Under the pieces are notes generated by a model. The model worked only from the letters and a program-made list of their open reading frames with translations. It was not told the origin of the DNA and ran no database searches. From a virus (taxonomy: Duplodnaviria; Heunggongvirae; Uroviricota; Caudoviricetes), in IMG/VR virus record IMGVR_UViG_2667527965_000004: 30,875 nucleotides of DNA; one strand, 5' to 3'. How positions within the stretch are numbered: the stretch's first letter is position 1; every line of letters starts with the position of its first letter. The position numbers and the translations under genes were made by a program. This document shows, one piece after another, positions 1-30,875 of the stretch.

Positions 1-1011
1 TTATAACGTCACTCCGCCTTTTAGTGGATTCAGAGCGACGGCATTTTGCAGATAGTCAGGCGCAAGGTGTGCATAGGCCATCGTCTGCTGAATGCTCGCA
101 TGTCCCAGAATCTGTTGCAGTGCGATTATATTGCCCCCATTCATCATGAAATGGCTTGCGAATGTATGCCGCAGGATGTGGGTTGCCTGATTGGGTGGTA
201 TATCAGGTTTCACTCTGCGTAAAATCCCGCAAAATTTCTCATAATCAACTTTGAATAATTTGGCGCTGGCCTCCTCTTTAACTTTTTTCTCCAGTTCCTC
301 AGAAATCGGCACGGTTCGCTTTTTACCGTTTTTGGTTTTCAGGAAGGTAACCCTGCAATTTGTAATCTGTGCTGGTTTTAGCGTGGCAACTTCCGTCCAT
401 CTTCCTCCAGTGCTCAGACATAAAAGCGCGACAAGTAAGTCATCACCAGCCAAAACATTTAACAGTTTTTCGATTTCTGCTTTTTCCAGGAACGTCATTT
501 CAGGGTTGGCCTCCGCCAGTGGCGGCAGTCCGTGAATTGGGTGTTGCCCGGAAAATTCATCCAATTGAATTAATTTTGTGAACATGCCGGATAATCTGTA
601 CATGTCACGGTTTATCGTTGCGGCACTGATACCATCACGTAGTCGCATGGAACGATAATCCATCAAAGCCCTTTTACTCATCCTGCTCACTGGTATATCA
701 CCTATGCCGCTGATGGTTTTGAGTAGATGATTAAACTCTTTTGTTCCATGCTCGTGGTTTTGCCCGTGATATTTCCACCAGATGTCCAGCAACTCACTCA
801 AAGTCCGGCGGTCTGCTCGCTGGCCTCCCCATTCTTTCTGACTGGCATTGGCGATTGTGTATCGCTCAAATGCTAGTGCTTCAGCTTTTCTTTCGAATTT
901 CCTGCGGATGCGTTTTCCGTCGCGACCGCGAGGTCTAATGTCCACTTCATAGCGACCATCATCGAGCTTCTTAATTGCCATAAGAAAGCCCTCCGGCGCT
1001 GTATTCACCAT
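1..1011 (-). CDS. int: Tyrosine integrase (P2 Int-like), complete; stop codon at window positions 1-3
   Basis: 336 aa; C-terminal tyrosine-recombinase signature region (LRHTFASHF ... LGHASIQQTMAYAHL); first gene of integrated P2 order. Confidence 0.93.
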   Translation of the reverse strand: MVNTAPEGFLMAIKKLDDGRYEVDIRPRGRDGKRIRRKFERKAEALAFERYTIANASQKEWGGQRADRRTLSELLDIWWKYHGQNHEHGTKEFNHLLKTISGIGDIPVSRMSKRALMDYRSMRLRDGISAATINRDMYRLSGMFTKLIQLDEFSGQHPIHGLPPLAEANPEMTFLEKAEIEKLLNVLAGDDLLVALLCLSTGGRWTEVATLKPAQITNCRVTFLKTKNGKKRTVPISEELEKKVKEEASAKLFKVDYEKFCGILRRVKPDIPPNQATHILRHTFASHFMMNGGNIIALQQILGHASIQQTMAYAHLAPDYLQNAVALNPLKGGVTL

Positions 1012-1050
1012 CTTGGTAGCAAATGGTGAAAATGTAATCTTTATATAGAG

Positions 1051-1344
1051 TTAGCCAATCCTTTTCGCGGAGTGGTTGGACTCTGTTGACTCTGGCCCAA
1101 TGTGCGCGAGAGCCGGTGCGATTTGTCCTGCGTCCGGCGCGGTTTTATCTGTCATAAGCCATAGAGCATATTTTTGGAATGTGGGATGCATAGTGATTTT
1201 TAGCAAAGCTGTGCCACCGGGTTCAAAGTTTCCTCCTTCATATTTTTTAAGTGTGCTTAGCGGTAACTCTATGATTTCACAGAATTTTGATTGGCTTAGC
1301 CCTTCAGCCTCACGCAAGGCCTTAATCTTTTCGCTTAATTTCAT
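1051..1344 (-). CDS. C: Immunity repressor C (HTH, P2 C-like)
   Basis: 97 aa; N-terminal HTH (LSQSKFCEIIELPLSTLKKYE) and GQIAPALAH motif as I recall in P2 C; divergent from cox. Confidence 0.8.
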   Translation of the reverse strand: MKLSEKIKALREAEGLSQSKFCEIIELPLSTLKKYEGGNFEPGGTALLKITMHPTFQKYALWLMTDKTAPDAGQIAPALAHIGPESTESNHSAKRIG

Positions 1345-1480
1345 TTGACATGGTGCCTATATAGGGACTAAATTCCCTCAAAACTGGAACCTATATAGGT
1401 TCCATTGATTTGAGAATAAACCAGCGTCTAAACGGTTTTGAGTGGTTTAGAAAGAGCTGGATCCTATGAGGGTACCATAT
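1345..1480. promoter_or_regulatory. C/cox divergent promoter-operator (immunity switch) region
   Basis: Intergenic between divergent C and cox; 10-bp palindrome CCTATATAGG twice (1356..1365 and 1390..1399), the second inside a perfect 18-bp palindrome GGAACCTATATAGGTTCC (1386..1403); TTGACA at 1345..1350. Confidence 0.5.
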
Positions 1481-1753
1481 ATGGACGCTGAAAATTATGT
1501 GATTCAGTATCCGCTTGATGCGGTTCATGTGGATAAATTTGCTGATTTATTAGGGAAGCCAAAGACAGCCGTCAGTGAAATGGTGAAGGCAAATAAATTA
1601 CCAATTATTGAATTGCGTGATCCTTGCAAACCGAAGGCTCGTGCCGGTGAAAAATGGGTTTTCATTCCTGAGTTTAATCGCGCTGTACGTGAGGCGTTTT
1701 ATAACCGACCGGTTGAACAGCGTGATGCATGGCTTTTGTGGATGGGGTTGTGA
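1481..1753 (+). CDS. cox: Cox-like excisionase/transcriptional switch protein
   Basis: 90 aa from ATG 1481 (GAGGG Shine-Dalgarno 8 nt upstream; the ORF track's earlier ATG 1466 is less likely); position and size as P2 Cox. Confidence 0.75.
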   Translation: MDAENYVIQYPLDAVHVDKFADLLGKPKTAVSEMVKANKLPIIELRDPCKPKARAGEKWVFIPEFNRAVREAFYNRPVEQRDAWLLWMGL

Positions 1754-1755
1754 TT

Positions 1756-1926
1756 ATGAATGAGCCGCGTTGTATTGCTCAGTTATTGCGTAACGAAAGC
1801 CCCAGGGCGATTGACTTCACCATCACCCACGGTAAGGGGCGTAAGGGAATCATTATCCGCACCAAAAAACAGAGTCCGTTAAAGAAGGCTCTGACCTTTC
1901 TGAAAAGCCGGAGGGTCTGGAAATGA
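1756..1926 (+). CDS. Small early protein (P2 orf78 position), unknown function
   Basis: ATG 1756 follows cox stop (TGA 1751..1753); 56 aa, basic. Confidence 0.45.
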   Translation: MNEPRCIAQLLRNESPRAIDFTITHGKGRKGIIIRTKKQSPLKKALTFLKSRRVWK

Positions 1927-2423
1927 CAGTGATGACGCTCAATCTCGTCGAAAAACAGCCAGCAGCTATGCGCCGGATAATTGGTAAGCATCTTGCCGTC
2001 CCTCGTTGGCAGGATACATGTGATTATTATAATCAGATGATGGAGCGCGAACGGCTAACAGTTTGCTTTCATGCGCAGTTAAAACAACGTCACGCAACGA
2101 TGCGTTTTGAAGAAATGAACGACGTCGAACGTGAACGGCTGGTTTGTGCAATTGATGAATTGCGTGGGGCATTCTCAAAACGCCGTCAGGTTGGCGCAAG
2201 TGAGTATGCATATATTAGTTTTTTAACAGTCAGTCAGCGTCGTACTTTATTTATGCATGCCGGATTGACTGAAAAAGAATTCAATCAGCCATACTGGCGA
2301 ATTAATGAAGAGTCATGTTACTGGCGTGATGCTTTATTCCGTGCATTACGTGAACTATTCAGCCTGTTTGAGTATGCACCGACAATTCTGACGTCGGTAA
2401 AACCAGAGCAATATCTGCATTAA
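1923..2423 (+). CDS. B: Replication protein B-like
   Basis: 166 aa, same length and position as P2 B; start overlaps previous stop (ATGA). Confidence 0.7.
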   Translation: MTVMTLNLVEKQPAAMRRIIGKHLAVPRWQDTCDYYNQMMERERLTVCFHAQLKQRHATMRFEEMNDVERERLVCAIDELRGAFSKRRQVGASEYAYISFLTVSQRRTLFMHAGLTEKEFNQPYWRINEESCYWRDALFRALRELFSLFEYAPTILTSVKPEQYLH

Positions 2424-2486
2424 GTAATTAACCAGAGTTTTTAACGCACTTAATTGTGCGGGGCTTCTTTTTGCCTGGAGAAAGTC

Positions 2487-2711
2487 ATGCATACAGTTTC
2501 TGAAAATCAGTGCGGTAAATACGCATTACTGCTGCAACAGGCCAGAACCGAAGCACAGGCCGACGCTGCGACGCGTTTTTCTTCTCATCTTGACGCCATG
2601 ATTCGCCACATCACAAAGGCGGAGTTATCCCGTGTGGAGATAGTCGAGCTGCTCAGTCAGGAGTCGGAAAAATTTCACAATATCGGATTGTCTCGCGGGG
2701 AGGTACTTTGA
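2487..2711 (+). CDS. Small early protein, unknown function
   Basis: ATG 2487 with GGAG 7 nt upstream; track start 2454 is TTG without an RBS. Confidence 0.45.
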
Positions 2712-3013
2712 TGTCCTGTTCTCATTCAGTTGTATTACTGAATAACGCCTTAAAAATCGCCGTTATGGAAAATGGTGATTTGTCTCTTATTCAACTTTGT
2801 CTTGATAAAGAAAAACGCGACATAACTGAATCTGTTATCGCGATTTATCAGAATGAATTAAACCTCCTGTCTGATGTGGTCAATTTACTTGTTAAACGCG
2901 CTGTGTTCCACAAGCAAATCTCCTCCGTGGATGAACTGACGAAATTAACGACAGAAATCGCCAGCTATTGCGCTGATGAATTTAAGAAACTGAACGACAA
3001 ATGGAGCTGGTAA
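2711..3013 (+). CDS. Small early protein, unknown function
   Basis: ATG 2711 overlapping previous stop (TGATG); GGGAGG upstream. Confidence 0.45.
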   Translation: MSCSHSVVLLNNALKIAVMENGDLSLIQLCLDKEKRDITESVIAIYQNELNLLSDVVNLLVKRAVFHKQISSVDELTKLTTEIASYCADEFKKLNDKWSW

Positions 3014-3237
3014 TGCCGGACAACGTAGATTTTATTCAGGAACAACAGGCTGAATTACTGGAGCGCCAGATTAACGCGGCAAGGGGGAAACATTGCGGTG
3101 TTTCTGCGCTGGTTTGCGAAGAGTGTGACGCGCCAATACCTGCTGCCCGTCGTGCGGCTTATCCGTCAGCCACGCGTTGTGTTTCCTGTCAGTCAGTCTT
3201 TGAAGCAAAAAACAAGCATTACCGGAGAATGGCATGA
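3013..3237 (+). CDS. C4 zinc-finger protein (TraR/DksA-like)
   Basis: CEEC-x17-CVSC cysteine pairs in the protein; ATG 3013 overlaps previous stop (TAATG). Confidence 0.55.
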   Translation: MPDNVDFIQEQQAELLERQINAARGKHCGVSALVCEECDAPIPAARRAAYPSATRCVSCQSVFEAKNKHYRRMA

Positions 3238-3509
3238 GTATTCGTATCGAAATTGGCGAACGTTATGTCGTTACCAGTGACAGCTTTCAGTTTATTCTCC
3301 ACGAGAAAAAGAGAGCGGAAAGCGGTAAAAACGCCGGTCAGGAATGGCTGGCGGTGGTTGGTTATTACCCGAAATTAAGCCAGCTCGTTTCCGGCCTGAT
3401 GCATCACGATATTCTGACCGGAAGCGCAAAGTCTTTTGCTGATTTAAACGCGCAGGTTGAGCAACTCAGCAAGCGTTGCTCAGAGGCTTTTGGCTCATAT
3501 GGCCGTTAA
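3234..3509 (+). CDS. Small early protein, unknown function
   Basis: 91 aa; ATG overlaps previous stop (ATGA); 3' end overlaps start of A. Confidence 0.45.
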   Translation: MSIRIEIGERYVVTSDSFQFILHEKKRAESGKNAGQEWLAVVGYYPKLSQLVSGLMHHDILTGSAKSFADLNAQVEQLSKRCSEAFGSYGR

Positions 3510-5784
3510 AGCCTCCGGGCGTTTTGTCCCTCCGTCAGCATTTGCCGCAGGCACCGGTAAGATGTTTACCGGTGCTTATGCATGGAACGCGCCACGCGAG
3601 GCTGTCGGGCGCGAAAGACCTCTTACACGTGATGAGATGCGTCAGGTGCAAGGTGTTTTATCCACGATTAACCGCCTGCCTTACTTTTTGCGCTCGCTGT
3701 TTACTTCACGCTATGACTACATCAGGCGCAATAAAAGCCCGGTGCACGGGTTTTATTTCCTCACATCCACTTTTCAGCGTCGTTTATGGCCGCGCATTGA
3801 GCGTGTGAATCAGCGCCATGAAATGAACACCGACGCGTCGATGCTGTTTCTGGCTGAGCGTGACCACTATGCGCGCCTGCCGGGAATGAATGACAAGGAG
3901 CTGAAAAAGTTTGCCGCCCGTATCTCATCGCAGCTTTTCATGATGTATGAGGAACTCAGCGATGCCTGGGTGGATGCGCATGGAGAAAAAGAATCGCTGT
4001 TTACGGATGAGGCGCAGGCTCACCTCTATGGTTATATTGCTGGCGCTGCACGTGCTTTCAATATTTCCCCTCTCTACTGGAAAAAATACCGTAAAGGGCA
4101 GATGACCACGAGGCAGGCATATTCTGCCATTGCCCGTCTGTTTAACGATGAGTGGTGGACTCATCAGCTTAAAGGCCAGCGTATGCGCTGGCATGAGGCG
4201 TTACTGATTGCTGTCGGGGAGGTCAATAAAGACCGTTCTCCTTATGCCAGTAAACATGCCATTCGTGATGTACGTGCACGCCGCCAGGCAAATCTGGAAT
4301 TTCTTAAATCGTGTGACCTTGAAAACAGGGAAACAGGCGAGCGCATCGACCTTATCAGTAAGGTGATGGGCAGTATTTCTAATCCTGAAATTCGCCGGAT
4401 GGAGCTGATGAACACCATTGCCGGTATTGAGCGTTACGCCGCCGCAGAGGGTGATGTGGGGATGTTTATCACGCTGACCGCGCCGTCAAAGTATCACCCG
4501 ACACGTCAGGTCAGAAAAGGCGAAAGTAAAACCGTCCAGCTAAATCACGGCTGGAACGATGAGGCATTTAATCCAAAGGATGCGCAGCGTTATCTCTGCC
4601 GTATCTGGAGCCTGATGCGCACGGCATTCAAGGATAATGATTTACAGGCCTACGGTTTGCGTGTCGTCGAGCCACACCACGACGGAACGCCGCACTGGCA
4701 TATGATGCTTTTTTGTAATCCACGCCAGCGTAACCAGATTATTGAAATCATGCGTCGCTACGCGCTCAAAGAGGATGGAGACGAAAGAGGAGCCGCGCGA
4801 AACCGTTTTCAGGCAAAACATCTTAACCGGGGCGGTGCTGCGGGGTATATCGCGAAATACATCTCAAAAAACATCGATGGCTATGCACTGGATGGTCAGC
4901 TCGATAACGATACCGGCAGGCCGCTGAAAGATACTGCTGCGGCTGTTACCGCATGGGCGTCAACGTGGCGCATTCCGCAATTTAAAACGGTTGGTCTGCC
5001 GACAATGGGGGCTTACCGTGAACTACGCAAATTGCCTCGCGGCGTCAGCATTGCTGATGAGTTTGACGAGCGCGTCGAGGCTGCACGCGCCGCTGCAGAC
5101 AGTGGTGATTTTGCGCTGTATATCAGCGCGCAGGGTGGGGCAAATGTTCCGCGCGATTGTCAGACTGTCAGGGTCGCCCGTAGCCCGTCGGATGACGTTA
5201 ACGAGTACGAGGAAGAGGTCGAGAGAGTGGTCGGCATTTACGCGCCGCATCTCGGCGCGCGTCATATTCATATCACCAGAACGACGGACTGGCGCATTGT
5301 GCCGAAAGTTCCGGTCGTTGAGCCTTTGACTTTAAAAAGCGGCATCGCCGCGCCTCGGAGTCCTGTCAATAACTGTGGAAAGCTCACCGGTGGTGATACT
5401 TCGTTACCGGCTCCCACACCTCCTGAACACGCCGCAGCAGTGCTAAATCTGGTTGATGACGGTGTTATCGAATGGAATGACCCGGAGGTCGTGAGGACGC
5501 TCAGGGGTGCATTAAAACACGGCCTGAAAACACCAAATCGTCAGCAAAGAAACGGAAGTCCGTTAAAACCACATGAAATAGCACCGTCGGCCAGACTGAC
5601 CCGGTCGGAACGATTGCAAATTACCCGTATCCGCGTTGACCTTGCTCAGAACGGTATCAGGCCGCAGCGATGGGAGCTTGAGGCGCTGGCGCGTGGCGCG
5701 ACCGTAAATTATGACGGGAAAAAATTCACGTATCCGGTCGCTGATGAGTGGCCGGGATTCTCAACAGTAATGGCGCGGACATAA
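3499..5784 (+). CDS. A: Replication initiation endonuclease A (rolling-circle HUH relaxase)
   Basis: 761 aa from ATG 3499 (equals P2 A length; track start 3457 is TTG); HUH-type PHWHMMLF and tyrosine pair YIAKYISK motifs. Confidence 0.9.
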   Translation: MAVKASGRFVPPSAFAAGTGKMFTGAYAWNAPREAVGRERPLTRDEMRQVQGVLSTINRLPYFLRSLFTSRYDYIRRNKSPVHGFYFLTSTFQRRLWPRIERVNQRHEMNTDASMLFLAERDHYARLPGMNDKELKKFAARISSQLFMMYEELSDAWVDAHGEKESLFTDEAQAHLYGYIAGAARAFNISPLYWKKYRKGQMTTRQAYSAIARLFNDEWWTHQLKGQRMRWHEALLIAVGEVNKDRSPYASKHAIRDVRARRQANLEFLKSCDLENRETGERIDLISKVMGSISNPEIRRMELMNTIAGIERYAAAEGDVGMFITLTAPSKYHPTRQVRKGESKTVQLNHGWNDEAFNPKDAQRYLCRIWSLMRTAFKDNDLQAYGLRVVEPHHDGTPHWHMMLFCNPRQRNQIIEIMRRYALKEDGDERGAARNRFQAKHLNRGGAAGYIAKYISKNIDGYALDGQLDNDTGRPLKDTAAAVTAWASTWRIPQFKTVGLPTMGAYRELRKLPRGVSIADEFDERVEAARAAADSGDFALYISAQGGANVPRDCQTVRVARSPSDDVNEYEEEVERVVGIYAPHLGARHIHITRTTDWRIVPKVPVVEPLTLKSGIAAPRSPVNNCGKLTGGDTSLPAPTPPEHAAAVLNLVDDGVIEWNDPEVVRTLRGALKHGLKTPNRQQRNGSPLKPHEIAPSARLTRSERLQITRIRVDLAQNGIRPQRWELEALARGATVNYDGKKFTYPVADEWPGFSTVMART

Positions 5785-6236
5785 TGACAAAGATTCACAA
5801 AGTAAAGCTGCACGCAAAATATTTCGACCTTGTGCTGGAAGGAAAGAAACGCGCAGAGTTTCGGAAAAATGACCGTAATTATGAGCGCGGAGACACGTTG
5901 ATTTTGCATGAATGGGGGCAGGGTGTGTATACGGGGCGAAAGGTTGAAGCCCGGATAACAGATGTTACTGACCTGTCAGACTGGCTGGAAGATTATGTCT
6001 TGCTAAGTATTGAGCTGCTTAATACAGGCGCATATGAGATTGTGAACTGGAAAGAACTTAGTGAGCGTGGTCTGGTATTCAGAATTAATCATGAAATTAT
6101 GCATCAGCTCGGCCTTGCTGTTATGTATGAACCAGAGACGGGGATGTCTGGCGGGGCAATGGTTGCCACGGATGGAGCATGGAACTATTCAGATGAACAG
6201 ATTGAGCGTGCAAAGCAAAACGGGTGGCTTGGATAA
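5784..6236 (+). CDS. ASCH/DUF3850-like (PUA-fold) domain protein with extra C-terminal region
   Basis: ATG 5784 overlaps A stop (TAATG); N-terminus KIHKVKLHAKYFDLVLEGKKRAEFRKNDRNYERGDTLILHEW fits the ASCH-like pattern; occupies P2 orf91 position but is longer. Confidence 0.6.
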   Translation: MTKIHKVKLHAKYFDLVLEGKKRAEFRKNDRNYERGDTLILHEWGQGVYTGRKVEARITDVTDLSDWLEDYVLLSIELLNTGAYEIVNWKELSERGLVFRINHEIMHQLGLAVMYEPETGMSGGAMVATDGAWNYSDEQIERAKQNGWLG

Positions 6237-6439
6237 TGCACAGAATACCAGGCGAGATACCGCAACATAACACTAAAAATATCAAGCTGATGGCTATTGT
6301 TCACCGTCTACAGCAGATTATGGTCAACGAAAATCTGACGCCCGACGAGTTGGTCGGGTGTGCCGAAATAGTCCGGGATAATTACGTGCGGTTTAACGAT
6401 ATAGAACAGTCTAAAATTGCACTGCTACCACGTTGTTGA
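6236..6439 (+). CDS. Small hypothetical protein, translationally coupled to the ASCH-like gene
   Basis: ATG 6236 overlaps previous stop (TAATG); 67 aa; no recognisable motif. Confidence 0.4.
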   Translation: MHRIPGEIPQHNTKNIKLMAIVHRLQQIMVNENLTPDELVGCAEIVRDNYVRFNDIEQSKIALLPRC

Positions 6440-6765
6440 TAGAAAACCCCAGCAGTACTGAAACATGCTTCCAGTGCTGCTGGAGGGAACAACGAACAGC
6501 GAGAGGTGGTAGTTGGCCATCATTTGAGTATCAGCATATGATTGGATTTATAACGGTTGGAAAGATTAATGTTGGTGAACTAATAAATTACAAATATTCA
6601 CAAGAAGATCTTATGTTACTAACATGAGTTTATGTGTAATATAGCTGTACATACCAATATCCGCTGTACCTTTGTTTTTATTTGGTTTGTCAGGTGTCAC
6701 AGGTATGGTTGGCGTATGAGAATGGTTTATTTAAATTAAATATTGATTAAGGTTGAAAGAATGTC

Positions 6766-7662
6766 ATGAATAAAAGTAAAGCAATCTCAAGAATAGAGAG
6801 AGTGTTGAGAAGATTAAAGGATGGGAGTTTCACTGATAGTGATATTGATGTTCTTTTTGTTACGGCCCGTGAGTTGCCGAGTGCGCCCAAGTGTATTTTT
6901 GAAATTGGGAGTTTTGTTGCCCATAATCATCGGAGAGATCAAGGCGAGATAAAGGATATCATGCTGAGGAATCATTTGTTATTAAGTTTAAAATTTGGAC
7001 GCGATAAGCATGCTGTTAAACCAGAGTTAAATGAATACCCGAAATACTTACCTACATTAATCAGACTGCAATTAAGAATGTTCAGTGATGAGTTTTTAAA
7101 GGAGAAGTTAAACTTAAAGGGGGGGCAGGTAATTACAGCGAGGAAGAAGCTTAATAACAAGAAATCGTATATTGTTAATGATGGTGTTTGTAAGTTAACA
7201 CCAGAAATTGGTTCCAATGAAGGGCGAATGATTAATGAAGCTTTGTCGTTACTCAATTGTTCTGACGCAATTAAGTTCGACTCTTTATTTAATGAGCTGA
7301 AAATATTGCTTCGGAAGGAGATTTCAGGGGTGGACTTGATGCCGCTTGATAATAACAGGAGAGCAATAGCAGGCATCTTACTGTGTTTGTTGAATAATAT
7401 TGATTTTTCTCTGATGCCTGAAGTCAAAGCAAAAACAGTCCTTAGTCTTAATGATGCAGATAAATCTGCAAATGTTTATGGTCAATATTATATAACACAT
7501 GAAAAAGAGCCATTCACCGACGTGGCTATCATGAGCCCAGTGTTTCAGTCGGGGTATGATGTTAGTGACCTTTTTGATGAGCATGTGACAAATGAAAATA
7601 TCGTAAATGGGGATGTCGAATTTAGTTTTGATTTGGGGAAAATAGTTGTGTCGAAATCATAG
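6766..7662 (+). CDS. AT-rich orphan protein of unknown function (candidate accessory or defence cargo)
   Basis: 298-aa ORF, visibly AT-rich with K/N/I/L-rich codon usage unlike flanking phage genes; purine-rich RBS (GGTTGAAAGAA) upstream; no Walker, HNH, NTase or RT motif found by eye. Confidence 0.7.
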   Translation: MNKSKAISRIERVLRRLKDGSFTDSDIDVLFVTARELPSAPKCIFEIGSFVAHNHRRDQGEIKDIMLRNHLLLSLKFGRDKHAVKPELNEYPKYLPTLIRLQLRMFSDEFLKEKLNLKGGQVITARKKLNNKKSYIVNDGVCKLTPEIGSNEGRMINEALSLLNCSDAIKFDSLFNELKILLRKEISGVDLMPLDNNRRAIAGILLCLLNNIDFSLMPEVKAKTVLSLNDADKSANVYGQYYITHEKEPFTDVAIMSPVFQSGYDVSDLFDEHVTNENIVNGDVEFSFDLGKIVVSKS

Positions 7663-7824
7663 TTTAGACCCAAACGAGCACGTTCCTAATTTCCGTTCAA
7701 TACATGCATTTAGTGCATGATTTTGCATGCGGCAGCGATCGTTTTTTATTGTTTATAATCGCCTGTATTGACGATGTTTTGATGTGTTATTGCAACTGCA
7801 TTAAAAGCGCTCCATGAAGCGGGC

Positions 7825-7843
7825 GGGCGAGGCGGGGAAAGCA
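7825..7843. other. cos cohesive-end site (P2-type 19-nt sequence)
   Basis: Exact string GGCGAGGCGGGGAAAGCAC, which I recall as the P2 cohesive end, in the GC-rich gap between cargo and Q. Confidence 0.55.
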
Positions 7844-7986
7844 CTGCGCGCTGGCGGTGGTGCTGATTTTATTTTTTCAGCGTCTGAGCGCGTCGTGATG
7901 GCGTTTAGATTGTTAGCCGGGGCGTTGGTGTGTCTGCGGGCTATTTTGTGCGGTGGTGAGCGTGTGAGGGCGTGATGGCGGGTTGT

Positions 7987-8008
7987 AAAAAAGCCGCCCG
8001 CAGGCGGC
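7987..8008 (-). terminator. Rho-independent terminator downstream of Q (minus strand)
   Basis: GCCGCC-CGCA-GGCGGC hairpin (7993..8008) followed on the minus strand by a U-run (A6 at 7987..7992 on plus). Confidence 0.55.
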
Positions 8009-8013
8009 GATAT

Positions 8014-9048
8014 TCAGCCGTTGTCAGTGTCCAGTGAGTAGTTTTTAAAGCGGATGACCTCCTGACCGAGCCAGCCGTTTATCTCGCGGATCCTGTCCTG
8101 TAACGGGATAAGCTCATTGCGGACAAAGACCTTTGCCACTTTCTCAATATCACCCAGCGACCCGACGTTCTCCGGCTTGCCGCCCATCAACTGAAAGGGG
8201 ATGCGGTGCGCGTCCAGCAGGTCAGCGGCGCTGGCTTTTTTGATATTAAAAAAATCGTCCTTCGTTGCCACTTCACTGAGCGGGATAATTTTAATGCCGT
8301 CGGCTTTCCCCTGCGGGGCATAGAGAAACAGATTTTTAAAGTTGTTGCGGCCTTTCGACTTGACCATGTTTTTGCGAAGCATTTCGATATCGTTGCGATC
8401 CTGCACGGCATCGGTGACGTACATGATGTATCCGGCATGTGCGCCATTTTCGTAATACTTGCGGCGGAACAGTGTGGCCGATTCATTCAGCCAGGCAGAG
8501 TTAAGGGCGCTGAGATATTCCGGCAGGCCGTACAGCTCCTGATTAATATCGGGCTCCAGCAGGTGAAATACTGAGCCGGGCGTGAAAGGTGTCGGCTCGT
8601 TGAAGGACGGCACCCACCAGTAAACATCCTCCTCCACGCCACGGCGGGTATATTTTGCCGGTGAGGTTTCCAGTCTGATGACCTTACCGGTGGTGCTGTA
8701 ACGCTTTTCCAGAAACGCATTACCGAACACCAGAAAATCCAGCACAAAGCGGCTGAAATCCTGTTGCGAAAGCCACGGATGCGGGATAAATGTCGAGGCC
8801 AGAATATTGCGTTTAACGTAAATCGGTGAGCTGTGATGCACGGCAGCACGCAGGCTTTTCGCCAGACCGGTAAAGCTGACCGGCGGCTCATACCATCTGC
8901 CGTTACTGATGCACTCGACGTAATCCAGAATGTCACGGCGGTCGAGTACCGGCACCGGCTCACCAAAGGTGAATGCCTCCATTTTCGGGGCGCTGGCGGT
9001 CATTGTTTTTGCCGCAGGTTGCGGTGTTTTCCCTTTTTTCTTGCTCAT
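8014..9048 (-). CDS. Q: Portal protein
   Basis: 344 aa, same length and position as P2 Q; operon with P. Confidence 0.88.
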   Translation of the reverse strand: MSKKKGKTPQPAAKTMTASAPKMEAFTFGEPVPVLDRRDILDYVECISNGRWYEPPVSFTGLAKSLRAAVHHSSPIYVKRNILASTFIPHPWLSQQDFSRFVLDFLVFGNAFLEKRYSTTGKVIRLETSPAKYTRRGVEEDVYWWVPSFNEPTPFTPGSVFHLLEPDINQELYGLPEYLSALNSAWLNESATLFRRKYYENGAHAGYIMYVTDAVQDRNDIEMLRKNMVKSKGRNNFKNLFLYAPQGKADGIKIIPLSEVATKDDFFNIKKASAADLLDAHRIPFQLMGGKPENVGSLGDIEKVAKVFVRNELIPLQDRIREINGWLGQEVIRFKNYSLDTDNG

Positions 9049-10820
9049 CAGTAAAACTCCAGAATGGTGGATGTCAGCGGGGTGCTGATACCGGCGGTGA
9101 GTGGCTCATTTAACAGGGCGTGCATGGTCGCCCAGGCGAGGTCGGCATGGCTGGCTTCCTCGCTGCGGCTGGCCTCATAGGTGGCGCTGCGTCCGCTGCT
9201 GGTCATGGTCTTGCGGATAGCCATGAACGAGCTGGTGATGTCGGTGGCGCTGACGTCATATTCCAGACAGCCACGGCGGATAACGTCTTTTGCCTTGAGC
9301 ACCATTGCGGTTTTCATTTCCGGCGTGTAGCGGATATCGCGCGCGGCGGGATAGAACGAGCGCACGAGCTGGAACACGCCGACACCGAGGCCGGTGGCAT
9401 CAATTCCGATGTATTCGACGTTGTATTTTTCGGTGAGTTTGCGGATGGATTCCGCCTGAGTGGCAAAGTCCATGCCTTTCCACTGGTGACGCTCAAGTAT
9501 TCTGAATTTGCCACCGGCCACCACCGGCGGTGCCAGCACCACGCATCCGGCGCTGTCGCCACGGTGTGACGGGTCGTAACCAATCCATACCGGTCGGGAG
9601 CCGAACGGATTTGCGGCAAACGGCGCATAGTCTTCCCATTCTTCCAGCGTGTCGACCATGCAGCGTTGCAGCTCCTCGAACGGGAACACCGACGCCTTGT
9701 CGTCAACAAATTCACACATGAACAGGTTTTTAAAATCGTCGGCGCTGTTTTCGCGTTTGAGCTGCTCAATGTCGAACAGCGTGCAGCCGCCTTTCAGCGC
9801 GTCCTCAATGGTGACAATCTGCCGCCACTGGCCGTCCGCACAGAGAAGCCCACCGGCAAGGGCGTTATGACTGACGTCGATTTCCACGCGTTCGGCGGCG
9901 CTGGCGCGTCCCCGGTTGAACAGTTCACCCGACCAGAACGGGTAGGCGTCGTGCGCCAGCGTGGACGGGGTGGAGAAATAGGTCGAGCGCAGGTGACTCT
10001 GTGAGGCCATACCTGATGCCACCTTACGCAGTACCTGAAAATTCGGGATCCAGAAAATCTCGTCGACGTACAGGTCGCCGTTATGGCTCTGCGCGGTGTT
10101 GGAGTTGGTGCCGAGAAAAATCAGTTTTGCGCCGTTATTGCCCAGGACAATCGGGTCACCGGTCAGGTCAACGTCAACCAGACGGGCAAAGGCGATGATG
10201 TATTCACGGAACACATACGCCTGCGTTTTACTGGCCGACAGAAAAATCTGGTTATGACCGGTTTTCAGGGCGCGCAGCAGCGCCTCGCGGGAAAAATAAA
10301 ACGTCGCGCCAATCTGGCGGGATTTCAGGATATCGCGGATGCGGTGCTCAAGCCCGGCGCGATACCAGTGCAACTGGTAGTCGAAAGACTGCTCAAAGAA
10401 AATCTGCTCCAGCTTTTCGATGGCCTCGTCACTGAAAAAATTCTTTTTCGGTTTGCGCCGCCCGCCTTTGTTGCGGTTAGCGACGTTCGGATTAAGGTCT
10501 GCCTCGTTGCCGGTCTGACTGTAACGGTTGACCCGTGCCAGTCGTTCAATCTGGCGTCCCAGCAGGTCAATTTCCTTGAAGTCACCGCCGGTTTTCTGCG
10601 GTTTGATGATGAGCTGGGTCAGCCGCGCTTCCAGACTCATTTCGACACGGCTGATGGGGGCAACGCTGTCCCAGCCGTCGCGCTGTTTCCAGCTCTGCAC
10701 CGTCGGGCGTTTCATCTGCAACATGGCGGCAATCTGCGGCACGGAAAATCCCTGCCAGTACAGCAGCGCCGCCTGACGACGCGGGTCGTGTAAAAGAGTG
10801 GTGTCTGTGGTGATGGTCAT
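9048..10820 (-). CDS. P: Terminase large subunit (ATPase)
   Basis: 590 aa from ATG at 10820 (MTITTDTT..., GAGG RBS; equals P2 P length). Confidence 0.88.
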   Translation of the reverse strand: MTITTDTTLLHDPRRQAALLYWQGFSVPQIAAMLQMKRPTVQSWKQRDGWDSVAPISRVEMSLEARLTQLIIKPQKTGGDFKEIDLLGRQIERLARVNRYSQTGNEADLNPNVANRNKGGRRKPKKNFFSDEAIEKLEQIFFEQSFDYQLHWYRAGLEHRIRDILKSRQIGATFYFSREALLRALKTGHNQIFLSASKTQAYVFREYIIAFARLVDVDLTGDPIVLGNNGAKLIFLGTNSNTAQSHNGDLYVDEIFWIPNFQVLRKVASGMASQSHLRSTYFSTPSTLAHDAYPFWSGELFNRGRASAAERVEIDVSHNALAGGLLCADGQWRQIVTIEDALKGGCTLFDIEQLKRENSADDFKNLFMCEFVDDKASVFPFEELQRCMVDTLEEWEDYAPFAANPFGSRPVWIGYDPSHRGDSAGCVVLAPPVVAGGKFRILERHQWKGMDFATQAESIRKLTEKYNVEYIGIDATGLGVGVFQLVRSFYPAARDIRYTPEMKTAMVLKAKDVIRRGCLEYDVSATDITSSFMAIRKTMTSSGRSATYEASRSEEASHADLAWATMHALLNEPLTAGISTPLTSTILEFY

Positions 10821-10993
10821 GAATACCTCGCCGTGATGAATACACGGCAAGGCTACTGAGTCGCGCCCCGCGATTCGCTAAGGTGCTGTTGTGTCAGTGA
10901 TAAGCCATCCGGGACTGATGGCGGAGGATGCGCATCGTCGGGAAACTGATGCCGACATGTGACTCCTCTAATCACTATTCAGGACTCCTGACA
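10821..10993. promoter_or_regulatory. Divergent late promoter region (P operon leftward, O operon rightward)
   Basis: Intergenic between divergent P and O; dyad CCGTG-N7-CACGG at about 10860..10876; exact Ogr-type TGT-N12-ACA not found by eye. Confidence 0.4.
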
Positions 10994-11848
10994 ATGGCAA
11001 AAAAAGTCTCAAAATTCTTTCGTATCGGCGTTGAGGGTGACACCTGTGACGGGCGTGTCATCAGTGCGCAGGATATTCAGGAAATGGCCGAAACCTTTGA
11101 CCCGCGTGTCTATGGTTGCCGCATTAACCTGGAACATCTGCGCGGCATCCTGCCTGACGGTATTTTTAAACGTTATGGCGATGTGGCCGAACTGAAGGCC
11201 GAAAAGATTGACGATGATTCGGCGCTGAAAGGCAAATGGGCGCTGTTTGCGAAAATCACCCCGACCGATGACCTTATCGCGATGAACAAGGCCGCGCAGA
11301 AGGTCTATACCTCAATGGAAATTCAGCCGAACTTTGCCAATACAGGCAAATGTTATCTGGTGGGTCTGGCCGTCACCGATGACCCGGCAAGCCTCGGCAC
11401 GGAATACCTGGAATTCTGCCGCACGGCAAAACACAACCCCCTGAACCGCTTCAAATTAAGCCCTGAAAACCTGATTTCAGTGGCAACGCCCGTTGAGCTG
11501 GAATTTGAAGACCTGCCTGAAACCGTGTTCACCGCCCTGACCGAAAAGGTGAAATCCATTTTTGGCCGCAAACAGGCCAGCGATGACGCCCGTCTGAATG
11601 ACGTGCATGAAGCGGTGACCGCTGTCGCTGAGCATGTGCAGGAAAAACTGAGCGCCACTGAGCAGCGCCTTGCTGAGATGGAAACCGCCTTTTCCGCACT
11701 TAAGCAGGATGTGACTGACAGGGCGGATGAAACCAGTCAGGCATTCACCCGCCTGAAAAACAGTCTCGATCACGCCGAAAGTCTGACCCAGCAGCGCCGC
11801 AGCAAAGCCACCGGCGGTGGCGGTGACGCCCTGATGACGAACTGCTGA
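10994..11848 (+). CDS. O: Capsid scaffolding protein
   Basis: 284 aa from ATG 10994 (MAKKVSKFF...), equals P2 O length. Confidence 0.85.
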   Translation: MAKKVSKFFRIGVEGDTCDGRVISAQDIQEMAETFDPRVYGCRINLEHLRGILPDGIFKRYGDVAELKAEKIDDDSALKGKWALFAKITPTDDLIAMNKAAQKVYTSMEIQPNFANTGKCYLVGLAVTDDPASLGTEYLEFCRTAKHNPLNRFKLSPENLISVATPVELEFEDLPETVFTALTEKVKSIFGRKQASDDARLNDVHEAVTAVAEHVQEKLSATEQRLAEMETAFSALKQDVTDRADETSQAFTRLKNSLDHAESLTQQRRSKATGGGGDALMTNC

Positions 11849-11906
11849 CCGGCGTCAGTCAGTCCGGGAAAACCTTCACGATTAACCCTTAATTTCAGGA
11901 AAAACT

Positions 11907-12980
11907 ATGCGCCAGGAAACCCGCTTTAAATTTAATGCCTACCTGTCCCGTGTTGCCGAACTGAACGGCATCGACGCCGGTGATGTGTCGAAAAAATTCA
12001 CCGTTGAACCGTCGGTCACCCAGACCCTGATGAACACCATGCAGGAGTCCTCTGACTTTCTGACCCGCATCAACATTGTGCCGGTCAGCGAAATGAAAGG
12101 GGAAAAAATTGGTATTGGTGTCACCGGCTCCATCGCCAGCACCACCGACACCGCCGGTGGCACCGAGCGTCAGCCGAAGGACTTCTCGAAGCTGGCGTCA
12201 AACAAGTACGAATGCGACCAGATTAACTTCGATTTTTATATCCGCTACAAAACGCTGGACCTGTGGGCGCGTTATCAGGATTTCCAGCTCCGTATCCGTA
12301 ACGCCATTATCAAACGCCAGTCCCTTGATTTCATCATGGCCGGTTTTAACGGCGTGAGGCGTGCCGAAACCTCTGACCGCAGCAGCAATCCGATGCTGCA
12401 GGATGTGGCGGTCGGCTGGCTGCAGAAATACCGCAATGAAGCCCCGGCGCGCGTGATGAGCAAGGTCACTGACGAGGAAGGGCACACCACCTCTGAGGTT
12501 ATCCGCGTGGGTAAGGGCGGTGATTATGCCAGCCTTGACGCACTGGTGATGGATGCGACCAACAACCTGATTGAGCCGTGGTATCAGGAAGACCCTGACC
12601 TTGTGGTGATTGTGGGACGTCAGCTACTGGCGGACAAGTATTTTCCCATCGTCAACAAGGAGCAGGACAACAGCGAAATGCTGGCCGCTGACGTCATCAT
12701 CAGCCAGAAACGCATCGGTAACCTGCCGGCGGTACGCGTCCCGTACTTCCCGGCGGATGCGATGCTCATCACAAAGCTGGAAAACCTGTCCATCTACTAC
12801 ATGGATGACAGCCATCGCCGCGTGATTGAGGAAAACCCGAAACTCGACCGCGTGGAGAACTACGAGTCAATGAACATTGATTACGTGGTGGAAGACTACG
12901 CCGCCGGTTGTCTGGTGGAAAAAATTAAGGTCGGTGATTTTTCCACACCGGCTAAGGCGACCGCAGAGCCGGGAGCGTAA
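11907..12980 (+). CDS. N: Major capsid protein
   Basis: 357 aa, equals P2 N; position after O. Confidence 0.9.
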   Translation: MRQETRFKFNAYLSRVAELNGIDAGDVSKKFTVEPSVTQTLMNTMQESSDFLTRINIVPVSEMKGEKIGIGVTGSIASTTDTAGGTERQPKDFSKLASNKYECDQINFDFYIRYKTLDLWARYQDFQLRIRNAIIKRQSLDFIMAGFNGVRRAETSDRSSNPMLQDVAVGWLQKYRNEAPARVMSKVTDEEGHTTSEVIRVGKGGDYASLDALVMDATNNLIEPWYQEDPDLVVIVGRQLLADKYFPIVNKEQDNSEMLAADVIISQKRIGNLPAVRVPYFPADAMLITKLENLSIYYMDDSHRRVIEENPKLDRVENYESMNIDYVVEDYAAGCLVEKIKVGDFSTPAKATAEPGA

Positions 12981-12983
12981 CCG

Positions 12984-13727
12984 ATGACGAGTCCCGCACA
13001 GCGCCACATGATGCGGGTCTCGGCAGCGATGACCGCGCAGCGGGACGCCGCCCCGCTGCGACATGCAACTGTCTATGAGCAGATGCTGGTTAAGCTGGCC
13101 GCAGACCAGCGCACACTGAAAGCGATTTATTCAAAAGAGCTGAAGGCCGCAAAAAAACGCGAACTGCTGCCGTTCTGGTTGCCGTGGGTGAACGGCGTGC
13201 TGGAGCAGGGCAAAGGTGCACAGGATGACATTCTGATGACGGTCATGCTGTGGCGTCTGGATACCGGCGATATTGCCGGTGCGCTGGAGATTGCCCGTTA
13301 TGCCCTGAAGTACGGTCTGACCATGCCGGGTAAACACCGCCGTACCCCGCCGTACATGTTCACCGAGGAGGTGGCGCTTGCGGCCATGCGCGCTCACGCT
13401 GCCGGTGAGTCTGTGGATACCCGCCTGCTGACGGACACCCTTGAACTGACCGCCACGGCTGACATGCCTGATGAAGTGCGCGCAAAGCTGCACAAAATCA
13501 CCGGTCTGTTTCTGCGTGACGCCGGTGATGCCGCCGGTGCGCTGGCTCACCTGCAACGTGCGACACAGCTCGACTGTCAGGCAGGCGTCAAAAAAGAGAT
13601 TGAACGACTGGAGCGGGAGCTGAAACCGAAGCCGGAGCCGCAGCCCAAAGCGGCCACCCGCGCCCCGCGTAAGACCCGGAGCGTGACACCGGCAAAACGT
13701 GGACGCCCGAAAAAGAAAGCCAGTTAA
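12984..13727 (+). CDS. M: Terminase small subunit
   Basis: 247 aa, equals P2 M; basic C-terminal tail. Confidence 0.85.
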   Translation: MTSPAQRHMMRVSAAMTAQRDAAPLRHATVYEQMLVKLAADQRTLKAIYSKELKAAKKRELLPFWLPWVNGVLEQGKGAQDDILMTVMLWRLDTGDIAGALEIARYALKYGLTMPGKHRRTPPYMFTEEVALAAMRAHAAGESVDTRLLTDTLELTATADMPDEVRAKLHKITGLFLRDAGDAAGALAHLQRATQLDCQAGVKKEIERLERELKPKPEPQPKAATRAPRKTRSVTPAKRGRPKKKAS

Positions 13728-13826
13728 CAACCGAATGCGCCCCGCGCCAGGGCGGCACGCCGGTCAGTGAGGGTGAATCACCTGACACTGTACCGGCGTC
13801 CACCGCCCGACTTTTCAGAGGTAGTC

Positions 13827-14336
13827 ATGATGACGCTGATTATTCCGCGAAAGGAGGCTCCCGTGTCCGGTGAGGGTACGGTGGTCATCCCGCAACCGGC
13901 AGGCGACGAGCCGGTGATTAAAAACACGTTCTTTTTTCCCGATATCGACCCGAAGCGCGTCCGGGAACGTATGCGCCTTGAGCAGACCGTCGCCCCCGCC
14001 CGTCTGCGTGAGGCCATCAAGTCAGGCATGGCGGAGACGAATGCGGAGCTGTACGAGTACCGCGAACAGAAAATTGCCGCCGGTTTTACGCGTCTGGCGG
14101 ACGTCCCGGCGGACGACATCGACGGTGAAAACATCAAAGTTTTTTACTACGAGCGCGCCGTGTGTGCGATGGCGACCGCGTCGCTTTATGAGCGTTATCG
14201 CGGCGTGGATGCCAGTGCGAAAGGCGACAAGAAGGCCGACAGCATTGACAGCACCATTGATGAGCTGTGGCGGGATATGCGCTGGGCGGTGGCGCGTATC
14301 CAGGACAAGCCGCGCTGCATCGTGAGTCAAATCTGA
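13827..14336 (+). CDS. L: Head completion/stabilisation protein
   Basis: 169 aa from ATG 13827 (equals P2 L). Confidence 0.8.
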   Translation: MMTLIIPRKEAPVSGEGTVVIPQPAGDEPVIKNTFFFPDIDPKRVRERMRLEQTVAPARLREAIKSGMAETNAELYEYREQKIAAGFTRLADVPADDIDGENIKVFYYERAVCAMATASLYERYRGVDASAKGDKKADSIDSTIDELWRDMRWAVARIQDKPRCIVSQI

Positions 14337-14539
14337 TGAAGACCTTTGCGCTACAGGGCGACACGCTCGACGCCATTTGTGTCCGGTATTACGGGCGCAC
14401 TGAGGGCGTGGTTGAGACCGTGCTCGCCGCAAATCTGGGACTGGCTGAACTGGGCGCGGTGCTGCCGCACGGCACCGCCGTCGAACTGCCCGACGTTCAG
14501 ACCGCGCCCGTGGCTGAAACTGTCAATCTGTGGGAGTAA
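14336..14539 (+). CDS. X: Tail protein X
   Basis: 67 aa from ATG 14336 overlapping L stop; equals P2 X length. Confidence 0.75.
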   Translation: MKTFALQGDTLDAICVRYYGRTEGVVETVLAANLGLAELGAVLPHGTAVELPDVQTAPVAETVNLWE

Positions 14540-14542
14540 CGC

Positions 14543-14824
14543 ATGACAGCAGAAGAAAAAAGCGTCCTGTCGCTTTTCATGATTGGGGTGCTGATTGTTG
14601 TCGGCAAGGTGCTTGCCGGTGGTGAACCCATCACCCCGCGTCTGTTTATCGGGCGCATGTTGCTCGGTGGTTTTGTCTCAATGGTTGCCGGTGTTGTTCT
14701 GGTGCAGTTTCCTGACCTGTCACTGCCTGCGGTGTGCGGCATCGGCTCCATGCTGGGTATCGCCGGTTATCAGGTGATTGAGATTGCCATTCAGCGCCGC
14801 TTTAAGGGCAGGGGGAAACCGTAA
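14543..14824 (+). CDS. Y: Holin
   Basis: 93 aa with hydrophobic transmembrane segments (VLSLFMIGVLIVVGKVLAGG...); immediately precedes endolysin. Confidence 0.8.
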   Translation: MTAEEKSVLSLFMIGVLIVVGKVLAGGEPITPRLFIGRMLLGGFVSMVAGVVLVQFPDLSLPAVCGIGSMLGIAGYQVIEIAIQRRFKGRGKP

Positions 14825-15321
14825 TGCCGGTAATTAACACGCATCAGAATATCGCCGCCTTTCTCGACATGCTGGCAGTGTCCGAAGGGACGGCGAACCA
14901 TCCGCTGACGAAAAACCGGGGCTATGACGTGATAGTCACCGGACTGGACGGAAAGCCGGAAATTTTCACCGACTACAGTGACCACCCGTTCGCGCATGGC
15001 CGACCGGCGAAGGTGTTTAACCGTCGCGGTGAAAAATCCACGGCCTCCGGTCGCTATCAGCAGCTTTACCTGTTCTGGCCGCATTACCGCAAACAGCTTG
15101 CCCTGCCGGATTTCAGTCCGTTGTCACAGGACAGACTTGCCATTCAGTTGATCCGCGAACGCGGTGCACTGGATGACATCCGGGCGGGACGCATTGAGCG
15201 CGCCATTTCACGCTGTCGCAATATCTGGGCGTCCCTGCCGGGTGCCGGTTACGGTCAGCGCGAGCATTCACTGGAAAAACTGGTCACCGTCTGGCGTACC
15301 GCTGGCGGCGTACCGGCTTAA
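14824..15321 (+). CDS. K: Endolysin (lysozyme)
   Basis: 165 aa, equals P2 K; TAATG coupling to holin. Confidence 0.85.
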   Translation: MPVINTHQNIAAFLDMLAVSEGTANHPLTKNRGYDVIVTGLDGKPEIFTDYSDHPFAHGRPAKVFNRRGEKSTASGRYQQLYLFWPHYRKQLALPDFSPLSQDRLAIQLIRERGALDDIRAGRIERAISRCRNIWASLPGAGYGQREHSLEKLVTVWRTAGGVPA

Positions 15322-15335
15322 ACGGAGTAAACACC

Positions 15336-15761
15336 ATGAAGAAATTATCCCTTTCACTGATGCTGAACATGTCGCTGGCGCTGATGCTGGCACTGTCCCT
15401 GATTTACCCGCAGAGCGTGGCCGTCAGTTTTGTCGCTGCCTGGGCGATTCTGGCGACGGTTATCTGTGTGGTTGCCGGTGGTGTCGGCGTGTATGCCACG
15501 GAGTATGTACTTGAACGCTACGGGCGGGAGCTGCCGCCGGAATCGCTGGCCGTGAAGATTGTCACGTCGCTGTTTTTGCAGCCGGTGACGTGGTGCAGAC
15601 GGGCGGTGGGTCTGGTGGTGATGGTGGCGACGTTTATCTCGCTGGTCGCCGCCGGGTGGATTTTTACCGCGCTGATTTATCTTGTGGCGTCGCTATTTTT
15701 CCGGTTGATGCATACGGCCTGCCGCCAGCGTCTTGAGGGGCGGAAACCATGTCAAGGCTGA
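15336..15761 (+). CDS. lysA: Lysis timing membrane protein LysA
   Basis: 141 aa, multiple hydrophobic helices; equals P2 LysA length. Confidence 0.7.
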   Translation: MKKLSLSLMLNMSLALMLALSLIYPQSVAVSFVAAWAILATVICVVAGGVGVYATEYVLERYGRELPPESLAVKIVTSLFLQPVTWCRRAVGLVVMVATFISLVAAGWIFTALIYLVASLFFRLMHTACRQRLEGRKPCQG

Positions 15762-16174
15762 TGACTGTGCTGGTTGTGTTGTTATCGCTGGCGGTGGCCG
15801 GTCTGTTTCTGGTGAAACACAAAAATGCCAGCCTGCGCGCCTCGCTGGACAGGGCGAACAATGTCGCCAGTGGGCAGCAGACGACCATCACCATGCTGAA
15901 AAATCAGCTTCATGTTGCACTCACCAGGGCAGACAAAAACGAGCTGGCGCAGGTGGCTCTGCGTCAGGAACTGGAGAACGCCGCGAAGCGTGAAGCACAG
16001 CGCGAGAAAACCATCACGAGGTTACTTAATGAAAACGAAGATTTTCGCCGCTGGTACGGTGCTGAGCTGCCTGATGCTGTGCGCCGGTTGCACCAGCGCC
16101 CCGCCTGCACTGACGCCAGTGATTGTCCCCAACACCTGCCCGAAAGTGAGTCTTTGCCCGATGCCGGGCAGTGA
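15749..16174 (+). CDS. lysB: LysB (Rz-like inner-membrane spanin)
   Basis: 141 aa, N-terminal TM helix then coiled-coil-like region; equals P2 LysB length. Confidence 0.75.
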   Translation: MSRLMTVLVVLLSLAVAGLFLVKHKNASLRASLDRANNVASGQQTTITMLKNQLHVALTRADKNELAQVALRQELENAAKREAQREKTITRLLNENEDFRRWYGAELPDAVRRLHQRPACTDASDCPQHLPESESLPDAGQ

Positions 16175-16319
16175 CCCGCAGACGAACGGCGATTTAAGTG
16201 CCGATATCCGGCAGCTTGAGAACGCGCTGGCACGCTGTGCCAGCCAGGTAAAAATGATTAAACACTGTCAGGACGAAAACGATGCTCAAACCCGACAGCC
16301 TGCGCAGGGCGCTGACTGA
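16029..16319 (+). CDS. lysC: LysC (Rz1-like outer-membrane lipoprotein spanin), nested in another frame
   Basis: 96 aa from ATG 16029; lipoprotein signal with lipobox (LMLCAGC); overlaps the 3' end of lysB and the 5' end of R. Confidence 0.7.
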   Translation: MKTKIFAAGTVLSCLMLCAGCTSAPPALTPVIVPNTCPKVSLCPMPGSDPQTNGDLSADIRQLENALARCASQVKMIKHCQDENDAQTRQPAQGAD

Positions 16320-16749
16320 TGCCGTCACGGTGCTGAAAACCAGTCCCGAGATGCTGCGGATATTCGTTGATAACGGGAGTATTGCCTCCACGCTGGCGAC
16401 GTCGTTGTCATTCGAAAAGCGTTACACGCTCAATGTGATTGTGACCGACTTTACCGGTGATTTTGACCTGCTCATCGTGCCGGTGCTGGCGTGGCTGCGG
16501 GAAAATCAGCCCGACATCATGACCACCGACGAAGGCCAGAAAAAAGGTTTCACGTTTTATGCAGACATCAACAATGACAGCAGCTTTGATATCAGCATCA
16601 GCCTGATGCTGACCGAGCGCACGCTGGTCAGCGAGGTTGACGGTGCGCTGCATGTGAAGAATATCCCGGAACCCCCGCCGCCGGAGCCGGTCACCCGCCC
16701 GGTGGAGCTTTATATCAATGGCGAACTGGTGAGCAAGTGGGATGAATGA
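16282..16749 (+). CDS. R: Tail completion protein R
   Basis: 155 aa, equals P2 R. Confidence 0.8.
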   Translation: MLKPDSLRRALTDAVTVLKTSPEMLRIFVDNGSIASTLATSLSFEKRYTLNVIVTDFTGDFDLLIVPVLAWLRENQPDIMTTDEGQKKGFTFYADINNDSSFDISISLMLTERTLVSEVDGALHVKNIPEPPPPEPVTRPVELYINGELVSKWDE

Positions 16750-17194
16750 GTTTAAGCGTTTTGAAGACCGGCTGACCGGACTGATTGAATCGCTGTCACC
16801 GTCAGGGCGTCGGCGACTGAGCGCCGAACTGGCGAAACGTCTGCGTCAGAGTCAGCAGCGTCGGGTGATGGCACAGAAAGCCCCGGACGGCACACCCTAC
16901 GCGCCACGCCAGCAGCAGAGCGCCAGAAAAAAGACTGGTCGTGTTAAGCGAAAAATGTTTGCGAAACTTATCACCAGTCGTTTTTTGCATATCCGCGCCA
17001 GCCCGGAACAGGCATCAATGGAATTTTACGGCGGGAAGTCGCCGAAAATCGCCAGTGTGCATCAGTTCGGTCTGTCGGAAGAAACCCGGAAAGACGGTAA
17101 GAAAATTGATTATCCGGCGCGTCCTCTGCTTGGCTTTACCGGTGAGGATGTGCAGATGATTGAAGAGATTATCCTGGCTCACCTCGACCGTTAG
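16742..17194 (+). CDS. S: Tail completion protein S
   Basis: 150 aa, equals P2 S. Confidence 0.8.
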   Translation: MNEFKRFEDRLTGLIESLSPSGRRRLSAELAKRLRQSQQRRVMAQKAPDGTPYAPRQQQSARKKTGRVKRKMFAKLITSRFLHIRASPEQASMEFYGGKSPKIASVHQFGLSEETRKDGKKIDYPARPLLGFTGEDVQMIEEIILAHLDR

Positions 17195-17260
17195 TTGTGC
17201 CATCCCCGACACCTCATCGTCACATTGCCGCCGGTATGACCCGGCGGCATCCTTCCCGTT

Positions 17261-17896
17261 ATGAACACTCTCGCAAATATTCAGGAACTCGCGCGCGCAC
17301 TGCGCAACATGATTCGCACCGGCGTTATCGTCGAAACCGACCTTAACGCCGGTCGCTGCCGTGTGCAGACCGGCGGCATGTGCACTGACTGGCTTCAGTG
17401 GCTGACCCATCGCGCCGGACGTTCGCGCACATGGTGGGCACCTTCCGTGGGGGAGCAGGTGCTGATTCTGGCCGTGGGCGGTGAACTTGACACGGCGTTT
17501 GTTCTGCCGGGGATTTATTCCGGCGATAACCCCGCGCCGTCTGCGTCGGCGGATGCCCTGCATATCCGTTTCCCTGACGGGGCGGTGATTGAGTATGAAC
17601 CCGAAACCAGTGCACTCACGGTAAGCGGAATTAAAACGGCCAGCGTGACGGCTTCTGATTCTGTTACTGCCACGGTGCCGGTGGTCATGGTGAAAGCATC
17701 AACCCGCGTCACCCTGGACACACCGGAGGTGGTCTGCACCAACAGGCTGATTACCGGCACGCTGGAAGTGCAGAAGGGCGGGACGATGCGCGGCAACATT
17801 GAACACACCGGCGGTGAACTCTCATCAAACGGTAAGGTACTGCATACCCATAAACACCCCGGCGACAGCGGCGGCACAACCGGGAGCCCTCTATGA
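17261..17896 (+). CDS. V: Baseplate spike/assembly protein V
   Basis: 211 aa, equals P2 V. Confidence 0.85.
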   Translation: MNTLANIQELARALRNMIRTGVIVETDLNAGRCRVQTGGMCTDWLQWLTHRAGRSRTWWAPSVGEQVLILAVGGELDTAFVLPGIYSGDNPAPSASADALHIRFPDGAVIEYEPETSALTVSGIKTASVTASDSVTATVPVVMVKASTRVTLDTPEVVCTNRLITGTLEVQKGGTMRGNIEHTGGELSSNGKVLHTHKHPGDSGGTTGSPL

Positions 17897-18240
17897 CAGC
17901 GCGTTATCTCGGAATGAATCGCAGTGATGGCCTGACTGTCACTGACCTTGAGCATATCAGCCAGAGTATCGGCGATATCCTGCGCACACCGGTCGGCTCA
18001 CGGGTGATGCGTCGTGATTACGGCTCGTTGCTGGCGTCAATGATTGACCAGCCGCAGACCCCGGCGCTTGAGTTGCAGATTAAGGTCGCCTGTTACATGG
18101 CGGTGCTGAAATGGGAACCCCGCGTCACCCTGTCATCCGTCACCACTGAGCGCAGTTTTGACGGGCGAATGACAGTTACGTTAACCGGCCAGCACAACGA
18201 CACCGGCCAGCCACTTTCGTTAGCCATCCCTGTGAGTTGA
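17893..18240 (+). CDS. W: Baseplate wedge protein W (T4 gp25-like)
   Basis: 115 aa, equals P2 W; overlaps V stop. Confidence 0.85.
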   Translation: MTARYLGMNRSDGLTVTDLEHISQSIGDILRTPVGSRVMRRDYGSLLASMIDQPQTPALELQIKVACYMAVLKWEPRVTLSSVTTERSFDGRMTVTLTGQHNDTGQPLSLAIPVS

Positions 18241-18244
18241 AACC

Positions 18245-19153
18245 ATGCCGATTATCGACCTGAACCAGCTACCTGCACCGGATGTGGTCGAGGAGCTGGA
18301 CTTTGAAACCATTCTTGCCGAACGCAAGGCGACACTGATTTCCCTTTACCCGGAAGACCAGCAGGAGGCGGTCGCCCGTACCCTGACGCTGGAATCCGAG
18401 CCTCTCGTCAAACTGCTGGAGGAAAACGCTTATCGTGAGCTTATCTGGCGTCAGCGTGTGAATGAGGCCGCACGGGCGGTGATGCTGGCCTGTGCCGCGG
18501 GTAATGACCTTGATGTGATTGGTGCCAATTACAACACCACGCGTCTGATTATCACCCCGGCAGATGATTCGACTATCCCGCCGACACCGGCAGTGATGGA
18601 ATCTGACACCGATTATCGTCTGCGTATTCAGCAGGCGTTTGAAGGTTTAAGCGTCGCCGGGTCAGTGGGAGCCTATCAGTATCATGGTCGCAGTGCCGAC
18701 GGGCGTGTCGCGGATATCTCTGTCACCAGTCCGTCTCCGGCCTGTGTCACTATCTCTGTGCTGTCTCGCGAAAATAACGGTATCGCATCCGAAGACCTGC
18801 TGGCGGTGGTGCGCAACGCCCTTAATGGTGAGGACGTCAGGCCGGTGGCCGACCGCGTGACCGTGCAGTCTGCCGCCATCGTTGAATACCAGATAAACGC
18901 CACGCTTTACCTTTACCCTGGTCCTGAAAGCGAACCCATCCGCGCTGCTGCCGTGAAAAAACTGGAAGCGTACATCACGGCACAGCACCGGCTGGGGCGC
19001 GACATCCGTCTGTCTGCCATTTATGCCGCTTTGCATGTGGAAGGCGTGCAGCGTGTCGAGCTGGCCGCACCACTGGCCGACATTGTGCTCAACAGTACGC
19101 AGGCGTCTTTCTGCACCGAATACAGCGTCGTGACCGGAGGCTCGGATGAGTGA
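18245..19153 (+). CDS. J: Baseplate protein J
   Basis: 302 aa, equals P2 J. Confidence 0.85.
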   Translation: MPIIDLNQLPAPDVVEELDFETILAERKATLISLYPEDQQEAVARTLTLESEPLVKLLEENAYRELIWRQRVNEAARAVMLACAAGNDLDVIGANYNTTRLIITPADDSTIPPTPAVMESDTDYRLRIQQAFEGLSVAGSVGAYQYHGRSADGRVADISVTSPSPACVTISVLSRENNGIASEDLLAVVRNALNGEDVRPVADRVTVQSAAIVEYQINATLYLYPGPESEPIRAAAVKKLEAYITAQHRLGRDIRLSAIYAALHVEGVQRVELAAPLADIVLNSTQASFCTEYSVVTGGSDE

Positions 19154-19757
19154 TTCGCGCCTGCTGCCGACCGGCTCATCACCGCTTGAAGTTGCCGCCG
19201 CAAAAGCCTGTGCGGAAATTGAAAAAACGCCGGTCAGTATTCGTGAGCTGTGGAACCCGGACACCTGCCCGGCAAATCTGCTGCCGTGGCTGGCGTGGTC
19301 ATTTTCGGTTGACCGCTGGGATGATAAGTGGCCGGAAGCGACAAAACGCGCTGTTATCCGCGATGCGTATTTCATTCACTGCCATAAGGGCACTATAGGC
19401 GCAATCCGGCGTGTGGTGGAGCCGCTCGGCTATCTGATTGAGGTAAGGGAGTGGTGGCAGCTCAACGAGGAGCCGGGGACGTTCCGTATCGTTGTTGGCG
19501 TGCTTGAGCAGGGTATTACCGAAGAAATGTATCAGGAGCTGGAGCGCCTCGTTGCTGATGCAAAACCGGCAAGCCGCCATCTGACGGGACTGGCTATCAG
19601 TTTAAGTACAAACGGCAACATTTTTGCCGGTGCGGGATGCTATCACGGCGACGCCCTGACGGTTTATCCCTACACCCCGGAGGCCATTATTGTCGGAGGG
19701 GATTATTTCCCGGCCTCGGCCATTCATTTAATTGATAACCTGAGAGTAAACGCATGA
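19146..19757 (+). CDS. I: Baseplate protein I
   Basis: 203-aa ORF in P2 gene I position, overlapping J stop and H start; true start not resolved. Confidence 0.75.
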   Translation: MSDSRLLPTGSSPLEVAAAKACAEIEKTPVSIRELWNPDTCPANLLPWLAWSFSVDRWDDKWPEATKRAVIRDAYFIHCHKGTIGAIRRVVEPLGYLIEVREWWQLNEEPGTFRIVVGVLEQGITEEMYQELERLVADAKPASRHLTGLAISLSTNGNIFAGAGCYHGDALTVYPYTPEAIIVGGDYFPASAIHLIDNLRVNA

Positions 19758-20938
19758 CAGTGAAATACTACGCCATTCTGACTAATCAGGGCGCAGCACG
19801 GCTGGCTAACGCGACGATGCTCGGCAGTAAGCTGAATCTGACGCAAATGGCCGTTGGTGATGCGAATGGTGTCTTGCCGACACCAGACCCGGCACAGACA
19901 AAACTGATTAACCAGAAACGCATCGCGCCGCTGAATCTTCTGAGTATTGACCCGAACAACCAGAGCCAGATTATTGCGGAGCAAATCATCCCTGAGAACG
20001 AGGGCGGATTCTGGATCCGTGAGATTGGGCTTTATGATGATGAAGGCGTACTCATTGCGGTGGCGAACTGCCCGGAAACGTACAAACCGCAGTTGCAGGA
20101 AGGCAGTGGTCGTACCCAGACTATCCGCATGATTCTGGTTGTCACGAATACCGAAGCCATCACGCTGAAAATCGACCCGTCGGTGGTACTGGCGACCCGT
20201 AAATACGTGGATGATAAAGTCCTGGAATTAAAGCTGTATGTGGATGACCAGATGAGAAACCACATTGCCGCACAGGATCCTCATACCCAGTATGCACAGA
20301 AACATAATCCGACATTTACCGGAGAACCAAAAGCGCCGACGCCTGCCGCAGGAAATAACACCACGCGGATTGCGACCACTGCGTTTGTACAGGCCGCTAT
20401 TACCGCTCTGATTAACGGTGCCCCTGACACGCTGGACACACTGAAAGAAATTGCCGCAGCTATCAACAATGACCCGAAATTCAGTACCACCATTAACAAT
20501 GCGCTGTCAGGTAAGCAGCCACTGGATGAGACGCTGACTCATTTGAGTGGAAAGGATGTTGCTGGTCTTCTCGCATACCTTGGTTTAGGAGAAGCGGCGA
20601 AAAGGGATGTGGGCACAGGAGATAATCAGATACCGGATATGGGAGCATTCGCTTCTGGTTCGGGATGGTTCAGGCTACCAGGTGGATATATTGTTCAGTT
20701 TGGCACTTTTTCAGGAAACACGACCCGCTTTATCAGTGGACACTTCCCTATACCATTCCCTAATCAGCCGATGGTTTCAGTCAGTGTTATGTCTGATGCC
20801 GTTCAGTCAGACCCGTCGAATCCTGCCCCGCAGGTTTTGTCTGTAAATTTTGAACATATCAGTAATTCAGCGTGGCGTGTGGCAACCAGTGATATCTCAC
20901 AGCAATACAGATTCAGTTATATTTCGATAGGACGGTAG
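19754..20938 (+). CDS. H: Tail fibre protein H (constant N-terminal part plus the currently expressed variable C-terminal cassette)
   Basis: 394 aa, shorter than I recall P2 H to be; crossover site sits in-frame at codons for LGLGE (20568..20593). Confidence 0.85.
   Translation: MTVKYYAILTNQGAARLANATMLGSKLNLTQMAVGDANGVLPTPDPAQTKLINQKRIAPLNLLSIDPNNQSQIIAEQIIPENEGGFWIREIGLYDDEGVLIAVANCPETYKPQLQEGSGRTQTIRMILVVTNTEAITLKIDPSVVLATRKYVDDKVLELKLYVDDQMRNHIAAQDPHTQYAQKHNPTFTGEPKAPTPAAGNNTTRIATTAFVQAAITALINGAPDTLDTLKEIAAAINNDPKFSTTINNALSGKQPLDETLTHLSGKDVAGLLAYLGLGEAAKRDVGTGDNQIPDMGAFASGSGWFRLPGGYIVQFGTFSGNTTRFISGHFPIPFPNQPMVSVSVMSDAVQSDPSNPAPQVLSVNFEHISNSAWRVATSDISQQYRFSYISIGR
20568..20593. repeat. Left gix/hix-like inversion crossover site (26 bp) inside H
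   Basis: TTCTCGCATACC-TT-GGTTTAGGAGAA; reverse complement matches the right site at 20 of 26 positions (11 of 12 in the inner half-site) with matching AA/TT core. Confidence 0.65.
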
Positions 20939-20940
20939 AA

Positions 20941-21381
20941 ATGCAGAAATATATTTTCAGTGCCGATAAAAATGCGTTTTTCCCTGTGGAGCTTAAAATC
21001 GCTTATCAGGAATCCGGCGAATGGCCCGGTGATGGAATCGAAATTGACGACACTGTTGCCGCCGAATTTATGAAGGAAGCACCAGAAGGAAAATACAGAG
21101 GTGTCATCGACGGAATGCCTGCATGGATTGATATTCCACCGCCAACTCATGAGGAACAAATTGCCGCAGCCGAACTGGAAAAGCAGCAATTGATTAATCA
21201 GGTCAACGAATACATAAACAGTAAGCAATGGCCTGGTAAAGCGGCGATTGGTCGCCTGAAAGGTGGGGAACTGGCGCAATATAATTTGTGGCTGGATTAT
21301 CTGGACGCACTGGAACTGGTCGATACTTCCGGTGCGCCAGATATTGAATGGCCTACGCCTCCGGCAGTTCAGGCCAGATGA
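20941..21381 (+). CDS. G: Tail fibre assembly chaperone (current orientation)
   Basis: 146 aa directly after H; C-terminal motif IEWPTPPA shared with the convergent copy. Confidence 0.8.
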   Translation: MQKYIFSADKNAFFPVELKIAYQESGEWPGDGIEIDDTVAAEFMKEAPEGKYRGVIDGMPAWIDIPPPTHEEQIAAAELEKQQLINQVNEYINSKQWPGKAAIGRLKGGELAQYNLWLDYLDALELVDTSGAPDIEWPTPPAVQAR

Positions 21382-21955
21382 CGTCCGGCGCTGTGCTGGT
21401 ATCTGTTGCCGTCACCGCGTCAATGTAATCCAGCACGGCGTTAAGTCGGGTTGTTTCTGCCTGCGTCAGTTTCCGTCCGGCCTGTAATTTCAGCTGAATC
21501 AGACTAATGGAAGCCATTGCTGCATCAATCAGTGACTGGCGCTGTGCTTCTGCTGCGTCTACTGCGGCACTATGCTGTGCCTCAGTATCCGTCACCCATT
21601 TCTCACCATCCCATTTATCATATGGCGTTAACGGGGCGATAGTGGTTGTATTTTCAGGGTAATCACCCGGAGCTGTGATTTCTTTCGATTCTCCTGTTTC
21701 GGTGCTATAGATGATTTCACCGCGATGGTCTGGCACATATTCCCATGAGTTAAAATCTGCAGAACGGCAGATTGCATAACCAGCTTTATGTGTAACTGGT
21801 GCATCTAAACAAGAACATGCCGGGATACCGACGCCAACCGCAAGATATTCAGTTGATGTGGAAATATATTCCCGCGTTTCACCATCATAATTATAAATGG
21901 TAATGTCTCCCGCTTTTATGGCAATGAGTTCGTTATTTAATACGGCTTTATTCAT
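21353..21955 (-). CDS. Alternative tail fibre assembly chaperone (inverted orientation)
   Basis: 200 aa on minus strand converging on G; C-terminal motif VIWPELPEA. Confidence 0.8.
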   Translation of the reverse strand: MNKAVLNNELIAIKAGDITIYNYDGETREYISTSTEYLAVGVGIPACSCLDAPVTHKAGYAICRSADFNSWEYVPDHRGEIIYSTETGESKEITAPGDYPENTTTIAPLTPYDKWDGEKWVTDTEAQHSAAVDAAEAQRQSLIDAAMASISLIQLKLQAGRKLTQAETTRLNAVLDYIDAVTATDTSTAPDVIWPELPEA

Positions 21956-22455
21956 CAGGCAGCCCTCACGATATAATTAAAGGCAATGTTACGAGGTCGG
22001 TTTTCGTTTGCAGTTGGAACAACTCTGGAAGCATCGAATGTTACTTGCTTTGCATAACCACCTTTAATTGAATCAGATGAAGCATCTCCGATGACGCTGG
22101 TTGTAAAAACGCCAGAATCAGAAGGGTAGGTATTAAACCTGACATCCACTAATGCACCAATTATATTTCGAATGGCATCTCCCTGTGACGAAAGCAAGCT
22201 ACGGTTAGTATCTATTCCTCTTCCGTCATCCCAGCCACGAATGAACTCACCACGTAAATCAGGCAATTTATTTGTCGGGTAAGCCTTTGCCAGTTCCGGG
22301 TATTCTTCAGCAGAAAAAGCCGCACCGTTGCATTTCAGCCAGCCTGTTGGCGGAGTGGCTGAAGGCCACGGAACAGGCACCCCAACAGGTAATGCAGAGC
22401 CTTCTCCCAAACCAACGTTTATGAAAATGCAGAAATAACGAGCAAATGGCATCAT
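21955..22455 (-). CDS. Alternative tail fibre C-terminal cassette (silent until inversion; ORF read-through upstream of 22402 is not a real N-terminus)
   Basis: Minus-strand ORF containing GLGEGSALPVGVPVPWP... (Mu S/P1-type fibre tip); the crossover repeat is in frame with the H repeat. Confidence 0.75.
   Translation of the reverse strand: MMPFARYFCIFINVGLGEGSALPVGVPVPWPSATPPTGWLKCNGAAFSAEEYPELAKAYPTNKLPDLRGEFIRGWDDGRGIDTNRSLLSSQGDAIRNIIGALVDVRFNTYPSDSGVFTTSVIGDASSDSIKGGYAKQVTFDASRVVPTANENRPRNIAFNYIVRAA
22402..22427. repeat. Right gix/hix-like inversion crossover site (26 bp)
   Basis: TTCTCCCAAACC-AA-CGTTTATGAAAA; resembles the Gin/Hin site pattern (TTC...AAACC NN GGTTT...AA); 55 bp upstream of the invertase start. 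Confidence 0.65.
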
Positions 22456-22481
22456 TCCTGCTTTTGTCAGGGAGAGCTACC

Positions 22482-23075
22482 ATGCTTATTGGCTATGTAC
22501 GCGTGTCAACAAATGACCAGAACACCGATTTGCAACGTAATGCACTGAACTGCGCGGGATGTGAGCGGATTTTTGAGGATAAAATCAGCGGCACGAAGTC
22601 CGACAGGCCGGGACTGAAAAAACTGCTCAGAACATTATCAGCAGGTGACACTCTGGTAGTCTGGAAGCTGGACAGGCTGGGGCATAGTATGCGGCATCTG
22701 GTCATTCTGGTTGAGGAACTGCGCGAACGCGGTGTTAATTTTCGCAGCCTGACGGATGCCATTGATACCAGCACGCCGATGGGGCGTTTTTTCTTTCATG
22801 TGATGGGGGCCCTGGCTGAAATGGAACGAGAACTCATTGTCGAGCGGACTCGGGCCGGGCTGGAAGCGGCCAGAGCCAAAGGTCGTATTGGTGGCAGACG
22901 TCCTAAACTCACCACGAGTGAGTGGGAGCAGGCCGGGCGTTTGCTGGCTGCAGGGGAGTCACGTCAACGCGTGGCACTGATTTTTGATATTGGTCTGTCC
23001 ACGCTCTATAAAAAATTTCCCTCATCAGCGACAAAGAATAAATTGTGTCATCCCTTAGCCAACCGGGACAAATAG
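22482..23075 (+). CDS. Serine DNA invertase (Hin/Gin/Cin/Pin family)
   Basis: 197 aa from ATG 22482 (MLIGYVRVSTNDQ... with catalytic-serine motif, C-terminal HTH); directly flanks the invertible segment. Confidence 0.9.
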   Translation: MLIGYVRVSTNDQNTDLQRNALNCAGCERIFEDKISGTKSDRPGLKKLLRTLSAGDTLVVWKLDRLGHSMRHLVILVEELRERGVNFRSLTDAIDTSTPMGRFFFHVMGALAEMERELIVERTRAGLEAARAKGRIGGRRPKLTTSEWEQAGRLLAAGESRQRVALIFDIGLSTLYKKFPSSATKNKLCHPLANRDK

Positions 23076-23134
23076 CCTGACATCTCCGGCACAACTGAAA
23101 ATATCACTCACCCATTAACCACGGAGTTAAACGG

Positions 23135-24325
23135 ATGAGTGACTATCATCACGGCGTGCAGGTGCTGGAGATTAACGACGGCACCCGCGTCATTTCCACC
23201 GTATCAACTGCCATTGTCGGCATGGTCTGCACGGCCAGCGATGCGGATGCGGAAACCTTCCCCCTCAATAAACCGGTGCTGATTACCAATGTGCAGAGTG
23301 CAATTGCAAAGGCCGGTAAAAAAGGCACGCTGGCGGCGTCGTTACAGGCCATCGCTGACCAGTCAAAACCGGTCACCGTTGTCGTACGTGTGGAAGACGG
23401 CACCGGCGACGACGAAGAAACGAAACTCGCGCAGACCGTTTCCAATATCATCGGCACCACCGACGAAAACGGTCAGTACACCGGACTGAAAGCCCTGCTG
23501 GCGGCGGAGTCGGTAACCGGTGTTAAACCGCGTATTCTCGGCGTGCCGGGACTGGACACCAAAGAGGTGGCTGTTGCACTGGCATCAGTCTGTCAGAAGC
23601 TGCGCGCTTTCGGGTATATCAGCGCATGGGGCTGTAAAACCATTTCCGAGGTGAAAGCCTACCGCCAGAATTTCAGCCAGCGTGAGCTGATGGTCATCTG
23701 GCCGGATTTCCTCGCATGGGATACGGTCACGAGTACCACCGCCACCGCGTATGCCACCGCCCGTGCGCTGGGACTGCGTGCCAAAATCGACCAGGAGCAG
23801 GGCTGGCATAAAACGCTGTCCAACGTTGGGGTGAACGGTGTTACCGGCATCAGCGCCTCTGTATTCTGGGATTTGCAGGAGTCCGGCACCGATGCTGACC
23901 TGCTTAACGAGTCAGGCGTCACAACGCTGATTCGCCGTGACGGTTTCCGCTTCTGGGGTAACCGTACCTGCTCTGATGACCCGCTGTTCCTCTTTGAAAA
24001 CTACACCCGCACCGCGCAGGTGCTGGCCGACACGATGGCTGAGGCGCACATGTGGGCGGTGGACAAGCCCATCACCGCAACGCTGATTCGCGACATCGTT
24101 GACGGCATCAATGCCAAATTCCGTGAGCTGAAAACAAACGGCTATATCGTGGATGCGACCTGCTGGTTCAGCGAAGAATCCAACGATGCGGAAACCCTCA
24201 AGGCCGGAAAACTGTATATCGACTACGACTATACCCCGGTGCCTCCTCTCGAAAACCTGACCCTGCGCCAGCGTATTACCGATAAATACCTGGCAAATCT
24301 GGTCACCTCGGTTAACAGCAATTAA
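23135..24325 (+). CDS. FI: Tail sheath protein
   Basis: 396 aa, equals P2 FI. Confidence 0.9.
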   Translation: MSDYHHGVQVLEINDGTRVISTVSTAIVGMVCTASDADAETFPLNKPVLITNVQSAIAKAGKKGTLAASLQAIADQSKPVTVVVRVEDGTGDDEETKLAQTVSNIIGTTDENGQYTGLKALLAAESVTGVKPRILGVPGLDTKEVAVALASVCQKLRAFGYISAWGCKTISEVKAYRQNFSQRELMVIWPDFLAWDTVTSTTATAYATARALGLRAKIDQEQGWHKTLSNVGVNGVTGISASVFWDLQESGTDADLLNESGVTTLIRRDGFRFWGNRTCSDDPLFLFENYTRTAQVLADTMAEAHMWAVDKPITATLIRDIVDGINAKFRELKTNGYIVDATCWFSEESNDAETLKAGKLYIDYDYTPVPPLENLTLRQRITDKYLANLVTSVNSN

Positions 24326-24337
24326 GGAGCCTGACCG

Positions 24338-24856
24338 ATGGCAATGCCGCGCAAACTCAAGTTAATGAACGTCTTTCTGAACGGCTACAGCTATCAGGGC
24401 GTTGCAAAGTCCGTCACGCTGCCAAAACTGACCCGTAAGCTCGAAAACTATCGCGGTGCGGGGATGAACGGCAGCGCACCGGTAGACCTCGGCCTTGATG
24501 ACGATGCGCTTTCAATGGAGTGGTCGCTCGGTGGCTTCCCGGATTCGGTTATCTGGGAGCTTTACGCCGCAACCGGTGTGGATGCCGTGCCGATTCGTTT
24601 TGCAGGCTCTTACCAGCGCGACGATACCGGCGAAACGGTGGCCGTCGAAGTGGTCATGCGTGGACGTCAGAAAGAAATCGACACCGGCGAGGGTAAACAG
24701 GGAGAAGACACCGAGTCGAAAATCTCCGTGGTCTGCACCTATTTCCGGCTGACGATGGACGGTAAGGAGCTGGTCGAAATCGACACCATCAACATGATTG
24801 AGAAGGTGAACGGCGTCGACCGGCTGGAGCAACACCGCCGAAATATCGGCCTGTGA
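24338..24856 (+). CDS. FII: Tail tube protein
   Basis: 172 aa, equals P2 FII. Confidence 0.9.
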   Translation: MAMPRKLKLMNVFLNGYSYQGVAKSVTLPKLTRKLENYRGAGMNGSAPVDLGLDDDALSMEWSLGGFPDSVIWELYAATGVDAVPIRFAGSYQRDDTGETVAVEVVMRGRQKEIDTGEGKQGEDTESKISVVCTYFRLTMDGKELVEIDTINMIEKVNGVDRLEQHRRNIGL

Positions 24857-24912
24857 TTTTCATCCGGTCAGCCTGGCTGACCGGTTAACCCTGATTCAGA
24901 AGTGAGAAAACC

Positions 24913-25188
24913 ATGAACAAAGAAAATGTGATTACCCTGGACAATCCGGTCAAGCGTGGTGAGCAGGTTATCGAACAGGTCACGCTGATGAAGCCCAATG
25001 CCGGGACGCTGCGCGGTGTCAGTCTGGCTGCGGTCGCAAACTCCGAAGTCGATGCACTGATTAAGGTGCTGCCGCGCATGACGGCACCGATGCTGACCGA
25101 GCAGGAAGTCGCCGCGCTGGAACTGCCTGACCTTGTGGCGCTGGCCGGTAAGGTGGTCGGTTTTTTGTCGCCGAACTCGGTGCAGTAA
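24913..25188 (+). CDS. E: Tail assembly chaperone E
   Basis: 91 aa; slippery T6G near the 3' end. Confidence 0.8.
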   Translation: MNKENVITLDNPVKRGEQVIEQVTLMKPNAGTLRGVSLAAVANSEVDALIKVLPRMTAPMLTEQEVAALELPDLVALAGKVVGFLSPNSVQ

Positions 25189-25340
25189 CGTTCCCGAAAA
25201 ATCTCTCGGTCGATGACCTGATGGCGGATGTGGCAGTGATATTTCACTGGCCGCCATCAGAACTGTATCCCATGAGCCTGACCGAACTCATCACATGGCG
25301 CGAAAAGGCGCTCCGGCGAAGCGGAAACACGAATGAGTAA
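24913..25340 (+). CDS. E': E+E' fusion product via programmed -1 ribosomal frameshift
   Basis: Slippery heptamer TTTTTTG at 25161..25167; the -1 frame is open from there to TAA at 25338..25340 (translated by hand: VAELGAVTFPKNLSVDDLMADVAVIFHWPPSELYPMSLTELITWREKALRRSGNTNE), overlapping T start. Confidence 0.7.
25161..25167 (+). other. -1 frameshift slippery site (T6G)
   Basis: Read directly; same arrangement as the tail chaperone frameshift of P2 and lambda. Confidence 0.7.
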
Positions 25341-27780
25341 CAATGTAAAATTACAGGTATTGCTCAGGGCTGTTGACCAGGCATCCCGCCCGTTTAAATC
25401 CATCCGTACAGCGAGCAAGTCGCTGTCGGGGGATATCCGGGAAACACAAAAATCACTGCGCGAGCTGAACGGTCAGGCATCCCGTATTGAGGGATTTCGC
25501 AAGACCAGTGCACAGCTCGCCGTGACTGGTCATGCACTTGAAAAGGCACGGCAGGAGGCCGAAGCCCTTGCCACACAGTTTAAAAATACCGAACGTCCGA
25601 CCCGTGCTCAGGCGAAAGTGCTGGAATCAGCAAAGCGTGCGGCGGAGGACTTACAGGCGAAATATAACCGCCTGACGGATTCCGTTAAACGCCAGCAGCG
25701 GGAGCTGGCCGCTGTGGGAATTAATACCCGCAATCTTGCACATGATGAGCAGGGACTGAAAAACCGTATCAGTGAAACCACCGCACAGCTTAACCGTCAG
25801 CGCGACGCGCTGGCGCGTGTCAGTGCGCAACAGGCAAAACTTAACGCAGTCAAACAGCGTTATCAGGCCGGAAAGGAACTGGCCGGAAATATGGCCTCAG
25901 TAGGCGCTGCCGGTGTGGGGATTGCGGCGGCGGGAACGATGGCCGGAGTTAAGTTGCTGATGCCCGGTTATGAGTTTGCGCAGAAAAACTCAGAGTTGCA
26001 GGCTGTGCTCGGTGTGGCAAAAGACTCCGCCGAAATGGCTGCACTACGCAAGCAGGCGCGCCAGCTCGGCGACAACACCGCCGCCTCAGCGGATGATGCG
26101 GCCGGTGCGCAGATTATCATTGCGAAAGCGGGTGGAGATGCTGCGGCTATTCAGGCGGCAACGCCGGTCACGCTGAATATGGCACTGGCGAATCAGCGGT
26201 CGATGGAAGAAAACGCGCAACTGTTGCTGGGGACTAAAGCATCTTTTCAACTGTCAAATGATGATGTCAGCCATGTGGGCGATGTGTTGTCGGCAACGAT
26301 GAATAAGTCGGCGGCTGATTTTCAGGGACTTAGTGATGCACTGACTTATCTTGGCCCGGTCGCAAGAACGGCAGGTGTAAGTCTTGAGCAGGCAGCGGCC
26401 ATGACAGGTGTGCTGCATGACAATAACATCAGGGGGTCAATGGCGGGTACGGGTAGCAGTGCCGTTGTCACCCGATTACAGGCACCGACTGGAAAAGCAT
26501 GGGATGCACTCAAAGAGCTTGGCGTTAAAACCTCGGACAAAAAGGGAAATATGCGTCCGTTGTTCACCATTCTGAAAGAGATTCAGGCCAGCTTTGATAA
26601 ACACAAGCTGGGAACGTCTCAGAAGGGGGAATACCTTAAAACCATTTTTGGTGAGGAAGCCCTGAAATCAGCGAACGTTTTACTGGCAGCGGCTGCAAGC
26701 GGAAAGCTGGATAAGCTGACCGCCACGCTGAAAGCCTCGGACGGTAAAACGGAAGAGCTGGTTAAAATCATGCAGGATAACCTCGGCGGTGACTTTAAGG
26801 AGTTTCAGTCCGCTTATGAGGCGGTGGGGACAGACCTGTTTGACCAGCAGGAAGGCGCACTGCGTAAGCTCACGCAGACGGCCACAAAGTATGTGTTAAA
26901 ACTCGACGGCTGGATCCAGAAAAACAAATCACTGGCATCAACCATCGGCCTCATTGTCGGTGGCGCGCTGGCGCTTATTGGCATCATCGGTGCAATTGGT
27001 CTTGTAGCCTGGCCGGTTATCACCGGCATTAATGCCATCATCGCGGCAGCAGGCGCAATGGGGGCAATCTTCACGACGGTTGGCAGTGCTGTTATGACGG
27101 CCATCGGGGCGATTAGCTGGCCGGTTGTGGCCGTGGTGGCCGCCATTGTCGCCGGGGCGTTGCTTATCCGTAAATACTGGGAGCCTGTCAGCGCATTCTT
27201 TGGCGGTGTGGTGGAAGGGCTGAAAGCGGCATTTGCGCCGGTGGGGGAACTGTTCACGCCACTTAAACCGGTTTTTGACTGGCTGGGTGAAAAGTTACAG
27301 GCCGCGTGGCAGTGGTTTAAAAACCTGATTGCCCCGGTCAAAGCCACTCAGGACACCCTGAACCGTTGCCGTGACACGGGGGTCATGTTCGGGCAGGCAC
27401 TGGCTGACGCGCTGATGCTGCCGCTTAATGCGTTCAACAAACTGCGCAGTGGTATTGACTGGGTACTGGAAAAACTCGGTGTTATCAACAAAGAGTCAGA
27501 CACACTTGACCAGACCGCCGCCAGAACTCAAGCCGCCACGTATGGCAGCGGTGGTTATATTCCGGCGACCAGCTCTTATGCAGGCTATCAGGCTTATCAG
27601 CCGGTCACGGCACCGGCTGGCCGCTCTTATGTGGACCAGAGTAAAAACGAATATCACATCAGCCTGACGGGTGGCACTGCGCCGGGGACACAGCTTGACC
27701 GCCAGTTACAGGATGCGCTCGAAAAATACGAGCGGGATAAACGTGCGCGCGCTCGTGCCAGCATGATGCATGACGGTTAA
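25333..27780 (+). CDS. T: Tail tape measure protein
   Basis: 815 aa, equals P2 T; coiled-coil N-terminus and glycine/alanine-rich hydrophobic middle. Confidence 0.9.
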   Translation: MSNNVKLQVLLRAVDQASRPFKSIRTASKSLSGDIRETQKSLRELNGQASRIEGFRKTSAQLAVTGHALEKARQEAEALATQFKNTERPTRAQAKVLESAKRAAEDLQAKYNRLTDSVKRQQRELAAVGINTRNLAHDEQGLKNRISETTAQLNRQRDALARVSAQQAKLNAVKQRYQAGKELAGNMASVGAAGVGIAAAGTMAGVKLLMPGYEFAQKNSELQAVLGVAKDSAEMAALRKQARQLGDNTAASADDAAGAQIIIAKAGGDAAAIQAATPVTLNMALANQRSMEENAQLLLGTKASFQLSNDDVSHVGDVLSATMNKSAADFQGLSDALTYLGPVARTAGVSLEQAAAMTGVLHDNNIRGSMAGTGSSAVVTRLQAPTGKAWDALKELGVKTSDKKGNMRPLFTILKEIQASFDKHKLGTSQKGEYLKTIFGEEALKSANVLLAAAASGKLDKLTATLKASDGKTEELVKIMQDNLGGDFKEFQSAYEAVGTDLFDQQEGALRKLTQTATKYVLKLDGWIQKNKSLASTIGLIVGGALALIGIIGAIGLVAWPVITGINAIIAAAGAMGAIFTTVGSAVMTAIGAISWPVVAVVAAIVAGALLIRKYWEPVSAFFGGVVEGLKAAFAPVGELFTPLKPVFDWLGEKLQAAWQWFKNLIAPVKATQDTLNRCRDTGVMFGQALADALMLPLNAFNKLRSGIDWVLEKLGVINKESDTLDQTAARTQAATYGSGGYIPATSSYAGYQAYQPVTAPAGRSYVDQSKNEYHISLTGGTAPGTQLDRQLQDALEKYERDKRARARASMMHDG

Positions 27781-27794
27781 GGAGGTGACGAAAA

Positions 27795-28274
27795 ATGATG
27801 CTCGCGTTAGGTATGTTTGTTTTTATGCGCCAGACGCTGCCACACCAGACCATGCAGCGTGAATCAGATTATCGCTGGCCGTCAAATTCCCGTATCGGTA
27901 AACGGGATGCCTTTCAGTTTCTCGGTGTTGGCGAGGAAAACATCACGCTTGCCGGTGTGCTTTATCCCGAGCTGACCGGTGGAAAGCTGACGATGACTAC
28001 GCTCAGGCTGATGGCAGAGGAAGGCCGGGCGTGGCCGTTGCTGGATGGCACCGGCATGATTTACGGCATGTATGTCATCAGCAGGGTGAGTGAAACAGGG
28101 AGTATTTTCTTTGCAGACGGCACACCCCGAAAAATTGATTTTACGCTGTCGCTCACCCGCGTTGATGAATCACTGGCCGCGCTTTATGGCGATATCGGTA
28201 AACAGGCGGAATCGCTCATCGGTAAGGCCGGCAGTATGGCGACCAGATTCACAGGTATGACGGGGGCGGGATAA
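27795..28274 (+). CDS. U: Tail protein U
   Basis: 159 aa, equals P2 U. Confidence 0.85.
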   Translation: MMLALGMFVFMRQTLPHQTMQRESDYRWPSNSRIGKRDAFQFLGVGEENITLAGVLYPELTGGKLTMTTLRLMAEEGRAWPLLDGTGMIYGMYVISRVSETGSIFFADGTPRKIDFTLSLTRVDESLAALYGDIGKQAESLIGKAGSMATRFTGMTGAG

Positions 28275-29437
28275 TGCTGGATGCGCTGACATTTGATGCA
28301 GGCAGTACGCTGACGCCGGATTACATGCTGATGCTCGACAGCAGGGATATTACCGGCAATATCAGCGACCGTCTGATGAGCATGACCCTGACGGATAACC
28401 GGGGCTTTGAGGCTGACCAGCTTGATATTGAACTGGACGATGCTGACGGGCAGGTCGGGCTGCCGGTTCGTGGCGCTGTCCTGACGGTGTATATTGGCTG
28501 GAAAGGTTTTGCCCTGGTATGCAAAGGGAAATTTACCGTTGATGAGGTTGAACACCGGGGAGCGCCGGATGTGGTCACCATCCGCGCCCGGAGTGCGGAT
28601 TTTCGCGGGACGCTCAATTCCCGCCGTGAAGGCTCCTGGCATGACACCACGCTCGGTGCGATTGTTGAAGCGATTGCCTCCCGTAACAGGCTGGAAGCCA
28701 GTGTCGCTCCGTCTCTGGCCGGAATTAAAATCCCGCACATCGACCAGTCGCAGGAGTCTGATGCGAAATTCCTGACCCGTCTTGCAGAACGCAACGGCGG
28801 TGAGGTCTCGGTAAAAATGGGAAAACTGTTGTTTCTCAAAGCGGGGCAGGGGGTGACGGCCAGCGGTAAAAAAATCCCGCAGGTCACCATCACCCGCAGC
28901 GACGGTGACCGTCATCATTTTGCGATTGCTGACCGTGGAGCCTATACCGGCGTAACGGCAAAGTGGCTTCACACCAAAGACCCGAAGCCACAAAAGCAGA
29001 AGGTAAAACTGAAACGCAAAAAGAAAGAAAAACACCTGCGCGCACTGGAACACCCGAAAGCGAAACCAGTCACGCAGAAGAAAGCGCCAAAAGTACCGGA
29101 AGCGCGCGAAGGTGAATACATGGCAGGTGAGGCTGACAACGTTTTTGCCCTGACCACGGTATATGCCACGAAATCGCAGGCCATGCGCGCCGCTCAGGCG
29201 AAGTGGGATAAGCTGCAACGGGGCGTTGCGGAGTTCTCCATCAGTCTGGCTACTGGTCGGGCAGATATTTACACGGAAACGCCGGTCAAAGTATCAGGCT
29301 TTAAGCGCGTCATAGACGAGCAGGACTGGACAATCACTAAGGTGACACATTTTCTGAATAATAGCGGCTTCACGACGTCCTTGGAGCTTGAGGTCAGGCT
29401 TTCTGATGTGGAGTACGAAACAGAAGATGATGAGTGA
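28274..29437 (+). CDS. D: Tail protein D (late control gene D)
   Basis: 387 aa, equals P2 D; TAATG coupling to U. Confidence 0.85.
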   Translation: MLDALTFDAGSTLTPDYMLMLDSRDITGNISDRLMSMTLTDNRGFEADQLDIELDDADGQVGLPVRGAVLTVYIGWKGFALVCKGKFTVDEVEHRGAPDVVTIRARSADFRGTLNSRREGSWHDTTLGAIVEAIASRNRLEASVAPSLAGIKIPHIDQSQESDAKFLTRLAERNGGEVSVKMGKLLFLKAGQGVTASGKKIPQVTITRSDGDRHHFAIADRGAYTGVTAKWLHTKDPKPQKQKVKLKRKKKEKHLRALEHPKAKPVTQKKAPKVPEAREGEYMAGEADNVFALTTVYATKSQAMRAAQAKWDKLQRGVAEFSISLATGRADIYTETPVKVSGFKRVIDEQDWTITKVTHFLNNSGFTTSLELEVRLSDVEYETEDDE

Positions 29438-29518
29438 TGTTTTTATTTTATCTGTTTGTTTTATAAGGATAAATTAACTAAAATGGCACCATCAATAAAA
29501 CCGGAAGAGGTGCTCGCG

Positions 29519-29737
29519 ATGTTTCATTGTCCTTTATGCCAGCATGCCGCACATGCGCGTACAAGTCGCTATATCACTGACACGACAAAAGAGCGTTATC
29601 ACCAGTGCCAGAACGTGAATTGCAGCGCCACGTTCATCACTTATGAGTCGGTACAGCGATACATCGTGAAGCCGGGAGAAGTCCACGCCGTAAGACCGCA
29701 CCCGTTGCCGTCAGGGCAGCAAATTATGTGGATGTGA
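29519..29737 (+). CDS. ogr: Late gene transcriptional activator Ogr (C4 zinc finger)
   Basis: 72 aa from ATG 29519 (MFHCPLCQHAAHARTSRYITDTTKERYHQCQNVNCSATF...); cysteines CPLC/CQNVNC; track ORF from 29456 is an upstream extension. Confidence 0.9.
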   Translation: MFHCPLCQHAAHARTSRYITDTTKERYHQCQNVNCSATFITYESVQRYIVKPGEVHAVRPHPLPSGQQIMWM

Positions 29738-29747
29738 TCACAAAAAT

Positions 29748-29775
29748 AGCCCCCCAGTTGAGGGGCTTTATTTAT
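29748..29775 (+). terminator. Rho-independent terminator after ogr
   Basis: AGCCCC-loop-GGGGCT hairpin followed by TTTATTTAT. Confidence 0.6.
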
Positions 29776-29866
29776 GGTCGATGTGGACGCTATGTGGACA
29801 GTGCTTGATATAAATCCATTTATATCATCAGGTTAGGTGCTTTTTTGTGACACCATCCCTGTCTTC

Positions 29867-29892
29867 CCCCACATGATGTGGGGTTTTTTTTA
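29867..29892 (+). terminator. Strong rho-independent terminator, probably host-derived (possibly the 3' end of the host gene upstream of fieF)
   Basis: CCCCAC-ATGAT-GTGGGG hairpin followed by T8; lies between prophage end and fieF. Confidence 0.55.
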
Positions 29893-29972
29893 TCCTCAAT
29901 TTGCCTGCTGCTTAATGCATTGCAGATGATTTGCTTCCGTTATACTAGCGTCAGTTGATAGCGGGAGTATTT

Positions 29973-30875
29973 ATGAATCAATCTTATGGACGGCTGGTCA
30001 GTCGGGCGGCGATTGCTGCGACGGCGATGGCTTCGTTGCTATTGCTGATTAAAATTTTTGCATGGTGGTATACCGGGTCGGTGAGTATTCTCGCCGCGCT
30101 GGTGGATTCGCTGGTGGATATCGGCGCGTCGTTGACGAATTTACTGGTGGTGCGATATTCCCTGCAACCTGCCGACGATAATCACTCGTTTGGTCACGGT
30201 AAAGCAGAGTCCCTCGCGGCGCTGGCGCAAAGTATGTTTATCTCCGGTTCGGCACTATTCCTGTTTTTGACGGGTATTCAACATCTGATATCTCCAACAC
30301 CGATGACAGATCCAGGCGTCGGGGTTATCGTGACAATTGTGGCGCTAATTTGTACGATTATCCTTGTCTCGTTTCAGCGTTGGGTGGTGCGCCGGACGCA
30401 AAGCCAGGCGGTGCGGGCTGATATGCTACATTACCAGTCTGATGTTATGATGAACGGCGCAATTCTGCTGGCGCTGGGGTTGTCCTGGTACGGCTGGCAT
30501 CGCGCCGATGCTCTGTTTGCATTGGGAATCGGCATCTATATTTTATATAGCGCGTTACGCATGGGATATGAGGCGGTACAGTCATTACTGGATCGCGCAT
30601 TGCCTGATGAGGAACGGCAAGAAATTATTGATATCGTGACTTCCTGGCCGGGTGTTAGCGGCGCTCACGATCTTCGCACGCGGCAGTCAGGGCCGACCCG
30701 CTTTATTCAGATTCATTTGGAAATGGAAGACTCTCTGCCTTTGGTTCAGGCACATATGGTGGCGGATCAGGTAGAGCAGGCTATTTTACGGCGTTTTCCG
30801 GGATCGGATGTAATTATCCATCAGGACCCCTGTTCCGTCGTACCCAGGGAGGGTAAACGGTCTATGCTTTCATAA
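29973..30875 (+). CDS. fieF: Cation diffusion facilitator family Fe(II)/Zn(II) efflux transporter FieF (YiiP)
   Basis: 300 aa from ATG 29973 ([25 protein letters not shown]...), multiple TM helices, [10 protein letters not shown] motif; recognised as enterobacterial FieF. Confidence 0.9.

Follow-up and report, generated by a model that had tools for sequence, protein, structure and literature searches.

The two small genes that follow the replication gene A in this P2-like prophage of E. coli, here called ORF150 and ORF67, very probably form part of the phage's backbone flank and are not cargo. Our preferred explanation, to which we give a probability of roughly 0.6, is that the early (replication) operon ends with these two genes and that, together with a 75-nt element just behind them (element E), they would make up the flank that stays constant to the left of the cos-proximal cargo slot, which lies between A and Q, the portal gene, and would have the roles proposed below. 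The finding that the pair closes the early operon is ordinary and already catalogued. The window, i.e., the whole stretch of 30,875 nucleotides of viral DNA analysed here, is numbered from its first base, and the features discussed are collected in Table 1.

Table 1. Positions of the features discussed, in window coordinates.
Feature	Position	Strand	Basis or remark
Gene A (replication endonuclease, 761 aa)	3499..5784	+	Context; RefSeq annotation of identical EC12 locus, 1-2286
ORF150, two-domain DUF3850/ASCH + DUF7415 protein, full-length form of P2 orf91	5784..6236	+	Pfam, phrog_1812
DUF3850/ASCH beta-barrel domain, aa 4-76, motif G20-x-K22-x-x-E25-x-R27	5793..6011	+	Pfam, AF2, Foldseek, HMM
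DUF7415 domain, aa 86-128, absent from P2 orf91	6039..6167	+	Pfam 1.9e-14
ORF67, two-helix hairpin protein of the phrog_11386 family; constant gene, probable left border of the A-Q cargo hotspot	6236..6439	+	
Allele-specific 3′ end of ORF67, tail ...IEQSKIALLPRC vs usual ...PPPRRR	6402..6439	+	Megablast, tail comparison
Element E, conserved structured non-coding	6438..6512	+	16-bp hairpin ~6447-6486; conserved tail ...TAG
298-aa orphan, cargo of this prophage	6766..7662	+	Context; low GC, 31-39%
Presumed cos cohesive-end sequence GGCGAGGCGGGGAAAGCAC, right limit of cargo slot	7817..7835	.	Context

Layout and distribution of the pair

Relatives of gene A match Phage_GPA in Pfam. The stop codon of gene A (TAA, 5782–5784) gives its last base to the ATG at 5784, so that a TAATG overlap opens ORF150, and a second TAATG, formed by the ORF150 stop (TAA, 6234–6236) and the ATG at 6236, opens ORF67, which ends at 6439. 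The first-pass annotation had described small genes behind A with such overlaps and both are present, the second with its 67 aa; the first, given there as 151 aa, reads 150 aa in the window, the longer form being that of relatives with ATGATG at the start, an upstream ATG that the window does not have. A terminator scan predicted no terminator-like site between A and ORF67. A promoter scan returned 8 sites against 5.6 ± 2.6 in shuffled sequence, i.e., no excess, and therefore gave no evidence for a separate promoter of the pair. The overlapping codons themselves suggest co-transcription of both genes with A. We hypothesize that termination–reinitiation at the two TAATG overlaps allows their translation from the Pe early transcript, in which case ORF150 and ORF67 would be made in lytic growth and not in the lysogen.

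Whether the two genes are backbone or belong to a multi-gene cargo with the downstream orphan had been left open at first pass, and the distribution of the pair favors backbone. Among E. coli genomes, the 3′ end of gene A was found in 1683, the ORF150–ORF67 pair in 345 (all complete genomes) and the orphan in 25. The 59 IMG/VR viral loci with the pair have 25 different cargo clusters behind it. Five cargos follow it in RefSeq loci, where a near-unchanged pair stands before a DNA cytosine methyltransferase with a ParB-N-terminal-domain protein, before a DUF2971 protein and before several unrelated hypothetical proteins. In sequenced phages, the same two genes are found at 91–95% DNA identity as gp91/gp92 of WPhi, before another cargo, and in P24A7b, P22H4, vB_YpM_46/50, S164 and 12474II-V, again with other cargos; in the WPhi record, several single-base indels split the genes into ORFs of 93 aa and 64 aa. 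Both genes thus stand essentially unchanged before different cargos, which had been named beforehand as the observation that would make them backbone.

Backbone has to be understood here as a common flank variant and not as a universal core, since only about one in five of the E. coli genomes that have an A gene of P2 type also carry the pair. Nor is the pair an obligate one, because each gene is found without the other: in L-413C, the homology at ORF150 extends only up to window position 6274, so ORF67 is missing there, and many phages carry ORF67 without ORF150.

It could be argued that ORF150, ORF67 and the orphan are one three-gene cargo moving as a unit, e.g., a defence system. All 25 orphan-bearing E. 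coli genomes carry the pair directly upstream, at an identity of at least 99%; the exact 67-aa allele, ending ...ALLPRC, adjoins the orphan in 10 of the 10 places read; and the three genes are one arrangement in Table S5A of PMC9122126, where this same locus is entered as “DUF3850/ASCH + hypothetical + hypothetical”. However, this co-occurrence holds only from the orphan to the pair, as about 320 E. coli genomes carry the pair without the orphan, and the 25 cargo clusters behind the pair point the same way. The GC content, moreover, steps from 45–48% in the pair to 31–39% in the cargo, and between ORF67 and the orphan lies a gap of 326 nt that contains element E. PADLOC-DB 2.0 gave no significant match for any of the three proteins; the only one listed was PDC-M11B to ORF150 (E 0.025, 12.5 bits), and ORF67 and the orphan had none.

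The allele linkage is accounted for by recombination. In most E. coli loci, the megablast homology runs out at query 613–619, i.e., window 6396–6402, which would place near 6402 the joint at which the orphan cassette recombined on its left side. The homology break and the allele linkage together suggest that the orphan cassette brought with it the final ~12 codons of ORF67 as well as the element behind them; the tails of ORF67 in WPhi and in other sequenced P2-like phages are of the PPPRRR type, unlike that of the window. The multi-gene cargo therefore does not stand as first proposed and keeps only a weak form, in which these last codons travel with the orphan; that the three genes move as a unit is very improbable. 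The orphan itself is matched end to end by phrog_29586 and has no Pfam, PADLOC or NCBIfam match, and NCBIfam gave nothing significant for ORF150 or ORF67 either.

The limit of backbone against cargo can now be fixed in a much-mined defence hotspot. Candidate systems have been defined there as everything between gpA and gpQ (PMC9122126), and by that definition ORF150 and ORF67 are counted into each candidate system. The catalogue of PMC13586616 has thousands of P2-like prophages. We suggest that ORF150, ORF67 and element E be removed before systems are defined, with the end of the element (...TTAG) serving as a base-exact left marker.

Domains and relatives of ORF150

ORF150 consists of two domains, a minimal ASCH/DUF3850 barrel in which the G-x-K-x-x-E-x-R motif is intact and, behind it, DUF7415. 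The ASCH-like N-terminus noticed from the letters alone was confirmed by Pfam over residues 4–76, where DUF3850 (PF12961) matched at 6.4e-18 (65.2 bits, cut-off 22.9) and ASCH at 3.8e-11 (44 bits, cut-off 21.2). DUF7415 (PF24187) matched residues 86–128 with 54 bits against a cut-off of 27. The family phrog_1812 covers the protein end to end (150 of 150 positions, 3.9e-81), and homologues of 54–58% identity in Salmonella and Enterobacter have the same two domains. Like ORF67, it is a conserved coding gene, beyond what a chance ORF would show.

In the AF2 model, the ASCH domain (aa 1–85, pLDDT ~80) folds into a PUA-like beta-barrel; confidence in the DUF7415 half is low (pLDDT ~44). A Foldseek search with this model returned PDB 3IUW (E 1.5e-7, target-normalised TM-score 0.88), followed by ZmASCH and YqfB; 3IUW was also matched by HMM at 2e-13. 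This Enterococcus faecalis “activating signal cointegrator”, itself a minimal ASCH/DUF3850 protein, has 40% identity to ORF150 and an rmsd of 1.4 Å over 79 residues, but it is a single domain of 80 aa with no function assigned and without DUF7415. The octapeptide G-x-K-x-x-[E/T]-x-R is met in ORF150 by EGKKRAEFR (G20, K22, E25, R27), i.e., in its Glu (“GKER”) form; in 17 homologues, neither K22 nor R27 varies, and conservation reaches at least 90% at G20 and E25.

In Glu-type ASCH proteins, which act on ac4C, both the Lys and the Glu are essential (preprint 10.64898/2026.02.27.708502). The ASCH ac4C amidohydrolases (E. coli YqfB, T. thermophilus TthASCH and human EOLA1) share the PUA-like barrel and the octapeptide with ORF150, although the identity is only ~11%, the rmsd is 5–8 Å and DUF3850 domains are shorter. 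To our knowledge, no DUF3850 protein has a known activity. We hypothesize that ORF150 may bind, and perhaps deacylate, RNA or cytidine nucleotides in the manner of other Glu-type ASCH proteins.

The second domain is widespread in phages. A tblastn search found DUF7415 in 906 phage records, T4-like and T5-like phages included; it stands alone in phage Miller and in tandem in phage Spivey. A word-index homologue search with the DUF7415 half alone recovered close E. coli fragments only, with no new architectures.

ORF150 had been presented at first pass as an extended version of P2 orf91. It is indeed longer, by 41 aa (150 vs 109 aa; orf91, AAD03307.1, has 330 nt, and we read its name as a map position and not as a length), but the direction of the change is reversed: P2 orf91 is a truncated remnant, and the two-domain protein with the conserved small gene behind it is the commoner state among relatives that keep the gene. 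This corrects the reference view. Like ORF150, orf91 is the first gene after A, starts within the A stop codon and has 93% identity over residues 1–74; position and N-terminal domain are thus those of an orthologue, while the full-length architecture is not the same. The DNA homology between the window and P2 ends at ~6004, which is codon 74 and the end of the DUF3850 domain, and the last ~35 residues of orf91 are unrelated read-through towards tin, without DUF7415. P2 has neither ORF67 nor element E. It is reasonable to suppose that the tin–old cargo replaced everything beyond codon 74 of an ORF150-type gene.

ORF67 and the possible roles of the pair

ORF67 is a real protein, a helical hairpin under strong purifying selection. 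It matches phrog_11386 at 3.4e-39 over residues 1–60 and has 195 close homologues of 67–81 aa. The pooled dN/dS of its core is 0.15 in the ORF67 frame, whereas the two shifted frames give 1.08 and 1.84; synonymous sites are near saturation (pS 0.66–0.80) with pN at 0.07–0.12. A lack of conservation had been named as grounds for discarding the 67-aa ORF, and the opposite was found, with in-frame dN/dS ranging from 0.04 to 0.15. The AF2 model consists of two helices (core pLDDT 90–95), for which neither Foldseek against the PDB nor a profile search of PDB sequences gave a match; Pfam assigned no family to ORF67, the only listed match being Acetyltransf_15 at E 0.11, below its cut-off. ORF67 is short, lies at a recombination boundary and belongs to no Pfam family, as might be expected of a stretch that is not a gene but is conserved as DNA or RNA, e.g., as a recombination arm. 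The gap between pS and pN, shifted-frame ratios of at least 1, a reading frame and start coupling retained across genera and the confident model leave such a reading a negligible probability.

The ORF67 family is narrow and specific to P2-like phages, with only 32 representative clusters among 1.84 billion proteins, and its position is kept across Peduoviridae. Where ORF150 is missing, ORF67 still lies between A and the portal gene, and its start abuts or overlaps the stop of whichever gene precedes it (TAATG, TGATG or TAAATG in different lineages), be it a DinI/TumB-like gene, a 101-aa gene or a 71-aa gene. Two members between a replication gene and a portal gene illustrate this. In Salmonella phage PSP3, gp37 follows tumA and tumB in place of an ASCH gene such as the one before ORF67 here. 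In Escherichia phage P88, AIZ95127 (110 aa) differs from the window protein by a C-terminal ClpX C4 zinc finger (8e-18); the two genes before it are annotated “recombinase” and “chromosome partitioning protein” and are probably the partition system noted in PMC9122126. The product field of AIZ95127 reads “carboxylate-amine ligase” and its note “ATP-dependent Clp protease ATP-binding subunit ClpX”.

The ClpX C4 zinc finger (PF06689) is carried by 6 of the 32 clusters (6e-19 to 5e-11) and is limited to remote family members (P0189–P0197) and the P88 protein; fused members hold the same A...X...Q position. We conjecture that ORF67 is a small dimeric adaptor, with a partner hinted at by this finger, C-terminal in the remote relatives; the link to ClpX comes from domain fusion in relatives of ~35–45% identity. 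In the window ORF67, Pfam finds no PF06689 zinc ribbon (CxxC...CxxC), and the usual PPPRRR tail is also missing; both count against the ClpX link. The biochemical roles suggested here, an ASCH activity on RNA or cytidine for ORF150 and an adaptor function for ORF67, are tentative and on balance rather doubtful.

Alternatively, ORF150 and/or ORF67 could act early in counter-defence or in the takeover of the host, ORF150 perhaps by removing or masking an RNA modification or by sequestering a nucleotide signal, and ORF67 perhaps by jamming a ClpX-dependent host pathway. Such a function would suit small, dispensable and patchily distributed genes of an early operon, half of ORF150 and all of ORF67 being absent from P2, and in virulent T4-like and T5-like phages DUF7415 is frequent in small accessory genes, beside Nudix and NAD-dependent deacylase genes. 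PUA-like folds, in addition, read modified bases, and relatives of ORF67 have zinc-finger fusions. Neither protein, however, is similar to any characterised anti-defence protein, and the proposal overlaps with our preferred explanation, from which it differs only in whom the activity serves; we consider it unlikely. Two small overlapping genes, the second of them encoding a small helical partner, also recall a self-contained toxin–antitoxin or exclusion pair, but this is highly improbable given that each gene occurs without the other, that ORF67 follows quite different genes elsewhere and that known toxin–antitoxin and defence families gave no match.

Element E and the limits of the cargo slot

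Element E, a repeated imperfect hairpin, is strand-specific and lies just after stop codons. Its covariance model (R1) scored 71.6 bits (E 3.6e-16), its fold has an MFE of −31.9 kcal/mol (z −4.3), and compensatory base changes are seen in the hairpin. The last base of the element is the exact starting point of at least 26 different sequences downstream; cargo DNA begins directly after it, and its 3′ end reads ...GTTAG. Rfam gave for this region only a spurious mir-15 match (23.8 bits against a gathering score of 57.3). A genome-contig scan with the 16-mer GGCGGGGTTGAACAAC was too unspecific, its matches being almost all chance and from unrelated phyla, and the taxonomic range of element E refers to the fetched loci only.

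Under our preferred explanation, the hairpin would end or stabilise the upstream message, and the element would mark the exact point of cargo exchange by recombination between the left flank and the cos-proximal flank. Element E does not qualify as a classical intrinsic terminator: the hairpin is present but the consensus continues with GGGGUUGAACAAC, without a U tract, and the terminator scan was silent. REP-type gene-3′ hairpins and integron attC sites are analogies, as repeated imperfect hairpins after stops with variable genes at the 3′ end. REP-type hairpins have no sequence relation to element E. As for attC, the agreement is limited to the GTT of ...GCGTTAG: R-R-Y is not what follows GTTAG, and the element has no RYYYAAC/GTTRRRY pair; the window encodes no IntI integrase, its sole integrase being the P2-type Int (1–1011).

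ORF67 and element E could even constitute a boundary module of the P2-family defence hotspot, previously undescribed. As the last base of the element is the exact joint for at least 26 sequences, genes in the region would behave like cassettes delimited by copies of E. The element may then be a site or guide of targeted exchange, or an insulator ending the early transcript, and ORF67 may be a conserved regulator at the border, with remote relatives that carry the ClpX-type zinc finger. Taken as a whole, this interpretation is quite unlikely. Element E, with its sharp repeated junction, and the zinc-finger fusions of the ORF67 family are modest new leads, and testable ones, on cargo swapping and on the last early genes.

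Other resemblances of element E were set aside. An origin from cos was rejected, the local similarity being no better than in 204 of 1000 shuffles, and the likeness to the gpA nick site amounts to the 7-mer CGCCTCG, common to the P2 ori and on the opposite strand. The Chi-like GCTGGCGG in the 3′ arm was dropped, as this arm co-varies with the 5′ arm and the octamer is not conserved.

On the right side of the slot, the 19 nt at 7817–7835 are what we take to be the P2 cohesive end. A core cos site is common to P2 and P4 (PMC9122126); the window shares with P4-like satellites a block of 68 bp (7784–7851) that lies beside the psu and delta genes.

Two conserved genes ahead of a variable slot

A P2-like (Peduovirus) E. 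coli prophage makes up the window. Its ORFs are, in order, int, C, cox, B, orf80-83, A, a pair of small genes, a 298-aa ORF of low GC (hereafter the orphan), Q, P, O and N. The first-pass annotation placed an ASCH-like gene of 151 aa at the TAATG overlap after A; the gene and the overlap are there, although its length by sequence is 150 aa (ORF150), and the 67-aa gene (ORF67) does open at another such overlap. Strain EC12 is 100% identical to 5784-6439, and RefSeq labels its locus, in order, 'replication endonuclease', 'DUF3850 domain-containing protein' and 'hypothetical protein'.

Coordinates of the features discussed (window unless a locus is named)
Feature	Location	Strand	Remark
Gene A stop	TAA 5782-5784	+	overlapped by ATG at 5784 (TAATG)
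ORF150	ATG 5784, TAA 6234-6236	+	150 aa
ORF67	second TAATG 6234-6238, end 6439	+	67 aa
Element E	6438-6512 (75 nt)	+	conserved non-coding element; consensus GATAGAGAACGCCGCCAGTCGTGAAACTTGTTTTCAGGGCTGGCGGGGTTGAACAACGAGCGAAGCGAGGCGTTAG
Stretch after element E	6514-6628		~115 nt
Orphan	6766-7662	+	31-39% GC; phrog_29586 match
Right limit of slot	7784-7797
68-bp block	7784-7851		includes cos sequence
Presumed cos sequence	7817-7835		taken to be the P2 cohesive end
Second copies of ~76-nt element E	L004:7627-7702; L037:7519-7597; L069:6801-6876; L089:3302-3376 (fetched comparison loci)		after stop codons, A-Q region
Zinc-finger ORF67 members	L238:5980-6312 (phage P88); L090-L135 and L170-L203 at ~8001-8360; L239:2989-3309 (phage D6)

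A survey of 5426 complete E. coli genomes gave 1683 with the 3′ end of gene A, 345 with the two-gene stretch at a coverage of at least 80% and 25 with the orphan region. In RefSeq loci the pair precedes various cargos: the orphan, two unrelated hypothetical genes, a 197-aa gene, a DUF2971 gene, or a DNA cytosine methyltransferase with a ParB-N-terminal-domain protein. When 80 IMG/VR loci fetched through ORF67 and eight annotated loci fetched earlier were sampled, ORF150, ORF67 and Q were all present in 59, and the cargos of these 59 fell into 25 clusters, which speaks against the suggestion that the pair belongs to a multi-gene cargo. Its proposed co-occurrence with the orphan holds in one direction only: all 25 orphan-bearing genomes have the pair, but 345 genomes have the pair against 25 with the orphan. 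ORF150 and ORF67 are conserved hypothetical genes closing the early operon, and the orphan alone is cargo.

The exact 67-aa allele adjoins the orphan wherever its neighbourhood was read (10 of 10 places), once with the orphan split in two ORFs. Homology to most other loci (96-97% identity) stops at window ~6402, past which both the ORF67 tail (...ALLPRC vs ...PPPRRR) and element E, a structured element directly after ORF67, are present as diverged copies. Most simply, a crossover within the 3′ end of ORF67 would have brought in the orphan cassette from a P2-like phage that is more distantly related. The orphan matches no Pfam, PADLOC or NCBIfam model, and in locus L371 it is split into ORFs of 121 aa and 144 aa. 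The orphan is a candidate for a one-gene cargo and perhaps serves in defence.

The A-Q region is a published P2 defence hotspot (PMC9122126, PMC13586616). Those surveys took all genes between gpA and gpQ, and Table S5A of PMC9122126 enters the arrangement by accession, so that the locus is catalogued, without analysis. ORF150, ORF67 and the orphan gave no significant match to PADLOC models. The initial observation was correct and its meaning ordinary.

As a side observation, many RefSeq E. coli chromosomes have base 1 at prophage gene A (record position 1 in loci L003, L008 and L242), and many matches among E. coli genomes lie at record_from 2286; these assemblies were apparently rotated on the prophage 'replication' gene A in place of dnaA.

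ORF150 and P2 orf91

Domain searches, which had been recommended for both proteins, were informative: each is a full-length member of a PHROGs family (ORF150 of phrog_1812, 3.9e-81; ORF67 of phrog_11386, 3.4e-39), and Pfam assigns ORF150 residues 4-76 to DUF3850 (6.4e-18) and ASCH (3.8e-11) and residues 86-128 to a second domain, DUF7415 (1.9e-14). ORF150 is indeed longer than P2 orf91, which has 109 aa, the name 'orf91' being read as a map position and not a length. The direction of the extension is reversed, since the DNA homology shared with P2 runs out at window ~6004 (codon 74, where the DUF3850 domain ends) and the P2 tail beyond this codon is unrelated to ORF150. The two-domain form is taken to be older because Salmonella and Enterobacter have it too, at 54-58% identity; by these alignments P2 orf91 would be a remnant, left at the point where tin-old now starts.

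ORF150 has a minimal ASCH barrel as its N-terminal domain (PDB 3IUW: target-normalised TM-score 0.88, 40% identity, HMM E-value 2e-13), with an intact octapeptide, G20-x-K22-x-x-E25-x-R27, that is conserved among homologues. In archaeal ASCH members, tRNA binding is supplied by a separate C-terminal domain (preprint 10.64898/2026.02.27.708502), a case that may offer a concrete hypothesis for ORF150. Its DUF7415 half is poorly modelled (pLDDT ~44). DUF7415 is widespread, with 906 phage records by tblastn, most of them from virulent T4-like and T5-like phages; phage Miller has it as a separate 86-aa protein, and phage Spivey has two copies in tandem. Within E. coli, where ORF150 divergence is low (pS ~0.05), the ASCH half has a dN/dS of 0.21 and the DUF7415 half one of 0.42.

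ORF67 as the more constant gene

The 67-aa ORF had been considered doubtful should it lack conservation, and it is conserved: pooled dN/dS over its 56-codon core is 0.15 (53 distinct sequences), against 1.08 and 1.84 in the shifted frames. The most distant pairs give 0.03-0.09, with pS up to 0.66-0.80 and pN only 0.07-0.12. By these substitution patterns ORF67 is clearly coding. AlphaFold2 predicts two helices, residues 10-31 and 36-62 (core pLDDT 90-95).

ORF67 is also the more constant gene of the two. Some loci have a 71-aa or 101-aa gene upstream of it instead of ORF150, others a DinI/TumB-like gene, e.g., Salmonella phage PSP3 (tumA, tumB, gp37), and one has DUF7415 joined to a different N-terminal part. 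In each arrangement the ORF67 ATG overlaps or abuts the upstream stop (TAATG, TGATG or TAAATG), so translational coupling is a conserved feature. Phage L-413C, in turn, has ORF150 homology only up to window 6274 and hence no ORF67. The two genes do not form an obligate pair. In loci L079, L083 and L085-L088 and in AM157369 (P2-EC67), A is separated by a 226-aa ORF from a copy of ORF67 without its first 10 codons (in the former loci ~1.07 kb from A), so the left side of ORF67 can take insertions too. In the phage WPhi record (L001:3849-4550), several single-base indels relative to intact homologues split ORF150 and ORF67 into gp91 (93 aa) and gp92 (64 aa), through either sequencing errors or decay. 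The defective prophage of E. coli SCEC020026 (L005), with A cut to its last ~135 codons and a truncated portal gene, nevertheless keeps ORF150, ORF67 and a methyltransferase cargo intact.

ORF67 belongs to a narrow family, with 32 clusters retrieved by profile search from 1.84 billion representative proteins and 34 records, in Peduoviridae only, by tblastn of phage genomes. A ClpX-type C4 zinc finger (PF06689, 6e-19 to 5e-11, above cut-off) is present at the C-terminus in six of the 32 clusters. These fused members occupy the same position, between replication and portal genes, in most of the related distant P2-like contigs (A ~30%, Q ~45% identical) and in phage P88; one relative is located in the P1-like phage D6. 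A literature search found nothing on the family, and its ClpX-finger fusions are absent from descriptions in searchable papers.

A structured element at the cargo joints

Element E was detected by blastn-short in 76 of 88 loci (L001-L088) and occurs in 518 E. coli genomes, in one or two copies apiece; it is nearly invariant where ORF67 synonymous sites are saturated. The window copy folds at -31.9 kcal/mol (z = -4.3). Across 38 distinct copies its 16-bp hairpin is 94.7% paired, with both sides changed in six pairs, values matched by 0 of 500 shuffles and compared with 29-47% pairing in slid controls, the structure having been derived from the very sequences used to test covariation. Frequent G-U pairs, valid on the + strand only, suggest that the hairpin forms in the RNA of the early transcript; a U tract is absent and Rfam gave no match. 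A covariance model placed more copies after the DinI/TumB-like gene and after a 251-257-aa cargo gene. In PSP3 it found two strong copies, directly after tumB and after gp37, and a weak third match after gp38 (20 bits, E 0.017).

Loci L004 and L037 share 94% identity from ORF67 up to the exact last base of the second element E copy, after which the genes are unrelated, and among 51 copies 26 different 24-nt flanks begin directly after ...TTAG. The most economical reading is a message-ending or stabilising hairpin that is also the left homology arm, while the exact joints leave room for a targeted process. Such a repeated structured element, marking cassette joints to the base, is absent from descriptions in searchable papers; like the ORF67 family with its ClpX-finger fusions, it would be inexpensive to test.

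The stretch following element E is ~70% identical to six other cargo clusters, in whose loci it opens with TTGACA right after ...GTTAG; a leader or promoter of rightward cargo genes may be conserved here. On its right side the slot has a comparably sharp limit, some 20-30 nt ahead of the presumed cos sequence. The 68-bp block has matches in 2156 E. coli genomes, and in ATCC 8739 the match adjoins psu and ogr/delta-like genes, a sign of P4-like satellites with the same cos site as P2.

Follow-up and report, generated by a model that had tools for sequence, protein, structure and literature searches.

A single-gene cargo cassette in the cos-adjacent hotspot of a P2-like prophage encodes a candidate anti-phage protein

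The interval preceding cos in the P2-like prophage analysed here holds a cargo cassette of ~1.2 kb (about 6514–7690) whose sole gene encodes a 298-aa protein unrelated to any known family, which we regard as a good candidate for a new anti-phage protein. The candidacy arises because a swap-prone defence slot is occupied by a member of a family that is widespread and matches neither a known domain nor a known fold. The cassette itself is best explained as an accessory module of one gene, acquired horizontally and located in the cos-adjacent GpA–GpQ hotspot. Within the window, by which we mean the whole stretch of 30,875 nucleotides that was analysed, the gene (WP_001043197.1-type; phrog_29586; System #75 of Rousset et al. 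2022) lies exactly where a first-pass annotation had placed it, on the plus strand at 6766..7662 with an ATG start codon, as supported by the ORF call, homologs, dN/dS and an AlphaFold model.

The cassette and its flanks

Both the literature and our comparison of flanks identify the locus as the P2 GpA–GpQ (old/tin) variability hotspot, an interval next to cos that has been described as the main defence hotspot of P2-like phages. Gene order is A (3457..5784), a DUF3850 gene (5748..6236), the 298-aa gene, cos (7826–7844) and the portal gene Q (8014..9048), which bears out the hotspot context originally proposed, with A and the Orf91 equivalent upstream and cos and Q downstream. Flanks ~92–94% identical to these enclose other cargo in three prophages, namely a gene for a 139-aa hypothetical protein in L025 and ParB-N, hypothetical and MTase modules in L026 and L027. 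When the window was compared by blastn with three other-cargo E. coli P2-like prophages, homology stopped at 6512–6514 and resumed at 7778–7790. With the cos-proximal element that P2 and P4 share from ~7700, this delimits a swappable cassette (6514..7690) made up of a leader, one gene between conserved flanks, as the first-pass annotation had suggested, and a short 3' tail. The interval that it had outlined, 6440–7824, does contain this cassette, but it was slightly too wide at both edges, since 6440–6513 belongs to the left flank and ~7690–7825 is cos-proximal.

The left flank is made up of conserved phage genes. The DUF3850/ASCH and DUF7415 gene at 5748..6236 (plus strand) is the equivalent of P2 Orf91, itself annotated as DUF3850, and its product matches the Pfam families DUF3850 (7.7e-18), DUF7415 (2.3e-14) and ASCH (4.6e-11); this gene is ~92% conserved in prophages with other cargo and is part of the flank, not of the cargo. 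The small ORF that follows on the same strand (6224..6439; 71 aa by ORF call, annotated in L001 as 67 aa, WP_021517479.1) matches phrog_11386 at 4.2e-39 and adjoins different cargo in L025–L027. Just 3' of it, and 27 nt before the cargo junction, a strong 14-bp hairpin on the plus strand (6447..6486; MFE −24.3 kcal/mol, z = −4.64) was more stable than every one of 200 shuffles. It is not followed by a U-tract, and a hairpin match from Rfam at 6437–6495 proved spurious; the structure may be where the early operon terminates, or else a boundary for recombination.

On the other side, the cos-proximal packaging region (7697..7825, plus strand) appeared as conserved backbone in a motif search and in alignments with P2 and P4. 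Its GTGCATG...TTGCATGCG element at 7703–7731, which lies ~110 nt before cos, can be aligned to P2, P4 and the other-cargo prophages. A hairpin at 7703–7719 was considered as the cassette's own terminator and rejected, because its stability is at shuffle level (z = −0.46) and it falls within the cos region common to P2 and P4. The cohesive-end sequence GGCGAGGCGGGGAAAGCAC at 7826..7844 (plus strand) is an exact match, identical to the P2 cosR end (NC_001895).

Composition sets the cassette apart from the prophage backbone, and the AT-richness formerly judged by eye is now borne out by calculation. The 298-aa ORF has a GC content of 0.368 and a GC3 of 0.368 against a GC of 0.528 for the whole window, and the stretch holding it has the lowest GC anywhere in these 30.9 kb. 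The region 6480–7790 reaches only 0.363, as compared with 0.53–0.576 in the phage genes A (GC/GC3 0.533/0.541), portal Q (0.53/0.652) and terminase P (0.576/0.717). An antisense ORF of 151 aa at 6972..7427, inside the 298-aa gene, is an example of the spurious ORFs that occur in AT-rich DNA. The long AT-rich leader likewise noticed from the sequence extends over 252 nt (6514..6765, plus strand) from the end of homology to the ATG. Promoter-like sites in this leader occur at chance level (5 found, 4.8 expected from shuffles), its sigma-70-like sites are weak only (e.g. 6597–6625), a search of Rfam gave no credible match to a known RNA element, and the leaders of homologous cassettes do not align or share a conserved promoter.

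The A-to-cos interval was further compared across P2-like prophages. The 298-aa gene occurs in 25 of 2158 flank-bearing E. coli genomes, always at ≥99% identity, and is consequently not core in these prophages; the carriers were isolated from pig, poultry, cattle, human and river sources. The ORF is intact in all 25, two of which have an IS903B insertion just downstream. In the survey of Rousset et al. (2022), System #75 was found in 53 of 18,150 loci. In Dickeya, Cronobacter, Klebsiella and other P2/186-like prophages, homologs at 45–73% identity, with the Dickeya protein at 45% and a Klebsiella one at 73%, again fill the final slot ahead of cos. The close branch is seldom outside the P2 hotspot; one homolog belongs to another type of prophage (L029) and a second is still intact inside a decayed P2 remnant (L028).

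Selection, domain organization and family

The 298-aa ORF is more than a chance reading frame, because it has full-length collinear homologs (42–99% identity) and its pN is far below its pS. With dN/dS against a Klebsiella homolog at ~0.11, these alignments indicate that the gene is under purifying selection. The product is a soluble cytoplasmic protein of 34 kDa for which AlphaFold gave a confident model (pLDDT 90.9, pTM 0.85), and a second model from another branch of the family (~19% identity, pLDDT 96) presents the same order of elements. The fold search recommended at the outset was carried out on the predicted structure of the 298-aa protein, and neither the PDB nor BFVD returned a significant match.

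The protein has a three-module architecture with a gradient of conservation along it. The N-terminal module (aa 1–95; 6766..7050, plus strand), helical by predicted secondary structure and basic (pI 9.6), is the most conserved part, with conservation of 0.81–0.84 at aa 21–60 and residues R35, A52, H53 and G60 invariant in the superfamily. It contains a signature motif, E46-x5-A52-H53-x3-R57-x2-G60 (6901..6945, plus strand), invariant or near-invariant in 53 sequences at 15–50% identity, whose superfamily consensus reads FREIADFVAHNDxRDxG and whose pattern E-x5-AH-x3-R-x2-G was used with success to search for relatives. This motif could constitute an active or ligand-binding site. Next to the N-terminal module, aa 95–145 (7048..7200, plus strand) form a winged-helix-like unit of three helices and a beta-hairpin, rich in lysine and arginine (pI 9.9). 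Matches to wHTH regulators such as TubR, ArgR, E2F8, MarR-type proteins and Rex were weak and all below significance. The C-terminal module (aa 212–298; 7399..7659, plus strand) is beta-rich, with strands predicted at 213–295, and acidic (pI 4.3). It is the fastest-evolving part, as reflected by its conservation of 0.49–0.60 and by a dN/dS of 0.24 as compared with 0.06 for aa 1–210, and the most distant homologs align over profile positions of about 8–230 only. We consider it a candidate specificity or sensor domain.

The gene had been called an orphan, which turned out to be wrong: the superfamily, at a cutoff of E<=1e-3, takes in at least 432 representatives of clusters formed at 50% identity, from Proteobacteria and Bacteroidota, ranging from 99% down to about 15–20% identity with the motifs conserved. 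A word-index search with broad alignment did not reach the distant relatives. In all 24 loci compared, the family gene exceeds its surroundings in AT content, by a mean of 11.8 points; it always stands as a single gene, usually as cargo of prophages, small plasmids or integrase islands. Distant relatives appear as single-gene cargo on a 5.3 kb Mob plasmid of Psychrobacter, on an 11 kb plasmid beside BrnTA, in an IS-flanked island and in a Vibrio integrase-resolvase island, and the gene moves between element types. A tandem paralog suspected in Aeromonas was rejected.

No partner gene is conserved across 18 distant loci, where the families shared among neighbours are integrase/transposase-like genes and, in two loci, AlbA_2. 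Defence-type neighbours include DUF4238 (twice), a CBASS cyclase, DpdF, RT, SoFic, PsyrT and a KAP NTPase, and two Schlafen/AlbA_2 genes directly adjoin homologs in Rhizobiales and Runella. In this small sample such genes amount to roughly 9–10 of 142 neighbours, and many of the others are housekeeping genes, such as ABC transporters, the trp operon or acyl-CoA dehydrogenase. The PADLOC signal among the neighbours (AriA, mad) probably derives in part from ordinary ABC ATPases.

Comparison with databases and known systems

As the first reading of the sequence had indicated, the 298-aa protein carries no recognisable signature, with zero matches at E<=1 in Pfam, PADLOC (PADLOC-DB 2.0) and NCBIfam. 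Searching the profile databases with 53 superfamily members gave none at E<=0.01 except isolated chance matches, and the PDB, queried by sequence and with profiles A1, A2 and A3, gave chance-level matches only. Neither megablast nor tblastn found a match among 50,697 phage records, P2 included. A resemblance of the motif region to the FAD-binding AHPQIRNRGTIGG segment of a CODH-type flavoprotein (E 0.4–0.8) was rejected on account of the different fold context and an E close to 1. In PHROGs the only match was the family's own entry of no assigned function, phrog_29586, over the full length of the protein (1.1e-211), and Table S5B of Rousset et al. (2022) lists for System #75 a nearly identical representative, with three residue differences from the protein. 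Both entries denote the same family and are bare catalogue records with no function, Pfam family or test. The description 'undescribed' holds accordingly as regards annotation and testing, but not as regards cataloguing. Neither Table S2 of Rousset et al. 2022 nor the supplements of Vassallo et al. 2022 include the protein among the candidates tested, and a literature search for its accession and for plasmid pA21BP1 found nothing. Among the outcomes that would have spoken against the initial proposal, a match to a characterised non-defence family did not appear, nor did the gene prove to be core in P2-like phages.

The obvious terms of comparison are the P2 genes old and tin, which occupy the same slot from A/Orf91 to cos, differ from one P2-like phage to another, are dispensable and travel as cargo of the prophage. 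The likeness drawn earlier to this pair stands for the interval but not for the orientation: old and tin are two genes on the strand opposite A, with a mapped promoter next to cos, whereas here one gene is co-directional with A. Homology was rejected as well (hhalign probability 0.1% for Tin and 0.7% for Old), and Old combines an ABC ATPase with TOPRIM, while the 298-aa protein has no AAA, ABC or TOPRIM match in Pfam. Nearer in organization is the DUF4238 system that Rousset et al. (2022) described from the same hotspot, in which one protein of roughly 290–350 aa protects against T7. DUF4238 homology was also rejected (hhalign probability 0.1%, no match to Pfam PF14022), and DUF4238, for its part, has a demonstrated phenotype. 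One of the two DUF4238 genes seen near distant homologs is located two genes away, in L006.

CapRel(SJ46) is a prophage-encoded single polypeptide in which a conserved N-terminal effector is joined to a C-terminal part that varies and serves to recognise a protein of the phage. By analogy of architecture only, this logic would fit the conservation gradient of the 298-aa protein, although the latter, unlike CapRel(SJ46), has no RelA/SpoT-type or other known toxin domain. HEPN Abi proteins (lactococcal-type AbiD/AbiF, Pfam Abi_2) are comparable in being of similar size, AT-rich, stand-alone and borne on plasmids or prophages, as well as in having a conserved, entirely helical N-terminal half in which His and Arg are conserved; as regards HEPN RNases, neither R-x4-6-H in a four-helix bundle nor a profile or fold match was found in the 298-aa protein. 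The cassette, with one gene and no conserved adjacent small partner, also differs from a type II toxin-antitoxin module.

A proposed role in phage exclusion and the alternatives to it

Our preferred explanation, which we hold tentatively and at a little under an even chance, is that the 298-aa protein is a stand-alone phage-exclusion protein acting in competition between elements. The conserved basic N-terminal module with its E46/H53/R57 signature would, together with the adjoining winged-helix-like unit, engage nucleic acid and supply the effector activity, either blocking a step of invader replication or transcription or damaging nucleic acid in the mode of an abortive infection. Specificity would lie with the acidic C-terminal beta module, which, on recognising a component of the phage, would release or direct the N-terminal activity. 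We infer the role in defence from the location and the behaviour of the family, and nucleic-acid binding, a catalytic motif and a C-terminal sensor are likewise inferred. The evidence that argues for phage exclusion includes the hotspot locus, the patchy distribution, the fidelity to the slot, and mobility coupled with retention. It further includes the occurrence of distant relatives as single-gene cargo with no conserved partner and some defence-type neighbours, the AT-richness in every locus compared, the purifying selection with a faster C-terminal part and the matching models of two branches. Against it we count the non-defence cargo of the hotspot, the housekeeping neighbourhoods, the chance-level promoter signal and, as a point bearing on expression in the lysogen, the orientation with the early operon, which is not that of old/tin. 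Partition systems occupy about a quarter of the P2 hotspot loci and a cytolethal distending toxin occurs there too; DefenseFinder matches only 20.8% of the cargo groups, and only three of eight new P2 candidates were active in the panel of Rousset et al. (2022).

If the protein is anti-phage, it would extend the known repertoire by a one-gene system of just 0.9 kb, with a fold not represented so far and an uncharacterised biochemical activity, and several hundred 'hypothetical' clusters from Vibrio, Acinetobacter, Aeromonas, Klebsiella and marine bacteria would be annotated at once. A further claim, conceivable but on balance doubtful, is that it founds a widespread and unrecognised family of single-polypeptide immunity, with a fold not in the PDB or BFVD, a new effector site on the motif, and an N-terminal nucleic-acid effector coupled to a diversifying C-terminal sensor. 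Mutagenesis and domain swaps could start directly from the invariant His/Arg/Glu motif and the gradient of conservation between domains. Should the gene have no part in defence, it would serve as an instructive negative case for guilt-by-location prediction at the best-studied prophage hotspot.

One such non-defence role, which we judge unlikely, is that of a moron encoding a DNA-binding regulator of host or element gene expression, for instance in lysogeny stability, repression of satellite or host loci or counter-silencing, with no direct effect on infecting phages. The basic N-terminal half with its winged-helix-like unit could suggest this, as could the wHTH matches, every one of them below significance, the presence of many distant homologs among housekeeping genes or beside TetR, HxlR and AraC regulators, and the non-defence cargo already known in the hotspot. 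A regulator would normally have a conserved target or neighbour, yet none is seen across the 18 loci and the leaders are not conserved. Moreover, the strictly conserved E46, H53 and R57 lie outside the putative recognition helix, suggesting a pocket or active site and not plain DNA reading. It appears improbable that the protein is instead a counter-defence factor, neutralising a host immune system at entry or induction of the P2-like phage or plasmid. Co-direction with the early replication operon would allow read-through, several kinds of mobile element carry the family, the C-terminal module is acidic and no defence family was matched, all of which would suit an inhibitor, but most known inhibitors are smaller than 298 aa with three modules. 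Few P2-like prophages, 28 of 1511 elements, have a recognisable anti-defence gene, the 50,697 sequenced phage genomes searched contain no homolog, and the gene is kept intact in the decayed remnant and in chromosomal islands, where a function on the side of the phage would be useless.

A part in element maintenance, as a plasmid-type replication initiator or a segregation or addiction factor for P2-like elements and small plasmids, seems to us very improbable. The distant homolog on the Psychrobacter plasmid, which has no annotated Rep, and the plasmid partition genes of the hotspot could point to it, and Rep proteins that bind iterons typically have winged-helix units. However, neither that plasmid (L034) nor positions 6400–7850 of the window contain iteron-like multi-copy direct repeats, a homolog-bearing Acinetobacter plasmid has its own Rep genes, and most homologs are lone genes in chromosomes or prophages, with no origin-like region. 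There is, in addition, no match to a Pfam Rep family and no conserved adjacent antitoxin-like partner. As for a chance ORF or decaying remnant in AT-rich filler, the long spurious ORFs of such DNA, of which the antisense frame is an instance, and the chance-level promoter signal could be invoked in its favour, but this explanation is effectively refuted by the collinear homologs that retain the motifs across the whole range of identity, by the low pN relative to pS, by two independent AlphaFold models (pLDDT 91 and 96) and by an ORF that stays intact in every E. coli carrier, including the two with IS903B just downstream.

The cargo gene and its slot

The open reading frame at 6766..7662 (+ strand, ATG start, 298 aa) lies exactly where the first-pass annotation had placed it, and the AT-richness judged there by eye proved real and strong. 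With a GC content of 0.368 (GC3 0.368), where the window as a whole has 0.528, it is the lowest-GC stretch of the entire sequence; among backbone genes, GC/GC3 is 0.533/0.541 in A, 0.53/0.652 in portal Q and 0.576/0.717 in terminase P. Its surroundings are those of a P2-like prophage. To the left, replication endonuclease A (3457..5784) is followed by a DUF3850/ASCH gene (5748..6236) and then by a conserved small ORF (6224..6439); to the right come cos (GGCGAGGCGGGGAAAGCAC, 7826-7844), portal Q (8014..9048, on the minus strand) and terminase P. The literature agrees with the assignment of this locus to the P2 tin/old hotspot, describing the A-to-cos interval as the chief hotspot for variability and defence among P2-like phages. 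In P2, however, old and tin are oriented the other way and have a promoter of their own adjoining cos, whereas the gene studied here is co-directional with A.

When a 2.35 kb query across the region was run against 5426 complete E. coli genomes, its flanks were matched in 2158, only 25 of which carried the cargo, each at no less than 99% identity; these strains came from pigs, poultry, cattle, humans and river water. In three prophages with ∼92–94% identical flanks, homology stops at window position 6512-6514 and restarts at 7778-7790, and the slot holds either a 139-aa hypothetical protein or three-gene ParB-N/hypothetical/methyltransferase modules. Alignment of the A-to-cos interval across P2-like prophages, as proposed in the first-pass annotation, thus reveals a swappable slot whose cargo differs between homologous flanks. 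From ∼7700 to cos, a GTGCATG...TTGCAT element aligns with P2, P4 (sequence taken from Rousset Table S2) and prophages with other cargo, and therefore forms part of the packaging region rather than of the cargo. Homology breakpoints and packaging-region assignment together delimit the cargo to ∼6514-7690, a cassette composed of a 252-nt AT-rich leader, corresponding to the long leader noted previously, a single gene and a short tail.

Several minor features accompany this arrangement. The cos-proximal element (GTGCATG...TTGCAT(GCG), window 7697-7825), located ∼110 nt upstream of cos, is found in P2 and P4 and also in P2-like prophages whose cargo differs. Its exact variant GCATGnnTTTGCATGCG is absent from P2 but present in the window prophage and P4, as well as at the homolog loci of Klebsiella and Cronobacter. 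The Orf91 equivalent (5748-6236) is a 162-aa fusion of DUF3850/ASCH and DUF7415 with a 37-nt overlap into the 3' end of A, while P2 Orf91 has only 109 aa. A very stable 14-bp hairpin (6447-6486; −24.3 kcal/mol, z = −4.6), lacking a U-tract, comes immediately after the conserved small ORF and ends 27 nt ahead of the cargo junction; it may mark the end of the early operon or the recombination boundary of the hotspot. Second-lowest in GC within the window is an invertible tail-fibre segment (19754-23075). Besides a tail-fibre gene, it contains a pair of tail-fibre assembly genes in opposite orientations, an alternative fibre fragment bearing a Collar domain and, at 22446-23075, a DNA invertase (Resolvase and HTH_7).

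A catalogued family of hypothetical proteins

The gene had been called an undescribed orphan. The second term fails: when 1.84 billion representatives were searched exhaustively with a profile, 432 proteins scored E ≤ 1e-3, of which 127 reached E ≤ 1e-10; most hits have 290–340 aa and match profile positions ∼8–230. The first holds in part, since the protein is already catalogued, as phrog_29586 (an unknown-function entry matched over its full length, 1.1e-211) and as 'System #75', yet carries no annotation or test in those catalogues. WP_001043197 is found in Table S5A of Rousset et al. 2022, and Table S5B lists System #75 with no Pfam, one protein and 53 occurrences in 18,150 loci; the sequence was not found in the tested-systems table of that work nor in the Vassallo 2022 supplements. 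The protein is catalogued but has never been annotated or tested. All 53 sampled superfamily members matched phrog_29586 only among PHROGs, none received an assignment from Pfam, PADLOC or NCBIfam, and every superfamily member is named 'hypothetical protein' in its source.

The product is a soluble 33.8 kDa protein without transmembrane segment, basic in residues 1–148 (pI 9.6–9.9) and acidic in residues 148–298 (pI 4.3–5.1). Its AlphaFold model comprises, in order, a helical N-terminal module, a unit of three helices followed by a beta-hairpin in winged-helix order (aa 95–145), a helical linker and a beta-rich C-terminal module (aa 212–298). A distant-branch member (∼19% identity) shares this order of elements and was modelled with pLDDT 95.8, higher than the query. 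R35, A52, H53 and G60 are invariant across the superfamily and E46, R57, P92 and L208 nearly so (consensus FREIADFVAHNDxRDxG), with conservation peaking at aa 21–60 and reaching its minimum in the C-terminal module.

In fold searches, Foldseek gave no significant match in PDB (best E 0.37) or BFVD (best E 0.086); a predicted novel fold holds only relative to these two databases. PDB sequence profiles yielded chance-level matches only. Profile–profile comparison ruled out DUF4238, Tin and Old as homologs. The signature motif differs from the R-x4-6-H of HEPN, and no HEPN fold was matched. The resemblance of that motif (window 6901-6945, aa 46–60) to AHPQIRNRGTIGG, where a CODH-type flavoprotein subunit binds FAD (PDB 7dqx, E 0.4–0.8), is at chance level and probably a coincidence.

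Homologs in prophages, plasmids and islands

Close and mid-distance homologs likewise take the final position ahead of cos in P2/186-like prophages, found in Dickeya, Cronobacter, Klebsiella and one further genome. In Klebsiella quasipneumoniae, a homolog of 49% identity resides in a non-P2 prophage (L029, 3710-12894), with umuD/umuC-like genes on one side and genes for tail fibres on the other, so that the family moves from one type of phage to another. Another 49%-identity homolog is intact (L028, 4916-7855) in a decayed P2 remnant amid housekeeping genes, which keeps only a 276-aa fragment of A and a 131-aa portal fragment and suggests that the gene was retained after the death of the prophage. 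Klebsiella and Cronobacter loci carry an unannotated extra gene of 183–243 aa directly upstream of the homolog in the hotspot (L032, 5345-5896; L033, 1258-1809; L030, 5132-5863), absent from the E. coli window and Dickeya; no gene was called at that position in locus L031.

Distant homologs appear on a Mob plasmid of 5.3 kb, next to BrnTA on an Acinetobacter plasmid of 11 kb and within a megaplasmid island flanked by IS elements; one lies close to a KAP NTPase in A. baumannii and another in an islet past the trp operon in Aeromonas. In Vibrio parahaemolyticus, the homolog is the terminal cargo of a small island (L038-L043, 2181-7984) that has inserted between AlaE and the gene of a chemotaxis receptor. 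Ahead of it in the island come an integrase (DUF6538), a hypothetical protein that varies (276/311 aa), RNase H and a resolvase. The gene was more AT-rich than its surroundings in all 24 loci compared (mean difference 11.8 points).

No neighbour family was conserved across 18 loci, where housekeeping genes are mixed with defence-type genes (DUF4238 twice, CBASS cyclase, DpdF, RT, SoFic, PsyrT and methyltransferases), and some PADLOC matches (AriA, mad) are probably ordinary ABC transporters. A Schlafen/AlbA_2 protein stands directly beside the homolog in one Rhizobiales and one Runella genome. These related proteins are encoded one to two genes downstream (L017, 9023-10030, Rhizobiales; L023, 10042-10998, Runella, Bacteroidota), and in the former locus a MauJ-domain protein overlaps the start of the homolog.

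Possible functions of the protein

A non-functional ORF can be practically dismissed, and we regard the sequence as a real gene. Thirty-four clusters (90% identity) of ∼295–300 aa, 42–99% identical, align with the protein end to end; dN/dS against the Klebsiella homolog is 0.11 (0.06 for aa 1–210, 0.24 for aa 211–298); the AlphaFold model is confident (pLDDT 90.9, pTM 0.85); and the ORF is intact in 25/25 cargo-bearing E. coli genomes. In two of these genomes, one being EC9952 (L037, 2771-3739), IS903B is inserted between the intact gene and cos. Our data show an accessory module of one gene that is mobile and subject to purifying selection. Its N-terminal part is conserved, its C-terminal part evolves faster, and it occupies the position in which exclusion genes are kept by P2-like phages.

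Single-protein phage exclusion is the leading, albeit tentative, proposal for its function: the basic N-terminal module and the winged-helix-like unit would act on nucleic acid, while the C-terminal module might confer specificity. Base rates set this caution, since according to the literature only ∼21% of cargo groups in this hotspot match DefenseFinder, three of eight P2 candidates not tested before proved active when challenged with eight phages, and partition systems and toxins also reside in the same slot. A DNA-binding regulator unrelated to defence is unlikely, and a counter-defence protein more doubtful still. Element maintenance or replication appears slightly less probable again, as no iterons were found and the Acinetobacter plasmid with a homolog has a separate Rep. 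The original observation is confirmed and its interpretation partly supported. The gene is a legitimate, well-delimited candidate from a large uncharacterized family with no match in PDB or BFVD, although one already catalogued, in a well-known hotspot context and with a putative defence role; validation as a defence protein with new effector chemistry would give it greater interest.

The same slot holds other cargo in E. coli P2-like prophages, where a ParB N-terminal-domain protein, a ∼340-aa hypothetical protein and a Dcm or Dam methyltransferase (L026, 6938-9976; L027, 6908-10056) occur in two arrangements, and this module looks like a distinct candidate system.

Follow-up and report, generated by a model that had tools for sequence, protein, structure and literature searches.

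A probable Pin/Gin-family inversion switch in the tail-fiber gene of a P2-like Escherichia coli prophage

Invertible fiber segments are the textbook means by which temperate phages, Mu and P1 among them, hedge their bets and widen their host range. In a 30,875-nucleotide stretch of viral DNA, referred to here as the window, the tail-fiber gene H is followed by a chaperone gene, by a second chaperone gene and a second fiber tip on the opposite strand, and by a gene for a serine DNA invertase. An earlier note had described this arrangement as a Mu/P1-style invertible segment on a P2 backbone, and the locus raises the question of whether the segment really turns over and, if so, which enzyme turns it. 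We find that it is a real DNA inversion switch giving either of two tail-fiber tips, and we put the probability that it is a Pin/Gin-family site-specific switch serving the tail fiber of a P2-like E. coli prophage at about 90%.

The host element is apparently a complete P2-like prophage of E. coli, as judged from its gene content. Pfam matches were obtained for the integrase, an HTH repressor, Cox, GPA, the portal, Baseplate_J, Tail_P2_I, the fiber, the sheath, and Ogr_Delta. The P2 genes are present in the P2 order, comprising int, C, cox, and A; the portal gene Q with the neighboring head-gene region; V-W-J-I-H; FI, FII, E, T, U, and D; and ogr, an assignment made from Pfam matches and ORF layout, with part of the genes checked individually. 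The genes for the integrase, repressor, Cox, replication protein A, and portal, the ogr gene, and all of the tail and baseplate genes examined are uninterrupted ORFs. P2 genes I and J lie upstream of the module and the sheath gene FI lies downstream of it, and H keeps its full N-terminal baseplate-attachment domain. Of the phage records, pro483 is the closest, and it is placed in Peduovirus. PADLOC matched none of the cargo ORFs in the A/Q hotspot, and no tRNA genes were found.

Two imperfectly palindromic 26-bp crossover sites of the 12-2-12 type bound the segment. The left site (positions 20568-20593, inside H, where it encodes ...Y-L-G-L-G-E) reads TTCTCGCATACC TT GGTTTAGGAGAA. The right site (22402-22427) is inverted relative to the left one and reads, as its reverse complement, TTTTCATAAACG TT GGTTTGGGAGAA, its central dinucleotide appearing as AA on the plus strand. 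The two sites agree at 20 of 26 positions, and at 11 of 12 in their inner halves, and share the same central dinucleotide. They also encode G-L-G-E in the fiber-gene frame at both ends of the segment. The two inverted sites with near-identical inner halves and matching centers, placed in frame at a GLGE block, are just as the earlier note had read them. When the whole 30.9-kb window was scanned with a degenerate invertase-site pattern at ≤3 mismatches, matches were found at two places, both of them these sites, compared with 0.01 expected from 100 shuffles, none of which reached the observed count. No third crossover site was found in the whole window at this threshold, and we rejected a multiple-inversion system (shufflon-like, or like the three-site EPEC P2-like prophage or Min of p15B) on the ground that the window has two sites.

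Related elements share the sites, not only in E. coli, phage pro483, and e14 but also in other genera. The left site is also present at 7 related E. coli and phage loci, with a close variant in e14, and the right site matches, over all of its 26 bp, the site next to pinE in the P segment of e14. A direct repeat near the segment, AAATGCAGAAATA (20939-20951 and 22425-22437), was considered as the relic of a former cassette junction, but it is probably due to chance: in 6 kb, a 13-mer match is not far from what chance would give (about 0.3 expected pairs by our own estimate), and the right copy falls within sequence common to e14.

As found, H (19754-20938, plus strand) encodes 394 amino acids, with an N-terminal Phage_tail_fib domain (Pfam, 1.5e-62) and a Gp53-like_C domain (5.2e-08), and is assigned to PHROG tail-fiber families. 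Its constant part (about 19754-20581) reaches the left site, beyond which lies variable tip A (20582-20938) with the Gp53-like C-terminal domain. Tip A is followed by its tail-fiber assembly chaperone gene (20941-21381, plus strand; 146 aa; Caudo_TAP, 5.2e-33), whose product is 56% identical to e14 TfaP by blastp. On the minus strand lie the putatively silent tip B chaperone gene (21353-21955; 200 aa; Caudo_TAP, 1.7e-32; 93% identical to e14 TfaE by blastp) and the tip B coding segment (21955-22413; Collar, 1.2e-15; 61% identical to e14 StfE), and the 3′ ends of the two chaperone genes overlap by 29 nt. The tip B segment has no start codon of its own; the ATG called by the ORF finder, at 22455, falls outside the invertible segment. 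Flipping the segment in silico at the central TT produced an intact H ORF of 428 aa, compared with 394 aa as found, and in the inverted state tip B becomes the C terminus of H. The cassette is laid out as had been proposed, and inversion would exchange the tip of H and its chaperone together for the minus-strand pair.

This very element is present in public records in both orientations, and the same type of switch is already recorded there as well. Four public contigs (L011, L012, L013, and L015) match the window orientation with 0 mismatches, and three others (L010, of 8.6 kb, L014, and L016) match the in silico flip, likewise with 0 mismatches; the latter group includes two contigs, L010 and L014, in which H is called at 428 aa and with a Collar domain. 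Requiring a match over at least 80% of the query, we counted 34 complete E. coli genomes colinear with the window and 25 colinear with its flip. Over 9.4 kb, E. coli strains E-93 and BS74R-D show 100% identity save for an exact inversion bounded by the sites, the breakpoints fall exactly within the sites in seven independent records, and draft contigs from six other species terminate inside a crossover site. The earlier note had named a single observed orientation, or sites peculiar to this element, as outcomes that would tell against it. We observed the opposite on both counts, with identical copies both ways and sites that relatives share. Since the flipped public copies show 0 mismatches to an in silico flip made at the central TT, strand exchange maps to positions 20580-20586 (TTGGTTT, central TT included). 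This interval is limited on one side by the outer halves, which differ up to site position 12, and on the other by the inner halves, which differ from position 20.

The invertase gene (22482-23075, plus strand) has its ATG 67 nt downstream of the center of the right site. Its 197-aa product (WP_021549703.1) matches Pfam Resolvase (8.2e-51) and HTH_7 (1e-12), aligns with the PDB Gin structure 3uj3 at E = 1.9e-94, and falls in the PHROG class "DNA invertase"; it is 87% identical to PinE, about 84% identical to Fin, and 80% identical to Gin. A small serine recombinase with Resolvase and HTH domains, two inverted 12-2-12 sites, and the occurrence of both orientations place the system in the Gin/Hin/Cin/Pin group.

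At its 5′ end, the invertase gene contains a stretch (22500-22571, plus strand) that corresponds to the recombinational (Fis) enhancer. This stretch aligns without gaps, and with 56 of 72 positions identical, to the Cin enhancer, which the P1 record annotates at cin nt 19-90. It contains two G-N13-C 15-mers that are candidate Fis sites (22503-22517 and 22552-22566), lying 95.5 and 144.5 bp from the nearest crossover site, the same offsets as in Mu, and spaced 49 bp apart, compared with the 47 bp stated for hin. Synonymous conservation in this region is in excess, at 0.58 versus 0.40 (rank 4 of 156 sliding windows), a value in which coding constraint and 5′-end effects are not fully separable from any enhancer function. 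A promoter and terminator scan of positions 20400-23300 found no promoter-like site ahead of the invertase gene, and its other matches were near the shuffle background. At the far end, the last invertase codons overlap the P2 late promoter pF region (23038-23134, plus strand), which comprises the activator site and the FI sheath-gene leader. It is here that the module meets the P2 backbone on the right, positions 23055-23134 being 97.5% identical to P2 17572-17651.

By analogy with its relatives, the small serine invertase would bind the two 26-bp sites as dimers and form an invertasome with the Fis-bound enhancer inside its own gene's 5′ end. Both sites would then be cut at the central TT and the strands rotated through 180 degrees and rejoined, turning over the 1.83-kb segment between them. 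H, transcribed from the upstream late operon, has its constant part end at the left site and is completed by whichever tip follows. In one orientation, H carries tip A, with the Gp53-like C domain, and is followed by the 146-aa chaperone; in the other, it carries tip B (Collar, StfE-like) and is followed by the 200-aa TfaE-like chaperone. A lysogen population would be expected, on homology, to release phage of two receptor specificities.

The question of which enzyme acts is raised by a single residue. Of the six residues essential in Tn3 resolvase (Y6, R8, S10, D36, R68, and R71), the window invertase keeps five, as Y5, R7, S9, D33, and R65, but where the family keeps an active-site arginine, equivalent to Tn3/γδ resolvase R71, it has His68. 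R71 is one of six Tn3 resolvase residues whose mutation abolished recombination, and R71 mutants lost recombination and showed about 1,000-fold lower cleavage (PMC2794168). The allele is a single G-to-A change (CGT to CAT) and is rare: complete E. coli genomes have 813 homologous places, none with the exact 57-mer that carries it, and His stands at the Arg68 position in 2 of 132 family sequences. Because His68 occupies this essential position, the window's own enzyme may be weak or dead, and the enzyme that flips the segment here may not be its own. A tentative alternative, which we regard as possible but not probable, is that Arg68His has crippled the invertase and that turning of the segment depends wholly on a different Pin-family invertase, resident in the same cell and acting in trans; e14, Rac, Qin, or another P2-like prophage could be its source, and in a strain with no such helper, the fiber would be locked as found. 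Such cross-action between prophages is documented, PinQ of Qin inverting the e14 P segment (PMC12529663), and PinE should recognize the right site here, since that site is identical to the one in e14. However, copies with the rare allele are found both ways round, free of mismatches along as much as 8.6 kb, implying that flipping continued after the mutation arose, and an active enzyme explains this equally well. In addition, Tn3 resolvase mutants R71K and R71A were described as "not inert," and His was not among the substitutions made there (PMC2794168). The invertase subfamily might instead tolerate His at this position, contrary to the resolvase data.

We consider it improbable that inversion mainly serves the host, with a fiber-derived protein of one orientation masking a surface receptor and blocking superinfecting phage, as reported for e14 StfE2. 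PinQ-driven inversion of the e14 P segment has been reported to block T2 adsorption (PMC12529663), and the silent cassette here is StfE/TfaE-like, but the module sits in a prophage whose key ORFs are uninterrupted and whose H has a full attachment domain, and nothing in the window favors expression in the lysogen. P2 late genes, moreover, are expressed solely on induction. Still less credible, to the point of being negligible, is the idea that the sites are a chance or coding-driven inverted repeat of the GLGE motif and that the orientation differences reflect general recombination or assembly error. Both sites do lie in coding sequence for a common peptide motif, and the repeat is short. Yet the right outer half-site is non-coding, and both outer halves nevertheless fit the 12-2-12 pattern; the distance to the invertase gene is that found in Mu, and identities of 7 to 14 bp are too short for RecA-type recombination. 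We rejected this explanation as contradicted by the E-93 and BS74R-D pair, by the flipped public copies, and by the expectation from shuffles.

A Pin/Gin-family switch at this locus introduces no new principle; it confirms the device as a common, mobile module of the tail-fiber hotspot in P2-like prophages of E. coli and its relatives. It has practical consequences in that a truncated "phage tail protein" is called on the silent strand and short-read assemblies tend to break at the crossover sites. If Arg68His does disable the enzyme and the segment still flips through the Pin-family invertase of another prophage, host-range switching would depend on cross-talk between prophages. The rare allele, in an element found in both orientations, could serve as a natural trans-complementation test of prophage invertases.

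Invertible fiber segments on a P2 backbone have been well documented before. The invertase-carrying P2-like elements, namely Escherichia phages pro483 and S164, "P2" of O157:H43 T22, Salmonella Fels-2 (Fin), and the EPEC E2348/69 P2-like prophages, share the same backbone and the same module position, with H/G on one side and the sheath gene FI on the other. The pro483 and S164 invertases are 96-97% identical to that of the window and the Fels-2 invertase about 85%, and pro483 has the same sites, while the cassettes vary among these elements (77-95% coverage versus the window). In this group, inversion has been seen in experiments or by comparing genomes: it has been shown by sequencing and PCR in P2-like prophages (PMC4272514), and a tail-fiber inversion adjoining fin has been described in Fels-2 (PMC7953296); PMC2669165 contains nothing on invertible P2-like segments. 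One EPEC P2-like prophage has three sites and four arrangements (PMC4272514), whereas the window has two of each. Phage P2 itself shares the morphogenetic gene order and the pF region but its H gene has one tip only, G encodes the chaperone, and fun(Z) comes next, at the position of the module; it has neither an invertase nor a crossover site, and the earlier statement that P2 lacks the switch is correct.

The comparison with Mu and P1 held for the switch itself, but these two are the more distant relatives. Like the window, the Mu G segment with Gin and the P1 C segment with Cin have 26-bp 12-2-12 sites; their enhancer lies early in the invertase gene, where the window has its candidate enhancer region, and Mu also shares the gene order (S-U-U′-S′-gin) and the 67-nt spacing from gixR to gin. 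The window site is identical to gixL at 17-18 of 26 positions, on what we take to be the gixL sequence. In contrast, the segment is 1.8 kb long, shorter than the 3-kb segment of Mu and the 4.2-kb segment of P1, the backbones differ, the tips and chaperones are unrelated or distantly related, and P1 cin is transcribed towards its segment, unlike the window invertase.

The nearest classical relative is instead the P segment of e14, a defective prophage of E. coli K-12, as indicated by its identical right site, by the closer match to PinE (87%) than to Gin (80%), and by the 93% identity of TfaE. Both have the same order of fiber gene, chaperone, inverted chaperone, inverted tip, and invertase, and in both the chaperone 3′ ends overlap; the StfE tip and TfaP are more divergent (61% and 56% identical), and tip A of the window is unrelated to e14 StfP. 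The window invertase is 13 residues longer than PinE at the C terminus, ending in the P2 pF region, and has His68 instead of Arg. Finally, e14 is lambdoid and decayed, and its fiber gene is truncated, whereas the window module belongs to a complete tail operon of P2 type in which H has its full-length N terminus.

The tail-fibre gene H (19754-20938, plus strand), which lies 3' of the P2 genes J and I, encodes a 394-aa protein whose N-terminal domain is Phage_tail_fib and whose C-terminal tip (tip A) is Gp53-like. It is followed by two Caudo_TAP chaperone genes, one on the plus strand (20941-21381) and one on the minus strand (21353-21955), and then by the minus-strand coding sequence of a second tip (tip B, 21955-22413; Collar domain), for which there is no start codon within the segment. 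A serine recombinase gene (22482-23075, plus strand; 197 aa, Resolvase and HTH_7 domains) begins 67 nt from the right crossover site, with the sheath gene FI 3' of it. The convergent chaperone genes share 29 nt at their 3' ends (21353-21381), and tfaP and tfaE of e14 overlap in the same way (4518-4546 of the e14 locus, L018).

The earlier note had placed 26-bp crossover sites at 20568-20593 and 22402-22427. When the 30,875-base window was searched with a degenerate 12-2-12 invertase-site pattern, allowing up to three mismatches, these were the only two matches, and shuffles gave an expected chance count of 0.01. The left site reads TTCTCGCATACC TT GGTTTAGGAGAA, and the right site, in reverse complement, TTTTCATAAACG TT GGTTTGGGAGAA; the two are the same at 20 of 26 positions and, as the note had pointed out, have nearly identical inner halves (11 of 12), a common central TT and G-L-G-E encoded at each in the fibre reading frame. 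An in-silico flip at the central TT generated an intact 428-aa H with the gene for the 200-aa chaperone immediately after it. The 13-mer AAATGCAGAAATA is directly repeated without mismatch, with one copy at the 5' end of the plus-strand chaperone gene (20939-20951) and the other immediately outside the right site (22425-22437), probably by chance.

The tail-fibre segment inverts. We looked up public assemblies by the exact invertase protein and recovered contigs overlapping window positions 18482-27075. Four had the window orientation (L011, 8,594 nt; L012, L013 and L015) and three had that of the flipped window (L010, 8,594 nt, from chromosome OZ038818.1; L014 and L016), all with 0 mismatches, so that the single orientation named beforehand as grounds for rejection was not what the public copies showed. 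Because the outer half-sites differ as far as the base adjoining the central TT and the inner halves differ at the sixth base, strand exchange can be placed in TTGGTTT (20580-20586). Independently of these contigs, E. coli E-93 and BS74R-D carry prophages that are 100% identical to one another across 9.4 kb except for a segment inverted exactly between the sites; each shows ~97.6% identity to the 3.3-kb window stretch used as query (19754-23100). In a set of 5,426 complete E. coli genomes, colinearity over at least 80% of the query was found with the window in 34 and with the flipped sequence in 25.

Indirect support came from draft genomes of six species representatives, four of them Yokenella, Citrobacter (two) and Photorhabdus, in which a contig ended inside the invertase-proximal crossover site. 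The first 1-25 nt of these loci (L021, L022, L023, L026, L027 and L036) are part of the site (e.g., AAACCAACGTTT...), as expected from short-read assembly of a culture containing both orientations. A related module in E. coli MS 198-1 has the window orientation on the chromosome and the flipped one on a 66.8-kb second record (hits H51 and H78, NZ_CP146687.1 and NZ_CP146689.1); related P2-like modules are also carried on 210-216-kb plasmid records (H76 and H77).

Codon 68 of the invertase (22683-22685) is CAT, encoding His, and eight relatives, Gin and PinE have Arg (CGT or CGA), the substitution corresponding to CGT to CAT. The residue aligns with active-site R71 of γδ/Tn3 resolvase, one of six residues in the Tn3 enzyme at which mutation ended recombination, with cleavage reduced ~1000-fold (PMC2794168). 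The allele is rare: His was found at this residue in 2 of 132 family sequences, and the exact His68 57-mer in none of the 724 complete E. coli genomes having the homologous 57-mer. It is nevertheless present in every 0-mismatch copy, in window and flipped orientations alike. Either enough activity remains with His68, or a different Pin-family invertase works in trans, as PinQ does in inverting the e14 P segment (PMC12529663).

The stretch at 22500-22571 aligns without gaps (56 of 72 identical) with the Cin enhancer annotated in the P1 record at cin nt 19-90, and contains two G-N13-C 15-mers (22503-22517 and 22552-22566); measured from the nearest site centre, they are 95.5 and 144.5 bp away, exactly as in Mu. 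Synonymous codon identity, compared over 23 invertase genes, was 0.58 for codons 7-30 versus 0.40 for codons 31-180, with peaks at either end of the enhancer-equivalent stretch. This fits a putative Fis enhancer but falls short of proof, as 5' coding regions are also under other constraints and the 15-mers are spaced by 49 bp, unlike the 47 bp stated for hin. Position 22556, in the putative distal Fis site, is G in the window and A in five other aligned invertase genes, a synonymous change (GCGCGGGATG versus GCGCAGGATG or GTGCAGGATG).

Judged by its gene content, the backbone is P2-like, with Pfam matches to integrase, repressor, Cox, gene A, portal, baseplate J and I, sheath and Ogr, and with 97.5% identity between 23055-23134 and the pF promoter region of P2. 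At the module position, P2 itself carries H, G and then fun(Z), with neither invertase nor crossover site, bearing out the claim that it lacks the switch. The final codons and stop of the invertase ORF (23038-23075) are homologous to the P2 pF activator site, and the 13 C-terminal residues additional to PinE therefore seem to arise where the reading frame continues past the module junction into P2 backbone sequence. Between gene A and portal gene Q, the position of the P2 old/tin hotspot, lie two cargo ORFs (5748-6236 and 6766-7662), possibly accessory or defence genes; one encodes a DUF3850/ASCH protein, and the other a 298-aa protein (phrog_29586) with no Pfam or PADLOC match. Nearly all of the prophage lies within the window, with the integrase gene at the left end (1-1011) and, at the right (29456-30875), ogr and then a cation-efflux gene (Cation_efflux and ZT_dimer domains), apparently host DNA.

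Both the kind of system and the element itself are already known. Peduovirus phage pro483 has the same layout and the same sites, with a DNA invertase annotated, and a close homologue occurs in 87 phage records, including S164, 'P2' from O157:H43, Cartapus, SEN8 and Fels-2. Using whole-genome sequencing, Goldberg et al. found that two of the P2-like prophages in EPEC E2348/69, one with three sites, undergo inversion (PMC4272514); Zaworski et al. reported that the Fels-2 fibre gene beside fin inverts (PMC7953296); and a 2024 preprint described this P2 hotspot as often containing a DNA invertase, along with inversion of the genes beside it. Species representatives of Citrobacter, Kluyvera, Pantoea, Pectobacterium and others have a P2-type H N-terminus 5' of the invertase or a sheath gene 80-160 nt 3' of it.

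The observation in the earlier note is thus confirmed and its interpretation supported, including the sharing of sites with relatives, found in pro483 and at the invertase-proximal site of e14. The invertible segment stands, but the closest classical system is Pin of e14, with Mu and P1 more distant. Mu has the same gene order (S-U-U'-S'v-gin) and equal site-to-start spacing, and the e14 P segment also matches in gene order. The pinE-proximal site is identical to the invertase-proximal site of the window, and the window invertase is 87% identical to PinE versus 80% to Gin; among the e14 cassette proteins, identity to those of the window is 93% for TfaE, 61% for the StfE tip and 56% for TfaP.
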